The position numbers and the translations under genes were made by a program. From the sequence record LR746311: 64,000 nucleotides of DNA. The stretch is one strand, 5' to 3'. Each line of letters begins with the position of its first letter. Within the stretch, counting starts at the first letter, position 1. Of this stretch, positions 1-64,000 are shown one piece after another. The stretch is from Shigella phage vB_SsoM_113. Below the pieces are notes generated by a model that worked only from the letters and a program-made list of their open reading frames with translations, ran no database searches and was not told where the DNA came from.

Positions 1-117
1 TTCCGATATCTTTCTACTAAAGAACAATTGGAATATGTTCTTAAACTTAGGCCTAAAGATTTCGTTCTTAAAGGTTACGAATCTCACCCGCCAATTAAAG
101 GAAAAATGGCGGTATAA
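1..117 (+). CDS. td: thymidylate synthase, 3' end only (gene starts upstream of window)
   Basis: Frame 1 reads ...LEYVLKLRPKDFVLKGYESHPPIKGKMAV* ending at TAA 115-117; resembles ThyA C-terminus; lies upstream of nrdA as in T4. Confidence 0.7.
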   Translation, partial: FRYLSTKEQLEYVLKLRPKDFVLKGYESHPPIKGKMAV

Positions 118-135
118 ATTTAATTGCGAGGATAT

Positions 136-399
136 ATGATTTTACGATTTAAAGATACTTCTGGTGTAGTTCTTTTTACACTTCCTAATCCAAGCGAGTT
201 AGAAGTTCCAGGACCAAATCAGCCTATTATCATTTATGGCAAAAAATATTATACTCATAAAATGACTCGTGAGTATTTTGATAATAAAATTTCCACAGTT
301 AAAACTTCTTCTGACTGTTATTATGATATTACTGTTTTAACGGAAAAACAATATGACGAATTATCACCGCGCGAGCCGTCTATGCCAGGTAGTGAATAA
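136..399 (+). CDS. hypothetical protein (nrdA.1-like position)
   Basis: ORF track 124..399 begins at TTG; first in-frame ATG at 136 preceded by GAGGA. Overlaps next ORF by 47 nt in another frame. Confidence 0.4.
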
Positions 400-679
400 A
401 TATAAATCCGACTTTGATGTTAATATTCACCGTGGTACATTTTGGGGAAATTACGTCGGTAAAGATGCTGGCAGCCGGGAGGCTGCCATTGAATTATTCA
501 AAAAAGATTTTATACGTCGAATTAAATCCGGAGAAATAACTAAAGCACATTTAGAGCCTTTACGTGGAATGAGGCTAGGATGCACATGTAAACCAAAGCC
601 GTGTCATGGTGATATAATAGCTCATATAGTTAACCGATTGTTTAAAGACGATTTTCAAGTTGAGGACTTATGCAATTAA
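353..679 (+). CDS. hypothetical protein with Cys/His cluster ([11 protein letters not shown]), nrdA.2-like position
   Basis: 108-aa ORF, ATG at 353; ends just after nrdA start. Confidence 0.5.
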
Positions 680-2934
680 TTAATGTTATCAAAAGTAGTG
701 GTGTTTCTCAGAGCTTTGACCCGCAAAAAATTATTAAAGTTTTATCTTGGGCAGCTGAAGGAACATCTGTAGATCCTTATGAATTATATGAAAATATTAA
801 ATCATATCTCCGTGATGGAATGACCACTGATGACATTCAAACCATTGTAATTAAGGCTGCTGCGAATTCTATTTCAGTTGAAGAGCCTGATTATCAATAT
901 GTAGCTGCGCGCTGTTTAATGTTTGCTCTTCGTAAGCATGTTTATGGACAATATGAACCATGTTCATTTATTGACCATATTTCTTACTGTGTAAATGAAG
1001 GTAAATACGACCCTGAATTGTTGTCAAAATATTCTGCAGAAGAAATTACATTTTTAGAATCAAAAATTAAGCACGAGCGGGATATGGAATTTACTTATTC
1101 CGGGGCGATGCAATTAAAAGAAAAATATCTCGTTAAAGATAAAACCACTGGTCAAATTTATGAAACTCCCCAGTTTGCATTTATGACTATTGGAATGGCA
1201 TTGCATCAAGATGAACCTGTTGATAGACTAAAACACGTTATTCGTTTTTATGAAGCAGTATCTACTCGACAGATTTCATTGCCAACTCCTATTATGGCTG
1301 GTTGTCGTACTCCAACTCGACAGTTTAGTTCATGTGTTGTTATTGAAGCAGGTGATTCATTAAAGTCTATCAATAAGGCTTCCGCTTCAATTGTTGAATA
1401 TATCTCCAAACGCGCTGGAATTGGTATTAACGTTGGTATGATTCGTGCCGAAGGTTCTAAGATTGGCACAGGTGAAGTACGCCATACTGGCGTTATTCCT
1501 TTTTGGAAACATTTTCAGACTGCTGTTAAATCATGCTCACAGGGTGGAATTCGTGGCGGCGCTGCTACTGCTTATTATCCTATTTGGCATTTGGAAGTTG
1601 AAAATCTTCTCGTTTTGAAAAATAACAAAGGTGTAGAAGAAAACCGTATCCGTCATATGGATTATGGCGTTCAACTGAATGACCTAATGGTGGAACGATT
1701 CGGAAAGAATGATTACATTACTTTGTTCAGTCCACATGAAATGGGTGGCGAACTTTATTATTCTTATTTTAAAGACCAAGACCGTTTCCGTGAATTATAC
1801 GAAGCCGCAGAAAAAGACCCTAATATTCGTAAAAAGCGTATTAAAGCCCGTGAACTGTTTGAATTGCTCATGACTGAACGCTCAGGAACAGCAAGGATTT
1901 ATGTGCAGTTCATTGATAATACGAATAACTATACTCCATTTATTCGTGAAAAGGCGCCTATTCGTCAGAGCAACTTGTGTTGTGAAATTGCTATTCCAAC
2001 AAATGATGTGAATAGTCCTGATGCTGAAATTGGATTGTGCACGTTATCTGCATTTGTGTTAGATAACTTTGATTGGCAAGACCAAGATAAAATTAATGAA
2101 TTGGCAGAAGTCCAAGTTCGTGCTCTTGATAATCTTTTGGACTACCAAGGATATCCAGTTCCTGAAGCAGAAAAAGCTAAAAAGCGTCGAAACCTTGGCG
2201 TAGGTGTTACTAACTATGCAGCTTGGCTGGCAAGTAATTTTGCTTCTTATGAAGATGCTAACGATTTAACACATGAACTATTTGAGAGATTGCAGTATGG
2301 ACTCATTAAAGCATCCATTAAGCTCGCCAAAGAAAAAGGACCTTGCGAATATTATTCAGACACTCGTTGGTCTCGAGGCGAATTACCTATCGACTGGTAC
2401 AATAAAAAGATTGACCAAATCGCAGCTCCAAAATACGTTTGTGACTGGTCGTCGCTGCGGGAAGACCTTAAGCTCTTTGGCATCCGTAATAGCACATTAT
2501 CAGCACTTATGCCATGTGAGTCATCTTCCCAAGTTTCTAACAGTACAAACGGTATCGAGCCTCCACGTGGACCAGTCTCTGTTAAAGAATCAAAAGAGGG
2601 TTCCTTTAATCAAGTCGTGCCCAATATTGAACATAACATAGACCTGTATGATTACACTTGGAAATTAGCTAAGAAAGGCAATAAACCTTATCTTACGCAA
2701 GTAGCTATTATGCTGAAATGGGTATGTCAGTCAGCTTCAGCTAATACATATTATGACCCGCAGATTTTTCCAAAAGGAAAGGTTCCAATGTCAATAATGA
2801 TTGATGACCTTTTGTATTTTTGGTATTTTGGCGGAAAAAATTTCTATTATCATAATACCCGTGACGGTTCTGGTACTGATGATTATGAAATAGAAACTCC
2901 AAAAGCTGAAGATTGTTCATCCTGTAAATTATGA
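670..2934 (+). CDS. nrdA: aerobic ribonucleotide reductase large subunit
   Basis: 754-aa ORF; ATG 670 after GAGGA; sequence recognised as T4 NrdA (class Ia RNR alpha). Confidence 0.96.
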   Translation: MQLINVIKSSGVSQSFDPQKIIKVLSWAAEGTSVDPYELYENIKSYLRDGMTTDDIQTIVIKAAANSISVEEPDYQYVAARCLMFALRKHVYGQYEPCSFIDHISYCVNEGKYDPELLSKYSAEEITFLESKIKHERDMEFTYSGAMQLKEKYLVKDKTTGQIYETPQFAFMTIGMALHQDEPVDRLKHVIRFYEAVSTRQISLPTPIMAGCRTPTRQFSSCVVIEAGDSLKSINKASASIVEYISKRAGIGINVGMIRAEGSKIGTGEVRHTGVIPFWKHFQTAVKSCSQGGIRGGAATAYYPIWHLEVENLLVLKNNKGVEENRIRHMDYGVQLNDLMVERFGKNDYITLFSPHEMGGELYYSYFKDQDRFRELYEAAEKDPNIRKKRIKARELFELLMTERSGTARIYVQFIDNTNNYTPFIREKAPIRQSNLCCEIAIPTNDVNSPDAEIGLCTLSAFVLDNFDWQDQDKINELAEVQVRALDNLLDYQGYPVPEAEKAKKRRNLGVGVTNYAAWLASNFASYEDANDLTHELFERLQYGLIKASIKLAKEKGPCEYYSDTRWSRGELPIDWYNKKIDQIAAPKYVCDWSSLREDLKLFGIRNSTLSALMPCESSSQVSNSTNGIEPPRGPVSVKESKEGSFNQVVPNIEHNIDLYDYTWKLAKKGNKPYLTQVAIMLKWVCQSASANTYYDPQIFPKGKVPMSIMIDDLLYFWYFGGKNFYYHNTRDGSGTDDYEIETPKAEDCSSCKL

Positions 2935-2959
2935 TATAATTTGACTCACGGACGAGTCA
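2932..2959 (+). promoter_or_regulatory. extended -10 (TGaTATAAT) followed by hairpin TGACTC/GAGTCA upstream of nrdB
   Basis: TATAAT 2935-2940 with TG at 2932-2933; inverted repeat 2942-2947/2954-2959. Confidence 0.35.
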
Positions 2960-2985
2960 CTATCTATTAACTAAGCGGAAAATTT

Positions 2986-4164
2986 ATGAGCACAGTTTTT
3001 AATACAAATCCAGTTGATGTTTTAAAAGAACCTATGTTCTTCGGTTCAGGTCTTGGTATTGCGCGTTATGATATTCAACGCCATAAAGTTTTTGAAGATT
3101 TAACCGAAAAGCAATTGTCATTTTTCTGGCGTCCTGAAGAAGTAAACTTGATGATGGATGCTGCACAATTTAACAAGCTTCCCCAGTATCAGCAAGATAT
3201 TTTTACTAATAACCTGAAGTATCAATCACTTTTGGATAGCATTCAGGGTCGTGCACCGTCTGCTGTACTTATGTCGTTAATTTCAGACCCAAGTCTTGAT
3301 ACATGGGTTGCTACATGGACTTTTAGTGAAACTATTCACAGCCGTTCATATACTCATATCATGCGAAATCTTTATACTGATCCGTCAAAGGTATTTGATG
3401 AGATTGTATTAGATAAAGCTATTATGAAACGTGCTGAATCTATTGGTCGTTATTATGATGATGTTATTGAGAAAACTCGTGAATGGGAAAACGCAAAAGA
3501 AATTTTTAGGTGTTTTTCAGAGAATGAATATGATTTGGACGCATATTCAAATAGCCTTATGCATGTAGAAGAATGCAAATACGAACTAATGCGTTCTCTT
3601 TACCTTTGTCTGCATGTAATCAACGCATTGGAAGCTATTCGTTTTTATGTATCTTTCGCATGTACCTTTAACTTCCATAAGAACATGGAAATCATGGAAG
3701 GTAATGCCAAGATTATGAAGTTCATTGCACGTGATGAGCAGCTTCACCTTAAAGGCACCCAATATATTATTCGTCAACTTCAACTTGGCACTGATGGTGA
3801 TGAATGGGTTAAAATCGCCCAAGAGTGTGAACAAGAAGCAGTTGATATTTTCATGGAAGTTAACCGTCAAGAAAAAGACTGGGCAGTTCATTTATTTAAA
3901 GATGGTGATGTTCCTGGATTAAATACAAATAGCATGTGGAGCTTTATTGATTACTTAACCGTATCTCGTATGAAACAGTGCGGTCTTCCATGCCCAATTA
4001 CCGATGCTCCGGTTAAACATCCGTATCCTTGGATTCGTGAATATCTTAATTCTGATAATGTTCAATCCGCGCCACAAGAAGTAGAACTGTCATCTTACCT
4101 TGTAGCACAGATTGATAATGATGTTGATGATAAAGTTATGATGAGTTTTAAAAAATATTTTTAA
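2986..4164 (+). CDS. nrdB: ribonucleotide reductase small subunit, uninterrupted (no intron)
   Basis: 392-aa continuous ORF; ATG 2986; follows nrdA after a 51-bp gap. Confidence 0.95.
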   Translation: MSTVFNTNPVDVLKEPMFFGSGLGIARYDIQRHKVFEDLTEKQLSFFWRPEEVNLMMDAAQFNKLPQYQQDIFTNNLKYQSLLDSIQGRAPSAVLMSLISDPSLDTWVATWTFSETIHSRSYTHIMRNLYTDPSKVFDEIVLDKAIMKRAESIGRYYDDVIEKTREWENAKEIFRCFSENEYDLDAYSNSLMHVEECKYELMRSLYLCLHVINALEAIRFYVSFACTFNFHKNMEIMEGNAKIMKFIARDEQLHLKGTQYIIRQLQLGTDGDEWVKIAQECEQEAVDIFMEVNRQEKDWAVHLFKDGDVPGLNTNSMWSFIDYLTVSRMKQCGLPCPITDAPVKHPYPWIREYLNSDNVQSAPQEVELSSYLVAQIDNDVDDKVMMSFKKYF

Positions 4165-4191
4165 GGAGTGGGCCGCAAGGCCCATTTTATT
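4163..4191 (+). terminator. GC hairpin GGGCC-GCAA-GGCCC plus U-rich tail between nrdB and denA (or split-SD element)
   Basis: AAGGAG 4163-4168; stem 4170-4174/4179-4183 with GNRA loop GCAA; ATTTTATT 4184-4191; denA ATG 4192. Confidence 0.5.
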
Positions 4192-5779
<1,588 letters not shown>

Positions 5780-5782
5780 GCT

Positions 5783-5812
5783 GTTTACAAGTCCCTCGTG
5801 TTGTGTTACAGT
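5783..5812 (+). promoter_or_regulatory. T4 early-type promoter (GTTTAC -35), copy 1 of repeated cassette
   Basis: GTTTAC 5783-5788, 18-nt spacer, TACAGT 5807-5812 (weak -10). Confidence 0.5.
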
Positions 5813-5835
5813 AGTTTTACTGACATAACATGAGG
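5794..5835 (+). promoter_or_regulatory. RNA hairpin that would sequester the alc Shine-Dalgarno
   Basis: 13-bp stem incl. 2 G.U: 5794-5806 pairs 5823-5835; GAGGA at 5832-5836; loop holds -10 region. Confidence 0.5.
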
Positions 5836-5843
5836 ACTTTATG

Positions 5844-6347
5844 ATGGATTTGCAGCTTATTACTACTGAGATGGTCGTTGAAGCATACGGTGATACTACA
5901 GATGGGATTTCTGTATTTAAAGGAAATCGTCGAGTTGGATATATCACCGATCTTAAGAAAGATTTAGCTAAGCAAGTCAAGCGGAAAACGACCATTAAAG
6001 AATATCGAAATCGTCGTCTTGAGCAAGCCCGTGATATGCTTCCTGATGCAGTTGAGGAGATGAAAGTCTTTTTAGAAAATCAGCTTGCAAAATATGATTG
6101 TGATGTGTTCATTAATCAGACTCAACCTAATGTTCATATCAATAACTGTAAATGCTATATCATCGTTAATCCTTTGACTGGAAAACATCGTCTTGGAATT
6201 AGTAATCCAAATCGTAGCGCATCGGATATGGCAGAAGATGTTGAGGCATGCTTTAAAATTTCTAAATCTCCTGCTGAACATCATATTTTAATTAACGGTC
6301 TTTCTCAAGACGATATTATAGAGGTTATTAAAACTTTATGCAATTAA
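5844..6347 (+). CDS. alc: Alc (host transcription shutoff protein)
   Basis: 167 aa from ATG 5844 (MDLQLITTE...); immediately downstream of rnlA as in T4. Confidence 0.8.
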   Translation: MDLQLITTEMVVEAYGDTTDGISVFKGNRRVGYITDLKKDLAKQVKRKTTIKEYRNRRLEQARDMLPDAVEEMKVFLENQLAKYDCDVFINQTQPNVHINNCKCYIIVNPLTGKHRLGISNPNRSASDMAEDVEACFKISKSPAEHHILINGLSQDDIIEVIKTLCN

Positions 6348-6691
6348 GTAATACGACAACAGGCTTGCTATTAATTGTAATTGCATTGGGCGGAACTTCT
6401 TTAATTTTAAAAAATAAAATTGAAAGATTAGAAACGTCTGTTGTAGAAATTACAAAAACGGCCAATGAAAACGCTTTAGCATTAAATAATTTGCGAATTC
6501 AGTATAATTATATTGATGCGATGAATAATAAAAATCGTGAGGCAATTGCTGCTATTGAGCGTGAAAATGAAAAACTGCGCAAAGACGCAAAGAAGGCGGA
6601 TGTGGTGGCTCATAAGCCAGGATTGGTTGAAAAACAAATCAACAACTCCTTCAACAAGTTCGCAGAAGACATCCAGGACCTTTCTAAATGA
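6338..6691 (+). CDS. hypothetical membrane-anchored coiled-coil protein (pseT.3-like)
   Basis: 117 aa; N-terminal hydrophobic segment LLLIVIALGGTSLIL; start overlaps alc stop. Confidence 0.6.
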   Translation: MQLSNTTTGLLLIVIALGGTSLILKNKIERLETSVVEITKTANENALALNNLRIQYNYIDAMNNKNREAIAAIERENEKLRKDAKKADVVAHKPGLVEKQINNSFNKFAEDIQDLSK

Positions 6692-6987
6692 TTAAACTAT
6701 CAGCATTAATATTATCTATTGGTCTTCTAGTTGGTTGTTCGACAAAGCCTCTAGAAGTAAAGAAAGAAACAGTTCATCCTAATTGGCCAGTACAAATAAA
6801 GTCATATGATGAAGCTAAACTATCTTGGCAAGTTAAAGTTATTGATGGTAAAGCTTGGGTCGGTATGCCATTCGAAGATTCCCAGGAATTTCGTATTTGG
6901 CTCAATGATGTAAAACGATATGTACATGATCAGAAAACTATGATATGTTATTATCGTCAAGAGTTAAAAGAGGATAAATGTAAATGA
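6688..6987 (+). CDS. hypothetical lipoprotein (pseT.2-like)
   Basis: 99 aa; signal peptide plus lipobox-like LLVGC; ATGA overlap with previous ORF. Confidence 0.6.
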   Translation: MIKLSALILSIGLLVGCSTKPLEVKKETVHPNWPVQIKSYDEAKLSWQVKVIDGKAWVGMPFEDSQEFRIWLNDVKRYVHDQKTMICYYRQELKEDKCK

Positions 6988-7208
6988 TTTCATGGCATCA
7001 ATTTGAACATCTCAAAGGATTGATTTATGAATCCGAGATGGCTGCAATGATTTACGGACGCCAGATTCAGCGGTTAGAATCTTTACCTCCAACTAATGAT
7101 GTTTTATTAGCTCAATCACGTGCTAATCTTAAAAATGAATACCAAAATAAGTGGGGTAAAGCATCTAAAGACCTACATGATTATATTCAATCATTGGTTG
7201 AGAAATAA
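6984..7208 (+). CDS. hypothetical protein
   Basis: 74-aa ORF, ATG start, overlapping stop/start with neighbours. Confidence 0.5.
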   Translation: MISWHQFEHLKGLIYESEMAAMIYGRQIQRLESLPPTNDVLLAQSRANLKNEYQNKWGKASKDLHDYIQSLVEK

Positions 7209-7211
7209 TAA

Positions 7212-8436
<1,225 letters not shown>

Positions 8437-8437
<1 letters not shown>

Positions 8438-8634
8438 TGGCGTGGCATCATGAAACTTGGTCTATTGTTATTGTAAATAGTGGTTTAGTTGGTACTAGTG
8501 ATGGGCAATTTTGTGTATTCACTAGTGAAATCAGAGCTTGGGAGGAATGCCTTAAATTAAGAGAAAAGAATCCTGATGTTGAACTAACAGTAAAGAAAAC
8601 TAAACTGCCTTTACCATGGAAAACTTATGAATAA
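8437..8634 (+). CDS. hypothetical small protein
   Basis: ATG 8437 overlaps pseT stop (TAATG); ORF track start 8407 is non-ATG. Confidence 0.4.
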
Positions 8635-8827
8635 CATAGAAAAGATTTATCGGCTTTGTGATAAAATTGAAAAAGAAAAGAAATATCTATTTTGTTTATG
8701 GCCTATTGTTGATGGAAGAGTAGGCTTAGATGTTCTTGATTATGAAACAGAAGACAAAGTAGATGGTTCAACTTTTGATAATGCGTTGGATGTTATTGAT
8801 TGGCTTGAAGAAAATTATGTGAGGTAA
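8627..8827 (+). CDS. hypothetical small protein
   Basis: 66-aa ORF, ATG start. Confidence 0.45.
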   Translation: MNNIEKIYRLCDKIEKEKKYLFCLWPIVDGRVGLDVLDYETEDKVDGSTFDNALDVIDWLEENYVR

Positions 8828-8829
8828 AT

Positions 8830-9105
8830 ATGTTTCCGACTTATTCTAAAATCGTAGAAGTAGTGTTTAGCCAAATTATTGCTAATAATATGTTTGAAAA
8901 GCTTGATAACGCTGCCGAGCTTCGAATTCATGCTCAAGTGACTCATGTATTGAACACTTTGCTTCCAGACCAGGTGGATTCTATTGCCATTACGCTGTAT
9001 CCAGGTTCTGCGCATATCATTGTCGTATTCGGTCTTGATGCTGAGCTAGTCATCAAAGGCGATATTCGCTTTGAATCACAGACATCAGAATTCAAAGCAA
9101 TTTAA
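8830..9105 (+). CDS. hypothetical protein
   Basis: 91-aa ORF; ATG 8830 after GAGG. Confidence 0.5.
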   Translation: MFPTYSKIVEVVFSQIIANNMFEKLDNAAELRIHAQVTHVLNTLLPDQVDSIAITLYPGSAHIIVVFGLDAELVIKGDIRFESQTSEFKAI

Positions 9106-9107
9106 TA

Positions 9108-9137
9108 GTTTACTTTATGGTAGAGTTGTGATATTAT
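9108..9137 (+). promoter_or_regulatory. T4 early-type promoter
   Basis: GTTTAC 9108-9113, 18-nt spacer, TATTAT 9132-9137; upstream of ORF at 9168. Confidence 0.55.
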
Positions 9138-9167
9138 AGCTATACCAAAACAAATGAGGAAATTGAA

Positions 9168-9695
9168 ATGAGCGAATGGTTTGAAGAAGATAAGGTTTAT
9201 CGCTTTAAAGCTGGATATAAAGATATTTTTAATGAAACTTGCGGGGCTAATAAACGAATTGCCCAGTTTATTGGGGAAAATTCATTTAAAGTAAAAATAG
9301 ATCCTGCGAAAAATGTTATTAGCATTAAACGCGAAATTGATGACCGCTGGTATAAAGCTGTTGATGTAATGGGCGAATCCTATAAAGTTAGCCCGCTATT
9401 TTCAATTGCTTATATGTTAGAATATTCTTTTTTCGAAGAAGTTCAAAAAGATGATTCTGTCAGTAAATTTGAAATTAAAACTGATAAAGAAATTAAGTGG
9501 AAAGTAGTAGGTATTACTGGTTGTATGTTTTATATCTATGCTCAAACTGATACGAAGGAAGAAGCTAAAAAGAAAGCTCTAGAATATCTTGAAGAGTATG
9601 AAGAAGGCCCGGTAATGATTACACAAGATGCTGAATTAGTTTCTGTCAAATTAGTTAAAAACGTTGAAAGTAAGGAGCTGGGATCAACATGCTAA
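9168..9695 (+). CDS. hypothetical protein
   Basis: 175-aa ORF; ATG 9168 after GAGGA; early promoter upstream. Confidence 0.55.
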   Translation: MSEWFEEDKVYRFKAGYKDIFNETCGANKRIAQFIGENSFKVKIDPAKNVISIKREIDDRWYKAVDVMGESYKVSPLFSIAYMLEYSFFEEVQKDDSVSKFEIKTDKEIKWKVVGITGCMFYIYAQTDTKEEAKKKALEYLEEYEEGPVMITQDAELVSVKLVKNVESKELGSTC

Positions 9696-9925
9696 GTGAA
9701 AAACCAATTACTGTTAAAGAATTCCAAGAAAAAGTTAAACTATTTGCTCAGGAATTGGTAAATAAGGTTTCTGAACGATTTCCAGAAACATCGGTTCGCG
9801 TTATTACCGAAACTCCTCGTTCAGTATTAGTAATTGTGAATCCAGGTGATGGTGACCAAATAACACATCTCAAATTGGATTTTGATGGATTAGTTGAAGC
9901 ACAAAGGGTGTATGGCGTACTATGA
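9689..9925 (+). CDS. hypothetical protein
   Basis: 78-aa ORF after AAGGAG. Confidence 0.5.
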   Translation: MLSEKPITVKEFQEKVKLFAQELVNKVSERFPETSVRVITETPRSVLVIVNPGDGDQITHLKLDFDGLVEAQRVYGVL

Positions 9926-10260
9926 TGAATTTAACTGATATAATTGATAATTGTCTTGAAAATGATACTGGCGATCATAGAGCGCTTGACTCTGAAACAG
10001 CTCAGTTCATTAGAATAACTTTAATGAATGATACTCTAGTGAATAGTATTCATCCTTCTGTGTATGATGCTATTATTGTGACGAAGTATCCAGTTGAGCT
10101 TCACAAAAAGATGGTTGGCGCAATTTTTATTGATAAGAAAAACCGCTTTAAAGATGGGCAGAATATAATTAGTTCTGTTATTAAAAGTATAACTAAACTT
10201 CGTCACGAAATTTATCGTGTTGAAACTGCTAAATCTGCTTATCTGGTGATTATGAAATGA
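9922..10260 (+). CDS. hypothetical protein
   Basis: 112-aa ORF. Confidence 0.5.
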   Translation: MMNLTDIIDNCLENDTGDHRALDSETAQFIRITLMNDTLVNSIHPSVYDAIIVTKYPVELHKKMVGAIFIDKKNRFKDGQNIISSVIKSITKLRHEIYRVETAKSAYLVIMK

Positions 10261-10838
10261 AAGCGAGTACAGTACTTCAAATTGCATATTTAGTATCACA
10301 AGAATCAAAATGTTGCTCCTGGAAGGTAGGAGCAGTAATTGAAAAGAATGGACGTATTATTTCTACTGGATATAATGGTTCACCTGCAGGTGGTGTGAAC
10401 TGCTGTGATTATGCTGCTGAGCAAGGTTGGTTGCTGAATAAGCCTAAACATACTATCATTCAAGGTCATAAGCCTGAATGTGTATCATTTGGTTCAACTG
10501 ATCGTTTTGTCTTGGCGAAAGAACATCGTAGCGCGCACTCTGAATGGTCGTCTAAAAATGAAATTCATGCTGAACTAAATGCGATTTTGTTTGCTGCACG
10601 AAACGGTTCTTCAATTGAAGGTGCTACTATGTATGTAACACTTTCTCCTTGCCCAGATTGTGCAAAAGCAATAGCTCAATCTGGTATTAAAAAGCTGGTT
10701 TATTGTGAAACATACGATAAAAATAAACCTGGCTGGGATGATATTCTGCGAAATGCAGGTATTGAAGTGTTTAATGTTCCTAAGAAAAACTTGAATAAGT
10801 TAAACTGGGAAAATATCAACGAATTCTGTGGTGAATAA
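10257..10838 (+). CDS. cd: dCMP deaminase
   Basis: 193 aa; zinc-binding deaminase motifs HAELNA ... PCPDCA. Confidence 0.95.
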   Translation: MKASTVLQIAYLVSQESKCCSWKVGAVIEKNGRIISTGYNGSPAGGVNCCDYAAEQGWLLNKPKHTIIQGHKPECVSFGSTDRFVLAKEHRSAHSEWSSKNEIHAELNAILFAARNGSSIEGATMYVTLSPCPDCAKAIAQSGIKKLVYCETYDKNKPGWDDILRNAGIEVFNVPKKNLNKLNWENINEFCGE

Positions 10839-11074
10839 TGAAATTTCGTTTGGTACAGCTCACAGCAATTAGTTCTTATTCTACCGAGAACATTTCATTT
10901 GCTGTAGAGTATAAGAAATATTTTTTCTCTAGGTGGAAACAGTATTATAAATCAAACTGGGTTTGTATTGATAGACCGCATAGTTGGAAATCTGATTTAG
11001 AAAAATATCAAAAATTACTTTCCACTCTTAAAGAACGTGGAACAATTTATCATAAAACTGTAATAGGTAAATAA
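10838..11074 (+). CDS. hypothetical protein (31.2-like position)
   Basis: 78-aa ORF; TAATG overlap with cd. Confidence 0.5.
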   Translation: MKFRLVQLTAISSYSTENISFAVEYKKYFFSRWKQYYKSNWVCIDRPHSWKSDLEKYQKLLSTLKERGTIYHKTVIGK

Positions 11075-11383
11075 ATGAAACTGACGACTGAACAAAAAGT
11101 AGCAATTCGTGAAATTTTGAAAACTAAATTGTCCATGGGGGTTTCAAACGTAGTTTTTGAAAAGTCTGATGGTACTATTCGTACTATGAAAGGCACTCGT
11201 GATGCGGACTTTATGCCAACCATGCAAACTGGTAAATTGACTGAATCTACTCGGAAAGAATCTACTGATATGGTTCCAGTATTTGATGTTGAACTCGGTG
11301 CATGGCGAGGTTTTTCTATTGACAAATTGATTTCCGTTAATGGTATGAAAGTTGAGCATTTGCTTCAATTTATTGGTAAATAA
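11075..11383 (+). CDS. hypothetical protein (31.1-like position)
   Basis: 102-aa ORF. Confidence 0.55.
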   Translation: MKLTTEQKVAIREILKTKLSMGVSNVVFEKSDGTIRTMKGTRDADFMPTMQTGKLTESTRKESTDMVPVFDVELGAWRGFSIDKLISVNGMKVEHLLQFIGK

Positions 11384-11409
11384 ATGCTTTAAGAATTATT
11401 TGTTATTAT
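11384..11409 (+). promoter_or_regulatory. MotA-dependent middle promoter candidate for gene 31
   Basis: MotA-box-like aTGCTTtAa (TGCTT 11385-11389) about 19 nt upstream of TATTAT 11404-11409. Confidence 0.5.
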
Positions 11410-11439
11410 TAATTCATCTGTTAACAAAAAGGAAAAACG

Positions 11440-11775
11440 ATGTCTGAAGTACAACAGCTACCAATTCGTGCTGTCGGTGAATATGTGATTTTAGTTTCTG
11501 AACCTGCACAAGCCGGTGATGAAGAAGTTACAGAATCAGGGCTTATTATCGGTAAACGCGTCCAAGGCGAAGTTCCTGAACTGTGTGTAATTCACTCTGT
11601 TGGTCCTGATGTTCCTGAAGGTTTCTGTGAAGTTGGTGATTTGACTTCTCTTCCAGTTGGTCAAATTCGAAACGTTCCGCATCCTTTTGTAGCTCTGGGT
11701 CTTAAGCAGCCAAAAGAAATTAAACAAAAATTTGTTACCTGTCACTATAAAGCTATTCCGTGTCTTTATAAGTGA
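11440..11775 (+). CDS. 31: co-chaperonin GroES homologue for capsid folding
   Basis: 111 aa; recognised as T4 gp31; AAGGA upstream. Confidence 0.93.
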
Positions 11776-11783
11776 TATAAATA
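11776..11783 (+). promoter_or_regulatory. late promoter TATAAATA upstream of rIII
   Basis: Exact TATAAATA directly after gene 31 stop; about 140 nt upstream of rIII ATG. Confidence 0.55.
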
Positions 11784-11922
11784 ATAATATGAATTGGGTG
11801 TCGGAATAATAAGTTAACCGAACAATTCTATGTGGTAGTCTACAACTGAGAGATCTGTCGAAAGAAGATGAAATTCAGAAGAACGTGACTACCGAGTTTT
11901 AATCTCTAACGAGAATTTTTAA

Positions 11923-12171
11923 ATGATTAAACAATTACAACACGCTCTTGAACTGCAACGAAACGCATGGAATAATGGTCACGAAAACTATGGCGCATCT
12001 ATTGATGTTGAAGCCGAAGCTCTTGAAATCCTGCGTTATTTCAAACATCTGAATCCTGCTCAAACTGCATTAGCTGCTGAGCTTCAGGAAAAAGATGAAC
12101 TTAAGTATGCTAAGCCTCTGGCTTCTGCCGCACGAAAAGCAGTTCGTCACTTTGTGGTAACACTGAAGTAA
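11923..12171 (+). CDS. rIII: RIII lysis-inhibition accessory protein
   Basis: 82 aa; position after gene 31 and length match T4 rIII. Confidence 0.8.
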   Translation: MIKQLQHALELQRNAWNNGHENYGASIDVEAEALEILRYFKHLNPAQTALAAELQEKDELKYAKPLASAARKAVRHFVVTLK

Positions 12172-12567
12172 TTTATTGGAGATTCACTGCCTTAGTGTGA
12201 GCTAAAATCGAGGAGCCGTCGAACTGTCTGATTAATGATTTGCGAATCATTATAGTTTTAAGACCCCGGCAGTTTTACGGTGTACCTCTTGAATGTTATT
12301 CTTATAGCGGCAAGTGCATGCTACCCCGAGGTGATGGCCAATCGGGAGTACGCCTCAAGGCCTATATATCCATCAGTATATATCTTATCCTCGAGAAATC
12401 GAACCCGGAACCTTTAAGCTAACGGTGTGCAACAGATAAGAGTTATAAGTATGATGACGGGTTTATGGTTATCCTGTCGGTAAATACTCAAAACCTAAGT
12501 ACCCCCTTGAGGGCTTTCGCAGGCAATGCCAATAAGTCCTGCATTTTCATTTAAAAGAGAATTTATA
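12172..12567 (+). other. 396-bp non-coding, GC-enriched, hairpin-dense gap (candidate structured RNA or degraded insert)
   Basis: No ORF with an RBS; GC about 44% by hand count over 12181-12540; several hairpins (e.g. 12233-12252, 12216-12226/12270-12280, 12383-12389/12435-12441, 12456-12461/12473-12478). Confidence 0.4.
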
Positions 12568-12744
12568 ATGGCAAAACAAGCTAAAGCAAAGAAAGCAGTT
12601 GAAAAGAAAGTTGGTGATTCTAAACGCGCTGGTTACAAGCGTGGGTCGAACTCTCGTATCAATCAAACTGTTGAGAAGATCATGCGCCGAGCACGTGCGG
12701 TTCTTCGAGATGATGCTTCTCGTTTTGGTAAGCAGAAAGCATAA
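12568..12744 (+). CDS. small highly basic protein (30.9-like position)
   Basis: 58 aa from ATG 12568 (MAKQAKAKKAVEKK...); alternative in-frame ATG at 12526; followed by a strong terminator. Confidence 0.5.
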   Translation: MAKQAKAKKAVEKKVGDSKRAGYKRGSNSRINQTVEKIMRRARAVLRDDASRFGKQKA

Positions 12745-12749
12745 GTTGA

Positions 12750-12778
12750 GGACTCCTTCGGGAGTCCTTTTTTATTTT
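12750..12778 (+). terminator. rho-independent terminator
   Basis: GGACTCC-TTCG-GGAGTCC (12750-12767) followed by TTTTTTATTTT. Confidence 0.8.
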
Positions 12779-12797
12779 CCAAAGACTGCACAAAGTT

Positions 12798-12827
12798 GTT
12801 TACAGTATGGTTCCTTTGTGATAGTAT
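12798..12827 (+). promoter_or_regulatory. T4 early-type promoter with SD-sequestering hairpin
   Basis: GTTTAC 12798-12803, 18-nt spacer, TAGTAT 12822-12827; stem 12812-12819/12840-12847 overlaps AAGGAG 12843-12848. Confidence 0.45.
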
Positions 12828-12854
12828 TATCTTACACAAACAAAGGAGAATAAA

Positions 12855-13187
12855 ATGAAAACGATTAATCTGAACGCTGCAGTTAAAACTAAATGCTTCA
12901 ATGGTAAATATGATGAAACTATGTGGTTCTTAATGGCAGTTGAAGGTGATATTATTGAAGTAGAAACAACAGAAGGTATGGGAACAGATTTCACCTTTAC
13001 AATTCAAGTTCATAATTTCTTTACTGGTTGGATTTATGAATTGAATACAGTAATCGTTGGAAAAATTGAACAAAATGAATTGGGTGAATGGTATTATGTT
13101 ACAGCTCGCCAACGTGCCGAACGCTTAATTGAGAAGATGAAAAAAGTTGGTAAACTTGACATGCAGCACTGGAAAGTAGTAAAATAA
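12855..13187 (+). CDS. hypothetical protein
   Basis: 110-aa ORF; ATG 12855 after AAGGAG. Confidence 0.55.
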   Translation: MKTINLNAAVKTKCFNGKYDETMWFLMAVEGDIIEVETTEGMGTDFTFTIQVHNFFTGWIYELNTVIVGKIEQNELGEWYYVTARQRAERLIEKMKKVGKLDMQHWKVVK

Positions 13188-13189
13188 TT

Positions 13190-13229
13190 GTTTACTTTGG
13201 TACAGGATATGATATTATATACCTGTACC
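13190..13229 (+). promoter_or_regulatory. T4 early-type promoter with -10 inside a perfect 8-bp inverted repeat
   Basis: GTTTAC 13190-13195, 17-nt spacer, TATTAT 13213-13218; GGTACAGG 13199-13206 / CCTGTACC 13222-13229. Confidence 0.55.
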
Positions 13230-13254
13230 GCAATTAAACATCTTGGAGAATAAA

Positions 13255-13620
13255 ATGAACTACATCAACTTTGAACGTAAATATGTTTCTAACGGTATTG
13301 CAGGTTCTATTGATACTATCTGTCTTTGGAAACATCAAAATGGATCAGTATGCGAAATTGAACAGTATATGACTCCTAACTACGTTTATATGCGATTTGA
13401 AAATGGCATCACGGTTTCAATCACAATGGAAGGTTCCAACTTCAAAATCGCTTTGGATGATGATTTTCGTCAACGCGATTTAGGGACTCATCCTTGCTGG
13501 AATGGTGTTAATCGCAAGCTTCTGGTTAAAACTTGGATTCGTCATATTCTGAGTAACAGAGCTAAACCTGAGCATCTTGAAGCAATCTTTGATGTAGTTA
13601 TTAACGAATTTGATATTTAA
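13255..13620 (+). CDS. hypothetical protein
   Basis: ATG 13255 after GGAG; ORF track start 13243 is TTG. Confidence 0.55.
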   Translation: MNYINFERKYVSNGIAGSIDTICLWKHQNGSVCEIEQYMTPNYVYMRFENGITVSITMEGSNFKIALDDDFRQRDLGTHPCWNGVNRKLLVKTWIRHILSNRAKPEHLEAIFDVVINEFDI

Positions 13621-13630
13621 AATAAAATGA

Positions 13631-13644
13631 GGGGCTTCGGCCCC
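13631..13644 (+). other. stable tetraloop hairpin GGGGC-TTCG-GCCCC
   Basis: Between ORF stop 13620 and next SD; no U-tract. Confidence 0.45.
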
Positions 13645-13661
13645 TTACTGAGGAAAATACT

Positions 13662-13949
13662 ATGTTTATGACTACTTATTTTGACACCCGCAAAAATTTC
13701 TGTGAAGTGGTTTTCTCTAAGGCGCCTAAAGACCTTCCTGCTCATTTGCAACCTACCAGTGAATCAATTAAAAACTACGTTAATATAGTCTGCCCTTTGG
13801 AGTTCCGTATTGTAAATGGGTGCGATACTTTAGCTATCACTAAACTCAATCGTGAAATTGACATTGACCCTTCAATTGCGCGTGAAATTAATATTTCTGA
13901 TATTGGCGGCGGTAATGTTAAATCACATGGCTTTCAGATGAGATTTTAA
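13662..13949 (+). CDS. hypothetical protein
   Basis: 95-aa ORF; ATG after GAGGA. Confidence 0.5.
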   Translation: MFMTTYFDTRKNFCEVVFSKAPKDLPAHLQPTSESIKNYVNIVCPLEFRIVNGCDTLAITKLNREIDIDPSIAREINISDIGGGNVKSHGFQMRF

Positions 13950-13953
13950 TAAA

Positions 13954-14169
13954 ATGTTTAAGAAATTAATCCAGAAATTACTGGGCACGGAAATGGTTGA
14001 AGTTACTTATCGTGTGACTGATGTCTCTCCGCTCACTGAAGACCATTTAGAGCCATATATTATGACAATTAAAATGCTTAAATATGATGGCGGATTATCT
14101 GTTGAAGACCGTTTACCAAGTTATGGTCATTGGGCTGATATTGAAATTATAAGTATTGAAAATGTCTGA
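13954..14169 (+). CDS. hypothetical protein
   Basis: 71-aa ORF. Confidence 0.5.
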   Translation: MFKKLIQKLLGTEMVEVTYRVTDVSPLTEDHLEPYIMTIKMLKYDGGLSVEDRLPSYGHWADIEIISIENV

Positions 14170-14620
14170 GCTAGAGATAAGAAGCAATTTTAAATGGCCA
14201 TCATGCGCATTAAGTAATTTTGCCCAATGGCCTTTCGTTATGGATGGTATTCAATTTGGAGGTCTAGAAGGATTCCTCCAAGGGTGTAAGGTGAAAAATG
14301 TTGAACAACAACGTCGTATATTTGGGTTATCCGGGCTTGCCGCCCAACAGGCTGGAAGGTCTTATGCTAGAGCTCAGGACCGTGGCACGTTGTTCTGGCT
14401 TGGAGTTCCGTTTTCAAGATACTCCCCGGCGTGGAAAGAATTATACACAAATGCATATTTTGAAGCAGCGTTCCAAAACAAGGGCTTTCGCGATGCATTA
14501 CAAGCCTCGAAAGGAAAAGTTTTGAAGCACAGCATGGCTAGTGGTCTAACAAAAGATGATACAATACTAACCGAAGCTGAATTTATTGATGTGTTAAACC
14601 TATTAAGAGACTCTCTATGA
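14162..14620 (+). CDS. NADAR/YbiA-like (DUF1768) protein, putative ADP-ribose processing enzyme (30.3-like)
   Basis: ATG 14162 (track start 14156 is TTG); motif LSNFAQWPFVMDGIQF resembles E. coli YbiA FSNFAAWPIKVDG. Confidence 0.6.
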   Translation: MSELEIRSNFKWPSCALSNFAQWPFVMDGIQFGGLEGFLQGCKVKNVEQQRRIFGLSGLAAQQAGRSYARAQDRGTLFWLGVPFSRYSPAWKELYTNAYFEAAFQNKGFRDALQASKGKVLKHSMASGLTKDDTILTEAEFIDVLNLLRDSL

Positions 14621-15456
14621 AGCCTACTATTTTAACTGATATTGATGGAGTGTGTTTAAGCTGGCAATCAGGTCTTCCTTATTTTGCTCAGAAATATAAT
14701 CTTCCGTTAGAACATATTTTAAAAATGATCCAAGATGAGAAATTTATTTCTCCAGGTAAACTCTTTAATTGTGATGAAGAACTTGGTGTCAAGCTAATTG
14801 AAAAATACAATCGATCAGATTTTATTCGTTACTTGTCTCCATATAAAGATGCCTTGTGCGTAATTAACAAACTAAAAGAAGATTATAATTTTGTAGCTGT
14901 TACAGCGCTGGGTGATTCTATTGACGCTCTGTTGAATCGTCAATTTAATTTGAATGCTCTTTTTCCTGGTGCCTTCTCAGAAGTAATGATGTGTGGTCAT
15001 GATTCTTCAAAAGAAGAGTTGTTCAAAAAGGCAAAAGAGAAATATAACGTAATTTGTTATATTGACGATCTTGCTCACCACTGCGACCACGCGAGTGAAA
15101 TATTAAATGTTCCGGTTTATTGGATGGCTCGAGGAGAGCGTGACAATATTCCAAAAACTGCGCAGCGAGTTTATACATGGAATGATGTAGAAAATAAGTT
15201 TTTTTCGCCGAAGGAAAATAAAGAAAGTTTTGATAGTGAAAAAGCTATAAAAGATTTAATTGAGAAGATGGTTAAAAACGATTCTTTTCCTTGGAACACT
15301 ACCTGGAAAACGCCTGGATTTAATCCTTATAATCATCTATATCATCCATATCAGACACATCCGTTTCAGACATGGAACTACATTAAACCTGGTGGCATAG
15401 AGTATTTGTATAATAGACCTACTAGCGGTGATAATATTTTCCAAGGAGCATTCTAA
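14617..15456 (+). CDS. HAD-superfamily phosphatase/nucleotidase-like protein (30.2-like)
   Basis: 279 aa; N-terminal LTDIDGV (DxDG HAD motif I). Confidence 0.6.
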   Translation: MKPTILTDIDGVCLSWQSGLPYFAQKYNLPLEHILKMIQDEKFISPGKLFNCDEELGVKLIEKYNRSDFIRYLSPYKDALCVINKLKEDYNFVAVTALGDSIDALLNRQFNLNALFPGAFSEVMMCGHDSSKEELFKKAKEKYNVICYIDDLAHHCDHASEILNVPVYWMARGERDNIPKTAQRVYTWNDVENKFFSPKENKESFDSEKAIKDLIEKMVKNDSFPWNTTWKTPGFNPYNHLYHPYQTHPFQTWNYIKPGGIEYLYNRPTSGDNIFQGAF

Positions 15457-15725
15457 TGTTTGTTGTTCACACTATTTATGAAAATGAAGGTAATACTACA
15501 CGTGATTACGGTCACGTAAATCAATTTTTTAGATGTAATCCAGAATTCCGAGCTCAAAAAGACGAACGAATTTTTAAAAAATGTGTAGAGCAAGGTTTCA
15601 TTTACGTTAAGCACTGGATGCAAGGAAATAAAGTTAGAACTACATATCATAGGTCTTTGCCTGAGCTTAATGATGAATTGATTTATAATAGAGCTGTAAA
15701 CCAAACCTTGAAGGATGAGCAATGA
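15456..15725 (+). CDS. hypothetical protein (30.1-like)
   Basis: 89-aa ORF. Confidence 0.5.
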   Translation: MFVVHTIYENEGNTTRDYGHVNQFFRCNPEFRAQKDERIFKKCVEQGFIYVKHWMQGNKVRTTYHRSLPELNDELIYNRAVNQTLKDEQ

Positions 15726-17182
15726 TTCTTAAAATTCTGAATGAAATAGCATCTATTGGATCAACTAAGCAGAAGCAAGCAATTCTTGAAAAGAATAAAG
15801 ATAATGAATTGCTTAAACGAGTATATCGTCTGACTTATTCTCGTGGGTTACAGTATTATATCAAGAAATGGCCTAAACCTGGTATTGCTACCCAGAGTTT
15901 TGGAATGCTGACTATTACCGATATGCTTGACTTCATTGAATTCACGTTAGCTACTCGGAAATTGACTGGAAATGCTGCAATTGAGGAATTAACTGGATAT
16001 ATCACTGATGGTAAAAAGGATGATGTTGAAGTTTTGCGTCGAGTGATGATGCGAGATCTTGAATGCGGTGCTTCAGTATCTATTGCAAATAAAGTTTGGC
16101 CAGGTTTAATTCCTGAACAACCTCAAATGTTGGCAAGTTCTTATGATGAAAAAGGCATTAGTAAGAATATCAAATTTCCAGCCTTTGCACAGTTAAAAGC
16201 AGATGGAGCTCGGTGTTTTGCTGAAGTCCGAGGCGATGAATTAGATGATGTTCGTCTTTTATCACGAGCTGGTAATGAATATCTAGGATTAGATCTTCTT
16301 AAGGAAGAGTTAATCAAAATGACCGCTGAAGCTCGCCAGATTCATCCAGAAGGCGTGTTAATTGATGGCGAATTGGTATACCATGAGCAAGTTGAAAAAG
16401 AGCCAGAAGGCCTAGATTTTCTTTTTGATGCTCCTGAAATCAGTAAAGCTAAAGAGTTTTCCGAAGTAGCTGAATCACGTACTGCTTCTAATGGAATTGC
16501 CAATAAATCTTTAAAGGGAACTATTTCAGAAAAAGAAGCTCAATGTATGAAGTTTCAGGTCTGGGATTATGTCCCGTTAGTAGAAATATACGGTCTTCCA
16601 GCATTTCGTTTGAAGTATGATGTACGTTTTTCTAAACTAGAACAAATGACATCAGGATATGATAAAGTAATTTTAATTGAAAACCAGATAGTAAATAACC
16701 TAGATGAAGCTAAGGTAATTTATAAAAAGTATATTGACCAAGGTCTTGAAGGTATTATTCTCAAAAATATCGATGGATTATGGGAAAATTCTCGTTCAAA
16801 AAATCTCTATAAATTTAAAGAAGTAATTGATGTTGATTTAAAAATTGTAGGAATTTATCCTCACCGTAAAGACCCTACTAAAGCAGGTGGATTTATTCTT
16901 GAATCAGAGTGTGGAAAAATTAAAGTAAATGCTGGGTCAGGCTTAAAAGATAAAGCCGGTGTAAAATCGCATGAACTTGACCGTACTCGCATTATGGAAA
17001 ACCAAAATTATTATATTGGAAAAATTCTAGAGTGCGAATGCAATGGTTGGTTAAAATCTGATGGCCGCACTGATTACGTTAAATTATTTCTTCCGATTGC
17101 GATTCGTTTACGTGAAGATAAAACTAAAGCTAATACATTCGAGGATGTATTTGGTGATTTTCATGAGGTAACTGGTCTATGA
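15722..17182 (+). CDS. 30: ATP-dependent DNA ligase
   Basis: 486 aa; KADGAR adenylylation motif; recognised as T4 DNA ligase. Confidence 0.96.
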   Translation: MILKILNEIASIGSTKQKQAILEKNKDNELLKRVYRLTYSRGLQYYIKKWPKPGIATQSFGMLTITDMLDFIEFTLATRKLTGNAAIEELTGYITDGKKDDVEVLRRVMMRDLECGASVSIANKVWPGLIPEQPQMLASSYDEKGISKNIKFPAFAQLKADGARCFAEVRGDELDDVRLLSRAGNEYLGLDLLKEELIKMTAEARQIHPEGVLIDGELVYHEQVEKEPEGLDFLFDAPEISKAKEFSEVAESRTASNGIANKSLKGTISEKEAQCMKFQVWDYVPLVEIYGLPAFRLKYDVRFSKLEQMTSGYDKVILIENQIVNNLDEAKVIYKKYIDQGLEGIILKNIDGLWENSRSKNLYKFKEVIDVDLKIVGIYPHRKDPTKAGGFILESECGKIKVNAGSGLKDKAGVKSHELDRTRIMENQNYYIGKILECECNGWLKSDGRTDYVKLFLPIAIRLREDKTKANTFEDVFGDFHEVTGL

Positions 17183-17367
17183 AAGCTTACTTAGAAACAA
17201 TTGTCGTGGCTCAAAAAGAAGGTGGAGATGTTTCTACTTCTGTATCACAAATTATGATTGAATTTATAGATGCATATGCTTATAATAAATTCACAGAAAC
17301 ATTTGATACCTATGAAAAAGGTCCAAAGTTTGAAATATATCGTACTCTCTTACCAATAGATTATTAA
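17179..17367 (+). CDS. hypothetical small protein
   Basis: 62-aa ORF overlapping ligase stop; followed by hairpin and late promoter. Confidence 0.45.
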   Translation: MKAYLETIVVAQKEGGDVSTSVSQIMIEFIDAYAYNKFTETFDTYEKGPKFEIYRTLLPIDY

Positions 17368-17383
17368 AGGCCTTCGGGCCTTT
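17366..17383 (+). terminator. hairpin AAAGGCC-TTCG-GGCCTTT with U-rich tail
   Basis: Follows 62-aa ORF stop; AATTTTA downstream. Confidence 0.5.
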
Positions 17384-17388
17384 AATTT

Positions 17389-17396
17389 TATAAATA
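17389..17396 (+). promoter_or_regulatory. late promoter TATAAATA upstream of alt
   Basis: Exact TATAAATA 24 nt upstream of alt ATG. Confidence 0.6.
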
Positions 17397-17419
17397 GAAT
17401 AAACACTAGAGAGGATATG

Positions 17420-19513
17420 ATGGAACTCATTACAGAATTATTTGACGAAGATACTACTCTTCCGATTACAAACTTAAATCCAAAGAAGAAAATACCGCAA
17501 ATTTTTTCAGTTCATGTTGATGACGCAATTGAACAACCAGGTTTTCGTTTATGTACCTATACATCTGGAGGTGATACTAATCGCGATTTAAAAATGGGCG
17601 ATAAAATGATGCATATTGTTCCTTTTACATTAACTGCTAAAGGTTCAATTGCTAAATTAAAAGGTCTCGGTCCAAGCCCAATTAATTACATCAATTCAGT
17701 TTTTACTGTTGCGATGCAGACGATGCGTCAGTATAAAATTGATGCATGTATGCTCCGTATTCTTAAGTCTAAAACTGCTGGTCAAGCTCGTCAAATTCAA
17801 CTTATTGCTGATAGACTTATCCGTAGTCGTTCAGGTGGCAGATACGTCCTTCTTAAGGAACTCTGGGATTATGATAAAAAGTATGCATATATTCTTATAC
17901 ATCGCAAAAATGTATCATTAGAAGACATTCCAGGAGTTCCAGAAATTAGTACCGAGCTCTTTACTAAAGTTGAATCGAAGGTCGGTGATGTTTATATCAA
18001 TAAAGATACTGGAGCTCAAGTAACTAAAAATGAGGCAATTGCTGCATCTATTGCGCAAGAAAATGATAAACGTTCTGACCAAGCGGTAATCGTTAAAGTT
18101 AAAATTTCCCGTAGAGCAATTGCACAAAGTCAGTCATTGGAATCTTCTAGATTTGAAAGTGAATTATTCCAGAAGTATGAATCTACCGCAGCTAATTTCA
18201 ATAAACCTGCTACAGCTCCTTTAATTCCCGAAGCAGAAGAAATGAAGCTTGGAATTAATTCATTAGCTTCTAAAACTAAGGCAGCAAAAATTATTGCTGA
18301 AGGAACTGCAGATGAACTTCATTATGACTATAAATTCTTTTCAAAAAGTGAGGTTAATGAAGTTTCTGAAAAAATTAAAGATGTAATTCTTAATGCGATT
18401 AAAAATGAACCAACTACTTCAATAAAATGTTTAGAGAAATACGCAGCAGCTGTTAATCAATTATTTGAAGAATATAAAGATAACTGGCTTGATAAACATA
18501 ATAAAACTCGTAAAGGACAAACAGATGAAGTCTGGGAAGAAATAACTAAAAATTCCTGGAACGCAGCAAAAACTAAATTCCTCAAACGAATGATTTATAG
18601 CTTTTCCGGAATTGGTGCAGGTCCAATGATTGATATTACTATTGCCCGTGATGGTTCTAAATATACTCCATCACAAAAGCGCGGCATTAGAGAGTATTGT
18701 GGTTCAGGATATACTGACATCAATAATCTTCTTTTGGGTCGTTACAATCCAGAACGATATGATGTAATGAGTGAAAAAGAAATTGAATCTGCTATAAATA
18801 ACTTAGATTCAGCTTTTGAAAACGGTGACCGTATACCAGAAGGCATTACAGTTTATCGTGCTCAAAGCATGACTGCTCCTATATACGAAGCATTAGTTAA
18901 AAATAAAGTATTCTATTTCAGAAATTTTGTATCTACTTCTTTAACTCCTATCATTTTTGGACGTTTTGGAATTACACATGCTGGTATTGGTCTTTTAGAA
19001 CCAGAAGCTCGTAATGAATTGACAGTTGATAAAAATGAAGAAGGAATAACTATTAATCCAAACGAAATAAGAGCATATAAAGAAAATCCTGAATACGTTA
19101 AAGTTCAAATAGGATGGGCAATTGATGGAGCTCATAAAGTTAATGTTGTATATCCAGGAAGTCTCGGAATAGCAACAGAAGCTGAAGTTATTCTACCACG
19201 CGGATTGATGGTCAAAGTTAATAAAATAACTGATGCTTCTAATAATGACGGAACAACATCTAATAATACAAAACTCATTCAAGCTGAAGTTATGACTACG
19301 GAAGAACTCACCGAATCAGTAATTTATGACGGTGATCGTCTAATGGAAACTGGTGAAGTAGTTGCAATGACAGGTGATATTGAAATAGAAGACAGAGTTG
19401 ATTTTGCATCATTTGTTTCATCAAATGTTAAACAAAAAGTAGAATCATCTCTTGGAATTATTGCGTCTTGCATAGATATTGCAAACATGCCTTACAAGTT
19501 CGTTCAAGGATAA
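17420..19513 (+). CDS. alt: Alt-family ADP-ribosyltransferase (positional alt)
   Basis: 697 aa from ATG 17420 (MELITELF...); C-terminal R/S/E ART elements (YRAQ ... FVSTSL ... EAEVILPRG). Confidence 0.88.
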   Translation: MELITELFDEDTTLPITNLNPKKKIPQIFSVHVDDAIEQPGFRLCTYTSGGDTNRDLKMGDKMMHIVPFTLTAKGSIAKLKGLGPSPINYINSVFTVAMQTMRQYKIDACMLRILKSKTAGQARQIQLIADRLIRSRSGGRYVLLKELWDYDKKYAYILIHRKNVSLEDIPGVPEISTELFTKVESKVGDVYINKDTGAQVTKNEAIAASIAQENDKRSDQAVIVKVKISRRAIAQSQSLESSRFESELFQKYESTAANFNKPATAPLIPEAEEMKLGINSLASKTKAAKIIAEGTADELHYDYKFFSKSEVNEVSEKIKDVILNAIKNEPTTSIKCLEKYAAAVNQLFEEYKDNWLDKHNKTRKGQTDEVWEEITKNSWNAAKTKFLKRMIYSFSGIGAGPMIDITIARDGSKYTPSQKRGIREYCGSGYTDINNLLLGRYNPERYDVMSEKEIESAINNLDSAFENGDRIPEGITVYRAQSMTAPIYEALVKNKVFYFRNFVSTSLTPIIFGRFGITHAGIGLLEPEARNELTVDKNEEGITINPNEIRAYKENPEYVKVQIGWAIDGAHKVNVVYPGSLGIATEAEVILPRGLMVKVNKITDASNNDGTTSNNTKLIQAEVMTTEELTESVIYDGDRLMETGEVVAMTGDIEIEDRVDFASFVSSNVKQKVESSLGIIASCIDIANMPYKFVQG

Positions 19514-19516
19514 ATC

Positions 19517-21574
19517 ATGGAACTTATTACAGAATTATTTGACGGCGCTTCGGCGCCGGTTGTTAACTTAAATCCTAAGCATAAAATACCTCAAATTTTT
19601 GCTATTCAAGCCGGTGAAGAAAGCGTGCTTCCTGGATTTAGATTTTGTACATACACCTCTGGTGGTGATACAAATAAAAACGTTAAGCCAGGCGATAAAA
19701 TGATGCATATCGTAATGATAGGTGTCAATGAGAAACTATCATTAGTTAAACTTAAAAACTTGGGTGGAAATCCAATTGGTGTCATTAATGCCGTTTTTGA
19801 TACTGCTCTTCAAACAATGAAACAGTATAAAATTGACGCATGCCTATTCCGCGTACTAAAGAGTAAAACAAATGGCGCAGCTCGTCAAATGCAAGTTATT
19901 GCTGACCGTTTAGTACGTACTAAAGGAGCAGGTCGATATGTTCTTTTAAAAGAAATCTGGGATTATGATAAAAAGTATGCATATATTATGGTTTACCGTA
20001 AAAATGCCAATTTAGAAGACATTCCAGGTGTACCTCCTATTTCAACTGAGTTATTCACAAAAGTTGAATCAAAGGTTGGTGATGTTTATGTAGATGTTAA
20101 AACAGGTAATGCTGTTCCTAAAGCCGTTGCTGTGGCTGCTTCTATTGCTTTAGAAAATGATAAGCGCACGGATCAAGCTGTTATTCAGAAAACTAAAATT
20201 AGCCGTCGATTAGCAGCACAAGCTCAATATTCTACTGTCGATGCTTCACTTCAGGGTGATAGCTTCGCTGCCAAGAAATATCAAGAGTTTGAATCTAAAG
20301 TTCCGGTATATAAAGCAGAAGGACCAATGAACTCTGGTGTTATTCAGATTGGTTCCAACTTCAGCAAAGGAGCTATCGGTGGTATGAGAAGTGCTTCTCG
20401 TTTTAAATCTAACGATTATGAACTAGAAAGCTTCCGAAATCATATTGCATTGGCCCATGCACGTTTACGTGATCCGTCTATCAGACTGCAGAGCGATATA
20501 ACATATCAAGGTTCTCAAGAATATTTAAAGAATAAAGAATTTTTTGATTATAAAACCGATAAAATTTTGAGCGATCTCGCTGACATTAATATTTCTAATA
20601 GCTTTGATGTTATTAAGAAAATTGTCAATGATTTAGTTAAAGGTTCTAAAGCCGCACCAGACGAAAAGGTAGCTATTATTCAATTTGTCATGAATAGCAT
20701 TTATAAATTGATTAATGAATCTGCTGCTCAGGCATATGAATACGCAAGCACCGAAGTAACTCCAAAAGGATTAACTCAGTCTGAGTCTGATGTAATTGAA
20801 GATTATTGTGCAGATTCATATGTTGAAATGAACTCGTTCCTCTTGGGTAAACCAGATTCTACCCGTGAAGAATACATGGAACGAGCTATTAAACACATCG
20901 AGACGCTGGATTCTGCATTCGCCAAAGGATCAGTTCTTCCTCCAGGAACTACGCTTTATCGTGGGCAAGAAGTTACTTTTAAAACTTTACGTCATAATAT
21001 TGAAAATAAAATGTTCTATTTTAAGAACTTCGTATCAACATCGCTTAAACCAAATATCTTCGGTGAGCATGGTAAAAACTATATGGCTCTAGATGATTCA
21101 GGTGCAGTATTTTCTGGTGAAGGAGAAGGTTCTGTTGATGCTGAAGATTTAATGCATATGGGTAGTCATTCTGCATATGCTAATGAAGATGCTGAAGCTA
21201 GCGTAGGTATGGTAATTAAAGGGGCTGAGCGAATCAAAGTTATCGTTCCAGGTCATTTATCAGGATTTCCATCAGAAGCTGAAGTTATTCTACCACGTGG
21301 AATTTTGTTAAAGATTAATAAAGTAAGCACGTACATGATGAAAGAAACTGCTTATAACAAGTATCTAATCGAAGGCACAATCGTTCCTCCTTCTGAACAA
21401 TTAGAAGAATCAGTATATGATGGCGATCATCTAATGGAAACTGGTGAAGTTCGTCCAATGGCTAGGTTTAATCAATTCCTTGTAGAAGAATCAAAAGAAG
21501 AGGAAAACGAAGTTTCTCAAATCTTGGCTTCTTTGGTTAACATCAATGGAATGTCTAAAAAGTTCAAGATGTAG
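19517..21574 (+). CDS. second Alt-family ADP-ribosyltransferase (tandem paralogue)
   Basis: 685 aa (MELITELFDG...); conserved N-terminal region and C-terminal YRGQ ... FVSTSL ... EAEVILPRG; middle region diverged. Confidence 0.85.
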   Translation: MELITELFDGASAPVVNLNPKHKIPQIFAIQAGEESVLPGFRFCTYTSGGDTNKNVKPGDKMMHIVMIGVNEKLSLVKLKNLGGNPIGVINAVFDTALQTMKQYKIDACLFRVLKSKTNGAARQMQVIADRLVRTKGAGRYVLLKEIWDYDKKYAYIMVYRKNANLEDIPGVPPISTELFTKVESKVGDVYVDVKTGNAVPKAVAVAASIALENDKRTDQAVIQKTKISRRLAAQAQYSTVDASLQGDSFAAKKYQEFESKVPVYKAEGPMNSGVIQIGSNFSKGAIGGMRSASRFKSNDYELESFRNHIALAHARLRDPSIRLQSDITYQGSQEYLKNKEFFDYKTDKILSDLADINISNSFDVIKKIVNDLVKGSKAAPDEKVAIIQFVMNSIYKLINESAAQAYEYASTEVTPKGLTQSESDVIEDYCADSYVEMNSFLLGKPDSTREEYMERAIKHIETLDSAFAKGSVLPPGTTLYRGQEVTFKTLRHNIENKMFYFKNFVSTSLKPNIFGEHGKNYMALDDSGAVFSGEGEGSVDAEDLMHMGSHSAYANEDAEASVGMVIKGAERIKVIVPGHLSGFPSEAEVILPRGILLKINKVSTYMMKETAYNKYLIEGTIVPPSEQLEESVYDGDHLMETGEVRPMARFNQFLVEESKEEENEVSQILASLVNINGMSKKFKM

Positions 21575-21603
21575 TTTACAAGTCCATCGTGTTGTGTTAT
21601 AAT
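21574..21603 (+). promoter_or_regulatory. T4 early-type promoter, copy 2 of repeated cassette
   Basis: GTTTAC 21574-21579, 18-nt spacer, TATAAT 21598-21603. Confidence 0.55.
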
Positions 21604-21626
21604 AATCTTACTGACATAACATGAGG
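21584..21626 (+). promoter_or_regulatory. RNA hairpin that would sequester SD of ORF at 21635
   Basis: 5' arm 21584-21597 (one bulged A) pairs 21614-21626; GAGGA 21623-21627. Confidence 0.45.
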
Positions 21627-21634
21627 AACACAAA

Positions 21635-21925
21635 ATGAAATCTTCTTTACGCTTTTTAGGTCAAGAACTTATAGTTGAAGGCGTTATTCCTGCTGATAAT
21701 GCTTTTAATGAAGCAGTTTATGATGAATTTATCAAAATTTTTGGAATAGATAAAAAGTTCGGAATTTTTCCTTCTGAAAATTTTTCAAAGCCAGAGCAGA
21801 CTGAAAGCATTTTCCAAGGTGTAGTAACAGGTAAATTCGAGTCAGAAGCTCCGGTAAAAATTGAAGTTTATATTGAAGACAGTTTAGTTGCTTCAGTTGC
21901 TGCTTTTATTTCATTCCGTAAATAA
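21635..21925 (+). CDS. hypothetical protein
   Basis: 96-aa ORF after GAGGA; preceded by second copy of promoter/hairpin cassette. Confidence 0.5.
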   Translation: MKSSLRFLGQELIVEGVIPADNAFNEAVYDEFIKIFGIDKKFGIFPSENFSKPEQTESIFQGVVTGKFESEAPVKIEVYIEDSLVASVAAFISFRK

Positions 21926-21930
21926 AAATA

Positions 21931-21950
21931 TGGGGACCAAAAGGTCCCCA
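21931..21950. terminator. bidirectional hairpin terminator between convergent ORF (21635..21925) and gene 54
   Basis: TGGGGACC-AAAA-GGTCCCCA flanked by T-rich sequence on both strands. Confidence 0.6.
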
Positions 21951-21953
21951 TTG

Positions 21954-22919
21954 TTATATTGCTCCTAATATTTTACTTTGCGAATTGACAATTCCCGTCA
22001 TAGTATTAATGTTTGAAATGCTTCCAGCAGTTCCCCCTAATCTACTAAGTCGTGAAAGCGAATTAGATAATCCAGTAACACCTCCACTATTTCCGAGAAC
22101 GCTTTGAATGCCATTTATAGCAGCAGATTCAAGCCACTCAAGCGCAGCTTGTCTATCAACTGACCCAGCTTGCATGACTCTATACGCAAAAGTAACATCA
22201 AATGTAGTTATTTGGTTATCTCCATCATATGATAACTCAGGAGCGCTCACTGACACTGGAATGCATCCGGTGAACATCACTGCAGTATGAGGTAATCCAT
22301 TACGAGCATGAAGATTAACCTGAATATCTGCCTCGACATCTTGTGGCAAAGCGCGCAGTCCAGTTACTGGGTCTTGAACAGCGTTAACCCAGTCTTGCAT
22401 TGCACGATAGTTACAAGCTTCTGAATCCATTCTAAATGAAATAACCAAAGGGTCTAATTCTCTCCCAGTTATACGAATATTAGGAGAGTTATAGTTCCAG
22501 TCAGTTTCATAGGATAATCTATTCTCTGGCATTTTTACAGAATATATCATCAATCCAGACGAGTTATATGCCATGTTAAAGAAGTCAATTAAATATGTAC
22601 CGACGGTAAATGAGCCCAATAAACTTTGAACTGTACGTTGACTCATGGCACCAATAAGATATTTACTAACCCCTGATTTTCTTATCAGTTTTTGTGTGCC
22701 AGCAGTAATTAGCGTGGTAATTCCCTGATTAATATCGCCTTGAGACAATCCTAACCAGTCTGAATTTAAACCCAAATTATTATAAGAAAAGTTGCTAATT
22801 GAACTTATCAACGAAGAGCTTTTAGTTGATGGAGTTGTCGCAAAAACACAGCTAAACATATTATTACGTTGAAAATCTGCGTTTATTGCTTGATTATTAA
22901 ATTCCTCTAAAGAATACAT
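21954..22919 (-). CDS. 54: baseplate tail-tube initiator
   Basis: 321 aa; position and size match T4 gp54. Confidence 0.88.
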   Translation of the reverse strand: MYSLEEFNNQAINADFQRNNMFSCVFATTPSTKSSSLISSISNFSYNNLGLNSDWLGLSQGDINQGITTLITAGTQKLIRKSGVSKYLIGAMSQRTVQSLLGSFTVGTYLIDFFNMAYNSSGLMIYSVKMPENRLSYETDWNYNSPNIRITGRELDPLVISFRMDSEACNYRAMQDWVNAVQDPVTGLRALPQDVEADIQVNLHARNGLPHTAVMFTGCIPVSVSAPELSYDGDNQITTFDVTFAYRVMQAGSVDRQAALEWLESAAINGIQSVLGNSGGVTGLSNSLSRLSRLGGTAGSISNINTMTGIVNSQSKILGAI

Positions 22920-24013
22920 TAAAAAGTCCCCGCATATAAAGAAGCACGATTTAACGTGATAATTTCTCTCATAGTAATCTCAAGAGTAAATGTACTAGGG
23001 AGGTTTGGAGCAATAGCTAATCCGTTAAAATTACCATTCGGAGTTTTATCAAATCTAATACTTTGAATTTGACACGGTCCAAACACTTCTGTTTTTCCGT
23101 CAAATTTAGAAGTTGCGCCAAAGTTTTTAACCATCCAAATTGTCGGGTTTGAAACTACAAGAACGTTAGTTAAACTCGATGTCATTTTCTCAAATAACGT
23201 CTTATTTTTAACTGCATCTTCTGGAGTTAATGGCTCAATAAAAGTAGAGCGATACCACTCATCTAAATATCCTTTTATTTCAGCAGCATATTGAGATTTA
23301 CCCGTTTCACCATAAGAAAAATAGTTAAAATATTGATAGATATTAATAATAGCCATTAAATCTTCTGTGGAACGCGGAGTCAAATCCCAAGTGAACACTT
23401 TAGTTCTATTCTCAGCACCACCATACATACTTCTGGCTGTCGTATAAATCTGTTCATTATTATCAGCCATTATACCTTGTGTTATACTTTCCAGTGCTCC
23501 AAATACTGCAGTTGAAGCCATATTGCTTAACACGCCAGTAGCAGTACCTCCACCTTTTGTAATAAGACTATCTTGAACATCGTTAAATCTATGTGATGAT
23601 GTATCAACATCGGATTTAGATCTCGGTAAAAGAATATTTGCAACAGGAACTTTACTTATTGTTCCTGAATTATTATCTGATATTAATCCATTTGACAGTT
23701 TTGATACTGTATTACTGATAGTGTTTCTGGCTGTACGTAAAATACTAGAAGATGAAGAAGAGTAGTTAGATCTCATCGTTCTGAGACTTCCAGAATCCCT
23801 AGATGACATATTGTATGCAGTAAATAATAATCCATTCTTATATAGATCTGTTACCTGGAAGTCCCCTGTAGTGTCATTCCCACTAGCACGCCCAGTTGGA
23901 AACTGGGCTGTGTATGTTTTAGTTCCTACTTCTGATTTAGTACTCTGTCCGGCTGAAATTTTCTCACCGGACTTTTTAATTAAATCAGCAGTTATTTCTT
24001 TAACAATTGCCAT
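22919..24013 (-). CDS. 48: baseplate tail-tube cap
   Basis: 364 aa; matches T4 gp48 size and order. Confidence 0.88.
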   Translation of the reverse strand: MAIVKEITADLIKKSGEKISAGQSTKSEVGTKTYTAQFPTGRASGNDTTGDFQVTDLYKNGLLFTAYNMSSRDSGSLRTMRSNYSSSSSSILRTARNTISNTVSKLSNGLISDNNSGTISKVPVANILLPRSKSDVDTSSHRFNDVQDSLITKGGGTATGVLSNMASTAVFGALESITQGIMADNNEQIYTTARSMYGGAENRTKVFTWDLTPRSTEDLMAIINIYQYFNYFSYGETGKSQYAAEIKGYLDEWYRSTFIEPLTPEDAVKNKTLFEKMTSSLTNVLVVSNPTIWMVKNFGATSKFDGKTEVFGPCQIQSIRFDKTPNGNFNGLAIAPNLPSTFTLEITMREIITLNRASLYAGTF

Positions 24014-24021
24014 ATTATTCC

Positions 24022-25794
24022 TTAATTAACTCCAGTCGCGCCAAATACACCAGGAGCAGTTGTGCTCGTTACGGGTGTCATATTATGAACGACAGTATTT
24101 TTCTTAATAACATTATTAGTATTATTGATCGAAGGAGATGCTTGTTGAACAGGAGCCTGTTGTGCTTTGTTCTTTTCTATTACCTGGACTTGTTTTGCTT
24201 CTGGCGATTTAGCAGAAGTTTCAGGTTTGGCATTAGGCTGATTTTTCTTGAGCTCTTGATAAGTAGCATCAATTTTAGAAAATCTAGCAGCAAGTTCTTT
24301 TTTAACTGCTGGTGAATTATTTAAATCCGGGTCATCCATCCGTTTTTTAAGGTCTTCATAGGCAGCTTCAACTGATTTAACCGTTGAGTCTTTACTCATA
24401 TCAGCCGAATCAGCGTATTTTTCAAAACGAATCATCGCAGCACGAGCTTCATTAGCCTTCATTAAAGCGTTTTTTCTTTCTTCTGGTGAAAGTTGCTTTA
24501 ATTTTTCTTCTTCTGCTGCGCGTTCTTCATCAGTTGTCAATGCTTCTTTATTATCAACACCACGAATCCAGTTAGATGCACGGGTTTTCCAATTAGCAAT
24601 TTTATCTAATCCTTTTGCTATTGGACCAAGATCGTCATTCATTCGTTTATCTTGATAATTTGCTACTTTTTCTTGGTCTTCTTTATTGAGAGATGCTCCA
24701 GTAGAATTTTGGAAATTTTCTAATGCTCTTCCTTCTACTTCATCAGCAGTATCTTTCATACCAGGAATAACTCGAAGAATTGCTGCTGATAATTTAGCCA
24801 TTCCAAGTTGAATAAGTTCTCCTAAATTATAAAGAACACTTCCAAGTCCTTCCACAATAGCTACTGTCAATCCACCCCAGTCTCCAGCTTCCCAGAACTT
24901 TTTAATTTTATCAATAGATTTAAAGATGCTCTGTAATAAAGGACCCCAAGTTCCGGTTTCGCTTGAAAAAGTTTTAAAATCAGTGCTAAACAAATCCCAG
25001 GCTTTTGAAAATTTATCTGACCAATATTTAAAATGAACCATCAGTAGGTCTATTCCAATAACAACAGCCATTATTAATGCAACCATTTTAGCAGCTTCAA
25101 TAGCAGCACTGACAGTATACTTAAATAGCATGCTTGATATTTTATCAGTAATTGAAATGGATTTTTTAAATCCAAAATCAACAGTCTTTGTTAATTTATC
25201 TAAAGCTTGAGATAATTTTAAATTAAATGCTTCTTTTTTCTGTTTTTCTTCCGGTGACTCTCGCTTAGGTTCAACTGGTTGAGGGGCAGGGAAAAAATCA
25301 GCGTCAGGATCATTATTAACTGCTTCAGGAGCTGGTAATAATGGACCAACAAATTCAGCTGTATCATCCTCAACAACTTTAACGGGAATAGCACTTTCGA
25401 CTACAGCTAAGCTGGTTCCTGTCTGTTGAATTCCAGCTGTTTGAATTTTTTGTTCTAGTAAACTCGTTAATTTATCTAATTTACTTCCGAGTGATTCACC
25501 GATTTCTTTATTAATATTGTTGCCAATTTCTACAGTTTCAGCAATTAACTCAGAACCAGCAGTAGTATCACTCACTGCGCTTTCGACATTGTCAATTGCT
25601 CCAATTATTTCATTCGATTTTTCTTCAACAGTTTGAGCTATTAATTCAGAAGCAGCTTGAGCATCATCCAATTTTGTAGAAATGTCATTAAGCCCAGATA
25701 AAGTGTTAGAAGCGGATTTAGCCGCTTCCTGAACTGGTTTATTATCTGAAATAACTTTTCTACGCATCGTTTGCATTTCTTGTGGCTTTTTCAT
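24022..25794 (-). CDS. 29: baseplate hub / tail-length tape-measure protein
   Basis: 590 aa; matches T4 gp29. Confidence 0.9.
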   Translation of the reverse strand: MKKPQEMQTMRRKVISDNKPVQEAAKSASNTLSGLNDISTKLDDAQAASELIAQTVEEKSNEIIGAIDNVESAVSDTTAGSELIAETVEIGNNINKEIGESLGSKLDKLTSLLEQKIQTAGIQQTGTSLAVVESAIPVKVVEDDTAEFVGPLLPAPEAVNNDPDADFFPAPQPVEPKRESPEEKQKKEAFNLKLSQALDKLTKTVDFGFKKSISITDKISSMLFKYTVSAAIEAAKMVALIMAVVIGIDLLMVHFKYWSDKFSKAWDLFSTDFKTFSSETGTWGPLLQSIFKSIDKIKKFWEAGDWGGLTVAIVEGLGSVLYNLGELIQLGMAKLSAAILRVIPGMKDTADEVEGRALENFQNSTGASLNKEDQEKVANYQDKRMNDDLGPIAKGLDKIANWKTRASNWIRGVDNKEALTTDEERAAEEEKLKQLSPEERKNALMKANEARAAMIRFEKYADSADMSKDSTVKSVEAAYEDLKKRMDDPDLNNSPAVKKELAARFSKIDATYQELKKNQPNAKPETSAKSPEAKQVQVIEKNKAQQAPVQQASPSINNTNNVIKKNTVVHNMTPVTSTTAPGVFGATGVN

Positions 25795-26324
25795 TCAAAT
25801 AATCCAATAATATTGCCAATTCCAGTTATTGGACCATTAGGGCCAGGAATTGCTAAAGTTGTAGAAATATCATTTGCCCATTTTAATACAAATGCTGGCA
25901 TCTCAAGAAAATTAATTTCTTTAACTTCATCATTGACCTTAAGCAAGCATTTAGATAACATATCGCTTACTGTCAAAAATTGCTCAAATTTTCCAGGAGG
26001 TCTAAAATAAAATGTATTTCCTTGGTATTGAAATTCTAATCTTTGGCATACATAAACGTCATTTATGTCATAAGTATAACCATCTATTTCTTTACGAGAT
26101 TTAATCTTTCCATTAAATTCCAATAAATGAATGGAAACGAAATCAACTTCTGCTGGTGATAAATTCGGACAAATAGAATCGATCAAAAGTTTTAAATTTT
26201 CATCAGGACCTTTAACATCTTTTAAAATGTTATAATGTTTAAGACCCATTTTAGGAATAGAAACTTCTTTATTGCTTATTGGAAGAACTACTTTCTTCAG
26301 TGGTAGTATCAGATTTAAATTCAT
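25791..26324 (-). CDS. 28: baseplate hub distal subunit
   Basis: 177 aa; overlaps gene 27 end. Confidence 0.82.
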
Positions 26325-27444
26325 TTTTAACCTTAACTGGGTCTATTGTTTCCAGTTTCGTTGCATTAGTGAACATATATAGATGAGTTACTGAATTATT
26401 ATTGGATAATTCATGGATAACTTCATCAACGTAAAATTCTGTTTTAAATTGGTTTTTACTATCATTAAAAATAATTTTAACGCCAGGAGTCAAGTTAAAA
26501 TTACCGACAGTAGAACATTTAGCATAGCCATCGTATTGCGCCATAGTTTGAAGACGAATAGCTTCTTCATATCCATTCCTATAAGTCATTTCAGAATAAG
26601 CACCCGACCTTGACACTACAATAGAGTTTTCTCCCTTTCCTGTAGTAATCATTGGCAATGAAGAGTCTAAAAATGAATGCGCATAGATAGTAGCGTTTTT
26701 CATTGGGTCACGTTTGTGAGGATTCGATTTAGTCAACCAAATGAAATCATATGCTAATGGATATTTTAATTCTTGGATGAATTGACCTATTAAAGATGGC
26801 TCACCGACAATCATTGGATATGGTTCTTGATTTATCATCATATCATAGTCCATCATGTTAACTCCCATGATGTCTTGCCATACAAATACAAATTTGTCAC
26901 TTCCTACAGCTAGAGCAACTTCTCTGACATACGACAAATAGTTTTCAAATGTGCTAGTCCATGGAATATCAGGAACATAAGCATTTATAGCATTTATTGC
27001 TGGAGTTAATAACGTGCGATCCTGATAAATGACACCAAGCATTTCCTTTATAGATTCACCTGCATCAGGGAAAAACGGTCTGCCAAATTTAAGATTTTCT
27101 ATAGAATGAATAGTTCCCAATTCAATAGCAATGATGTTATCACCCTTTGAATCTACCGATACGGAAAAGTGCTTACATCCATAAATTCGTGTTTTAACAT
27201 TATTAATATCGTTTGCATTAGCTACAGAAATCTGAATTATTTCATTTCCATCCATTTTTGTATGGATATTTTTAGAATCATAAAACTGCAGCATTCCTTC
27301 ATTTCGACCATAAAGAGAATCCCGCATAGTTAATGTGGTAATAGTAGCAGCTAATTCAACAAATCTATTATTACTCCAAGCGTCATAACTCTCAAATAAT
27401 TTAACGCTGAGATTTGGATATCCGGGGCGTTGCAACATACTCAT
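26269..27444 (-). CDS. 27: baseplate hub subunit
   Basis: 391 aa; matches T4 gp27. Confidence 0.9.
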
Positions 27445-28193
27445 TGTTGTTTATCCTTCTCAATCAGTTTTAATACGAATCCGCGCTCAGCAGGAATCAT
27501 TTTCATTATTGAATTTAAGCTATAATTACTTTTTACGAGCGTGTGATTGATTTGATAAAAAGTAAATATTTCATCTGGGTTAACTAATAGCTTAAACACA
27601 TCTACTATATCAGTGTATTTTTTTACATACTTATTACAACACGACATATGCAGTGTTAAATTAATAGGATTCATTGCATCGAGAATTTTTTCTAATGTTT
27701 CTATCTCGATGGCGTCAACAAGTTCTATTTGACTCGATTCGCTAATTTCCTTCCAATCATACCACATTTCATCTACTTGAACAGAATGAATATTTTCAGT
27801 AATCATCTTTGCTTTATTTTCATAAAACTCAGAAGGAAACTTTAATTTAATTTTAACATTAGCTACATCAAAAACAGGTTCCTTTAATTCTTTTTGATAT
27901 ATTTCAAATGGAACTGTCTTTTCTTTTTTGCATTTTGGACATACAAATGTGACCGGTACTTTAGTTTTACCTATTGACCCTACAAATACCTGCAAAAATA
28001 TAAATGGTTGCCAAGTCTTCGGATAGTCTCCAAAATAATCGGCAATTAAATCAGCAATTATTTCTTTTTGTTCTTGCGGTGACCGATGTTCTATATCGTT
28101 TCGAACTAACAAAAAATCTCGATAATCTTCTACCGTAAATGGTTTAAAACGATGAACACCATCTGGTAATTTACAACGAATAATGTTTGCCAT
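27441..28193 (-). CDS. 51: baseplate hub assembly catalyst
   Basis: 250 aa; late promoter immediately upstream. Confidence 0.85.
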
Positions 28194-28210
28194 AGATGCT
28201 CCTTTTATTC

Positions 28211-28218
28211 TATTTATA
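28211..28218 (-). promoter_or_regulatory. late promoter TATAAATA for gene 51
   Basis: Reverse complement of TATTTATA at 28211-28218; about 18 nt upstream of gene 51 ATG. Confidence 0.7.
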
Positions 28219-28222
28219 AATA
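28215..28222 (+). promoter_or_regulatory. late promoter TATAAATA for genes 26-25
   Basis: TATAAATA on + strand overlapping the - strand box by 4 nt; gene 26 ATG at 28244. Confidence 0.7.
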
Positions 28223-28243
28223 TGATAAATAAAGGAGCTAAAT

Positions 28244-28870
28244 ATGTATGAATACAAATTTGACGTGAGAGTTGGTTCTAAAATAATCAACTGTCGCGCA
28301 TTTACTCTTAAAGAATATCTAGAACTTATTACTGCTAAAAAGAACGGTTCAGTAGAAGAGATCGTTAAAAAGCTAATCAAAGACTGTACAAATGCAAAAG
28401 ATTTAAACCGTCAAGAATCAGAACTACTATTGATTCATTTATGGGCGCATTCTCTTGGAGAAGTTAATCACGAAAACTCCTGGAAGTGCACCTGTGGAAC
28501 TGAAATACCAACCCATATAAATCTATTACATACACAAATAGATGCACCAGAAGACCTCTGGTATACACTGGGTGACATTAAAATTAAGTTCCATTACCCT
28601 AAAATTTTTGATGATAAAAACATAGCCAACATGATAGTATCATGTATAGAAACGATTCATGCTAACGGTGAAAGCATTCCAATTGAAGACTTAAATGAAA
28701 AAGAGTTGGAAGATTTATATTCTATCATCACAGAGTCAGATATTGTAGCTATAAAAGATATGCTTTTAAAGCCTACTATTTATTTGGCTGTTCCAATTAA
28801 GTGTCCAGAGTGTGGAAAAACTCACGCTCATGTAATAAGAGGACTCAAAGAATTCTTTGAGCTATTGTAA
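28244..28870 (+). CDS. 26: baseplate hub subunit
   Basis: 208 aa; AAGGAG 6 nt upstream; divergent from gene 51. Confidence 0.85.
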
Positions 28871-29268
28871 TGGCAAATATTAATAAGCTTTATTCTGACA
28901 TTGACCCAGAAATGAAAATGGATTGGGATAAAGATGTTTCTAGATCCCTTGGATTAAGGTCAATTAAAAATAGCCTTTTAGGAATTATTACAACCAGGAA
29001 AGGGTCAAGACCATTTGACCCAGAATTTGGATGCGATTTATCTGACCAGCTTTTTGAGAATATGACTCCTCTTACTGCTGATACTGTTGAGCGTAACATT
29101 GAAAGCGCAGTAAGAAACTACGAGCCACGTATTGATAAATTAGCAGTTAATGTAATACCAGTTTATGATGATTATACTCTGATAGTAGAAATACGCTTTT
29201 CAGTCATCGATAACCCTGATGATATTGAGCAGATAAAACTGCAACTGTCTTCTAATAACAGAGTATAA
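28870..29268 (+). CDS. 25: baseplate wedge protein gp25
   Basis: 132 aa; TAATG overlap with gene 26. Confidence 0.9.
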   Translation: MANINKLYSDIDPEMKMDWDKDVSRSLGLRSIKNSLLGIITTRKGSRPFDPEFGCDLSDQLFENMTPLTADTVERNIESAVRNYEPRIDKLAVNVIPVYDDYTLIVEIRFSVIDNPDDIEQIKLQLSSNNRV

Positions 29269-29294
29269 TGCTTCACGTATAAACGTGGTATAAT
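29269..29294 (+). promoter_or_regulatory. MotA-dependent middle promoter of uvsY (candidate ori(uvsY) promoter)
   Basis: MotA box aaTGCTTcA 29267-29275, TATAAT 29289-29294 (20-nt offset); AT-rich region downstream. Confidence 0.6.
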
Positions 29295-29334
29295 GAATCT
29301 AAGTCCATCCAATAACAATTGAATAGAGAACAAC

Positions 29335-29748
29335 ATGAAATTAGAAGATCTTCAAGAAGAATTGAAGAAAGATGTGTTTATAGATTCGACTAAATTACAG
29401 TATGAAGCAGCTAATAATGTGATGTTATATAGTAAATGGCTCAATAAGCATTCAAGTATTAAAAAGGAAATGCTTAGAATTGAAGCACAGAAAAAAGTTG
29501 CTCTTAAAGCTAAATTAGACTACTACTCGGGACGAGGAGATGGTGATGAATTTAGTATGGACCGTTATGAGAAATCAGAAATGAAGACAGTTCTATCAGC
29601 TGATAAGGATGTTTTAAAAGTTGATACTTCATTGCAATATTGGGGAATTTTATTGGATTTCTGTAGCGGAGCTCTTGATGCTATTAAATCACGCGGATTT
29701 GCTATTAAGCATATTCAAGACATGCGAGCATTTGAGGCTGGAAAATAA
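29335..29748 (+). CDS. uvsY: recombination mediator UvsY
   Basis: 137 aa (MKLEDLQEELKK...); recognised as T4 UvsY. Confidence 0.95.
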   Translation: MKLEDLQEELKKDVFIDSTKLQYEAANNVMLYSKWLNKHSSIKKEMLRIEAQKKVALKAKLDYYSGRGDGDEFSMDRYEKSEMKTVLSADKDVLKVDTSLQYWGILLDFCSGALDAIKSRGFAIKHIQDMRAFEAGK

Positions 29749-29972
29749 TGAAATATAGCATTGATGATGCTTTTAATTATGAAGAAGAATTCGAAACGGA
29801 AATTCAATTCTTAATGAAAAAGTATAATCTCAAGCGTCAGGATATTCGTATCCTGGCCGACCACCCATGCGGTGAAGATGTACTTTATGTTAAAGGAAAA
29901 TTTGCCGGATATCTTGATGAATATTTTTATTCTAAAGATATGGGCATTGATATGCATATGAGAGTTATATAA
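29748..29972 (+). CDS. hypothetical protein (uvsY.-1-like)
   Basis: 74-aa ORF; TAATG overlap with uvsY. Confidence 0.5.
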   Translation: MKYSIDDAFNYEEEFETEIQFLMKKYNLKRQDIRILADHPCGEDVLYVKGKFAGYLDEYFYSKDMGIDMHMRVI

Positions 29973-29975
29973 ATA
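29968..29975 (+). promoter_or_regulatory. late promoter TATAAATA upstream of small ORF 30001..30168
   Basis: Exact TATAAATA 26 nt upstream of ATG 30001. Confidence 0.55.
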
Positions 29976-30000
29976 GATATATAATTTAGAGGAGACAATC

Positions 30001-30168
30001 ATGTCAGATAAGATTTGTGTTGTCTGTAAAACTCCAATCGATTCTGCATTGGTTGTTGAAACAGACAAAGGTCCTGTACATCCTGGGCCTTGTTATAATT
30101 ACATTAAAGAACTACCAGTTTCAGAAAGTTCGGAAGAACAATTAAATGAAACACAACTTTTGCTATAG
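30001..30168 (+). CDS. small Cys-rich (zinc-ribbon-like) protein (uvsY.-2-like), absent from ORF track
   Basis: Read manually: ATG 30001 after GAGGAG, 55 codons MSDKICVVCKTPIDSALVVETDKGPVHPGPCYNY..., stop TAG 30166-30168; terminator follows. Confidence 0.45.
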   Translation: MSDKICVVCKTPIDSALVVETDKGPVHPGPCYNYIKELPVSESSEEQLNETQLLL

Positions 30169-30191
30169 TGTGACCTTTAGTCTATAGTTTT

Positions 30192-30220
30192 GGCCCTTCC
30201 TTTTTGGTTGGGCCTTTTTT
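30192..30220 (+). terminator. rho-independent terminator ending the uvsY transcription unit
   Basis: GGCCC ... GGGCC stem (30192-30196/30210-30214) followed by TTTTTT. Confidence 0.65.
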
Positions 30221-30223
30221 AAT

Positions 30224-30454
30224 TTAAAAGCTTTCTTCTACTTCATCGTCTGAATCTTCTAATTCAGCTCTTTTTCCTGCCAAAGCATCTCTCACAGAGA
30301 TGTCATCAGTATCTTTTAATTCAGTTTCTTTAACTCTTTTCTTGTAATAAGCTTCAAGTTCTTCTAGACCTTCTATCGTTTGACAAGAGGCAATTTTACC
30401 CATAAATTCATCAATAGAAGCTTCATAAAGAAATTGTTTAAATTCTAGTAACAT
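30224..30454 (-). CDS. uvsW.1: UvsW.1 small protein
   Basis: 76 aa from ATG 30454 (MLLEFKQFLYEAS...); GGAG upstream; track start 30466 is TTG. Confidence 0.8.
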   Translation of the reverse strand: MLLEFKQFLYEASIDEFMGKIASCQTIEGLEELEAYYKKRVKETELKDTDDISVRDALAGKRAELEDSDDEVEESF

Positions 30455-30465
30455 CTTTTTCTCCA

Positions 30466-30481
30466 AAGGGCCGAAGCCCTT
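30466..30481 (-). other. tetraloop hairpin (AAGGGC-UUCG-GCCCUU on - strand) between HNH ORF and uvsW.1
   Basis: Spans HNH stop codon; immediately upstream of uvsW.1 SD. Confidence 0.45.
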
Positions 30482-31172
30482 ATAAATTAACTGTTTTTCT
30501 AAGTATTCTTAGTTTGTACATTGATAATCCAGTAGCTTTAGAAGCATCTTTCATACATTTATACTTAACACCATTTACTTCTATAGGTTTAGCAGCTGGG
30601 TTATTAGCTCCTGAATTATCTGGCATGTTATCTTTAATTTTCTGAATAGATTTAGCGGAATGCTTCCTTCCATACATGCCGTTATTTTTACCCGATTGAT
30701 TGATTGAATGTAATCTTTTAGCTTCTTCAGTCCATTTCGTTGGGTTCATTCTTTTAGTTTTACTAATTTTATTTCCCCATGTAATTGGACGGCTTTTCAT
30801 GAGTTTTGACATATATTGTTTATGTTCTTCCGTATGATGTTTTCCGTAAAATGGATTACCTTCGCCGGATTGAAGTTCTGCCATTTTACGACGTTCCCAT
30901 GCGTAAGATTTATTGACGTGTCTTTCATGAGTATTTGAATTCATTCCCATACATATAACGGCTTTAATTATACCGTAATGATTTGGATGAATTTTAGCTA
31001 AAAGTTTATGGGCTATAAAATGTTCTTCAGCCGTTAGTTCTACTAAATTACACTTATCATCTGTACCACCCATACATCTAGGAATTATATGATGAGTTTC
31101 AGTGTATCCATTAAGGCGAGCCCGATTCTGGGCTCTATTAATTAAATTATCATATATTAATTTATAATTCAA
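30480..31172 (-). CDS. HNH homing-endonuclease-like protein between uvsW and uvsW.1
   Basis: 230 aa; N-terminal HNH core THHIIPRCMGGTDDKCNLVELTAEEHFIAH; two NUMOD3-like repeats (GEGNPFYGKHHTEEHK, GKNNGMYGRKHSAKS); no ATG near N-terminus, candidate TTG start 31172-31170 overlapping uvsW TGA, GAGG 7 nt upstream. Confidence 0.8.
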   Translation of the reverse strand: MNYKLIYDNLINRAQNRARLNGYTETHHIIPRCMGGTDDKCNLVELTAEEHFIAHKLLAKIHPNHYGIIKAVICMGMNSNTHERHVNKSYAWERRKMAELQSGEGNPFYGKHHTEEHKQYMSKLMKSRPITWGNKISKTKRMNPTKWTEEAKRLHSINQSGKNNGMYGRKHSAKSIQKIKDNMPDNSGANNPAAKPIEVNGVKYKCMKDASKATGLSMYKLRILRKTVNL

Positions 31173-32680
31173 AGTTTAACCTCTTTCATCACATAATTAA
31201 ACTTTTCATCAGCATAACGCTGAATACGATCAAGTCCATGTTTTAAAAGATAGTTTAAATGCGAGTATTTTTTAGAAGATGTTTTTGATTTAGAAACTAC
31301 GCCCGCGTCATCTATAAGATCCCAGACCGTTGCGATTGTTTTAGAACCATGCTTACGTAATACGCGACCTATTGTTTGCAATACAATAATTTTAGATTTA
31401 ACACCGTGTGCTAAAACAACGTGATGCAGATTTTTAACTGAAATACCAGTAGAAAATACACCATAACTAGCTACTATAATTATTCCTTTACCGTTTTCAG
31501 CTAAGGTTTTCATTACATTGCGGGTTTCGGTATCAACTTCCCCTGATACGTAATAAACTTTATCGTATTCATTTTTAATTAAATCGAAAATAGCTTTACC
31601 GTGCGATACGTGTTTAAACATGACAAAAGCATTTTCATCTTTTTGCGCAAGCTTAATAGCTAATTTAGCGATCCATTTATTTCTTTTACTGAGCCCAGTA
31701 ATAATTTTTATTTCTTCTTGGTAAGTTTTTCCCTTTAATTTAGTAGTGAACTCATCGGGATAGCGAAGAAAAATACTATTAATTTTTAACTCAGTTACTT
31801 GTCCATCTTCCATTAATTTAGAGGTCGTTACTGGCTTAAATATTTCACCGAACATTCCAACATACTGCATGATATTAGCTTTGCCATCGCGCAATGAACC
31901 AGACAAACCAAATTTAAACATACAGTTATTTAAACCTGATATGATAGATGAAATACTTTTTCCTGTAGCAAGATGACATTCATCATTCATCATCATTCCA
32001 AACTGTGAGAACCATTCTTTTGGTTGTTTTACTACAGTTTGCCATGTACCAACAACGACTGGTGCATCATTTTTATATTTATCATCTTTTGATGCTCCAC
32101 CGCCGATTTTCTTTATCATTGCATGACTGAATAAACGATAGTCAACAAAGTCATCAGCCATCTGAGTTGTCAGAGCAGTTGTTGGAACAATGATAAGAAT
32201 TTTACCTTCATAATTTTCCAAATAATACCGAGCGAGCAAAGCTTGAATTAAAGATTTACCTGCGGATGTTGGAAGATTAAGAATTCTACGACGATTAACT
32301 AATCCTTCGAACACTGCATCTTTTTGATACCAATGCGGTTCAATTCTTTTATTTCCTGAATAGATTTCTAATTTAGAAAGCCATTCATCAAAATCTTTTC
32401 TTGATAATTCTTCTTTTTCGTTAATTTGCGGGTCAATCCAGGCTTTATAGCCAAAGTTATCACAGAACTTTTTAATTTGCCCGACTAAACCGAATGGAAG
32501 AAGGCGATTATAATCTAAAAGACGAATTCGTCCATCCCAGTGGCCATATTTGTATTTCGGATTAAAACGATACCCATCAGCTTCAAAGCTAAAGAAATCA
32601 CGGAGTTCATGAAATGTGCTTTCTTCACAATCAATTCTCACGTGACTAAAATCATAAAAATGTACTTTAATGTCAGTCAT
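31169..32680 (-). CDS. uvsW: UvsW SF2 helicase
   Basis: 503 aa; TSAGKS (motif I) and DECH (motif II). Confidence 0.95.
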   Translation of the reverse strand: MTDIKVHFYDFSHVRIDCEESTFHELRDFFSFEADGYRFNPKYKYGHWDGRIRLLDYNRLLPFGLVGQIKKFCDNFGYKAWIDPQINEKEELSRKDFDEWLSKLEIYSGNKRIEPHWYQKDAVFEGLVNRRRILNLPTSAGKSLIQALLARYYLENYEGKILIIVPTTALTTQMADDFVDYRLFSHAMIKKIGGGASKDDKYKNDAPVVVGTWQTVVKQPKEWFSQFGMMMNDECHLATGKSISSIISGLNNCMFKFGLSGSLRDGKANIMQYVGMFGEIFKPVTTSKLMEDGQVTELKINSIFLRYPDEFTTKLKGKTYQEEIKIITGLSKRNKWIAKLAIKLAQKDENAFVMFKHVSHGKAIFDLIKNEYDKVYYVSGEVDTETRNVMKTLAENGKGIIIVASYGVFSTGISVKNLHHVVLAHGVKSKIIVLQTIGRVLRKHGSKTIATVWDLIDDAGVVSKSKTSSKKYSHLNYLLKHGLDRIQRYADEKFNYVMKEVKL

Positions 32681-32709
32681 GTCTAAATACCATGTAATAA
32701 ATATATCTA

Positions 32710-32717
32710 TATTTATA
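32710..32717 (-). promoter_or_regulatory. late promoter TATAAATA for uvsW
   Basis: Reverse complement of TATTTATA; about 30 nt upstream of uvsW ATG 32680. Confidence 0.6.
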
Positions 32718-32730
32718 CTGAGGAAATATT

Positions 32731-33411
32731 ATGATAGATAAAGATTATATTGCAGAGCTGAAGGCTCTTGATGATAATAAAGAAGCTAAAGCTAAATTAG
32801 CTGAATATGCTGAACAGTTTGGTATAAAGGTCAAAAAGAATAAATCTTTTGATAATATCGTTAATGATATTGAAGAAGCTCTCCAGAAGCTCGCTAGTGA
32901 ACCTATGCCAGAGACTGATGGGTTATCTATTAAAGACTTAATTGATGCTGCTGATGCTGCAGACGGATTAAAATATGACGATGAAGAAGTCAATCCAGAG
33001 GCAGCACTTCTGATTGATTCTCCGGTTAAATCTGACATTAAAATTGAAGTAGTAGAAACGGATAAAATTCCTGAAAATACTGATGTTTTGATTGAAGATA
33101 CTCCTTTTGTTGAAGAAAAATTCGAACAGGCTGTAGCTGAGATTATTGAATCTGAAAAGCCGTCTGTATTTACTCTTCCGGAAAACTTTAGTCCGAATCT
33201 TCAGCTGATTGGAAAAAATCCAGGATTCTGCACTGTTCCTTGGTGGATTTATCAATGGATTGCTGAAACCCCAGATTGGAAATCTCACCCAACTAGTTTT
33301 GAACACGCGTCGGCACACCAAACTTTGTTTAGCTTAATTTATTACATTAATCGTGACGGATCAGTTCTAATTCGTGAAACACGCAATTCTTCTTTCGTAA
33401 CATTAAAATAA
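32731..33411 (+). CDS. inh: Inh, prohead protease inhibitor
   Basis: 226 aa; position upstream of hoc. Confidence 0.75.
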   Translation: MIDKDYIAELKALDDNKEAKAKLAEYAEQFGIKVKKNKSFDNIVNDIEEALQKLASEPMPETDGLSIKDLIDAADAADGLKYDDEEVNPEAALLIDSPVKSDIKIEVVETDKIPENTDVLIEDTPFVEEKFEQAVAEIIESEKPSVFTLPENFSPNLQLIGKNPGFCTVPWWIYQWIAETPDWKSHPTSFEHASAHQTLFSLIYYINRDGSVLIRETRNSSFVTLK

Positions 33412-33420
33412 GGATAACTT

Positions 33421-34551
33421 ATGACTTTTACAGTTGATATAACTCCTAAAACACCTACTGGAGTTATTGATGAAACCAAGCAGTTTACTGCTGCACCCAG
33501 TGGTCAAACTGAAGGTGGAACTATTACCTATGCTTGGAGTGTAGATAATGTTCCACAGGATGGAGCTGAAGCAACTTTTGATTATGTATTAAAAGGACCT
33601 GCTGGTCAAAAGACTATTAAGGTGGTTGCAACAAATACAGTTCCAGAAGCTGATCCTGAAACAGCAGAAACTACGACAACTATCACAGTCAAAAATAAAA
33701 CACAAATAACTACATTAGCCGTAACTCCTGATAGCCCTGATGCTGGAGTAATCGGAACAGCTGTCCAATTTACTGCTGCCTTAGCTTCACAGCCATCGGG
33801 CGCAACTGCCACGTATCAATGGCACGTTGACGGTTCTCCTGTAAGCGAAGCAACTTCTGCTACATTCAATTACACTCCTGCCACAAGCGGAGTTAAAAAA
33901 ATCAAGTGCGTAGCTCAAGTAACCGCGACTGATTACGATACATTGAGCGTTACTTCTAATGAAGTATCATTAACAGTTAATAAGAAAACAATGAATCCAC
34001 AGGTTACATTGACTCCTCCTTCTATTAACGTTCAGCAAGATGCTTCGGCTACATTTACGGCTAATGTTACTGGAGCACCTGAAACAGCACAAATTACTTA
34101 TTCATGGAAGAAAGATTCTTCTCCTGTGGAAGGGTCAACTAATGTATACACCGTTGATACATCATCTATTGGAAGTCAAACTATTGAAGTTACTGCTGTC
34201 GTTACAGCAACTGACTATGATAGTAAAACAGTTAAAGCGACTGGTCAAGTTCAGGTAACTGATAAAGTTGCTCCGGAACCAGAAGGTGAATTGCCTTATG
34301 TTCATCCTCTTCCACATCGTACTTCAGCTTATATCTGGTGCGGTTGGTGGGTTATGGATGAAATCCAAAAAATGACCGAAGAAGGTAAAGATTGGAAAAC
34401 TGAAGATCCAGATAGTAAATACTACCTGCATCGTTACACTCTTCAGAAGATGATGAAAGACTATCCGGAAGTTGATGTTCAAGAATCACGCAATGGATAC
34501 ATCATTCATAAAACTGCTTTAGAAACTGGTATCATCTATACCTATCCATAA
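33421..34551 (+). CDS. hoc: Hoc, highly immunogenic outer capsid protein
   Basis: 376 aa; repeated T/V-rich modules consistent with Ig-like domains. Confidence 0.9.
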   Translation: MTFTVDITPKTPTGVIDETKQFTAAPSGQTEGGTITYAWSVDNVPQDGAEATFDYVLKGPAGQKTIKVVATNTVPEADPETAETTTTITVKNKTQITTLAVTPDSPDAGVIGTAVQFTAALASQPSGATATYQWHVDGSPVSEATSATFNYTPATSGVKKIKCVAQVTATDYDTLSVTSNEVSLTVNKKTMNPQVTLTPPSINVQQDASATFTANVTGAPETAQITYSWKKDSSPVEGSTNVYTVDTSSIGSQTIEVTAVVTATDYDSKTVKATGQVQVTDKVAPEPEGELPYVHPLPHRTSAYIWCGWWVMDEIQKMTEEGKDWKTEDPDSKYYLHRYTLQKMMKDYPEVDVQESRNGYIIHKTALETGIIYTYP

Positions 34552-34563
34552 TCATAATCATAA

Positions 34564-34589
34564 GGGGCTTCGGCCCCTTTCTTCATTTT
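34564..34589 (+). terminator. rho-independent terminator after hoc
   Basis: GGGGC-TTCG-GCCCC (34564-34577) then TTTCTTCATTTT. Confidence 0.7.
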
Positions 34590-34646
34590 GAAAGCACACA
34601 AAACATACTCAGAAAATGATGTATATAATGGCATCAACTCGATAAC

Positions 34647-34862
34647 ATGAGATTGATTATGAGAACTGAGGTTGTGGTGTTTACTCTTCATGAGTCTGGA
34701 AAGTCATTCATTGAAATTGCTCGTGAATTAAACTTACAGGCGAAAGAAGTGGCTGTATTATGGGCTCGAGCTATGACTGCTAAGAATAAATTTGAAACTC
34801 GAGAAAAAGTTGTCTATAGAAAAAGACATATTAATAAAAAGGTGAAAAATGGAACAGTATGA
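34647..34862 (+). CDS. hypothetical protein (24.3-like)
   Basis: 71-aa ORF, ATG 34647. Confidence 0.45.
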   Translation: MRLIMRTEVVVFTLHESGKSFIEIARELNLQAKEVAVLWARAMTAKNKFETREKVVYRKRHINKKVKNGTV

Positions 34863-35127
34863 TCTTTATGAAAATGAATCTTTTGCTAATCGATTACGCG
34901 AAAAAGCACTTAAAAGTAAACAGTTTAAGCTAGAGTGTTTTATTAAAGATTTTTCGGAACTTGCTAATAAAGCAGCTGAACAAGGTAAAACATATTTTAG
35001 TTATTATTGTACTGCTCGCGATAAATTGATTACTGAAGAAATTGGTGATTGGCTGAGAAAAGAAGGATTTAGCTTTAAAGTCAATAGTGATCAGCGTGAT
35101 GGTGATTGGTTAGAAATTACATTTTGA
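34849..35127 (+). CDS. hypothetical protein (24.2-like)
   Basis: 92-aa ORF. Confidence 0.5.
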   Translation: MEQYDLYENESFANRLREKALKSKQFKLECFIKDFSELANKAAEQGKTYFSYYCTARDKLITEEIGDWLRKEGFSFKVNSDQRDGDWLEITF

Positions 35128-35136
35128 GGATTAATT

Positions 35137-36141
35137 ATGTTTAAAAAGTATAGCAGTCTTGAAAATCATTACAATTCTAAATTCATTGAAAAACTTTATA
35201 GTTTAGGATTGACTGGTGGCGAATGGGTAGCTCGTGAAAAGATTCATGGCACAAATTTCTCGTTGATTATTGAGCGTGATAAAGTAACTTGTGCTAAACG
35301 CACTGGTCCTATTCTTCCTGCTGAAGATTTCTTTGGGTATGAAATTATTTTGAAGAATTACGCTGATTCCATTAAAGCAGTACAAGATATTATGGAAACT
35401 TCAGCGGTTGTATCTTATCAAGTCTTCGGTGAATTCGCTGGACCTGGCATTCAGAAGAATGTCGATTATGGCGATAAAGATTTTTATGTATTTGACATTA
35501 TTGTTACTACAGAAAGTGGTGATGTGACTTATGTCGATGATTATATGATGGAATCATTTTGTAATACATTTAAATTTAAAATGGCTCCACTTTTAGGTCG
35601 TGGTAAATTTGAAGAGCTTATTAAATTGCCAAATGATTTAGATTCTGTCGTCCAAGATTATAATTTTACAGTAGACCATGCTGGATTAGTTGATGCAAAT
35701 AAATGCGTTTGGAATGCTGAAGCAAAAGGCGAAGTATTTACCGCTGAAGGATATGTATTGAAACCTTGTTATCCTTCTTGGCTGCATAACGGCAATCGTG
35801 TAGCTATCAAATGCAAGAACTCTAAATTTAGTGAAAAGAAAAAGTCTGATAAGCCTATTAAAGCTAAAGTTGAACTGTCAGAAGCTGATAACAAATTGGT
35901 TGGAATTTTAGCTTGTTACGTTACACTGAACCGAGTAAATAACGTTATTTCTAAAATTGGCGAAATTGGTCCAAAAGATTTTGGAAAGGTGATGGGACTA
36001 ACTGTTCAAGATATTTTGGAAGAAACTTCTCGTGAAGGTATTACTCTAACTCAAGCAGATAATCCTTCTTTGGTTAAAAAGGAATTAGTTAAAATGGTAC
36101 AAGATATACTTCGTCCGGCTTGGATTGAATTGGTAAGTTAA
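35137..36141 (+). CDS. rnlB: RNA ligase 2
   Basis: 334 aa; EKIHGTN lysine adenylylation motif. Confidence 0.95.
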
Positions 36142-36146
36142 ATAAA

Positions 36147-36166
36147 AAGGGACCTTTCGGTCCCTT
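36147..36166. terminator. bidirectional terminator between rnlB and gene 24
   Basis: AAGGGACC-TTTC-GGTCCCTT; U-rich flanks on both strands. Confidence 0.65.
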
Positions 36167-36170
36167 TGTT

Positions 36171-37454
36171 TTATTCATCAACGATAATTTTTGGTAGCTT
36201 AACACCTAATAAAACAGACAAATCTGAACGACCCGCCATTTTATCCATGTCTCCACCATCAATTACTCTTGCTTCTTTTTCATCTTTTGCTACAGTGTAA
36301 GGATTTGCAGATAAAGCATATCTAACTAATAAACCGATAGATGGCTGCAAACTTTCTGGATCAACTACAACTTTAAATGCACCTACATGTTCAGGGTCAT
36401 CTAAGTCAAGACCTTCTGTATACGGAGCATAGAAAATTGATCCAACAATTTCTTTTTCACCGATATTTTCTACTACGCCAACGATTACATAATCTAATGG
36501 GCTGTTGGTATCGCAATAAAGCGGTAAACCATTAGCTAAGAACCCATAGGCATTTTGTGAAAGATATTTGTCATCTTCTGGTTTATGTTTTAACCAACCT
36601 GACGCAGCAAGAATCGCAGCGGCACGAGCTGAAGCAACACAGAACGTTGCGGTGTAAGTTGATTCTTTCTGGATATGTGAAACCATTTCACATACCATTC
36701 GGTATAATGAACGACCTGCTTCAGGTGCAGATGCATAACTCAAATCAATGAATCCAGTATCAGTAATTCCTGTAACTTTATAGCGTTTTGATACTGTAAT
36801 CAAAGACTGTAGAATATCTTTATTGATTTCATCCGCCATTTCAGTTGCAAGCAAATCTTCCAAGAAATTAGGAGCATCGAATCCATTTGCTTCTAAATCT
36901 TGTGCTAATTCGACTGTGATGCCAGTTTTAAGTTTACGAGATTTAACTGCGGTTTGCCATTTATTAATCTGGAATCTAGCATCCGCAATTTCACTATCAG
37001 AGCTTTCAAATTTGCTTGTTACTGCAGCATCAGAAAATAGACGAACCTTTAAAAGAACAATTGCAATCTGAAGAGCTAATTCTAAATCGCTTTCTTCAAT
37101 ATCAGCAAATGGTGTATCTTCTAATACTTTATAAACGATATTGTTATATTTGAATAAATCGCCTTTATTGAGAGTTAATTTAGACTCTTCTGTTAATTCT
37201 GTGATTTGTTTTCGGTCTACGTATCCAGCTTCGCCAGCGTAAGTAGCACCAGTTTTAAATGTAAATTCGTTATCTGGGTTAAGGTATTTAATACCGTAAA
37301 AAGCAGCAACAGGTTGATTAGTTCTTTGCGTTGCTACAATATCAGAATATATTAATTTAGTGGTAGCGCGAGTCAAAGCAACGAGATTTGGGCGACCGAT
37401 TGAGTTGCTATTCGTTGTGGTTGATTCGCGCAGAAGTTCGTTGATTTTAGCCAT
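36171..37454 (-). CDS. 24: capsid vertex protein
   Basis: 427 aa; late promoter and upstream terminator present. Confidence 0.95.
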   Translation of the reverse strand: MAKINELLRESTTTNSNSIGRPNLVALTRATTKLIYSDIVATQRTNQPVAAFYGIKYLNPDNEFTFKTGATYAGEAGYVDRKQITELTEESKLTLNKGDLFKYNNIVYKVLEDTPFADIEESDLELALQIAIVLLKVRLFSDAAVTSKFESSDSEIADARFQINKWQTAVKSRKLKTGITVELAQDLEANGFDAPNFLEDLLATEMADEINKDILQSLITVSKRYKVTGITDTGFIDLSYASAPEAGRSLYRMVCEMVSHIQKESTYTATFCVASARAAAILAASGWLKHKPEDDKYLSQNAYGFLANGLPLYCDTNSPLDYVIVGVVENIGEKEIVGSIFYAPYTEGLDLDDPEHVGAFKVVVDPESLQPSIGLLVRYALSANPYTVAKDEKEARVIDGGDMDKMAGRSDLSVLLGVKLPKIIVDE

Positions 37455-37481
37455 TGCGCTTTCCTTTTGGTTTATATGATT

Positions 37482-37489
37482 TATTTATA
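37482..37489 (-). promoter_or_regulatory. late promoter TATAAATA for gene 24
   Basis: Reverse complement of TATTTATA; 28 nt upstream of gene 24 ATG. Confidence 0.7.
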
Positions 37490-37504
37490 CCATAAAAACA
37501 ACTA

Positions 37505-37524
37505 AAGGGACCCGAAGGTCCCTT
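37505..37524 (-). terminator. terminator hairpin after gene 23 (AAGGGACC-UUCG-GGUCCCUU on - strand)
   Basis: Followed on - strand by UAGUUGUUUUUAUGG; lies between gene 23 stop and gene 24 late promoter. Confidence 0.65.
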
Positions 37525-37537
37525 AAATCGTCAAAGA

Positions 37538-39103
37538 TTAGATACCTTTAACATATACACGGCGGAAGTAAGCGTTTTTACCAAGGCTATTCAGAATAGA
37601 AGGCATACCGCTCTGGATGCGAGAAGCCGGAGCCTGAGCAGCGGATTCTGCAAATGGGTTGATACCGATACCGTAACGAGTTTTGAATCCCATTACCGGT
37701 TGGAAGTTCTTCGGATCGGAACCACGCAGCGGAGTCAGAGCTACATATGGAGCGTAGTAAATACCAGCATCCATTTCGTTCGGACCTTTATAACCTACAG
37801 TGAAATAATCCTGTTTAGCATACTGGTCGATATATACACGGTATTTACCACCCAGAACACCAGCAAATACTGACTTGGTAGTATCAGTGTTAAAGCCGGT
37901 AGCCAGACCCTGTGCAGCATAAGAAATGCCAGTATCAACTGAAGCCAGAACGTTAACTACGTTACGGGAAGCGATAATGAAGTTACCTTCACCACGACCG
38001 GTTTGACGAGCAATTTCAACTGCTTCTTTGTCAATCTGGAACAACAGAGCTTTAAAGGATTCACCCGCCCAGCGAGCACCACGAATATCAATTGGATCCT
38101 GGAAGTCAAATACACCAGCTTTAGAACCCGGAGTCAGGGTCATACCAGATTTACCAACCTGAGCTGAGTAGTTAATCCAATCAACAACTTCACGGTTGAT
38201 TTCCAGCATAATTTCGGTAGCCAGAATACCAGACAGTTCAGCATCAGCATCCATACCGTGAACAGCGCGGAGGTCTTGTGCTAATTCGATAGAGTAAGCA
38301 GCTTTCAGCTGACGAGATTTAGCTTCGATAACTTGTTTATCGATACGGAAGCCCATTTCATTCCATGGGTTATCAGTAGAACCGTTGAAACCTTCCTGAA
38401 GTTCAGCGATAGAAGTAGCCATACCTTCAGCGATTTCTACCAATGCGCCAGCTTCCATTTGTTTCTTAATTTCAGCATCTAATTTAGCTGCATCATCTGC
38501 AGTAGAACTAATTGTTACTTGAGCAGAAGCTTGCAGATATACAGTACCAGTTTCCTGGAAGAAGTGAGTATAGATATCACCTACTTTGGTTTGTGTGCTA
38601 GCAGCCAGAGCTGGGAATTTCTTAGCAGCACCCTGACCAGAGAACATTGCATCTGGACCATACATTGGGTGGAATGCTTCTTTAGCATCAGCAGCGATTG
38701 GGTCTTTACCATATACTGCACGCAGTGCGAATACCTGGCCAGTCGGGCTATTCATCGGCTGAACACCGCAAATATCGAAAGCAATCAGGTTAGGAATAGC
38801 ACGACGTACCATACCCATAACAGCTGGGCCAATCTGAGTTACTGCGCCAGAAGTCTGACCAGCAGCGATGTTAGTAGCGTTGTAACCGTGGTCACCACCG
38901 ATTTCAGCTTCTGTTAAGAAAGAACCAAATGCCTGGGCGATTTTTTCGTCTTTGTACTCTGGAGCTGTCTGGAAATCTTTTTCCTGGTTTTCAAAGATTT
39001 TAGCGATAATCGCTTGTTTGCTATTAGCAATTTCCGGTAAACCTTCACCTTCCAGTAATGGCTTCCATTTGTTCAAAAGTTCAGCTTTAGTTTTGATAGT
39101 CAT
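37538..39103 (-). CDS. 23: major capsid protein
   Basis: 521 aa; recognised as T4 gp23. Confidence 0.97.
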   Translation of the reverse strand: MTIKTKAELLNKWKPLLEGEGLPEIANSKQAIIAKIFENQEKDFQTAPEYKDEKIAQAFGSFLTEAEIGGDHGYNATNIAAGQTSGAVTQIGPAVMGMVRRAIPNLIAFDICGVQPMNSPTGQVFALRAVYGKDPIAADAKEAFHPMYGPDAMFSGQGAAKKFPALAASTQTKVGDIYTHFFQETGTVYLQASAQVTISSTADDAAKLDAEIKKQMEAGALVEIAEGMATSIAELQEGFNGSTDNPWNEMGFRIDKQVIEAKSRQLKAAYSIELAQDLRAVHGMDADAELSGILATEIMLEINREVVDWINYSAQVGKSGMTLTPGSKAGVFDFQDPIDIRGARWAGESFKALLFQIDKEAVEIARQTGRGEGNFIIASRNVVNVLASVDTGISYAAQGLATGFNTDTTKSVFAGVLGGKYRVYIDQYAKQDYFTVGYKGPNEMDAGIYYAPYVALTPLRGSDPKNFQPVMGFKTRYGIGINPFAESAAQAPASRIQSGMPSILNSLGKNAYFRRVYVKGI

Positions 39104-39121
39104 TTGTGTTAACCTTTAAAA

Positions 39122-39931
39122 TTAGAAACGAGATGCGACTTTCGCATATACACTTACAATATCTTCTGCACCAGGTGCAGTTTTATCTTCTACAGCTTCA
39201 GTGACGAAATTCAGTCCGGCTGCTTCAGTATCAGGAGTATTTATACTCTCAGTAATAGTGCTTTCATCTTTATTAGACTTCTTCACCATTTCTACGATGG
39301 CACTCAATTTACTTGAGAATGCATCTGAATAATCCATACCTTCGACCAGAGCAGAGACTTTTTCTTTTTGAGACTCAGTCAGATCTTTAGTACTTTCGCT
39401 CAATGCCACTTCACGCTGCACATAATTGATATATGCGTCACGCTTATTGAGTTCTTCGAACAGACGAGCTGATTCTTCTTTATGTTCTTGCAGCTCTTCT
39501 TCCATTTCAGCTACAACATCAACTGATTCTTCTGGAACAACAACGTTGTGTTCAACAAAGAGCTCTTTTAATCCACCAAGCATGGATTCAAACAGTTCGG
39601 CTTTGATGCCTTTATCAACTGCTAATTTATTTTCAGCGAGCCATTCTTTCGCAAGATGGTCGATGAATTTAGAAGCTTGCTCAGCGATTTTCTTCTCAGC
39701 TTTTTCTTCGGCTTCTTCTTTATTTTTTTCTACTTCTTCTTCTGCTTTTTCAGCAATTTTAGCGATATGAGATTCAGCTAATTTAACGGCGTGCTGCTTG
39801 ACGGTAGCTTCGAATACAGTGCCGAAAGTTTCTTTTGCTTCCGGAGAAATATTAACTGATTCGAAAATACTATCAAGAGCAACGGAAGCATCAATTTTTT
39901 GCGCTTCAGCAATCAGTTGTTCTTTAAGCAT
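39122..39931 (-). CDS. 22: prohead core scaffold protein
   Basis: 269 aa, acidic/coiled-coil; late promoter upstream. Confidence 0.9.
   Translation of the reverse strand: MLKEQLIAEAQKIDASVALDSIFESVNISPEAKETFGTVFEATVKQHAVKLAESHIAKIAEKAEEEVEKNKEEAEEKAEKKIAEQASKFIDHLAKEWLAENKLAVDKGIKAELFESMLGGLKELFVEHNVVVPEESVDVVAEMEEELQEHKEESARLFEELNKRDAYINYVQREVALSESTKDLTESQKEKVSALVEGMDYSDAFSSKLSAIVEMVKKSNKDESTITESINTPDTEAAGLNFVTEAVEDKTAPGAEDIVSVYAKVASRF
39238..39245 (-). promoter_or_regulatory. candidate late promoter TATAAATA for gene 23 (inside gene 22 3' end)
   Basis: Reverse complement of TATTTATA; about 135 nt upstream of gene 23 ATG. Confidence 0.35.
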
Positions 39932-39958
39932 TTTGTAGTCCTGTTGTTTAGATAATAA

Positions 39959-39966
39959 TATTTATA
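39959..39966 (-). promoter_or_regulatory. late promoter TATAAATA for gene 22
   Basis: Reverse complement of TATTTATA; 28 nt upstream of gene 22 ATG. Confidence 0.65.
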
Positions 39967-40600
39967 ACGCTTTTTTCATGGCCTCTGCGAGAGCCATATA
40001 GGCGTCATCGGCACTTGTATCGGCTTCCGCCGTCTGTGATTCGGTAATTTCCTTAGGAGTTACCCATGCATCTGGAGCACTTGGACCCCATACTGCATCA
40101 ACACCTACAGTTAATTTGAATCCTTCGTTTACGATACGATAACCTTTATTTGTGTCAGTCAATGAACCTAATCCACGAGAAGAAACTCCTGGAATCCATC
40201 CGGCACGAATATTAGCTGCTAATTTATCTCCAGGACCATGGTCACCTTCAATAACACGAGCTCGTCCGTATACGTCATTTCCTTTCCACCACATATCTTC
40301 TATAATGATAGCGGCTTGCATCGGGTCAACATTAGCGCGTGGAGGATGATTTAATTCTCCGAGAGCTTGTTTAGTTAAAACTTGCTCATTGATATAGTCT
40401 TTTACCGCTTTTTCTAATATGCGTTTTGGATAAAGACGTTTATTTCTATTGACGACTTCCGCTTGCATGAATATTCCTTCGATGTATAAACCGGGTTTTA
40501 AACCTAGGTCTTTTCCATCATGAGATTCAAGCATTGGCACGCCATCAATAATTTCGCCAGGTTGACCCCAAGTTTCAATTAGTAATTGGGGTTCATTCAT
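39962..40600 (-). CDS. 21: prohead protease
   Basis: 212 aa. Confidence 0.93.
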   Translation of the reverse strand: MNEPQLLIETWGQPGEIIDGVPMLESHDGKDLGLKPGLYIEGIFMQAEVVNRNKRLYPKRILEKAVKDYINEQVLTKQALGELNHPPRANVDPMQAAIIIEDMWWKGNDVYGRARVIEGDHGPGDKLAANIRAGWIPGVSSRGLGSLTDTNKGYRIVNEGFKLTVGVDAVWGPSAPDAWVTPKEITESQTAEADTSADDAYMALAEAMKKAL

Positions 40601-41025
40601 TAGCTTAATCCTAATGCTTTACGGCGTTTAAGAGCTTTTTTACGCTTACGCTGAGCACGAGATTGACCTGCTGGATTGGCAATCTTCGTTTTGGTAGCTT
40701 TGCGAGCAATTTGTCTACGTTTTGCTTTAGACAGCCCGGTGGTTTGAAATGCATTACGTTCACGCGTTTTGCGGTCTTTGGTACGTGTAATTTCACCACG
40801 AGCAGAAACATGTTTAACGATGAATTCATTTAGCGGCATATCTTCATTAATAGAAGCTAATGCAATTGCTAAATCAGTTTCATCATCAAGCATATTCTCG
40901 ACAATTGTATTTATATCGTCTTTATTTAAAGCAGAAGACAATTCGTCAAAGCGACCCTGTGCTTCAGGAATAAGTGCTTCGACATTCTCGAGAACTAATT
41001 CATGAGTTTCAGGGATCAGAAGCAT
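40600..41025 (-). CDS. 68: prohead core protein
   Basis: 141 aa. Confidence 0.8.
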
Positions 41026-41263
41026 TATTCATCATCCTCGTCTTCGTCATCTTCATCAGAGTCTTTGTCTTTTTTGTCGTCTTTATCATCACTATCTTCG
41101 TCATCCTCATCATCAGGTTCTTCACCTTCGATTAAGAAATTACGAGCGATAGCGATTTTTTCTTCTTTAATTAAATCAATCGTTCTTGCAGCCATGGCTT
41201 CAGCAAATAATTTACGAGCGGCTACGAGGTCGTTTGATTTAATAGCTTCAATTAAACCTTCCA

Positions 41264-41264
<1 letters not shown>
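41025..41264 (-). CDS. 67: prohead core protein with acidic C-terminal tract
   Basis: 79 aa; poly-D/E tail. Confidence 0.8.
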
Positions 41265-42889
<1,625 letters not shown>

Positions 42890-42921
42890 TTAAGCAGGAT
42901 GGGGATTTCTCCCCATTCATT

Positions 42922-43413
42922 TTATTCCCAATAATCGAGAGCGAGAGTTACTTCAAAGGTTTGGATTTCATTGTTTGAATCCCAATCTAATTGAAGTTCA
43001 CCCACGTTAGTAGGCCACAGGCCTTTAATTTCGACTTCTTTTGTTACAGTTTTAGCATCACGAGCATATTGGCGAACAACAGCGCTCTTTTTATACTCTG
43101 CTGGTTTTCCACCAGTAATTTCGTTCCCTTGCCCAGCAGCAATGCTTTGCCAATCAACAAACTTCTGGCGAGCATCATGTGCCTCATCGTTCATTACCGT
43201 AACAGTCCAGTCATCGAATGTACGATCGCCTGCTACGTTAATTTTACGGTTCATAAAACCGACTGGAATTTTTTCTACAATACCAGCTGGTAAAGCAGTG
43301 GCTTTACATTGAAACGTAAAATTTTGTCCAAGATAAGAAATTTCTACTTGGAATAAGTTAGGTCGAGCAAAATCACCAGATTCAAACGCTCGTGTTACAT
43401 CATCTACAAACAT
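42922..43413 (-). CDS. 19: tail tube protein
   Basis: 163 aa. Confidence 0.95.
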   Translation of the reverse strand: MFVDDVTRAFESGDFARPNLFQVEISYLGQNFTFQCKATALPAGIVEKIPVGFMNRKINVAGDRTFDDWTVTVMNDEAHDARQKFVDWQSIAAGQGNEITGGKPAEYKKSAVVRQYARDAKTVTKEVEIKGLWPTNVGELQLDWDSNNEIQTFEVTLALDYWE

Positions 43414-43427
43414 ATTAGCCTCTGTAG

Positions 43428-43435
43428 TATTTATA
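43428..43435 (-). promoter_or_regulatory. late promoter TATAAATA for gene 19 (proximal)
   Basis: Reverse complement of TATTTATA; 15 nt upstream of gene 19 ATG. Confidence 0.6.
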
Positions 43436-43486
43436 TCCCTATGTTTAACCTAGGGCATATAGAATTAAAGAATTAAGGATATAGTG

Positions 43487-43494
43487 TATTTATA
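43487..43494 (-). promoter_or_regulatory. second late promoter TATAAATA (distal), next to HNH cassette
   Basis: Same GTATTTATAT context as proximal box; immediately downstream (on - strand) of hairpin 43496-43513. Confidence 0.5.
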
Positions 43495-43495
43495 T

Positions 43496-43513
43496 GGCCT
43501 GCCGAAACAGGCC
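43496..43513 (-). other. hairpin GGCCTG-(6 nt)-CAGGCC following HNH ORF stop
   Basis: Perfect 6-bp GC stem 7 nt downstream of HNH stop; no U-tract. Confidence 0.4.
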
Positions 43514-43520
43514 TTTAGAA

Positions 43521-44162
43521 TCATTCTAGTAAATCCCAAAGATCTACGCTATTTCTTTTTGACTTTTCTCGGTTAGATTCCCAAGTGATTATTTCTAAAT
43601 TTTTTACGCTTGCTATAATTTCCGGCGGAATTAAATTATCAAATCCATATTTGATAGATACTTTATGATCAAGTTGGTAAGCACCTTCTACGCCGCACAC
43701 TCCTATTTTATCAGCATTCGGCCATTTTGACCAAATTTTTCTTATTTTAGCTGACTTAGTTATAGAATGAACTCTACTAGCATATAATGCAAACTCTTTT
43801 CTTTTACCAGTCCATCGAGGATGTTTATCGCCTCTTTGCCATGGTCTGCTTATTCCAGATTGAACTTCCGAATTTTTAATAGCAACCTGTTTAATGCTAC
43901 ATTTTCTACATGCATGTGTGGGTGTTCTATTTAAAAGCTGAATGCTTCTACTAAATTTAATACCACACAAATCACATTTAGCGTCAACTATTTTATTACT
44001 ATTCTTTGGCATTAATTCTATTGGAACAGATATTGTATCATGATATGATACTTTATATCCCAGAATTGTCGACCACATTTTTGAATGATTTCTTGGTTTT
44101 ATTGTAACAAACTTAGAAATAATCACTTGTTTCCTCGAGAATAGGGGGCCGAAGCCCCACAA
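43521..44162 (-). CDS. HNH endonuclease-like protein with N-terminal CxxC...CxxC, between genes 18 and 19
   Basis: C-terminal HNH-like core YQLDHKVSIKYGFDNLIPPEIIASVKNLEIITWESNREK; start uncertain: TTG 44162, GTG 44126 (GAGGA 5 nt upstream) or ATG 44078. Confidence 0.7.
   Translation of the reverse strand: MWGFGPLFSRKQVIISKFVTIKPRNHSKMWSTILGYKVSYHDTISVPIELMPKNSNKIVDAKCDLCGIKFSRSIQLLNRTPTHACRKCSIKQVAIKNSEVQSGISRPWQRGDKHPRWTGKRKEFALYASRVHSITKSAKIRKIWSKWPNADKIGVCGVEGAYQLDHKVSIKYGFDNLIPPEIIASVKNLEIITWESNREKSKRNSVDLWDLLE
44145..44158 (-). other. tetraloop hairpin GGGGC-UUCG-GCCCC (on - strand) after gene 18
   Basis: Just downstream of gene 18 stop and inside the 5' end of the maximal HNH ORF. 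Confidence 0.45.
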
Positions 44163-44166
44163 TCAA

Positions 44167-46146
44167 TTAACCTGCAAGACCAGTTAACTCATCGAAATCT
44201 GCACCAGTAGCAGTTGCGACGAAATTAAGTTGGATATAATTTATACTACGAGCCGGTTGAATGTAGAATGTTGCAACAAACTCATTTCTATCAATTACTG
44301 ACGGAGTGTTATTTGTTGTATCGCAAACTACACGATATTCATAAATTCCACCGAGAGCTTTAATTCCCTGTAAGTATTGGGCAGTTTCTGTGCGGAATGA
44401 TGAACGAGTAAACGCGTTGTTTAATTCGAACAAACGATATTTTGAACTACGTCCGATATTCGTTTTCAACATATTAAACAGACGACGAACGTTAATACGA
44501 TCAAATGGAGAAGGAACAGAAGTAGCTGTTTTATCACCATACAGTACGTAACCATCACCACCTGTACCAGTTACTGGGTTGATAGCTTCTTGATATAAAC
44601 GGTCGCGCTGAGCTTGGCGAGTTTCAATAGCAAGTTTAATAACGTTAAGAATCTGGCCACGATTATAACCAGCTGGAGACATCCAAGTCTGAGAAACGTT
44701 ATCAGTTCTCGCGCATAAACCAGCAATATCAGCTGCTAATGGAACCCAACGATTCACATCATTATATTTGTCATACTGATACTTGTAGTTACCATCGATT
44801 GCTGCATAGGTTGAACTGATATTAAAGTTATTATCAGTGTATGAACCTGCTGCGGTTCTCCAATTGACTAAGTTATCAACAGCGCGAGTTACAGGAATTC
44901 CAACTACAGTTTCGCGCGGCGGTGAGCACAGTACTAGGCAATCTTGGCGAGCATCTCCAATTGAAACGACGTGTTTTTGGACAGTAGATGCTGTTTCTAA
45001 AGATTCACCGGCACAAGAACCCGCAATAAACAACTGAACGTCAACAGATTCGCGGTCAGCAAAGAAGTCCCAAGCTTCCATCAAATCTCCTGCTGTTACT
45101 TCAGCATTTGATGATAATCCACCAGACAGAGTTAAAATTCCAGAGAAGCCTTCTGGCCAGTTTTGCGCAGTTGCGAAAATATATTCTGAACCACCTTTTG
45201 CGAAAAAGTCATCAATATAGATGTTACTATCGTAAATATCTTTTTCACCTCGCTTTGTCGAAAGAACAACGCTTTGAACAATAGCATCGTTGCGACGAAC
45301 TATAATAGCGTATTGTGAATCAGTTTGTGGTCCATATCCAAACACTGCTTTGGCAGTAGATGCGCGTGTTCCGCCACCTGGATAAATTGGAAGTAATGCA
45401 GAAGCACCTTTTGCGTAGTCAGCTTTAGATACGATTTCAATTTCGATTTTATCGCCCAACTCGCCTGGATAAAGAGCTACTACTCCAGGAATTCCATATT
45501 TTTCGAGATTTGCCTGAAAGTCAACAGCTGTCATAGCAGCTTCGGCATTTTCAATTTCAGCTAATAAAATACCAGAATCAGTAATAATTTTTCCAAGAGT
45601 TATTACTGCAGCTAAACCAGAGGAAGACGAAGAAATTTCCGCGGTCCAATTAGAACCTAATGCTGGATATTCGCCTACTTCTTTTGCTTTAGCGATAATT
45701 TTTGCGGTAGGAATATTAATTTTCTTAATTTTTCCATCAGCATCTACTTCGGTAACTTTACATTCTGTTTCAACATCTTCTGAAACATACTTAACCGTGA
45801 TTTTATCTCCAACCGCGTAGTTACTACCTGGGGTAGAAATAGTGTATTCAATATTACCGGCAATCGGAGATGAGTTTTTAGCGGTATCTCTATCGACAGC
45901 ACGCACGACTCGCAAATCATTTCCATATTGTAAGAAATTCATTGCAGACATAAAATAGTCAGCAGTTTCAGCTGTAGGTTGACCAAAAGTATTAACTAAA
46001 TCTACTTCATTTGTAACCTGTTTAATTTGAAAAGCAGGACCCCACTGGAATTTACCGGCCAAAGCTGCTGTACCAGTAGAGTTATTAACCACGGTGCTTT
46101 GAACCGTAGTTTCTTTGAGCTCAATGCCCGGAGATAATAAAGTCAT
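44167..46146 (-). CDS. 18: tail sheath protein
   Basis: 659 aa. Confidence 0.97.
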   Translation of the reverse strand: MTLLSPGIELKETTVQSTVVNNSTGTAALAGKFQWGPAFQIKQVTNEVDLVNTFGQPTAETADYFMSAMNFLQYGNDLRVVRAVDRDTAKNSSPIAGNIEYTISTPGSNYAVGDKITVKYVSEDVETECKVTEVDADGKIKKINIPTAKIIAKAKEVGEYPALGSNWTAEISSSSSGLAAVITLGKIITDSGILLAEIENAEAAMTAVDFQANLEKYGIPGVVALYPGELGDKIEIEIVSKADYAKGASALLPIYPGGGTRASTAKAVFGYGPQTDSQYAIIVRRNDAIVQSVVLSTKRGEKDIYDSNIYIDDFFAKGGSEYIFATAQNWPEGFSGILTLSGGLSSNAEVTAGDLMEAWDFFADRESVDVQLFIAGSCAGESLETASTVQKHVVSIGDARQDCLVLCSPPRETVVGIPVTRAVDNLVNWRTAAGSYTDNNFNISSTYAAIDGNYKYQYDKYNDVNRWVPLAADIAGLCARTDNVSQTWMSPAGYNRGQILNVIKLAIETRQAQRDRLYQEAINPVTGTGGDGYVLYGDKTATSVPSPFDRINVRRLFNMLKTNIGRSSKYRLFELNNAFTRSSFRTETAQYLQGIKALGGIYEYRVVCDTTNNTPSVIDRNEFVATFYIQPARSINYIQLNFVATATGADFDELTGLAG

Positions 46147-46174
46147 TTTTAATCCTCTTTAATATGCTTTAATA

Positions 46175-49315
<3,141 letters not shown>

Positions 49316-49356
49316 GATTTCTCCTAATCTGGGCTTTAATTAGTTTATAATATTTA

Positions 49357-51058
<1,702 letters not shown>

Positions 51059-51070
51059 TTAAAATCCTTT

Positions 51071-51086
51071 GGGGCCTTGCGGCCCC
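51071..51086 (-). other. GNRA hairpin (GGGGCC-GCAA-GGCCCC on - strand) between wac and gene 13
   Basis: Perfect 6-bp GC stem; followed on - strand by AAAGGAUUUU and gene 13 ATG. Confidence 0.45.
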
Positions 51087-51089
51087 ATG

Positions 51090-52547
51090 TTATGCTGGTG
51101 ATAAAAAGGTAGAAAGTAATACCCATTCGCCGTCTTTACGAACGTAAGCTTGGCCATCTTTTGGAGCTTCAGGAATATAACCTGCTTCTTGTAGATCTTG
51201 AACGCTACTCTGTAAAGAGGATATATTTTCTTTAACTGTATTTACTTCCTGTGTGACTGCCGCAATGTTAGTTTCATTCGTTTTTACAGAATTAGTTAAT
51301 CCTCGTTCTTCAACAGTTGATCCGTCAGGATTATTTCCATTTATAAGTGAAGTAAGTTCAATAACTTGACCTTTAATTCCTGTTCTATTATTTCCTATTT
51401 CAACTTGTATATTTTGAACATTATTGTTTAAAACTGAAACTTCTCCTTCAATCACTGAAACTTTATTTAATAGAGATCCAGAAGGAGACGGTTGTCCTCC
51501 ACTGGAGTCAGTTCCAACAATTTGATTTAACCACGAAACATTTGCTCTTAAACCAGACGAAGTGTTTTCACCGACAATTCCATTTAAAGACTCAATAGAA
51601 GTTGTGTGATTTTTAATTTTTCCTTTAATACTAGAAGGAATATCATCTGAACCTATAGAAGTTTCAATAGCCGTTAAGCGCTGTTTAACACCTTCACTCT
51701 GATTTAATTCATTATTAATAGCTTCAATGCTACTTTTGTTATTATTAATTTCTGTTATTATAGAAACATTTTCTGGGTATCCAATAGAAGATTTAATTTC
51801 TGCTATATCAGAAATTATTAAAGTTTGTTTATCATCTATGGTGTTTAATCTATTATAAATATTTGGCCCAAAATCTACCGGTTTATTACCAAGTTCATCG
51901 CGTAATTTACCAACTTCAACAGTTAATGATCCTACGTCAGATTCAGTAAATTTAGTTTCTAATTCGCTTAAACGAATGCCTTGTGAAGATAATAACGTAC
52001 TATTTGTTATTATTCTGTGTTTCATTCCTGTGCTAGCATTACCAACAACAGGAAGACCGTTAATGTCTTGACCAGAATATTGTCCTAATTCCTGTTTAAT
52101 CCACAATAAATCATTTCTAATTGTTCTGTAAACAGAGTTTTCTTCATCATTAAATGGACCTATATCAGCAATAATTTTGTCAACTGTATTATTAGTTCCA
52201 GTTAATATATCAGTGTGTTCATTAGTAAGTGTCTTTAAATTTGATATGTCATTTTTATTAACACTGATCTGTGCTAGTGCTTCTATATCTCCTGATACAT
52301 CTAAAACTCCTTGAATTGTTTTAATATCTTTCTGTGATGTTTCAATGGCAGTTTTAAGAATTCCCACATTTTCATCAAGAACTTCGACATTTTTAAACAC
52401 GGAAACAATAGGTCTATTCATTGATCCATCATTTCCATACTTAGTACTAGCTCCTAATATTTCTTCACCATTTTTAATCCATGAAATACGCTCTTGACCT
52501 TCGTCAGGAGCGCTATCAACAAAAGGTAACTCTTTTAATTCAATCAT
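51090..52547 (-). CDS. wac: fibritin (whiskers)
   Basis: 485 aa, coiled-coil-rich. Confidence 0.9.
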
Positions 52548-52556
52548 TTGTAATCC

Positions 52557-54107
52557 TTAGTAATGAATTTTAATAATATAGTTTAATGATATATTCCATG
52601 GTCTAGTTTCATAACCAATTAATCCTTCACGATTAAGTGTACCATGAGCATCTCTCGGTCCACCTAATTCAAATCCATCATTAGTGAAGTATGAAGCATT
52701 ATCCCAGTCGGAATATTTTCTAGTTCCAAGATATCCTTGATAAACTGACGCGCCAAATGGGCCTTCACTTCTGTTATATTCTCCCCAACCACCGGCGTGT
52801 TTATGGTATGACATTTGTTGTGCCTGGACACCACCAACATGCATTCCGTCACATCCTACACCAAGTCTATCCTTTCCATAACCATCTTGTCCTCGTTGAT
52901 TTAAAATATGACCGCCAGTACCGGCTCCTCTGACGAAAAGACCTCGCATATCAGGAATACCAGGATTATTCCAATCACCACCAAATCTTGATCCAACTAC
53001 GTTTCTATAATCAGGAAATTGGTCACCTGACACGGTTCCACCGTGACACATAATCCAACCTGGAGGTGCTGAATCACCCGCAAACATCATAATAGTTCCA
53101 ACTGGAACCCTTTCGGACGCATATCTTTCAGTGGCAACAGGTTGATCGCCATTTTTCCACATTCCACCGCGTGACCAAATTCCATTTGCTGTAAGATGGT
53201 CTAAATTTAAAGAACCATTAATAGTTTGTCCACCACGAGTATTAATTACATCTGCGTTCCATGCTAATGCTCCAGAGCTATCACCTTCAGGGGCAATACC
53301 GGCTTGCGTCGTTAATTTAACTACTCCACGCATAGAACCGGTAGCTCCTCGACCATTTAGTGTTTCACCTGTTACTGCAACACCACCCAAATTATTATTA
53401 ATTTCAGTCTGCGTTCCTAGGCGTATAACACCCTTATATTCATGTGTTGCAACAGAATTCATAAAGGTATACGGGGAAATTGCATATCCTTCGCGGAGAG
53501 TTCCTTGACGAATTTGTGCAACAGTAGATAATTGAACTACTCCTCTCACCGATTCTGTTGCAGTGTCTTCTGAAGGAGCTATTTGCGAAATTAATTTTAT
53601 TGCAAGTTTTTGGGTTTTTAGCGGAGTCATCGCAGTAGTATCATCAACTCCAGCCAAAGCTGCAGGTGTAGATGATATTTTAATAACCCCGTTTGATGAC
53701 TCAGACGAATATCTATTTTTGAACACATCGTCAGTGTGGTATTTCAGTTTTTGTGGTGTTATTGATGAATTATTATCTGAGCCTTTTAATGTTTCTTCAT
53801 TTGTTGAATAACGCGTTAAACCATATTTAGTTTCAGTAGCATTTGGATACAATAATCTTGTTGCTAATGTAGCTGGTGTAACGATTTTAGAATTATTAGT
53901 TCCATCTAAAACCTCTTGTTCTGACGCAATCATTGCTATTCCTTTAACTTCCATAGTTGCATCAGGAATACCATTTACGCCGATATTACTTATTTTTGAT
54001 AATGCAGACTGTACTGTCGTAACAGTGCCAGGAAAATTCGATCCAGTAGGATCGAATTTAACATATTTTGATTCATTTGATACGTGCTGATATGTATTGT
54101 TACTCAT
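52557..54107 (-). CDS. 12: short tail fibre protein
   Basis: 516 aa, Gly/Thr-rich. Confidence 0.9.
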
Positions 54108-54763
54108 GCTACTCTCTCAAAATAATAAAATACTGTAGGTTGTGTGTGACTATCTAGCGTAACAGTTTGCGCACCTAATAATTGCCAAGTTCCATACCCA
54201 GGTTTAGAAGGAGAAATTATTTCCTGTTTGAAAGTAATTCCTTTATCAGAGTATTGTTCTAAGATATGTTCTTGGTTATCTAAATACTTAACTTGTATTT
54301 TATTTCCTATGGTAGGATGGTCTTCAAATGAATCAATTGCAATAAATTTTACAACCATTTCCTGTAGAGCTATTCTAACGGCACTAGTAAATTCAATTGA
54401 AGTCATTCCATTAGTAGCTTTAACTGGAATACCAAACATGTTAACAATAACTGGGTCACCTGATTTGACTGAAGTATCAGTAACAGTTCCTTCAAATGAC
54501 CAATAGTCGGTTTGTTGCACGCCAGTAGGAGATACGCCGCTTATATTAACTAATACAGCTCCAACCGGTTGCTCTGCCATATTTCTAACGTCATTGATAG
54601 CAGATTCTACATTTGAATCATAAAAACCTTTTGATATTTGTGAAATTGTTACAGCGCCTACTGGCTGATTATTCATAATCGAAATATCATTTTTCTTAGT
54701 TCTAAAACCAAGAAAATCCGCTAAGCGGGAAATAACTCCCGCTTTATTATTAAGTAAACTCAT
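54104..54763 (-). CDS. 11: baseplate wedge protein
   Basis: 219 aa from ATG 54763; track start 54781 is TTG. Confidence 0.9.
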
Positions 54764-56568
54764 TATGCAATCCTTATCCAACGGTATACAGTAATAGACG
54801 GTTGAATATTACTAATATTAGTAGGAGGAGTATGTGAAGAGTTTGTTGTTGCATAGTCTTCACGATATTTTGTATATATAGGACCAGTTTCATCTGGGTC
54901 ATATTGACAACCTCCAATAATAACTGATCCATTTTCATCTTCAATTAAAACTCTTTCATCAGTTTTAGTCGCAGGAAGATTTGCGTTTTCAAGCGTTACT
55001 GACGTTGTTCCAACTGTTCCACCGGCAGTGTGTGAAGGATTTCCACTAGAATCTAAATCATTATTGTTTAAAGCAAAGTTTGGATCCGTAACATCATCAT
55101 TCCATCCTACTAAAACTTGTCCTTTACCAAATAATTTCCACGAACCAAACCCCATATAAGTCACCGGATTATTTGGGTTTATAGCATTTTCATAAATTGA
55201 ACCTACAGGATAAATGCTATCGAAAATAGATGATATTGAATTATACGTTCTAGTATAAGAATCAACTTTTTCAACATTTGGCCAACCAATTTTATCAAAA
55301 TCTGTTAAGGCTACATCGCCAGTAACTTCGGTAGACGATCCTTTGCTAACATAACGGTCATCAGTCAATTCAATGATGTCATCTTTTTCTAAAAGAGTTC
55401 CTAAATCATTATTGAACCACGTTATAACGATTATATCGCCTGATTCAAATTTTCTATCAAATAAAAGACTGGTAGGTTTTCCATCTTCATATTCTATAGA
55501 ATAATCTGTGTTTGATTCTTTCCATTCGCCACCAAGAGATATACATCCTTCTTGCGTATCTGAATTAGCGCCTTCGCACAAAAACAGAGGATACCCAGCT
55601 GTTCCAGCCTGTTGCTGTAAAATTCCATTAAAACGAACCTCGAGAGAATTAGGATTAATGGGTTCGCCAGGAATTAATCCAAACGCAGAGAATGGAATTG
55701 ATTTCATCGCCGATAAATCAGTAACATAAATGCTTCCTTCTAAAGAAGTCTTTGATGTTAGTTTTGAATCTAGTACTTTTATTTGGCGTCTTGTATATGA
55801 ACTTCTCCATTGTGATACACCATCCATAAACGTTTCAATTTGAACAGTGTCGCCAATATTACAAGGCTGTCTTAACCTAATATTAAATCCATCAAGAGGA
55901 ATTAATTCTCCTTCATTTTCCCCCGGAGAGCCAAAGTCACTGTTTTCACTAAATACATCGCCGTAATATAATTCGTTACCGCGGTGTTTTACTCTGATGT
56001 TATTGACATTATAACTAGTTCCATGGAAAACATCTAAAAAGTCAGTTTGTCCTTGAACTTCTACTAAAAATTCTTTGCGAGCTACATTACTAATATCTGA
56101 ACTAACAATTTTATCAATTTGTTTGTTTTTGACATACTCCCAACGTCCTGGAGCGCAATAAACAAGCTCTAAATCACTAAATTGAATATTAATTTCAACT
56201 GACGATGACGACCCTTTAATTGTATCTCCAGAAGCAGCTACTAAAGTAACTGGATTAATGTTCCATGTTGCAAATACATCCCTAGCTCTAATTACTTTAT
56301 TATAATCATTAACAGTTCCTTTAGGAAGTTGTAAAGTTACTCTTCCAGAAGAGGTATTAATAGCGTATGATTTTCCCCACTTAGCTTTTAGTGTTTGACC
56401 AGATGAAGCATTATAAGTTTTCCAGGCACCGGCTGAATATGGAACATCTCCATCACCGAGTTCATAATAAAGTTCATCAAAGTTTTCATTTATTTTTATA
56501 CCACCTTTACGCAGGTAGTCACCGGTACCATCATCAACAACATTACCGATATTAATATTTTGTTTCAT
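54763..56568 (-). CDS. 10: baseplate wedge protein
   Basis: 601 aa. Confidence 0.9.
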
Positions 56569-57434
56569 TATTGAGCCACCCCGATTTTCTGCGTAGCGAT
56601 AACTTTAACTGCTGCTCTCATACCGACAGTTGAAGAACTTATAGTCGCTGTTACATAATTTGTTTTAATACTAAATGCAATATTAGCGATTTCGTCTTCT
56701 TCAGTTTCATTCCCAACTCGCATGACAGCATATTCAGAAGAAATGACCTCTGAATTAACAGTATCTACAAGAATATTTATTTCTGCTGTTTTAATTTTTC
56801 TTCCATCTACTGATTGGCATGTAACTAACAATTTAGCCATATTATATTCAGTACGATGAAATAGCGGAATGTCAACTGATCCAGACGTAGAAATATTCCA
56901 TGTACCTTCGGCCGGTGATTCCTTTTGGCCAAACATACTTTCAATAGAATAATTCCAAACAGACGTAGAATTATCAGATGAAATACATCGTAAAGTAACT
57001 TTACTATATGGGCTAGTTACTACCAAATTACCCGAAACACCTTTGATTGAATCAATAGCCTGAATTGTTAAAGGATTAGTAACTGATATTGACCCATTTG
57101 AGTTAATAAATTCAACACAGTCGCCAAGTTCGCCTTTTTCAATGATAACTTTAACACCTACAGTAGAGGTATCAATATCATGTCTAGTGCCAACTTTTAC
57201 TGGAGTTGCATACTCTGCTATAGAGTGCTTTTGATAATATCCAGTAGCATGGATAATTTGGCCATTTGCTCCAGTGCCATTTGCTACTGCCATTTTGCGC
57301 TGATCGCCAAACGCATTATAAATTGCGTTAAAATCACTATTAATTTTATTACCACCGTCGAATAAGATATCACCAGTAGAAGCGTTACCAATTTCGCCGG
57401 TATCAATCAATTTCTTTGGTTCTTGAATGAACAT
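56568..57434 (-). CDS. 9: baseplate wedge / long-tail-fibre socket protein
   Basis: 288 aa; late promoter upstream. Confidence 0.9.
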   Translation of the reverse strand: MFIQEPKKLIDTGEIGNASTGDILFDGGNKINSDFNAIYNAFGDQRKMAVANGTGANGQIIHATGYYQKHSIAEYATPVKVGTRHDIDTSTVGVKVIIEKGELGDCVEFINSNGSISVTNPLTIQAIDSIKGVSGNLVVTSPYSKVTLRCISSDNSTSVWNYSIESMFGQKESPAEGTWNISTSGSVDIPLFHRTEYNMAKLLVTCQSVDGRKIKTAEINILVDTVNSEVISSEYAVMRVGNETEEDEIANIAFSIKTNYVTATISSSTVGMRAAVKVIATQKIGVAQ

Positions 57435-57458
57435 AGCGGTTTCCTTATGAGTTTATAG

Positions 57459-57466
57459 TATTTATA
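57459..57466 (-). promoter_or_regulatory. late promoter TATAAATA for gene 9
   Basis: Reverse complement of TATTTATA; 25 nt upstream of gene 9 ATG. Confidence 0.65.
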
Positions 57467-57475
57467 AAGAAAAAA

Positions 57476-57493
57476 GGGAGCCTATGGGCTCCC
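57476..57493 (-). terminator. rho-independent terminator after gene 8
   Basis: GGGAGCC-CAUA-GGCUCCC on - strand followed by UUUUUUC. Confidence 0.7.
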
Positions 57494-57498
57494 TTAAT

Positions 57499-58503
57499 TT
57501 AAAATGTAAACAGAATATTGATTTCTTCTGTTTGATCCATTGCCATGATAATAGGTGGCCTATTTTCCATATAAATCATTTCGCCCGAATGCCTCATTAA
57601 ATCTTCCGGATCATAATAATCCTTTTCAGCTTTAACGTTTGGGTCATTTGGATGAACTTTAGCTTCAAGAGGATTGGTGATTATTGATATTTGTCTAAAT
57701 CCTTTATTTCCCGGTAATGCAGCATCAGGAAAGTAAACTGAATCTAAATATGCTTTAAAACGTATAGTGTTTGCCTTAACGCGATAAATTAATCCAAAAT
57801 CATCTTGTTGCCAAGTGAGATTATCTTCATACCCCCATCTAGTTGGGTCTTCTTTTAATTCCTCAGGCCAAGGAACTACGATATATTCATTTGTGCATCT
57901 ATTTATAGATACATCAGGCGGAATCTCAAAAAGATATTCCCAAACATATCCGTCTCCAGGTTCGATTGTTCCTTCCGCGTCTCCTCGACCTTCAGGAGGA
58001 GTCATTGACCTAACAGAAGGAGTCCATTTTCCACCTAACTTAATACATTCATCCTTGTCAGTCAAAGATGTTATTGAGCATGTTCCTGTGTCAGGAACAT
58101 CTAAACAACGATATACTAGCCAGCCTGCGCCTGATTCAGTAGCATTGTAAGGAGCTGAGTTACACACTACAATATCGTTAATTCTAAATGTGTATGGATC
58201 CGGATATCTAGTATCTCCCCAATCTCTACGAGGAATAACCGCATCAAGCATAGATGGAAGAACCTTTACGGTTCCCATCATATGAGTCCACATGTCAGTT
58301 ACACCCAATACAGAATCAGTTGGATAAGGTGGAGCAAAGCCCACCTCATTTTCATTTGATGACCACGGTTCTGATCTTCCAAATGTGATAAAGATAGTGT
58401 TTTTATCCGGACCACTCCCAATTGAATTATAAAAATTCAACATTTTTTCTGTTCTAAATTTTGAAGTAACTATCGCACGATAGATAACACTTGAATCATT
58501 CAT
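57499..58503 (-). CDS. 8: baseplate wedge protein
   Basis: 334 aa; terminator downstream. Confidence 0.9.
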   Translation of the reverse strand: MNDSSVIYRAIVTSKFRTEKMLNFYNSIGSGPDKNTIFITFGRSEPWSSNENEVGFAPPYPTDSVLGVTDMWTHMMGTVKVLPSMLDAVIPRRDWGDTRYPDPYTFRINDIVVCNSAPYNATESGAGWLVYRCLDVPDTGTCSITSLTDKDECIKLGGKWTPSVRSMTPPEGRGDAEGTIEPGDGYVWEYLFEIPPDVSINRCTNEYIVVPWPEELKEDPTRWGYEDNLTWQQDDFGLIYRVKANTIRFKAYLDSVYFPDAALPGNKGFRQISIITNPLEAKVHPNDPNVKAEKDYYDPEDLMRHSGEMIYMENRPPIIMAMDQTEEINILFTF

Positions 58504-61500
58504 CTATTTTAACCTGTGTTGGATTTTCAGGGTCTCTTGGATTTCCTATATTATCTTTTAGACGTTTATTAACTAAATCCCTAAACTGTGCAAATGTTGT
58601 TCCAGATGCGTCAAATAGAGGACTCATTAACTTGCGTCGTTCAGAAGGCAATTGACCTTGAAATATTGAATTATTATTTTCAGCATTATAGTCATCAGGA
58701 AGAGGATATTTTACACCAGCCATTGGGCCAGGTTCATAAATTGCTTCTCCTGTTACTGAATCATGTTCAATTTCGCCAGTTGGAGTTAATTTAGCTACTC
58801 TATCAGCATATTCAGTAGGCAATCCAGAATCCCATTTGTAGTTTTTGTATTTATTAATTATAGTCTCTGTGTGTTTAAGAGTTAAACCAACATTAATAAA
58901 CATCGTTAAAAGGGTAATTGCTATAAATCCAAATCCTACTGGATGAACAAAACGAATAACGTCAGATTTCCAGCGAGAAGAAGGTAAATTGGATTTAATT
59001 TTCATTACATAATATGATCGGCTTCTATTAATATAGTCTATATTATTTTGAAGCAAATCCTTTCCTTTAACACCACGAATAATTTCGCCTTCAAAACTCG
59101 GAAGTCTTTCTGCTTTAACTTCTTGACCAGCAATTAATCTTCCCAAAAGATTATGAATAGTTACGGTCCATTGCAATTTACCATCAGAATAACTTCTTTC
59201 TATATAAGTAACATTACATCTTCCTGTAGCTGTATAAATCGTTTGTCCTACCAAATCTTCAGTTAAAGAATCAGATTGAACGATTATATCGTATTCAGTA
59301 CCAGCACCAGATTCAATTTCAATTTCAACTTCTTCATTATAAAGAACTTTAAAAAGAAATTTATATGATGCTTCAATTCCTTTAGTAGAATAAAAATCAT
59401 AGCTACGTGATTCAAAAAATCTTGCAACAGCATCACGTTTGTCAGCATTTAAATAAATGTTTCTTTTATATATCTCTGACCACAAATATTCCCATGCATG
59501 CTCTTCTCGTGGATATTTGTTACGAATTAAATTTCGTAAATTGTTATACTGAGTTCCATATCCATCAGAAAGATATTGAATATATGCTTCGCAAAATGCC
59601 TCAAAATTCGAATCTTGCAGTAAATAAGAATCAGGCATCATTGTGCCAATCAATGGTCTTAAATCAGGGTCAGCTAATCCATGCTCTTCTTCTGGTGACC
59701 AAGGAGTTTCATGCTCTTGGTTTTGTAAAAATGCTTTTAAAAATATTCCAGTTGGCTTCCAAATTATTTCAACCGTGTCTCTCACTCGATAGTTAAAATC
59801 ATAATAAGAAATTATTTCACCAGAGGATTTATAAAAAAGCATCCCAGACGCATATTTTTTAAATCCCGTGAATTTAACGTTTGGCATTACTATAGTGCAA
59901 TCGCCGTCATCCCAGTATTCATGAACTAATCTATCTGGCGATGTTTCTGGAAAATTTTCAATAACTTTAGTATATTTTAAATCTGCATAAACTACCACAG
60001 CCCTATTAGAGTTGTTTATCCAGCACCGTGTATTAGACTTTTTAGACCAGTTAAAGAATGGTTCTGCATAGTATTTCATCGGCTGAGGCGTAAAAGTTTC
60101 CCAATCAGACTTTTCATCTGCTATAAATGCCATCATATGATAATGCTTATCAGCTAACCATTCACGAGGAAATTCATATTTAACGGCACCGATTAACTGA
60201 TATTTTGCTACAGTTTCAGGGTCATTAACAATATTATCACTTAAAAATTTAAAATTACTCGAAGATAGAGAAACTAATTTACCATCAGTTGACATATTCG
60301 CATACCCAGGTTGAATACGTCTTCTTTCTTCTTCAGTGTTGCCAAAAACTCTTTTCCACGTTTTTGTGTCATGATTTAAAACATATATTCCTTTATCAGC
60401 AGAATCAATTATTTTTGACGTTCTAGGATTAGCATTTAATGTTTCAACTTCACCGATAATAAGAGCAAAAACTTTATCACCAATAGAATCCATTTTATAG
60501 CATACTGCTTTAGGATTTCCAGTTATAGTCATTGTATCAGGTTCAAATAGCCTTTCTGAATATGTTGGAGATAATGGATCAGAATCTATAGGTGCATTGC
60601 TCGTTTTTATGTATCTAACTTTGTCTCTGGCGACAACGTAAATGTAATCATCGGTGCAAGTAATAGCTTCAGCTATACGATACACATTTGCAGGTAATGT
60701 AGCATAAGTACCAAAGATTTCAACATCAAATCCCAAATGAAGTTGATCACCAAGTTTAGCGAATGTTATGTCCTGCGAACTAAATCTGACATCATCAGCT
60801 GACCATCTAACATCAGTAGATTTGCGGCCATAGAAAATCTTGTCGTATCCTAGAACATATGTTGTGCTCGCAGATTGGTAATATACAGTCTTAGATAAAG
60901 GATATCCTACACGATCATTGAAGAGCTTTACAGCTTTCCAGGTTTGACCTTTATCATTGGATACTTTAACTACAGGTTGATAACGCTCAAAAAGATATAG
61001 AATCCCTTCTGATTCCATCAAATAAACTCGATTAATATCCTTACATACTTGCTGAATAGAACCTTGTATTTCATGATACTCATTTTCACCAATAATAAAA
61101 TTACTTATTGATGAAACATCAGCATATGATGGGCTGAATTGGAATGATTCATTCATCAATGCAGCCATTATAGTGTCATTATTAAAATTAACATAGTCAG
61201 AATTATTAAGAGTAAATTTTTCCTGAATGAATTTATTAGCTAATTGCATTTCAATCATGTTTTGAAATGTATAAGCGTTTGTAGCAAAAGTTTCAAACTC
61301 TTCGGTATAAATCCAATCAGACTGCTCAAAATCCTGTGCAGCTGTAGCTACTCTAATAATGTACGATGTCAATGGATTAGCATTATCAAAAAAGAAGCTG
61401 TTATTTGCAGTATATCCTAAGTTAATCCATTGGTATTGATTGCTCGGGAGATTTCCCCCCGAGTTTGTTTTTGTCTCAGCGATTTCTACAAAATAGTAGA

Positions 61501-61594
61501 AATTAGCACCAACGTCATCCCAGCGTACTTGCACCTGATTTGCGGATAACTTGGAAATTCTGAGACTAGTGACTGAAGGTGCTTTTACTGTCAT
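58496..61594 (-). CDS. 7: baseplate wedge protein
   Basis: 1032 aa. Confidence 0.95.
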   Translation of the reverse strand: MTVKAPSVTSLRISKLSANQVQVRWDDVGANFYYFVEIAETKTNSGGNLPSNQYQWINLGYTANNSFFFDNANPLTSYIIRVATAAQDFEQSDWIYTEEFETFATNAYTFQNMIEMQLANKFIQEKFTLNNSDYVNFNNDTIMAALMNESFQFSPSYADVSSISNFIIGENEYHEIQGSIQQVCKDINRVYLMESEGILYLFERYQPVVKVSNDKGQTWKAVKLFNDRVGYPLSKTVYYQSASTTYVLGYDKIFYGRKSTDVRWSADDVRFSSQDITFAKLGDQLHLGFDVEIFGTYATLPANVYRIAEAITCTDDYIYVVARDKVRYIKTSNAPIDSDPLSPTYSERLFEPDTMTITGNPKAVCYKMDSIGDKVFALIIGEVETLNANPRTSKIIDSADKGIYVLNHDTKTWKRVFGNTEEERRRIQPGYANMSTDGKLVSLSSSNFKFLSDNIVNDPETVAKYQLIGAVKYEFPREWLADKHYHMMAFIADEKSDWETFTPQPMKYYAEPFFNWSKKSNTRCWINNSNRAVVVYADLKYTKVIENFPETSPDRLVHEYWDDGDCTIVMPNVKFTGFKKYASGMLFYKSSGEIISYYDFNYRVRDTVEIIWKPTGIFLKAFLQNQEHETPWSPEEEHGLADPDLRPLIGTMMPDSYLLQDSNFEAFCEAYIQYLSDGYGTQYNNLRNLIRNKYPREEHAWEYLWSEIYKRNIYLNADKRDAVARFFESRSYDFYSTKGIEASYKFLFKVLYNEEVEIEIESGAGTEYDIIVQSDSLTEDLVGQTIYTATGRCNVTYIERSYSDGKLQWTVTIHNLLGRLIAGQEVKAERLPSFEGEIIRGVKGKDLLQNNIDYINRSRSYYVMKIKSNLPSSRWKSDVIRFVHPVGFGFIAITLLTMFINVGLTLKHTETIINKYKNYKWDSGLPTEYADRVAKLTPTGEIEHDSVTGEAIYEPGPMAGVKYPLPDDYNAENNNSIFQGQLPSERRKLMSPLFDASGTTFAQFRDLVNKRLKDNIGNPRDPENPTQVKIDE

Positions 61595-63573
61595 TGTGAT
61601 ATAGGCTCCAAATCGATAGTTAAGTATTGTGGACGTAAGTCATTTTCAAATACAATCAGTGAACCATCGCGAGTAAAGATAACATCATCGGTTGGGTCAG
61701 AATATAATTCAATAGTCTGAACTTCAAATTTTTCAGATGTTAAATTAATTTTAGCGATATTCCAATAAATCACATCAGCTGGATAATTTATTTCACCGAT
61801 AACATAGTATTTGTCGCGTCCACTAGAATTTGCTAATTTATTAAAATCGTTGCCTGTATATGGACGAATGTTTTTATTTTCTGTAACATCGCCAGAAGCA
61901 AATGGACCAATAATAACTTTACCAATTCCTTTAGAATTTCGGTCTGTTGATACTATGCGAACGTCATATAATACATCTTCTTCTAAACCAGTATCAGGAT
62001 TTACAACCTTTCGTCCAGAATTAAATGAAAACGTATTAGATTCCATAGAACGATCTTTTATTTGATTATTGTATTTAATACCTGCTTCAGGCGTTTTATA
62101 GAAGTTTTGTACTTCACGAACAATTTGAATTGTCGCTGATGAGCCAATGATAGAATGATCTGCATCATCTACATATGTCAACATCTTAGATTTAGCGAAA
62201 GACGAGTTAAAAATTTCTACGTCTTCGGTATAATAACGATCAATTTTATCAATTATTTGACCTTCAAGCCACTGTTCAGATTCTTGCAGCTTGTTTAAAG
62301 CATATGTGACTTTTAAATTAGTCTTAATAAAAAGGTAATTAGGAGAAATAATTGATGGGGTAATAGGAGCTAAATTATAGTCTTTGAGATAATTTTTAAT
62401 ATCTTCACGCTGTACAGTAGTTAAATACAGACCTGATTTAGGTTTAGCAGCAATAAATGCATAACCGGGTTTTGTAGAATCAGTGAACGTCTGAACTGCT
62501 TGAATAATAGAACCAAATCTCTCTGAAACGAATGTATCATAATCAGTCGCAGTTACGCAGCGTTGTTGGGTTTCGCGTTTAATAGTACCCAATTCGCGAA
62601 TACGCTCAATATCTTCTGGGTCACCGCCGCCGTCTGCTCCAACAAAATCTGGGTCGTCGTTTGGATTTTCATTAATATTGATGACAGTTATATTTGTTAA
62701 TGTATCTGCATATGAAAATCCGACTGCGCCGTTCGCATCTGCACCGTTAGTACTGATGTATTCAATAACAATCGTAGAGTTCTGAGTAGGTTTAAGACCT
62801 CCAATATAATTAGCGGTCAATGCTCCTTCTGCCGCATTAACAGAAATCTCACCTTCACCAAAATAAAACTCGGTATTTCCATCAATAGTTTCACGCATGT
62901 AGTAAATTGTTGATGTAGAACCAGCATGAACCATTGACTTTCTTGTCCAGTTAATCCATTCTGCTCCATCAACGTATAGTTTAACTTGGTTTCTATCTAT
63001 ATTTTTGTCATAAATGATAATAGGTGTTAATTTATCATAAATGATTTCAGTTCTTACTATACGTCCCTGGGCTAATTTTAAACGTGGAAAATACTGGTTA
63101 TTTTTATCGCGAATAGCAATAACATCTTCAGTAGATACAAAGTTATAAGGATTAACGGAAGTATCTTTTGCATATGCTAAAAAGCGAGTACCACGAGGAA
63201 TAGTAATATAATTTCTATTCAATGCGTCTGTACAAGTTAGCATAATTTCAGTTTGAGCAGCTGATTTTGAAGTAGGTAAATATCCATTATCTTGTGCAGC
63301 TTGAACTACTGAACTACGCAAATTAGCAGTACGCATAAAGCTTTCATACAAGGCAGCATTACCAAACTGCTGAATGTACAATGTATTATAAGCCAAAAGG
63401 TCACACAGAACGTTTAATCTTGAGCCTTCAAAATCATAATCCAAAAATTCATTTTGGCCATTAAGCCATTCAATGAGGTTTTGTTTTATTTCAGCAAATG
63501 TACCCCCGACGAATATCTCGGGAATAGCATTTGCTGTTCTTGTTAATTGATAATTTACAGGGGTCTTTGCCAT
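61591..63573 (-). CDS. 6: baseplate wedge protein
   Basis: 660 aa. Confidence 0.95.
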   Translation of the reverse strand: MAKTPVNYQLTRTANAIPEIFVGGTFAEIKQNLIEWLNGQNEFLDYDFEGSRLNVLCDLLAYNTLYIQQFGNAALYESFMRTANLRSSVVQAAQDNGYLPTSKSAAQTEIMLTCTDALNRNYITIPRGTRFLAYAKDTSVNPYNFVSTEDVIAIRDKNNQYFPRLKLAQGRIVRTEIIYDKLTPIIIYDKNIDRNQVKLYVDGAEWINWTRKSMVHAGSTSTIYYMRETIDGNTEFYFGEGEISVNAAEGALTANYIGGLKPTQNSTIVIEYISTNGADANGAVGFSYADTLTNITVININENPNDDPDFVGADGGGDPEDIERIRELGTIKRETQQRCVTATDYDTFVSERFGSIIQAVQTFTDSTKPGYAFIAAKPKSGLYLTTVQREDIKNYLKDYNLAPITPSIISPNYLFIKTNLKVTYALNKLQESEQWLEGQIIDKIDRYYTEDVEIFNSSFAKSKMLTYVDDADHSIIGSSATIQIVREVQNFYKTPEAGIKYNNQIKDRSMESNTFSFNSGRKVVNPDTGLEEDVLYDVRIVSTDRNSKGIGKVIIGPFASGDVTENKNIRPYTGNDFNKLANSSGRDKYYVIGEINYPADVIYWNIAKINLTSEKFEVQTIELYSDPTDDVIFTRDGSLIVFENDLRPQYLTIDLEPISQ

Positions 63574-63581
63574 TTTAAATC

Positions 63582-63875
63582 CTATTTAATGAATACTTTA
63601 GATGATGCCTGAGCCACAGTATCACCGCATGATATTGGATCAGCCATTTGAACAGCTTTCTTTCCAGTGACATATACTTTAGAAGTTCTAGGTTGTGTCA
63701 CTCCGCCATGTGTTTCATATGGCTTTTTAATTTCTGTATGTTCTGTAATTGGATCACCTGCCACGAGAACAGCAATTCCTCCAGTGAATACTTTACTTTG
63801 TGTAGCATTCACAACTGTTGGAGGCCACGCTTCATGACCAGCAGTAACACACTTATCATAGCTTAATCCTGACAT
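63582..63875 (-). CDS. 5.4: PAAR-repeat spike-tip protein
   Basis: 97 aa. Confidence 0.85.
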
Positions 63876-64000
63876 TTATTGCCTCTCATACACGTAGCTT
63901 CTCAATTTATTAGCCCAACGACTCCAATTTCCAACTATAGTTTTTGTGTAATTTTTAACAAGAGTTTTTCTTATTGGAGCTGGAGGATCAGTTGGTTCAG
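63876..64000 (-). CDS. 3' end of upstream ORF (5.3-like position), partial
   Basis: Open frame on - strand from window edge to TAA at 63878-63876, directly abutting 5.4 ATG. Confidence 0.4.

Follow-up and report, generated by a model that had tools for sequence, protein, structure and literature searches.

Introduction

The closest described relative of the gene reported here is mobE of phage T4, which lies between nrdA and nrdB and encodes a free-standing HNH homing endonuclease (Wilson & Edgell 2009, PMC2790892). The mobE gene is promoterless, and an internal hairpin terminates 30-50% of its transcripts (PMC2790892). Translational coupling based on the overlap with the upstream gene has been proposed for it (PMC2988022). 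More generally, T4 mobA-mobD and Hef often overlap the upstream ORF and have no recognisable translation initiation region, a GUG start being predicted for mobA (PMC2988022, Edgell et al. 2010).

The present work deals with a gene of this kind in Shigella phage vB_SsoM_113 (sequence record LR746311), at the junction of uvsW and uvsW.1. The stretch of DNA analysed, hereafter the window, has a total length of 64,000 nucleotides. The literature search returned neither an endonuclease at the uvsW/uvsW.1 junction nor a homing endonuclease initiated at UUG.

Gene identity and protein domains

The endonuclease gene occupies positions 30480..31172 on the minus strand and comprises 230 codons (693 bp) from a TTG start to a TAA stop. 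The initial annotation had described it as a 230-aa homing endonuclease ORF with HNH and NUMOD3 motifs, and Pfam and PHROG searches bear this out: (i) NUMOD3 (PF07460) is found in two stretches with 51.8 bits vs. a gathering cut-off of 20.4 (7.6e-14), the best stretch marking a first repeat at residues 94-122 (30807..30893, minus strand); and (ii) PHROG 655, "homing endonuclease", is matched at 9e-61. The HNH family PF01844 stays below the Pfam gathering threshold (16.8 vs. 21.4 bits, E = 0.0079). Among the listed homologs, P0067 alone has this family in its precomputed Pfam column, and a recorded HNH match is thus missing from most relatives too.

The HNH catalytic core corresponds to residues 23-55 (YTETHHIIPRCMGGTDDKCNLVELTAEEHFIAH; 31008..31106, minus strand), as seen in an alignment of 50 sequences and in matches to PDB entries, where this region aligns to HNH domains from Cas8-HNH and a group II intron maturase. 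Among the 50 homologs, H28, N42, H51 and H55 never vary, and H27 hardly does. All of these residues are present in the endonuclease; substitutions at the catalytic His/Asn positions, which were sought in the alignment, are absent.

The C-terminal part (residues 157-216; 30525..30704, minus strand) contains a second NUMOD3-like helix and a helix-turn-helix, and aligns to the minor-groove helix and helix-turn-helix of I-TevI (PDB 1I3J/1T2T). The phmmer alignment of these residues with 1I3J has an E-value of 0.0058, and the best Foldseek match of the protein is 1i3j_A (probability 0.98, 27% identity in the alignment); the Pfam match to I-TevI_DNA-bd is weak. In I-TevI, an enzyme encoded in an intron, this type of DNA-binding module accompanies a GIY-YIG nuclease, whereas here its partner is an HNH nuclease. 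I-HmuI, from the Bacillus phage SPO1 (PDB 1U3E), is an HNH nicking homing endonuclease. Its general architecture is similar to that of the protein studied here: an HNH at the N-terminus, then extended helical modules for DNA binding, and a helix-turn-helix at the C-terminus. Like T4 MobA-MobD and Hef, the uvsW endonuclease is free-standing and modular, combining an HNH nuclease with a variable DNA-binding domain. Its free-standing condition follows from three facts: (i) no intron or other Rfam family was matched in the region; (ii) the gene has its own start and stop; and (iii) UvsW, encoded by the upstream gene (31169..32680, minus strand; UvsW_N 3.9e-43), is complete at 503 aa.

Regarding T4 MobE, BLASTP gave an E-value of 1e-34, with 43% identity over 181 aa and ~77% over the first 60 residues, which hold the N-terminal HNH; both proteins begin with M-N-Y-x-K-I-Y and carry NUMOD3-type repeats downstream. 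Identity is low beyond residue ~75, where the uvsW endonuclease, in contrast to MobE, leads into its I-TevI-like helix-turn-helix end. The two genes also differ in their site (nrdA|nrdB vs. uvsW|uvsW.1). Besides, MobE has been proven active by experiment, whereas both the nuclease activity and the target site of the uvsW endonuclease are predicted from its sequence.

Distribution and selection

The gene is already known to databases, so it is not new, and it is an ordinary homing endonuclease of the MobE type: the same 693-bp ORF is annotated at uvsW|uvsW.1 in T6, Yersinia phage PST and others. Of 502 matching Tequatrovirus records, 48 carry the insert. The absence of the ORF from the uvsW/uvsW.1 junction of T4, as stated in the initial annotation, was confirmed by comparison with that phage. 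The site is also empty in 24 of the 26 IMG/VR loci sampled, and sites that do not have the insert are otherwise collinear. The endonuclease gene is, hence, polymorphic and not fixed in Tequatrovirus, and MobE shows a similar presence/absence polymorphism among T-even phages. At the level of the wider family, all 11 orthologs (48-85% identical), from phages of different hosts, occupy the uvsW|uvsW.1 junction. No T4 copy of mobA-mobD or Hef lies at uvsW, and a UUG start has been reported for none of them.

The annotations of this ORF disagree among records: it appears as hypothetical, is omitted, or is given as a 146-aa truncation. In the T4 reference, the split between uvsW and uvsW.1 is also inconsistently annotated. 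The labels "mobD" and "MobE" found in PST are annotation transfers and do not reflect orthology, since T4 mobD lies at nrdC.11/mobD.1. A second free-standing endonuclease gene that flanks uvsW is segE of T4, which is located between inh and uvsW and whose product targets uvsW. SegE belongs to a different family (GIY-YIG) and sits at the opposite end of uvsW. Both T6 and PST carry segE together with the uvsW|uvsW.1 endonuclease gene; the window does not contain segE.

Homing endonuclease genes often degenerate once they become fixed, and the ORF might be a decaying, non-functional remnant, with the TTG as a mutated and untranslated ATG; the sub-threshold HNH match in Pfam and the disagreement among annotators (hypothetical, omitted, 146-aa) would fit such a remnant. 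This is, however, very unlikely, as the ORF is full length in every sampled copy, its dN/dS ranges from 0.04 to 0.19 (codons 2-34 included) and none of the invariant HNH residues has been lost. Between the window and ZN18, from the T6-like clade, the gene shows 4 non-synonymous and 23 synonymous changes. Furthermore, the TTG is found in five diverged lineages, in four of them with a Shine-Dalgarno (SD) sequence, and the gene, as described above, is polymorphic and not fixed. From these comparative data, the ORF most probably (with a probability of roughly 0.8) belongs to the T4 Mob (MobE-like) HNH family, as an intact and free-standing homing endonuclease gene of a lineage specific to the uvsW|uvsW.1 junction of T4-like phages.

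Insertion point and flanking sequences

The gene was initially placed between uvsW and uvsW.1 (30224..30454, minus strand; 76 aa, 7.3e-30, ATG with a GGAG SD). The junction is right, but a simple intergenic placing is not: the insertion lies inside the 3' end of uvsW, five codons short of the stop. In Tequatroviruses with an empty site, the sequence is ...AAA ACA GTT AAT TTA TAA GGGCTTCGGCCC TTTGGAGAAAAAG ATG. In insert-bearing genomes, and only in them, the last uvsW codons and stop are recoded (31169..31183, minus strand) as GAG GTT AAA CTT TGA (EVKL*) instead of the native ACA GTT AAT TTA TAA (TVNL*). This is the left copy of a duplicated tail. The right copy, AAA ACA GTT AAT TTA TAA (30480..30497, minus strand), is the native uvsW tail, which now forms the last five codons and the stop of the endonuclease. 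It is identical to the uvsW end of two empty-site phages (L007 and L008), and there are no fixed differences to its right. The gene is, therefore, located inside the uvsW frame: it supplies UvsW with a substitute C-terminus and stop, and its own end is the displaced native uvsW tail. An endonuclease ending in a UvsW-like tail is also found in two other lineages (L114, MKQVDL*; L118, IKQVEI*), while the endonuclease tails of other orthologs (e.g., L116 and L120) contain no copy of the UvsW tail.

A hairpin was also reported to separate the ORF from uvsW.1. It does exist, as GGGCTTCGGCCC (GGGC-UUCG-GCCC), at 30468..30479 of the minus strand and not at 30466-30481. Its fold is not unusual compared to shuffled sequences (z = -0.8). 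Since it is found unchanged at the same position in the empty-site phages L007, L008, OES_C-2 and LH2, it is native uvsW/uvsW.1 spacer, outside the insert.

A foreign tract at the 3' end of uvsW

Upstream of the recoded tail, a divergent (foreign) uvsW tract of ~125-140 nt is linked to the insert (31184..31310, minus strand). Insert-bearing and empty-site phages are separated by 31 fixed differences, all within this tract, and the other ~1350 nt of uvsW have none. Two blocks can be distinguished: (i) a proximal block (31184-31256), whose fixed changes are synonymous only and which includes an I/L site that varies among the insert-bearing phages themselves; and (ii) a distal block (~31262-31298), which encodes VVSKSKTSSKKYSH instead of VKPKSANTKKKYVH. 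Tract and junction occur together in exactly 48 records, and four empty-site recombinants have the distal block alone. No donor of the tract was found at >75% identity among the sampled phages, with or without insert.

A foreign uvsW tract (125-250 nt), on the left side only, is present in the three lineages that have close empty-site relatives. To the right, the sequence is native in two of these three lineages, starting with the final 18 nt of the ORF; in Roth16, the first 50 nt on that side are only 86% identical. The left-only tract is a signature like that of co-conversion during homing, although an indirect one, as it is a comparative signal and not the outcome of a cross. Foreign sequence on one side only suggests that the cut site lies within the 3' end of uvsW. 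Both the foreign tract and the hairpin inside the 5' end of the gene, described below, had been overlooked in the initial annotation.

Start codon, Shine-Dalgarno sequence and overlap with uvsW

The initiation codon is the TTG at 31170..31172 (minus strand), which overlaps the last base of a uvsW Leu codon and the first two bases of the uvsW TGA (31169-31171; cTTTGA), so that both ORFs overlap by 4 nt. This start was already proposed in the initial annotation, which noted the lack of any ATG before codon 34, and is now sustained by the alignment of homologs and by an upstream stop. Indeed, an in-frame TAA (31176-31178) two codons before the TTG makes any start further upstream impossible in the endonuclease frame. 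The TTG aligns with the ATG of Roth16, L116, L120, L121, L123, L033-L040, L043 and T4 MobE (Met1). For MobE and nine close homologs, which share the motif M-[ND]-Y-x-K-x-Y, this alignment holds codon for codon. At the position of the MobE Met1 codon, the 11 orthologs have TTG (five, i.e., the window and four other diverged orthologs), ATG (five) or GTG (one).

Codons 2-33 of the endonuclease frame contain neither GTG nor TTG, and its first ATG is codon 34. A start at this ATG would yield a nuclease-dead DNA-binding protein devoid of His27/His28. Such a start is extremely unlikely: Met34 is not conserved (Ile in Roth16 and L114, Leu in L116), homologs begin with ATG at codon 1, and the N-terminal 33 codons are under purifying selection, with pN far below pS in codons 2-34 and with Y3, Y23, H28, P31 and C33 invariant among the 50 homologs. 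The possibility of a UvsW-endonuclease fusion, produced by a -1 ribosomal frameshift near the uvsW stop, arises from the overlap of both ORFs and from the -1 position of the endonuclease frame relative to uvsW. It is, nonetheless, hardly conceivable, as the in-frame TAA leaves ACT-TTG as the sole shift window, with no slippery heptamer, and the N-terminus matches that of free-standing homologs having their own ATG, some of which have no upstream ORF. In short, a frameshift fusion and an internal ATG start, as well as a pseudogene, were rejected on sequence and selection evidence.

The GAGG that had been noticed upstream, inside uvsW, is present at 31180..31183 (minus strand). This SD-like sequence, separated from the TTG by a measured spacer of 6 nt, is created by the recoded uvsW codons GAG-GTT and forms a duplex of -6.5 kcal/mol with the 3' end of 16S rRNA. 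In four of the five TTG orthologs, the SD duplex reaches -5.9 to -6.5 kcal/mol, the fifth (L124) being weak (-2.8). In the six ATG/GTG orthologs it ranges from 0 to -3.0 kcal/mol, a strong SD being found in none. This association between SD and start codon is based on 11 sequences and perhaps three independent contrasts. T4 mobE has an ATG and no SD, in contrast to the TTG plus SD observed here. The TTG is kept between lineages at near-saturated synonymous divergence (pS 0.54-0.70), even though, in the three TTG lineages checked (window, L114 and L118), ATG is a single substitution away, from T to A, which would be synonymous for the final uvsW codon.

The GAGG, its 6-nt spacer and its duplex energy could allow initiation independently of uvsW translation, and pairing of the stretch from SD to start is only partial in the predicted ensemble (P unpaired 0.38). 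The TTG might then act, on the late uvsW transcript, as a normal start directed by the SD, with no true coupling and with the overlap as a by-product of the landing site. This alternative is rather unlikely. The NTGA stop/start overlap with uvsW is found in 11/11 orthologs, including the six with no usable SD (0 to -3.0 kcal/mol), which points to re-initiation as the shared mechanism. Besides, the same arrangement has been read as coupling in T4 mobE (PMC2988022), whose start likewise shares bases with the stop codon of the host gene before it (TAATGA in mobE; TTTGA in the uvsW endonuclease). Translational coupling to uvsW, with deliberately weak initiation, is plausible, on the grounds of the overlap in 11/11 orthologs, the lack of an own promoter, the persistence of TTG, and the occurrence of a strong SD with TTG only.

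A hairpin sequestering the ribosome-binding site, as described for Aeh1 mobE and intron endonucleases, was considered as a family feature and rejected: the fold shifts with context, and no structure is shared by the orthologs (P unpaired 0.22-0.72). In the 66-nt context of the window, an 11-bp stem covers part of the SD and the TTG (-8.7 kcal/mol, z = -2.0).

A hairpin inside the 5' end of the coding sequence

A second hairpin, GAGCCC-AGAAUC-GGGCUC (31118..31135, minus strand; codons 13-18), lies 37 nt into the ORF (-13.2 kcal/mol, z = -2.86) and is the positional homolog of the internal weak terminator of T4 mobE. Its conservation was assessed by position rank together with a synonymous-recoding control; a pair-by-pair count of covariation was dropped because MAFFT loses the register of stems with differing loop sizes. 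When the 30-nt windows along each ORF are ranked by stability, the top one falls at nt 23-67 in all 12 genes (11 orthologs plus T4 mobE), with differing stems. Only 0-8 of 400 synonymous recodings were equally stable and, consequently, the protein sequence does not explain the hairpin.

The hairpin resembles the mobE element in position and structure, both being GC-rich and located at the same codons (12-19). But while the mobE hairpin has 9 bp followed by CCUUUAU, here the stem has 6 bp and, on the sense strand, the sequence behind it (GCCUUAAUGG) contains no U-tract. The terminator scan flagged the hairpin on the plus (antisense) strand only. Since there is no U-tract on the sense strand, a terminator role must be considered putative.

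Transcription and proposed mechanism

The sole consensus T4 promoter found for the uvsW-endonuclease-uvsW.1 unit is a late promoter (TATAAATA; 32710..32717, minus strand), ~30 nt upstream of uvsW. No MotA-type middle promoter was matched in 30224-32700, neither TATAAATA nor the MotA-box pattern occurs inside uvsW or the ORF, and the sigma-70 scan gave background levels only. An own promoter for the endonuclease gene was, therefore, rejected; T4 mobE likewise has no promoter consensus of its own.

As seen from these promoter sequences, the endonuclease gene, promoterless by consensus, lies on the late uvsW transcript. Ribosomes ending at the uvsW TGA would then re-initiate at the overlapping TTG, aided by the GAGG, and little protein would be made, late in infection. 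By homology to T4 mobE, the conserved hairpin 37 nt into the ORF may further limit full-length message or translation. During mixed infection, the protein would, as expected from MobE, nick or cut the 3' region of uvsW in a phage devoid of the gene; repair from the donor would copy the endonuclease gene and, with it, ~125-250 nt from the 3' part of the donor's uvsW. This tract would replace the version of the recipient, probably removing the target site.

The comparison of orthologs suggests that endonuclease expression is kept low in several conserved ways. A broader interpretation, which is tentative and falls somewhat short of even odds, would be that a lineage-wide low set-point is maintained under selection by interchangeable devices: (i) TTG/GTG plus an SD located in the recoded C-terminus of the helicase gene; or (ii) ATG with no SD; in every case with the overlap and with the hairpin shared with mobE. 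The host phage would be immunised by the replacement of the uvsW 3' end, and the uvsW tail would be borrowed.

Biological meaning

On its own, the gene extends the list of free-standing HNH endonucleases in T-even phages by one, and automated annotation already has it, albeit unevenly. Its orthologs provide a comparative data set of eleven diverged copies at one site, with mixed TTG, GTG and ATG starts that track SD strength. This gene set bears on how selfish nucleases stay at tolerable levels, as well as on the position of the cut. If the interpretation of a low set-point is true, the set would offer a testable comparative case of a selfish gene in which start codon and SD evolved to compensate each other, and the mobE attenuator would be an ancestral feature of the family.

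Position and identity of the endonuclease gene

The 230-codon endonuclease ORF at 30480-31172 (-) lies between uvsW, upstream (31169-32680, -; 503-aa UvsW, Pfam UvsW_N 3.9e-43), and uvsW.1, downstream (PF11637, 7.3e-30). The initial annotation described its product as an HNH/NUMOD3 homing-endonuclease-like protein, and the finding is real and its reading largely right: the protein matches PHROG 655 'homing endonuclease' (9e-61), carries two NUMOD3 stretches above the Pfam threshold (7.6e-14) and resembles T4 MobE in BLASTP (E = 1e-34, 43% identity across 181 aa). The HNH Pfam score of 16.8 bits does not reach the threshold (21.4 bits), and the Pfam match to the I-TevI DNA-binding domain is weak; residues 157-216 align with the solved structure of that domain (1I3J, E = 0.0058), whose chain is the best Foldseek match of the AlphaFold model (pLDDT 85; probability 0.98). 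The likeness to MobE reaches ~77% identity in the first 60 residues, and an M-N-Y-x-K-I-Y N-terminus is common to both. MobE is the sole T4 Mob protein with in vivo support for strand-specific nicking and high-frequency inheritance (PMC2790892). All 13 residues that are invariant in an alignment of 50 database homologs (Y3, Y23, H28, P31, C33, G36, N42, L46, E50, H51, A54, H55 and L58) are kept in the window protein, the catalytic His/Asn positions H28, N42, H51 and H55 among them. An Rfam search over 30000-32900 found no intron and no other family, and although some records label the gene 'group I intron endonuclease', it is free-standing.

A 1.6-kb query of the locus matched 502 phage records, nearly all Tequatrovirus, of which 48 span the insert; no record matches the window itself exactly (best 96.7% over 6 kb). 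Across these 48 near-identical records the gene is labelled homing endonuclease, (group I) intron endonuclease, NUMOD3 protein or hypothetical, or is not called. T4 has no gene at the uvsW|uvsW.1 junction, by comparison with its record. T6 does carry it at the same site, where it is already annotated (AP018814, EcT6_00183, 'homing endonuclease') as a 693-bp CDS with the matching 4-nt overlap; Yersinia phage PST has a 693-bp CDS with the 4-nt overlap too (labelled 'mobD', note 'MobE'), so both use the same TTG start as the window. UniRef also has a truncated 146-aa form (P0008), presumably due to rejection of the TTG start. A literature search found no paper on an endonuclease at this junction.

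The T4 RefSeq record (L003, NC_000866) still annotates an old fused 587-aa uvsW. Its positions 2165-2215 (window 30455-30500) read TTTA-ATAAGCTTCGG, and every other Tequatrovirus reads TTTATAAGGGCTTCGG; this known sequencing error, discussed in PMC1524935, hides the uvsW stop and uvsW.1. On the other side of uvsW, the GIY-YIG homing endonuclease gene segE, carried by T4, T6 and PST between inh and uvsW, is absent from the window at 32681-32730 (inh: 32731-33411, +). The two endonuclease genes vary independently among relatives: some matches form one continuous stretch of ~6.0 kb, and others are in two parts, with an additional 0.3-0.6 kb.

Anatomy of the insertion

In Tequatroviruses with an empty site, uvsW ends in ATG AAA ACA GTT AAT TTA TAA, followed by GGGCTTCGGCCC, TTTGGAGAAAAAG and the ATG of uvsW.1. 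In the window, uvsW ends in ATG AAA GAG GTT AAA CTT TGA (KEVKL*) and the endonuclease ORF in AGA AAA ACA GTT AAT TTA TAA, after which the empty-site hairpin and the uvsW.1 ribosome-binding site follow. Comparison of these ends places the gene within the uvsW reading frame, five codons ahead of its stop. The uvsW tail is thus present twice: (i) the left copy is recoded and holds GAGG as well as TTG; and (ii) the native tail forms the right copy and provides the endonuclease with its stop and the five residues before it (KTVNL). All the sequence features initially described are present in the window, except that the GGGC-UUCG-GCCC hairpin GGGCTTCGGCCC had been misplaced and misattributed: it lies at 30468-30479 and is native intergenic sequence.

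The tail duplication is also found in two further lineages. The endonuclease of L114 ends in MKQVDL*, which is exactly how UvsW ends in the empty-site phages related to it; in L118 the gene is flanked by a direct repeat of 17 nt, ATTAAACAGGTGGAAAT, that is nearly perfect. In the remaining orthologs (e.g. L116, L120) the endonuclease tail is no copy of the UvsW tail.

In many phages with empty sites from other T4-like genera (L014, L015, L018-L021, L026, L027, L029, L030), uvsW and uvsW.1 overlap as (T/C)TATGA, in some with an AGGTGG Shine-Dalgarno (SD) sequence; in phages of this type the endonuclease start occupies the exact place of the native uvsW.1 start codon. As to uvsW.1 in the window (start region 30452-30466, -), automatic ORF calling and the T6 annotation both begin at TTG 30464-30466 (80 aa). 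With the ATG at 30452-30454 as start, which has GGAG before it, the product is 76 aa long, as annotated in PST, and matches T4 UvsW.1; the TTG belongs to the SD region of this ATG.

The TTG start

The TTG (31170-31172, -) lies within cTTTGA and overlaps the uvsW TGA stop (31169-31171, -), with GAGG 6 nt upstream (31180-31183, -) and an in-frame TAA two codons upstream (31176-31178, -). The first ATG is codon 34, past His27-His28 of the HNH motif, and neither GTG nor TTG occurs in codons 2-33. The homologs retrieved with their DNA (L033-L040, L043 and T4 mobE) all have ATG at the codon aligned to this TTG. Furthermore, each of 11 distinct orthologs (pairwise identity 48-85%) is situated at the uvsW|uvsW.1 junction and shows an NTGA overlap; they start with TTG (window, L114, L118, L124, L125), GTG (L122) or ATG (Roth16, L116, L120, L121, L123). 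TTG is kept between lineages that are nearly saturated at synonymous sites (pS 0.54-0.70), and the ORF, codons 2-34 included, is under purifying selection (dN/dS 0.04-0.19; within the T6-like clade, the window and ZN18 differ by 4 non-synonymous and 23 synonymous changes). Therefore, as initially proposed, the TTG is the real start.

The TTG also looks maintained. ATG would arise in the window, L114 and L118 if the third position of the last uvsW codon changed from T to A, which is synonymous (CTT to CTA, ATT to ATA). SD strength, taken as the predicted pairing of the upstream 20 nt with the 16S 3' end, is -6.5, -6.5, -5.9, -2.8 and -6.5 kcal/mol for the TTG starts (in the order listed), -1.0 to -3.0 kcal/mol for the ATG and GTG starts and 0.0 for T4 mobE. 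In the identity matrix, TTG and ATG lineages are intermingled, which gives about three independent contrasts. The deliberately weak initiation suggested in the initial annotation is supported by this comparison of orthologs, in which TTG/GTG starts track SD strength, as a predicted property. An SD-sequestering stem predicted in the window was set aside, as it is not conserved among orthologs.

In T4, free-standing endonuclease genes start with AUG, mobA (GUG) excepted, half of them have no recognisable initiation region, and the UAAUGA overlap of nrdA and mobE suggests translational coupling (Edgell et al., 2010). The concept is already established, and the TTG-plus-SD variant is a small addition.

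Promoters and the internal hairpin

The sole T4 promoter consensus for the unit is a late promoter, TATAAATA, at 32710-32717 (-), some 30 nt ahead of uvsW; a pattern search found no late or MotA-type pattern inside uvsW or the endonuclease ORF. A near-consensus, TATAAATT, one base off the T4 late promoter, overlaps codons 3-6 (N-Y-K-L) at 31159-31166 (-). If active, it would give transcripts without the TTG start that could serve uvsW.1; it may simply be a consequence of the conserved N-Y-K peptide.

An internal GC-rich hairpin, GAGCCC-AGAAUC-GGGCUC, spans codons 13-18 (31118-31135, -; -13.2 kcal/mol, z = -2.86). Over the length of the ORF, the most stable 30-nt segment falls at nt 23-67 in each of the 11 orthologs and in T4 mobE (loci: window, L004, L111, L114, L116, L118-L125). 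The position is conserved and the sequence is not, with stems as different as GAGAGGC/GCCTCTC, AGAAGCC-GAAA-GGCTTCT, TCTCGGG/CCCGAGA, GGGCTCG/CGAGCCC and TTCCCGAGC/GCTCGGGAA; per gene, 0-8 of 400 synonymous recodings of the same peptide were as stable. The T4 mobE hairpin is a proven weak terminator, which ends 30-50% of transcripts (PMC2790892). In the window, no U-tract was found after the hairpin on the sense strand; on the + strand it has a terminator-like score and a T-rich tail. Its putative action may be termination, ribosome pausing or RNA stability.

A foreign uvsW tract and the probable target

When five insert-bearing Tequatroviruses were compared with three empty-site ones, all 31 fixed uvsW differences fell within the last ~140 nt of the gene (window 31184-31310), with none in the other ~1350 nt and none to the right of the insert. 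A 191-nt query covering tract and junction returned exactly 48 full-length records, the number carrying the gene. In the proximal ~75 nt of the tract, fixed sites differ synonymously only; in the distal block, VKPKSANTKKKYVH is replaced by VVSKSKTSSKKYSH.

The same left-sided pattern was seen in two more lineages, each with a 98-99% identical empty-site relative: (i) in Roth16 vs L014, identity falls on the left to 64-88% across about 150 nt, and the right flank is 86% identical in the first 50 nt and 96-100% further out; and (ii) in L114 vs L019, it falls on the left to 66-80% across about 250 nt, with a 100% identical right flank. By sequence comparison, these divergent tracts are foreign to their own genomic backgrounds; no donor was found among the sampled phages. 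Such a pattern would be expected from an enzyme that cuts a naive phage within the 3' region of uvsW, a cut that we infer from the flanks. In the repair that follows, donor sequence would be copied from the break onwards, the endonuclease gene included. MobE is similar in nicking nrdB at a distance of over 100 nt from the mobE gene (PMC2790892).

Four empty-site phages, OES_C-1/2/3 and LH2, combine a distal block of the insert type with a proximal block of the empty type (Escherichia phage OES_C-2, L112, and LH2, L113, both at 1801-1990). A short patch of repair around a break in the distal block would leave such a mosaic. OES_C-2 and LH2 look like partial co-conversion products or like phages that lost the gene by recombination, and could be naturally resistant targets.

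Public records already annotate the gene, an ordinary representative of a well-known class, and none of the added features is categorically new. What the comparison adds is (i) its exact anatomy, namely the position within the 3' end of uvsW, the duplicated tail and the native origin of the hairpin; (ii) recurrent TTG/GTG starts that track SD strength; and (iii) a family-wide 5'-coding hairpin. The one-sided foreign flank, in turn, localises the probable target of the enzyme.

Follow-up and report, generated by a model that had tools for sequence, protein, structure and literature searches.

A putative freestanding homing endonuclease from an uncharacterised HNH-like family, encoded between the tail sheath and tail tube genes of a T6-like Tequatrovirus

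The junction between genes 18 and 19

The DNA analysed here (the window) is a 64,000-nucleotide stretch of Shigella phage vB_SsoM_113 (LR746311), a T6-like Tequatrovirus. On its minus strand, the tail sheath gene (gene 18) ends with a TAA codon at 44169-44167, and the tail tube gene (gene 19) begins with an ATG at 43413. An earlier sequence-only reading had described an open reading frame, two hairpins and two late promoters between these genes, and all of them were recovered on that strand at the positions listed in Table 1. Cassette boundaries were obtained by aligning occupied junctions (window, T6, RB6, and ADUt) with empty ones (T4 and RB14). The segment missing from T4 and RB14 runs precisely from the gene 18 TAA to the TGA of the reading frame; downstream they are otherwise identical. 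The insertion point falls after the gene 18 stop codon and ahead of the native gene 18 hairpin; at the empty site of T4, 8-9 nt, TACGGTGC(A), stand where the cassette sits in carriers.

Table 1. Features of the gene 18-19 junction in the window
Feature	Coordinates	Strand	Remarks
Gene 18 (tail sheath)	44167..46146	-	Upstream neighbour, presumed target gene
Patch of 11-13 substitutions, nearly all synonymous	44218..44250	-	Codons for RSINYIQLNFV; ATA-AAT-TAT at 44244-44236
Whole inserted cassette, 646 bp	43521..44166	-	Hairpin, ribosome-binding site, ORF, and stop codon
Cassette-borne hairpin GGGGC-UUCG-GCCCC	44145..44158	-	Directly after gene 18 stop; missing at empty sites
Shine-Dalgarno GAGGA (44136-44132) and GTG start (44126-44124)	44124..44136	-	
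ORF encoding 201 aa, with stop codon; putative freestanding homing endonuclease	43521..44126	-	Equivalent to T6ORF160
CxxC...CxxC zinc finger (C51, C54, C73, C76)	43899..43976	-	Within N-terminal, presumed DNA-binding domain, residues 1-97
C-terminal HNH-like nuclease domain (predicted), residues 98-201	43524..43835	-	
Native gene 18 hairpin GGCCUG(U)-UUCG-(G)CAGGCC	43496..43513	-	Outside cassette; identical in empty-site T4, RB14
Native distal late promoter TATAAATA of gene 19	43487..43494	-	Outside cassette; identical in T4, RB14
Native proximal late promoter TATAAATA of gene 19	43428..43435	-	Outside cassette; identical in T4, RB14

The open frame at 44162-43521 contains the motifs KCDLCG...ACRKCS and DHKVSIKYGFDN...NLEIITWESNREK, and its product is 99% identical to the T6 protein. 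Three candidate starts (TTG 44162, GTG 44126, and ATG 44078) are present but are not equally plausible. The start had previously been considered ambiguous; however, all homologues begin with MII(S/T/D)K at the position of GTG 44126, which is preceded by GAGGA at a distance of 5 nt. The same GTG start is found in T6 (where it is annotated as such), RB6, ADUt, S16, and PKO111. A 1-nt indel in the hairpin distinguishes the window from T6, so the reading frame upstream of the GTG differs between the two, and the TTG 44162 extension is therefore not conserved as protein. The proposed coupling of translation to gene 18 was likewise not borne out, since the two genes are separated by 40 nt that include a hairpin and the frame's own Shine-Dalgarno sequence. 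The predicted fold leaves GAGGA and GTG unpaired (z = -0.17).

Both hairpins had been described as flanking the insertion. This holds for the upstream UUCG hairpin, which is the cassette's own, but not for the downstream one, which is the native gene 18 hairpin. S16 has GGGCCTTCGGGCCC in place of the cassette hairpin, and PKO111 has a different hairpin there. Intrinsic termination was considered for both hairpins and rejected because neither is followed by a T-run.

The two late promoters of gene 19 are both embedded in ATATAAATAC, a context that overlaps the motif TATAAATA itself. This motif occurs only 12 times on the minus strand of the window, and every occurrence within 40000-48500 is upstream of a late gene; in fPS-65 the distal gene 19 copy has been annotated as a late promoter (predicted). 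Sigma-70-like promoters are not overrepresented. The sequence-only reading had taken the promoter pair for a duplication left by repair after insertion. T4 and RB14, which have no insert, share an identical 100-nt leader consisting of hairpin, promoter, promoter, and gene 19, ruling out an insertion scar; judged from the junction alignment, the "duplicated promoter" is the normal gene 19 control region.

Read-through from the late promoter of gene 18 (TATAAATA at 46175) probably serves the cassette as well. Expression is probably low level, arising from late gene 18 transcripts that read past the non-terminating hairpin and from a GTG start. Gene 19 retains its own two native late promoters, and the insertion would therefore cost the phage little. 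A dedicated late promoter, TATAAATT at 44238-44245 within the codon patch of gene 18, was considered and rejected: the carriers S16 and PKO111 have GATAAATT at this position, and the common feature is therefore a codon triplet and not a promoter.

Distribution and turnover of the cassette

Among ~498 Tequatrovirus records in public genomes, the junction is occupied in ~116 and empty in 382 (77% of Tequatroviruses are without the cassette gene), with flanks that are otherwise near-identical. These data bear out the earlier suggestion of an inserted cassette, which presence in all relatives would have contradicted; most relatives lack it. By allele, the occupied Tequatrovirus junctions comprise 69 of T6 type and 48 of RB6 type. 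In Klebsiella Jiaodavirus, 40 of 178 records are occupied, with the insert again placed after the gene 18 stop and before the native hairpin. Homologues directly follow gene 18 in S16, PKO111, AbTZA1, CHI14, and Sinorhizobium phiM12, as do 26 of the 40 IMG/VR loci that match the N-terminal domain. A degenerate pattern scan of IMG/VR, relating haplotype to occupancy, returned almost nothing but random contigs, few Tequatroviruses being present in that collection. No paralogue of the cassette gene was found inside the window.

Most of the records inspected label the gene "hypothetical protein," and a few call it a homing endonuclease, an HNH endonuclease, or a type II restriction endonuclease. 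Other labels at the locus include "putative head morphogenesis protein" and "holin." A literature search for an 18/19 endonuclease found no passage describing one; T6 has been credited with one "other HNH," its position not given (Petrov 2010).

A family that immediately follows gene 18 in five genera, and in Sinorhizobium phiM12 too, could instead descend vertically from an ancestral accessory gene of the 18-19 module, with repeated losses, and not be mobile; its nuclease-like domain would then serve the phage, for example in DNA processing or late-gene regulation. Constant position over large distances is also expected from inheritance with repeated loss, and the divergence of the protein scales roughly with that of gp18, ORF identity dropping from 51% to 37% as gp18 identity drops from 77% to 38%. 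Several observations nevertheless make this explanation unlikely. The gene is intergenic and shows precise presence or absence among close relatives, within 95-99% identical flanks, in two genera, as expected of a freestanding homing gene. Two alleles with N-terminal domains only 39% identical occupy otherwise near-identical Tequatrovirus backgrounds; their C-terminal domains are 75% identical, and the RB6-type N-terminal domain is nearer to those of other genera (55-58% identity to S16 and PKO111). Copies are inserted at different offsets in one and the same intergenic region, those of CHI14 and AbTZA1 being downstream of the late promoter and abutting gene 19, and the Pu-Krd-SF2 copy has been pseudogenised by a premature stop. 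Beyond ~100 bp from the cassette, occupied genomes are no closer to one another than to empty ones. The swapped N-terminal domain, shifting offsets, decay, and flanks not co-inherited past this distance all point to horizontal movement and turnover.

We attach similarly little weight to a domesticated nuclease that is maintained, not as a purely selfish homing element, but because it helps the phage in phage-phage competition or defence, for example by cutting co-infecting relatives or satellites. In its favour, the T6-type ORF is intact and 97.5-99.5% conserved in ~69 genomes, predicted catalytic residues are invariant across the family, and some homing endonucleases raise competitiveness or become domesticated (PMC13096335, PMC10448857). 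The sequence offers nothing to tell this explanation from ordinary homing; the absence of the gene from the majority of Tequatroviruses and the existence of decayed copies argue against it.

Domains of the encoded protein

In the N-terminal domain, the zinc-finger cysteines are invariant or nearly so among 44 homologues (C51, C54, and C73 are invariant). Weak matches to the DUF4379 treble-clef were found in 15 of the 44 members, and fold matches of this domain were to DUF4379 mitoribosomal proteins. PHROG homing-endonuclease matches were weak ones only, all of which fell on the zinc finger.

In HNH nucleases, the catalytic His (usually as D-H) closes the first strand, a structural Asn precedes the second, and an Asn or His in the helix is a metal ligand; the C-terminal domain has this residue layout. 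Predicted beta1 (residues 150-154) ends in D153-H154, N176 stands just before beta2 (177-181), and N185 is in the helix at 182-188. Among the 44 homologues, D153, H154, N176, N185, R186, and K188 are invariant, and in a set of 56 diverse C-terminal domains the only invariant columns are D, H, N, and N. AlphaFold models (pLDDT 87-88) place these residues on a predicted beta-beta-alpha core, as in the HNH superfamily, and the HNH-like C-terminal core noted in the sequence-only reading was thereby upheld.

The best structural matches of the domain were Gme HNH (PDB 4h9d) and GVE2 HNH (PDB 5h0o), which, together with the Cas9 HNH domains (HNH_4), have a similar D-H...N...N(R.K) motif layout. HNH-type families also lead the Pfam matches of the 56 diverse C-terminal domains: HNH_4 in 6 (best E value, 6.5e-5) and HNH in 4, both with sub-threshold matches, and GH-E in 2, the only other recurrent family being DUF7034, with 3 members. 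HNH_4 is the most frequent weak Pfam match among the homologues. The window protein itself yielded no HNH match in Pfam or NCBIfam; PDB sequences, searched both with the single sequence and with profile HMMs, gave only chance matches to C2H2 zinc fingers, ribosomal zinc ribbons, and leucine-rich repeats; and a Foldseek search of the PDB gave no significant match. The usual HNH zinc-binding cysteines are absent from the core. On the strength of sequence conservation and predicted structure, the most reasonable reading of the C terminus is an HNH-type (beta-beta-alpha-metal) nuclease domain of putative activity. A profile search with this domain collected 4044 clusters, and its N-terminal partners in homologues include NUMOD3, HTH_23/HTH_7/HTH_38, and DUF7487.

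Gme HNH and GVE2 HNH are small HNH nicking enzymes, and the large terminase gene 17 lies ~2 kb away, both of which would fit a terminase-associated HNH protein that aids DNA packaging, as in HK97-type phages. We regard such a role as highly improbable: T4 and most relatives package normally in the absence of the gene, the T4-type terminase has its own nuclease, and an N-terminal zinc finger with NUMOD3 and HTH partners in homologues typifies site-specific homing enzymes. A non-catalytic zinc-finger nucleic-acid-binding protein of superficial HNH likeness would agree with the lack of significant HNH matches for the window protein in Pfam, PDB sequences, and Foldseek, but is just as hard to credit. 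The predicted fold is nuclease-like and not the non-nuclease fold that would have spoken against the earlier proposal.

Homing and the gene 18 codon patch

Taken together, the ORF is probably a freestanding homing-endonuclease gene, with putative activity, that belongs to an uncharacterised HNH-like family and resides on a minimal cassette. Its candidate site of action is the patch near the 3' end of gene 18, which separates occupied genomes from T4-type empty genomes. In comparisons with four of five empty genomes, this patch, located 50-85 nt ahead of the stop codon of gene 18, was the densest 35-nt difference in the 3.1 kb upstream; among occupied T6-type genomes, the 35-nt difference patch was not seen. 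ATA-AAT-TWT codons were present in 13 of 29 occupied and 4 of 53 empty dereplicated loci, a contrast whose Fisher test ignores phylogeny, and a codon switch accompanying occupancy was repeated inside three separate clades. There are exceptions: RB14, L023, and roughly 20 other empty genomes have the carrier-type haplotype (INPHARED haplotype frequencies are bounds from identity bands), and ATA-AAT-TWT is missing from about half of the occupied clades. Tight physical linkage alone would yield some association between patch and occupancy, and we treat the patch as a candidate target or immunity site.

Under the homing interpretation, the zinc-finger N-terminal domain would bind DNA during mixed infection, and the protein would nick or cut cassette-less genomes ~50-85 nt ahead of the gene 18 stop, in the highly conserved DNA encoding PARSINYIxLNF. 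Repair by recombination with a cassette-bearing genome would then transfer the cassette, together with neighbouring gene 18 codons, to the cut genome, and the synonymous ATA-AAT-TAT patch may protect carriers. A broader interpretation is possible, although we hold it only tentatively: an old, site-faithful HNH-like homing lineage may have tracked the 3' end of gene 18 across Straboviridae and even phiM12-type phages of Sinorhizobium, with its recognition site in the invariant PARSINYIxLNF-coding DNA, independent genera converging on the immunity codons ATA-AAT-TAT, and zinc-finger N-terminal domains being swapped between genera for re-targeting.

The cassette resembles elements of the T4 MobA-MobE, I-HmuI, and I-TevIII type in being intergenic between conserved essential genes and sporadic among close relatives. 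It also shares with T-even freestanding HNH enzymes the combination of nuclease and DNA-binding modules, minimal regulatory baggage, and a hairpin near the ribosome-binding site, as well as the expected nick or cut in a conserved neighbour followed by recombinational copying (PMC2988022). The 18/19 insertion site is not among the T4 homing sites in that account. In T4 Mob proteins, the HNH domain precedes a C-terminal region (PMC2988022), and the order here is reversed, with the zinc finger N-terminal and the nuclease C-terminal, the comparison being with Mob proteins as described. The protein thus does not have the Mob-family arrangement of an N-terminal HNH domain and a C-terminal DNA-binding region, and it is not significantly similar to the NUMOD3/HNH-type ORF at 30483-31175 of the window (hhalign probability, 0.1).

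The predicted genetics are like those of intronless homing with localised marker exclusion by SegF/SegG (GIY-YIG). Those cases, cited in PMC2993671 and PMC2988022, involve a conserved neighbouring gene that is cut at some distance, flanking markers that are co-converted, and clustered substitutions near the site in carrier genomes. SegF and SegG differ in belonging to another nuclease superfamily. Hef of phage U5 is likewise a freestanding T-even-type homing endonuclease that is neither Seg nor Mob; it belongs to a Vsr-like (EDxHD) family (PMC3239194), whereas the cassette protein has HNH-type matches and none to a Vsr-like catalytic domain.

The cassette is very probably a selfish element of a known kind whose own protein family is uncharacterised. 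Freestanding homing endonucleases are ordinary elements in T4-type phages, where they drive mosaicism and marker exclusion, and those that have been characterised cluster at nucleotide-metabolism genes and a few others. The gene described here occurs in T6, a classic phage, and in about one in four of the Tequatroviruses sequenced, and the two late promoters of gene 19 are to be struck from the list of its traces. If the enzyme is active, the tail sheath/tube junction would join the list of homing sites, there would be an explanation for the hypervariable patch of synonymous changes in a structural gene that is otherwise conserved, and the HNH superfamily would gain a large branch, so far unmodelled, whose members combine with many DNA-binding modules. 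If the broader lineage interpretation is true, the family would offer a natural multi-genus model of endonuclease-target co-evolution, built on a large nuclease domain family that comprises ~4000 clusters at 50% identity and for which Pfam has no dedicated model. In practical terms, such an element may bear on the outcomes of recombination when therapeutic T4-like phages share cocktails.

The insert and its native flanks

The window derives from a T6-like Tequatrovirus (over 1 kb, 99.6% identity to phage WL-3 and 98.8% to T6 and PST). All features listed in a sequence-only reading of the gene 18-19 junction, namely an open reading frame (ORF) with a CxxC...CxxC pair and the stretch DHKVSIKYGFDN...NLEIITWESNREK, two hairpins, and two copies of the late promoter motif TATAAATA, were found at the locus. 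A T-run was not found after either hairpin, nor was any enrichment of sigma-70-like sites.

Features of the gene 18-19 locus in window coordinates
Feature	Position	Strand	Remark
Gene 17	46178-48010	minus	
Gene 18 late promoter TATAAATA	46175		
Gene 18, tail sheath	44167-46146	minus	
Hairpin GGGGC-UUCG-GCCCC	44158-44145	minus	
213-codon open frame	43521-44162	minus	between genes 18 and 19
Hairpin GGCCUG(U)-UUCG-(G)CAGGCC	43513-43496	minus	
Late promoter motif TATAAATA, distal copy	43494-43487	minus	
Late promoter motif TATAAATA, proximal copy	43435-43428	minus	
Gene 19, tail tube	42922-43413	minus	gene 20 next

Occupied junctions (the window, T6, RB6, and ADUt) were aligned with the empty junctions of T4 and RB14. 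The alignment placed the insert at window 44166-43521 (646 bp), starting at the first base past the gene 18 TAA and closing with the TGA of the ORF; in T4, 8-9 nt (TACGGTGCA) stand in its place. These precise boundaries support the proposal that a cassette had been inserted between genes 18 and 19. On the 3' side of the insert, T4 and RB14 are base-for-base identical to the window, in the GC hairpin, the two late promoters, and the gene 19 leader alike; the hairpin and promoters are therefore part of the ancestral intergenic region rather than the footprint of repair that the sequence-only reading had seen in them. Of the hairpins taken to flank the cassette, the upstream UUCG hairpin belongs to it, while the downstream one is native. 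The promoter context shared by the two copies, ATATAAATAC, overlaps the motif TATAAATA itself. On its 3' side (window 44144-44158), the UUCG hairpin has one extra C compared with T6 (locus L001), RB6, and ADUt.

A probable HNH protein with an N-terminal zinc finger

Homologous proteins all have MII(S/T/D)K as their N-terminus where the window has GTG 44126, a codon preceded by GAGGA 5 nt upstream; the T6 annotation starts at the same GTG, as do S16 and PKO111. The extension from TTG 44162 runs through the UUCG hairpin, where a 1-nt indel puts it in another frame in T6. An upstream in-frame extension would start at TTG 44162 in the window and at ATG in T6, and reading frames differ among phages. 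Starting at ATG 44078 would forfeit 16 conserved residues. Collectively, these observations point to GTG 44126 as the start of a predicted 201-aa product, and the agreement of all homologues removes the earlier ambiguity among the three codons. Weak, coupled translation had also been proposed; coupling is contradicted by the ORF's own ribosome-binding site, which lies 40 nt past gene 18 and is unpaired in the predicted RNA fold.

Among 47 clusters of homologous proteins (~200 aa), a precomputed Pfam domain was present in one chimera only. Invariant residues are C51, C54, C73 (C76 nearly so), G99, and W105, followed by Q151, D153, H154, S157, G161, N176, L177, W182, N185, R186, and K188. AlphaFold gave a confident two-domain model (pLDDT 87), in which strand 150-154 ends in D-H, N176 precedes strand 177-181, and N185 lies on helix 182-188, a predicted arrangement that corresponds to the beta-beta-alpha-metal layout. 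D, H, N, and N are the sole invariant columns across 56 diverse homologous domains. The Pfam families recurring among these were HNH_4 (6 domains; best E, 6.5e-5), HNH (4), DUF7034 (3), and GH-E (2), DUF7034 being the only non-HNH-type family matched by more than one member. The window protein itself had no HNH match in Pfam or NCBIfam, PDB profile searches were negative, and Foldseek returned nothing significant. Membership of the HNH superfamily is probable rather than proven, with the sequence evidence weaker than the predicted model. The N-domain (residues 1-97) weakly resembles DUF4379 treble-clef zinc fingers.

A profile search with the C-domain (residues 98-201) retrieved 4044 clusters at 50% identity, 1400 of them with E of 1e-10 or better, a very large family for which Pfam has no dedicated model. 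Among 63 sampled, the modules fused at the N-terminus include DUF7487, HTH domains of homeodomain-like and of resolvase type, NUMOD3, sigma-70 region 4, and ANT; such DNA-binding modules also occur in homing endonucleases.

Freestanding HNH homing endonucleases of T-even phages are a well-known kind of element (PMC2988022, PMC2993671), and Petrov et al. give one "other HNH" for T6, its position not stated. The T4 Mob proteins (PMC2988022) have the opposite domain order to the 18/19 protein, in which the putative binding module comes first and the nuclease last; the phage U5 endonuclease Hef, a Vsr-like enzyme (PMC3239194), has no relationship to it. No account of an 18/19 endonuclease was found in the literature searched. 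Gene labels in the database records inspected are mostly hypothetical, with a few homing, HNH, or type II restriction endonucleases and others including "putative head morphogenesis protein" and "holin."

Other open frames of the window were also noted. A 231-aa endonuclease-type ORF at 30483-31175 (minus strand), presumably the "first" HNH ORF of the sequence-only reading, has two NUMOD3 motifs and an HNH-like motif, THHIIPRCMGG; comparison with the 18/19 protein gave no significant similarity. A 145-aa stop-to-stop frame with a GIY-YIG domain (4165-4599, plus strand) adjoins an RNA ligase 1 gene (4541-5776, plus strand) and lies directly 3' of a 397-codon open frame (2971-4161), itself ~40 nt from a 756-codon open frame (664-2931).

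Site fidelity and turnover

The junction is occupied in 116 and empty in 382 of ~498 Tequatrovirus records, with 69 records of a T6-type and 48 of an RB6-type allele. Klebsiella Jiaodaviruses are likewise polymorphic (40/178 records occupied); a comparison of PKO111 (occupied) with KPV15 (empty) places the insert, here too, after the gene 18 stop and before the native hairpin of that genus, which the ORF's TGA abuts. By tblastn, the family is present in 239 phage records. A homologue lies directly 3' of gene 18 in Gelderlandvirus S16, Jiaodavirus PKO111, Acinetobacter phage AbTZA1, Winklervirus CHI14, and Sinorhizobium phiM12, where the next gene is not gp19. In IMG/VR, a recognisable end of gene 18 precedes 26/40 loci that match the N-domain, compared with 8/35 loci matching the C-domain only. 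Near-identical Tequatrovirus gene 18 and cassette sequences occur in MG010123.1 (32 kb, Staphylococcus phage SAJK-IND) and OR584013.1 (Pseudomonas phage PsgM02F), host labels that look doubtful.

Simple vertical inheritance of the cassette with repeated loss is disfavored by several observations together. First, the cassette of the window, like those of S16 and PKO111, has a hairpin and a GTG start and precedes the gene 19 late promoter, whereas in AbTZA1 (2950-3600 of locus L008) and CHI14 (2900-3690 of locus L009) the ORF follows a late promoter and is 9 or 3 nt from gene 19, which would thus need co-transcription with the ORF, unlike in the window. Second, T6-type and RB6-type alleles are near-identical at the 5' end and over the last ~75 codons, while the RB6-type N-domain has 39% identity to T6-type, 58% to S16, and 55% to PKO111. 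Third, the T6-type copy of Escherichia phage Pu-Krd-SF2 (3174-3790 of locus L018) is cut short by a premature stop (codon 89) and looks like a decaying copy. Finally, past ~100 bp of flank, occupied genomes resemble the window no more than empty genomes do. These differing insertion offsets, the allele mosaic, the decayed copy, and the unlinked flanks argue for a mobile, recombining element. Other local differences were seen: in Pu-Krd-SF2, the native hairpin has A in place of a G and the proximal late promoter has gained 2 nt, and in AbTZA1, TATAAATA is located within a hairpin.

A codon patch in gene 18 and a possible homing cycle

The empty phages T4, RB32, fPS-65, and PhiZZ30 show 11-13 substitutions relative to the window inside a stretch of 33-35 nt (window 44218-44250) lying 50-85 nt ahead of the gene 18 stop, the densest cluster of differences in 3.1 kb upstream. 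The changes affect 11 consecutive codons and are all synonymous but one (Q/T). The segment encodes PARSINYIxLNFVA, a part of gp18 that hardly varies among ~80 diverse loci. In the final 120 nt of gene 18, Tequatrovirus records form at least four haplotype classes (T6-, RB6-, T2-, and T4-like), with identity to the window of 100% to 87.6% and differences clustered in the 33-nt patch. At the patch, T6-type carriers agree with the window, RB6-type carriers are intermediate, and RB14, although empty, has the carrier haplotype. The codon switch, from ATT/ATC-AAC-TAC in empty to ATA-AAT-TAT in carrier genomes, recurs in the clade of S16/PKO111 versus KPV15 and again in a third one; CHI14-type copies, inserted further downstream, retain empty-type codons. 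Carrier codons were found in 13/29 occupied versus 4/53 empty dereplicated loci (Fisher P = 1.3e-4, phylogeny ignored), and exceptions to the association exist. We read the patch as a candidate site of recognition or immunity, or else as a short tract of co-conversion. The window patch also contains TATAAATT; S16 and PKO111 carry GATAAATT there instead, so a promoter role is unlikely.

In the cycle that we propose, transcripts from the gene 18 late promoter would read past the non-terminating hairpin into the cassette, which would be translated, probably at a low level, from the GTG. The zinc-finger domain would bind DNA, and in mixed infection the protein would nick or cut gene 18 in genomes that lack the cassette; repair of the cut genome would copy the cassette in. 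Insertion may be nearly neutral for the phage, since gene 19 retains its native promoters. The element draws further interest from its association with gene 18, kept across genera, from the candidate immunity codons, and from its membership of so large an unmodelled domain family.
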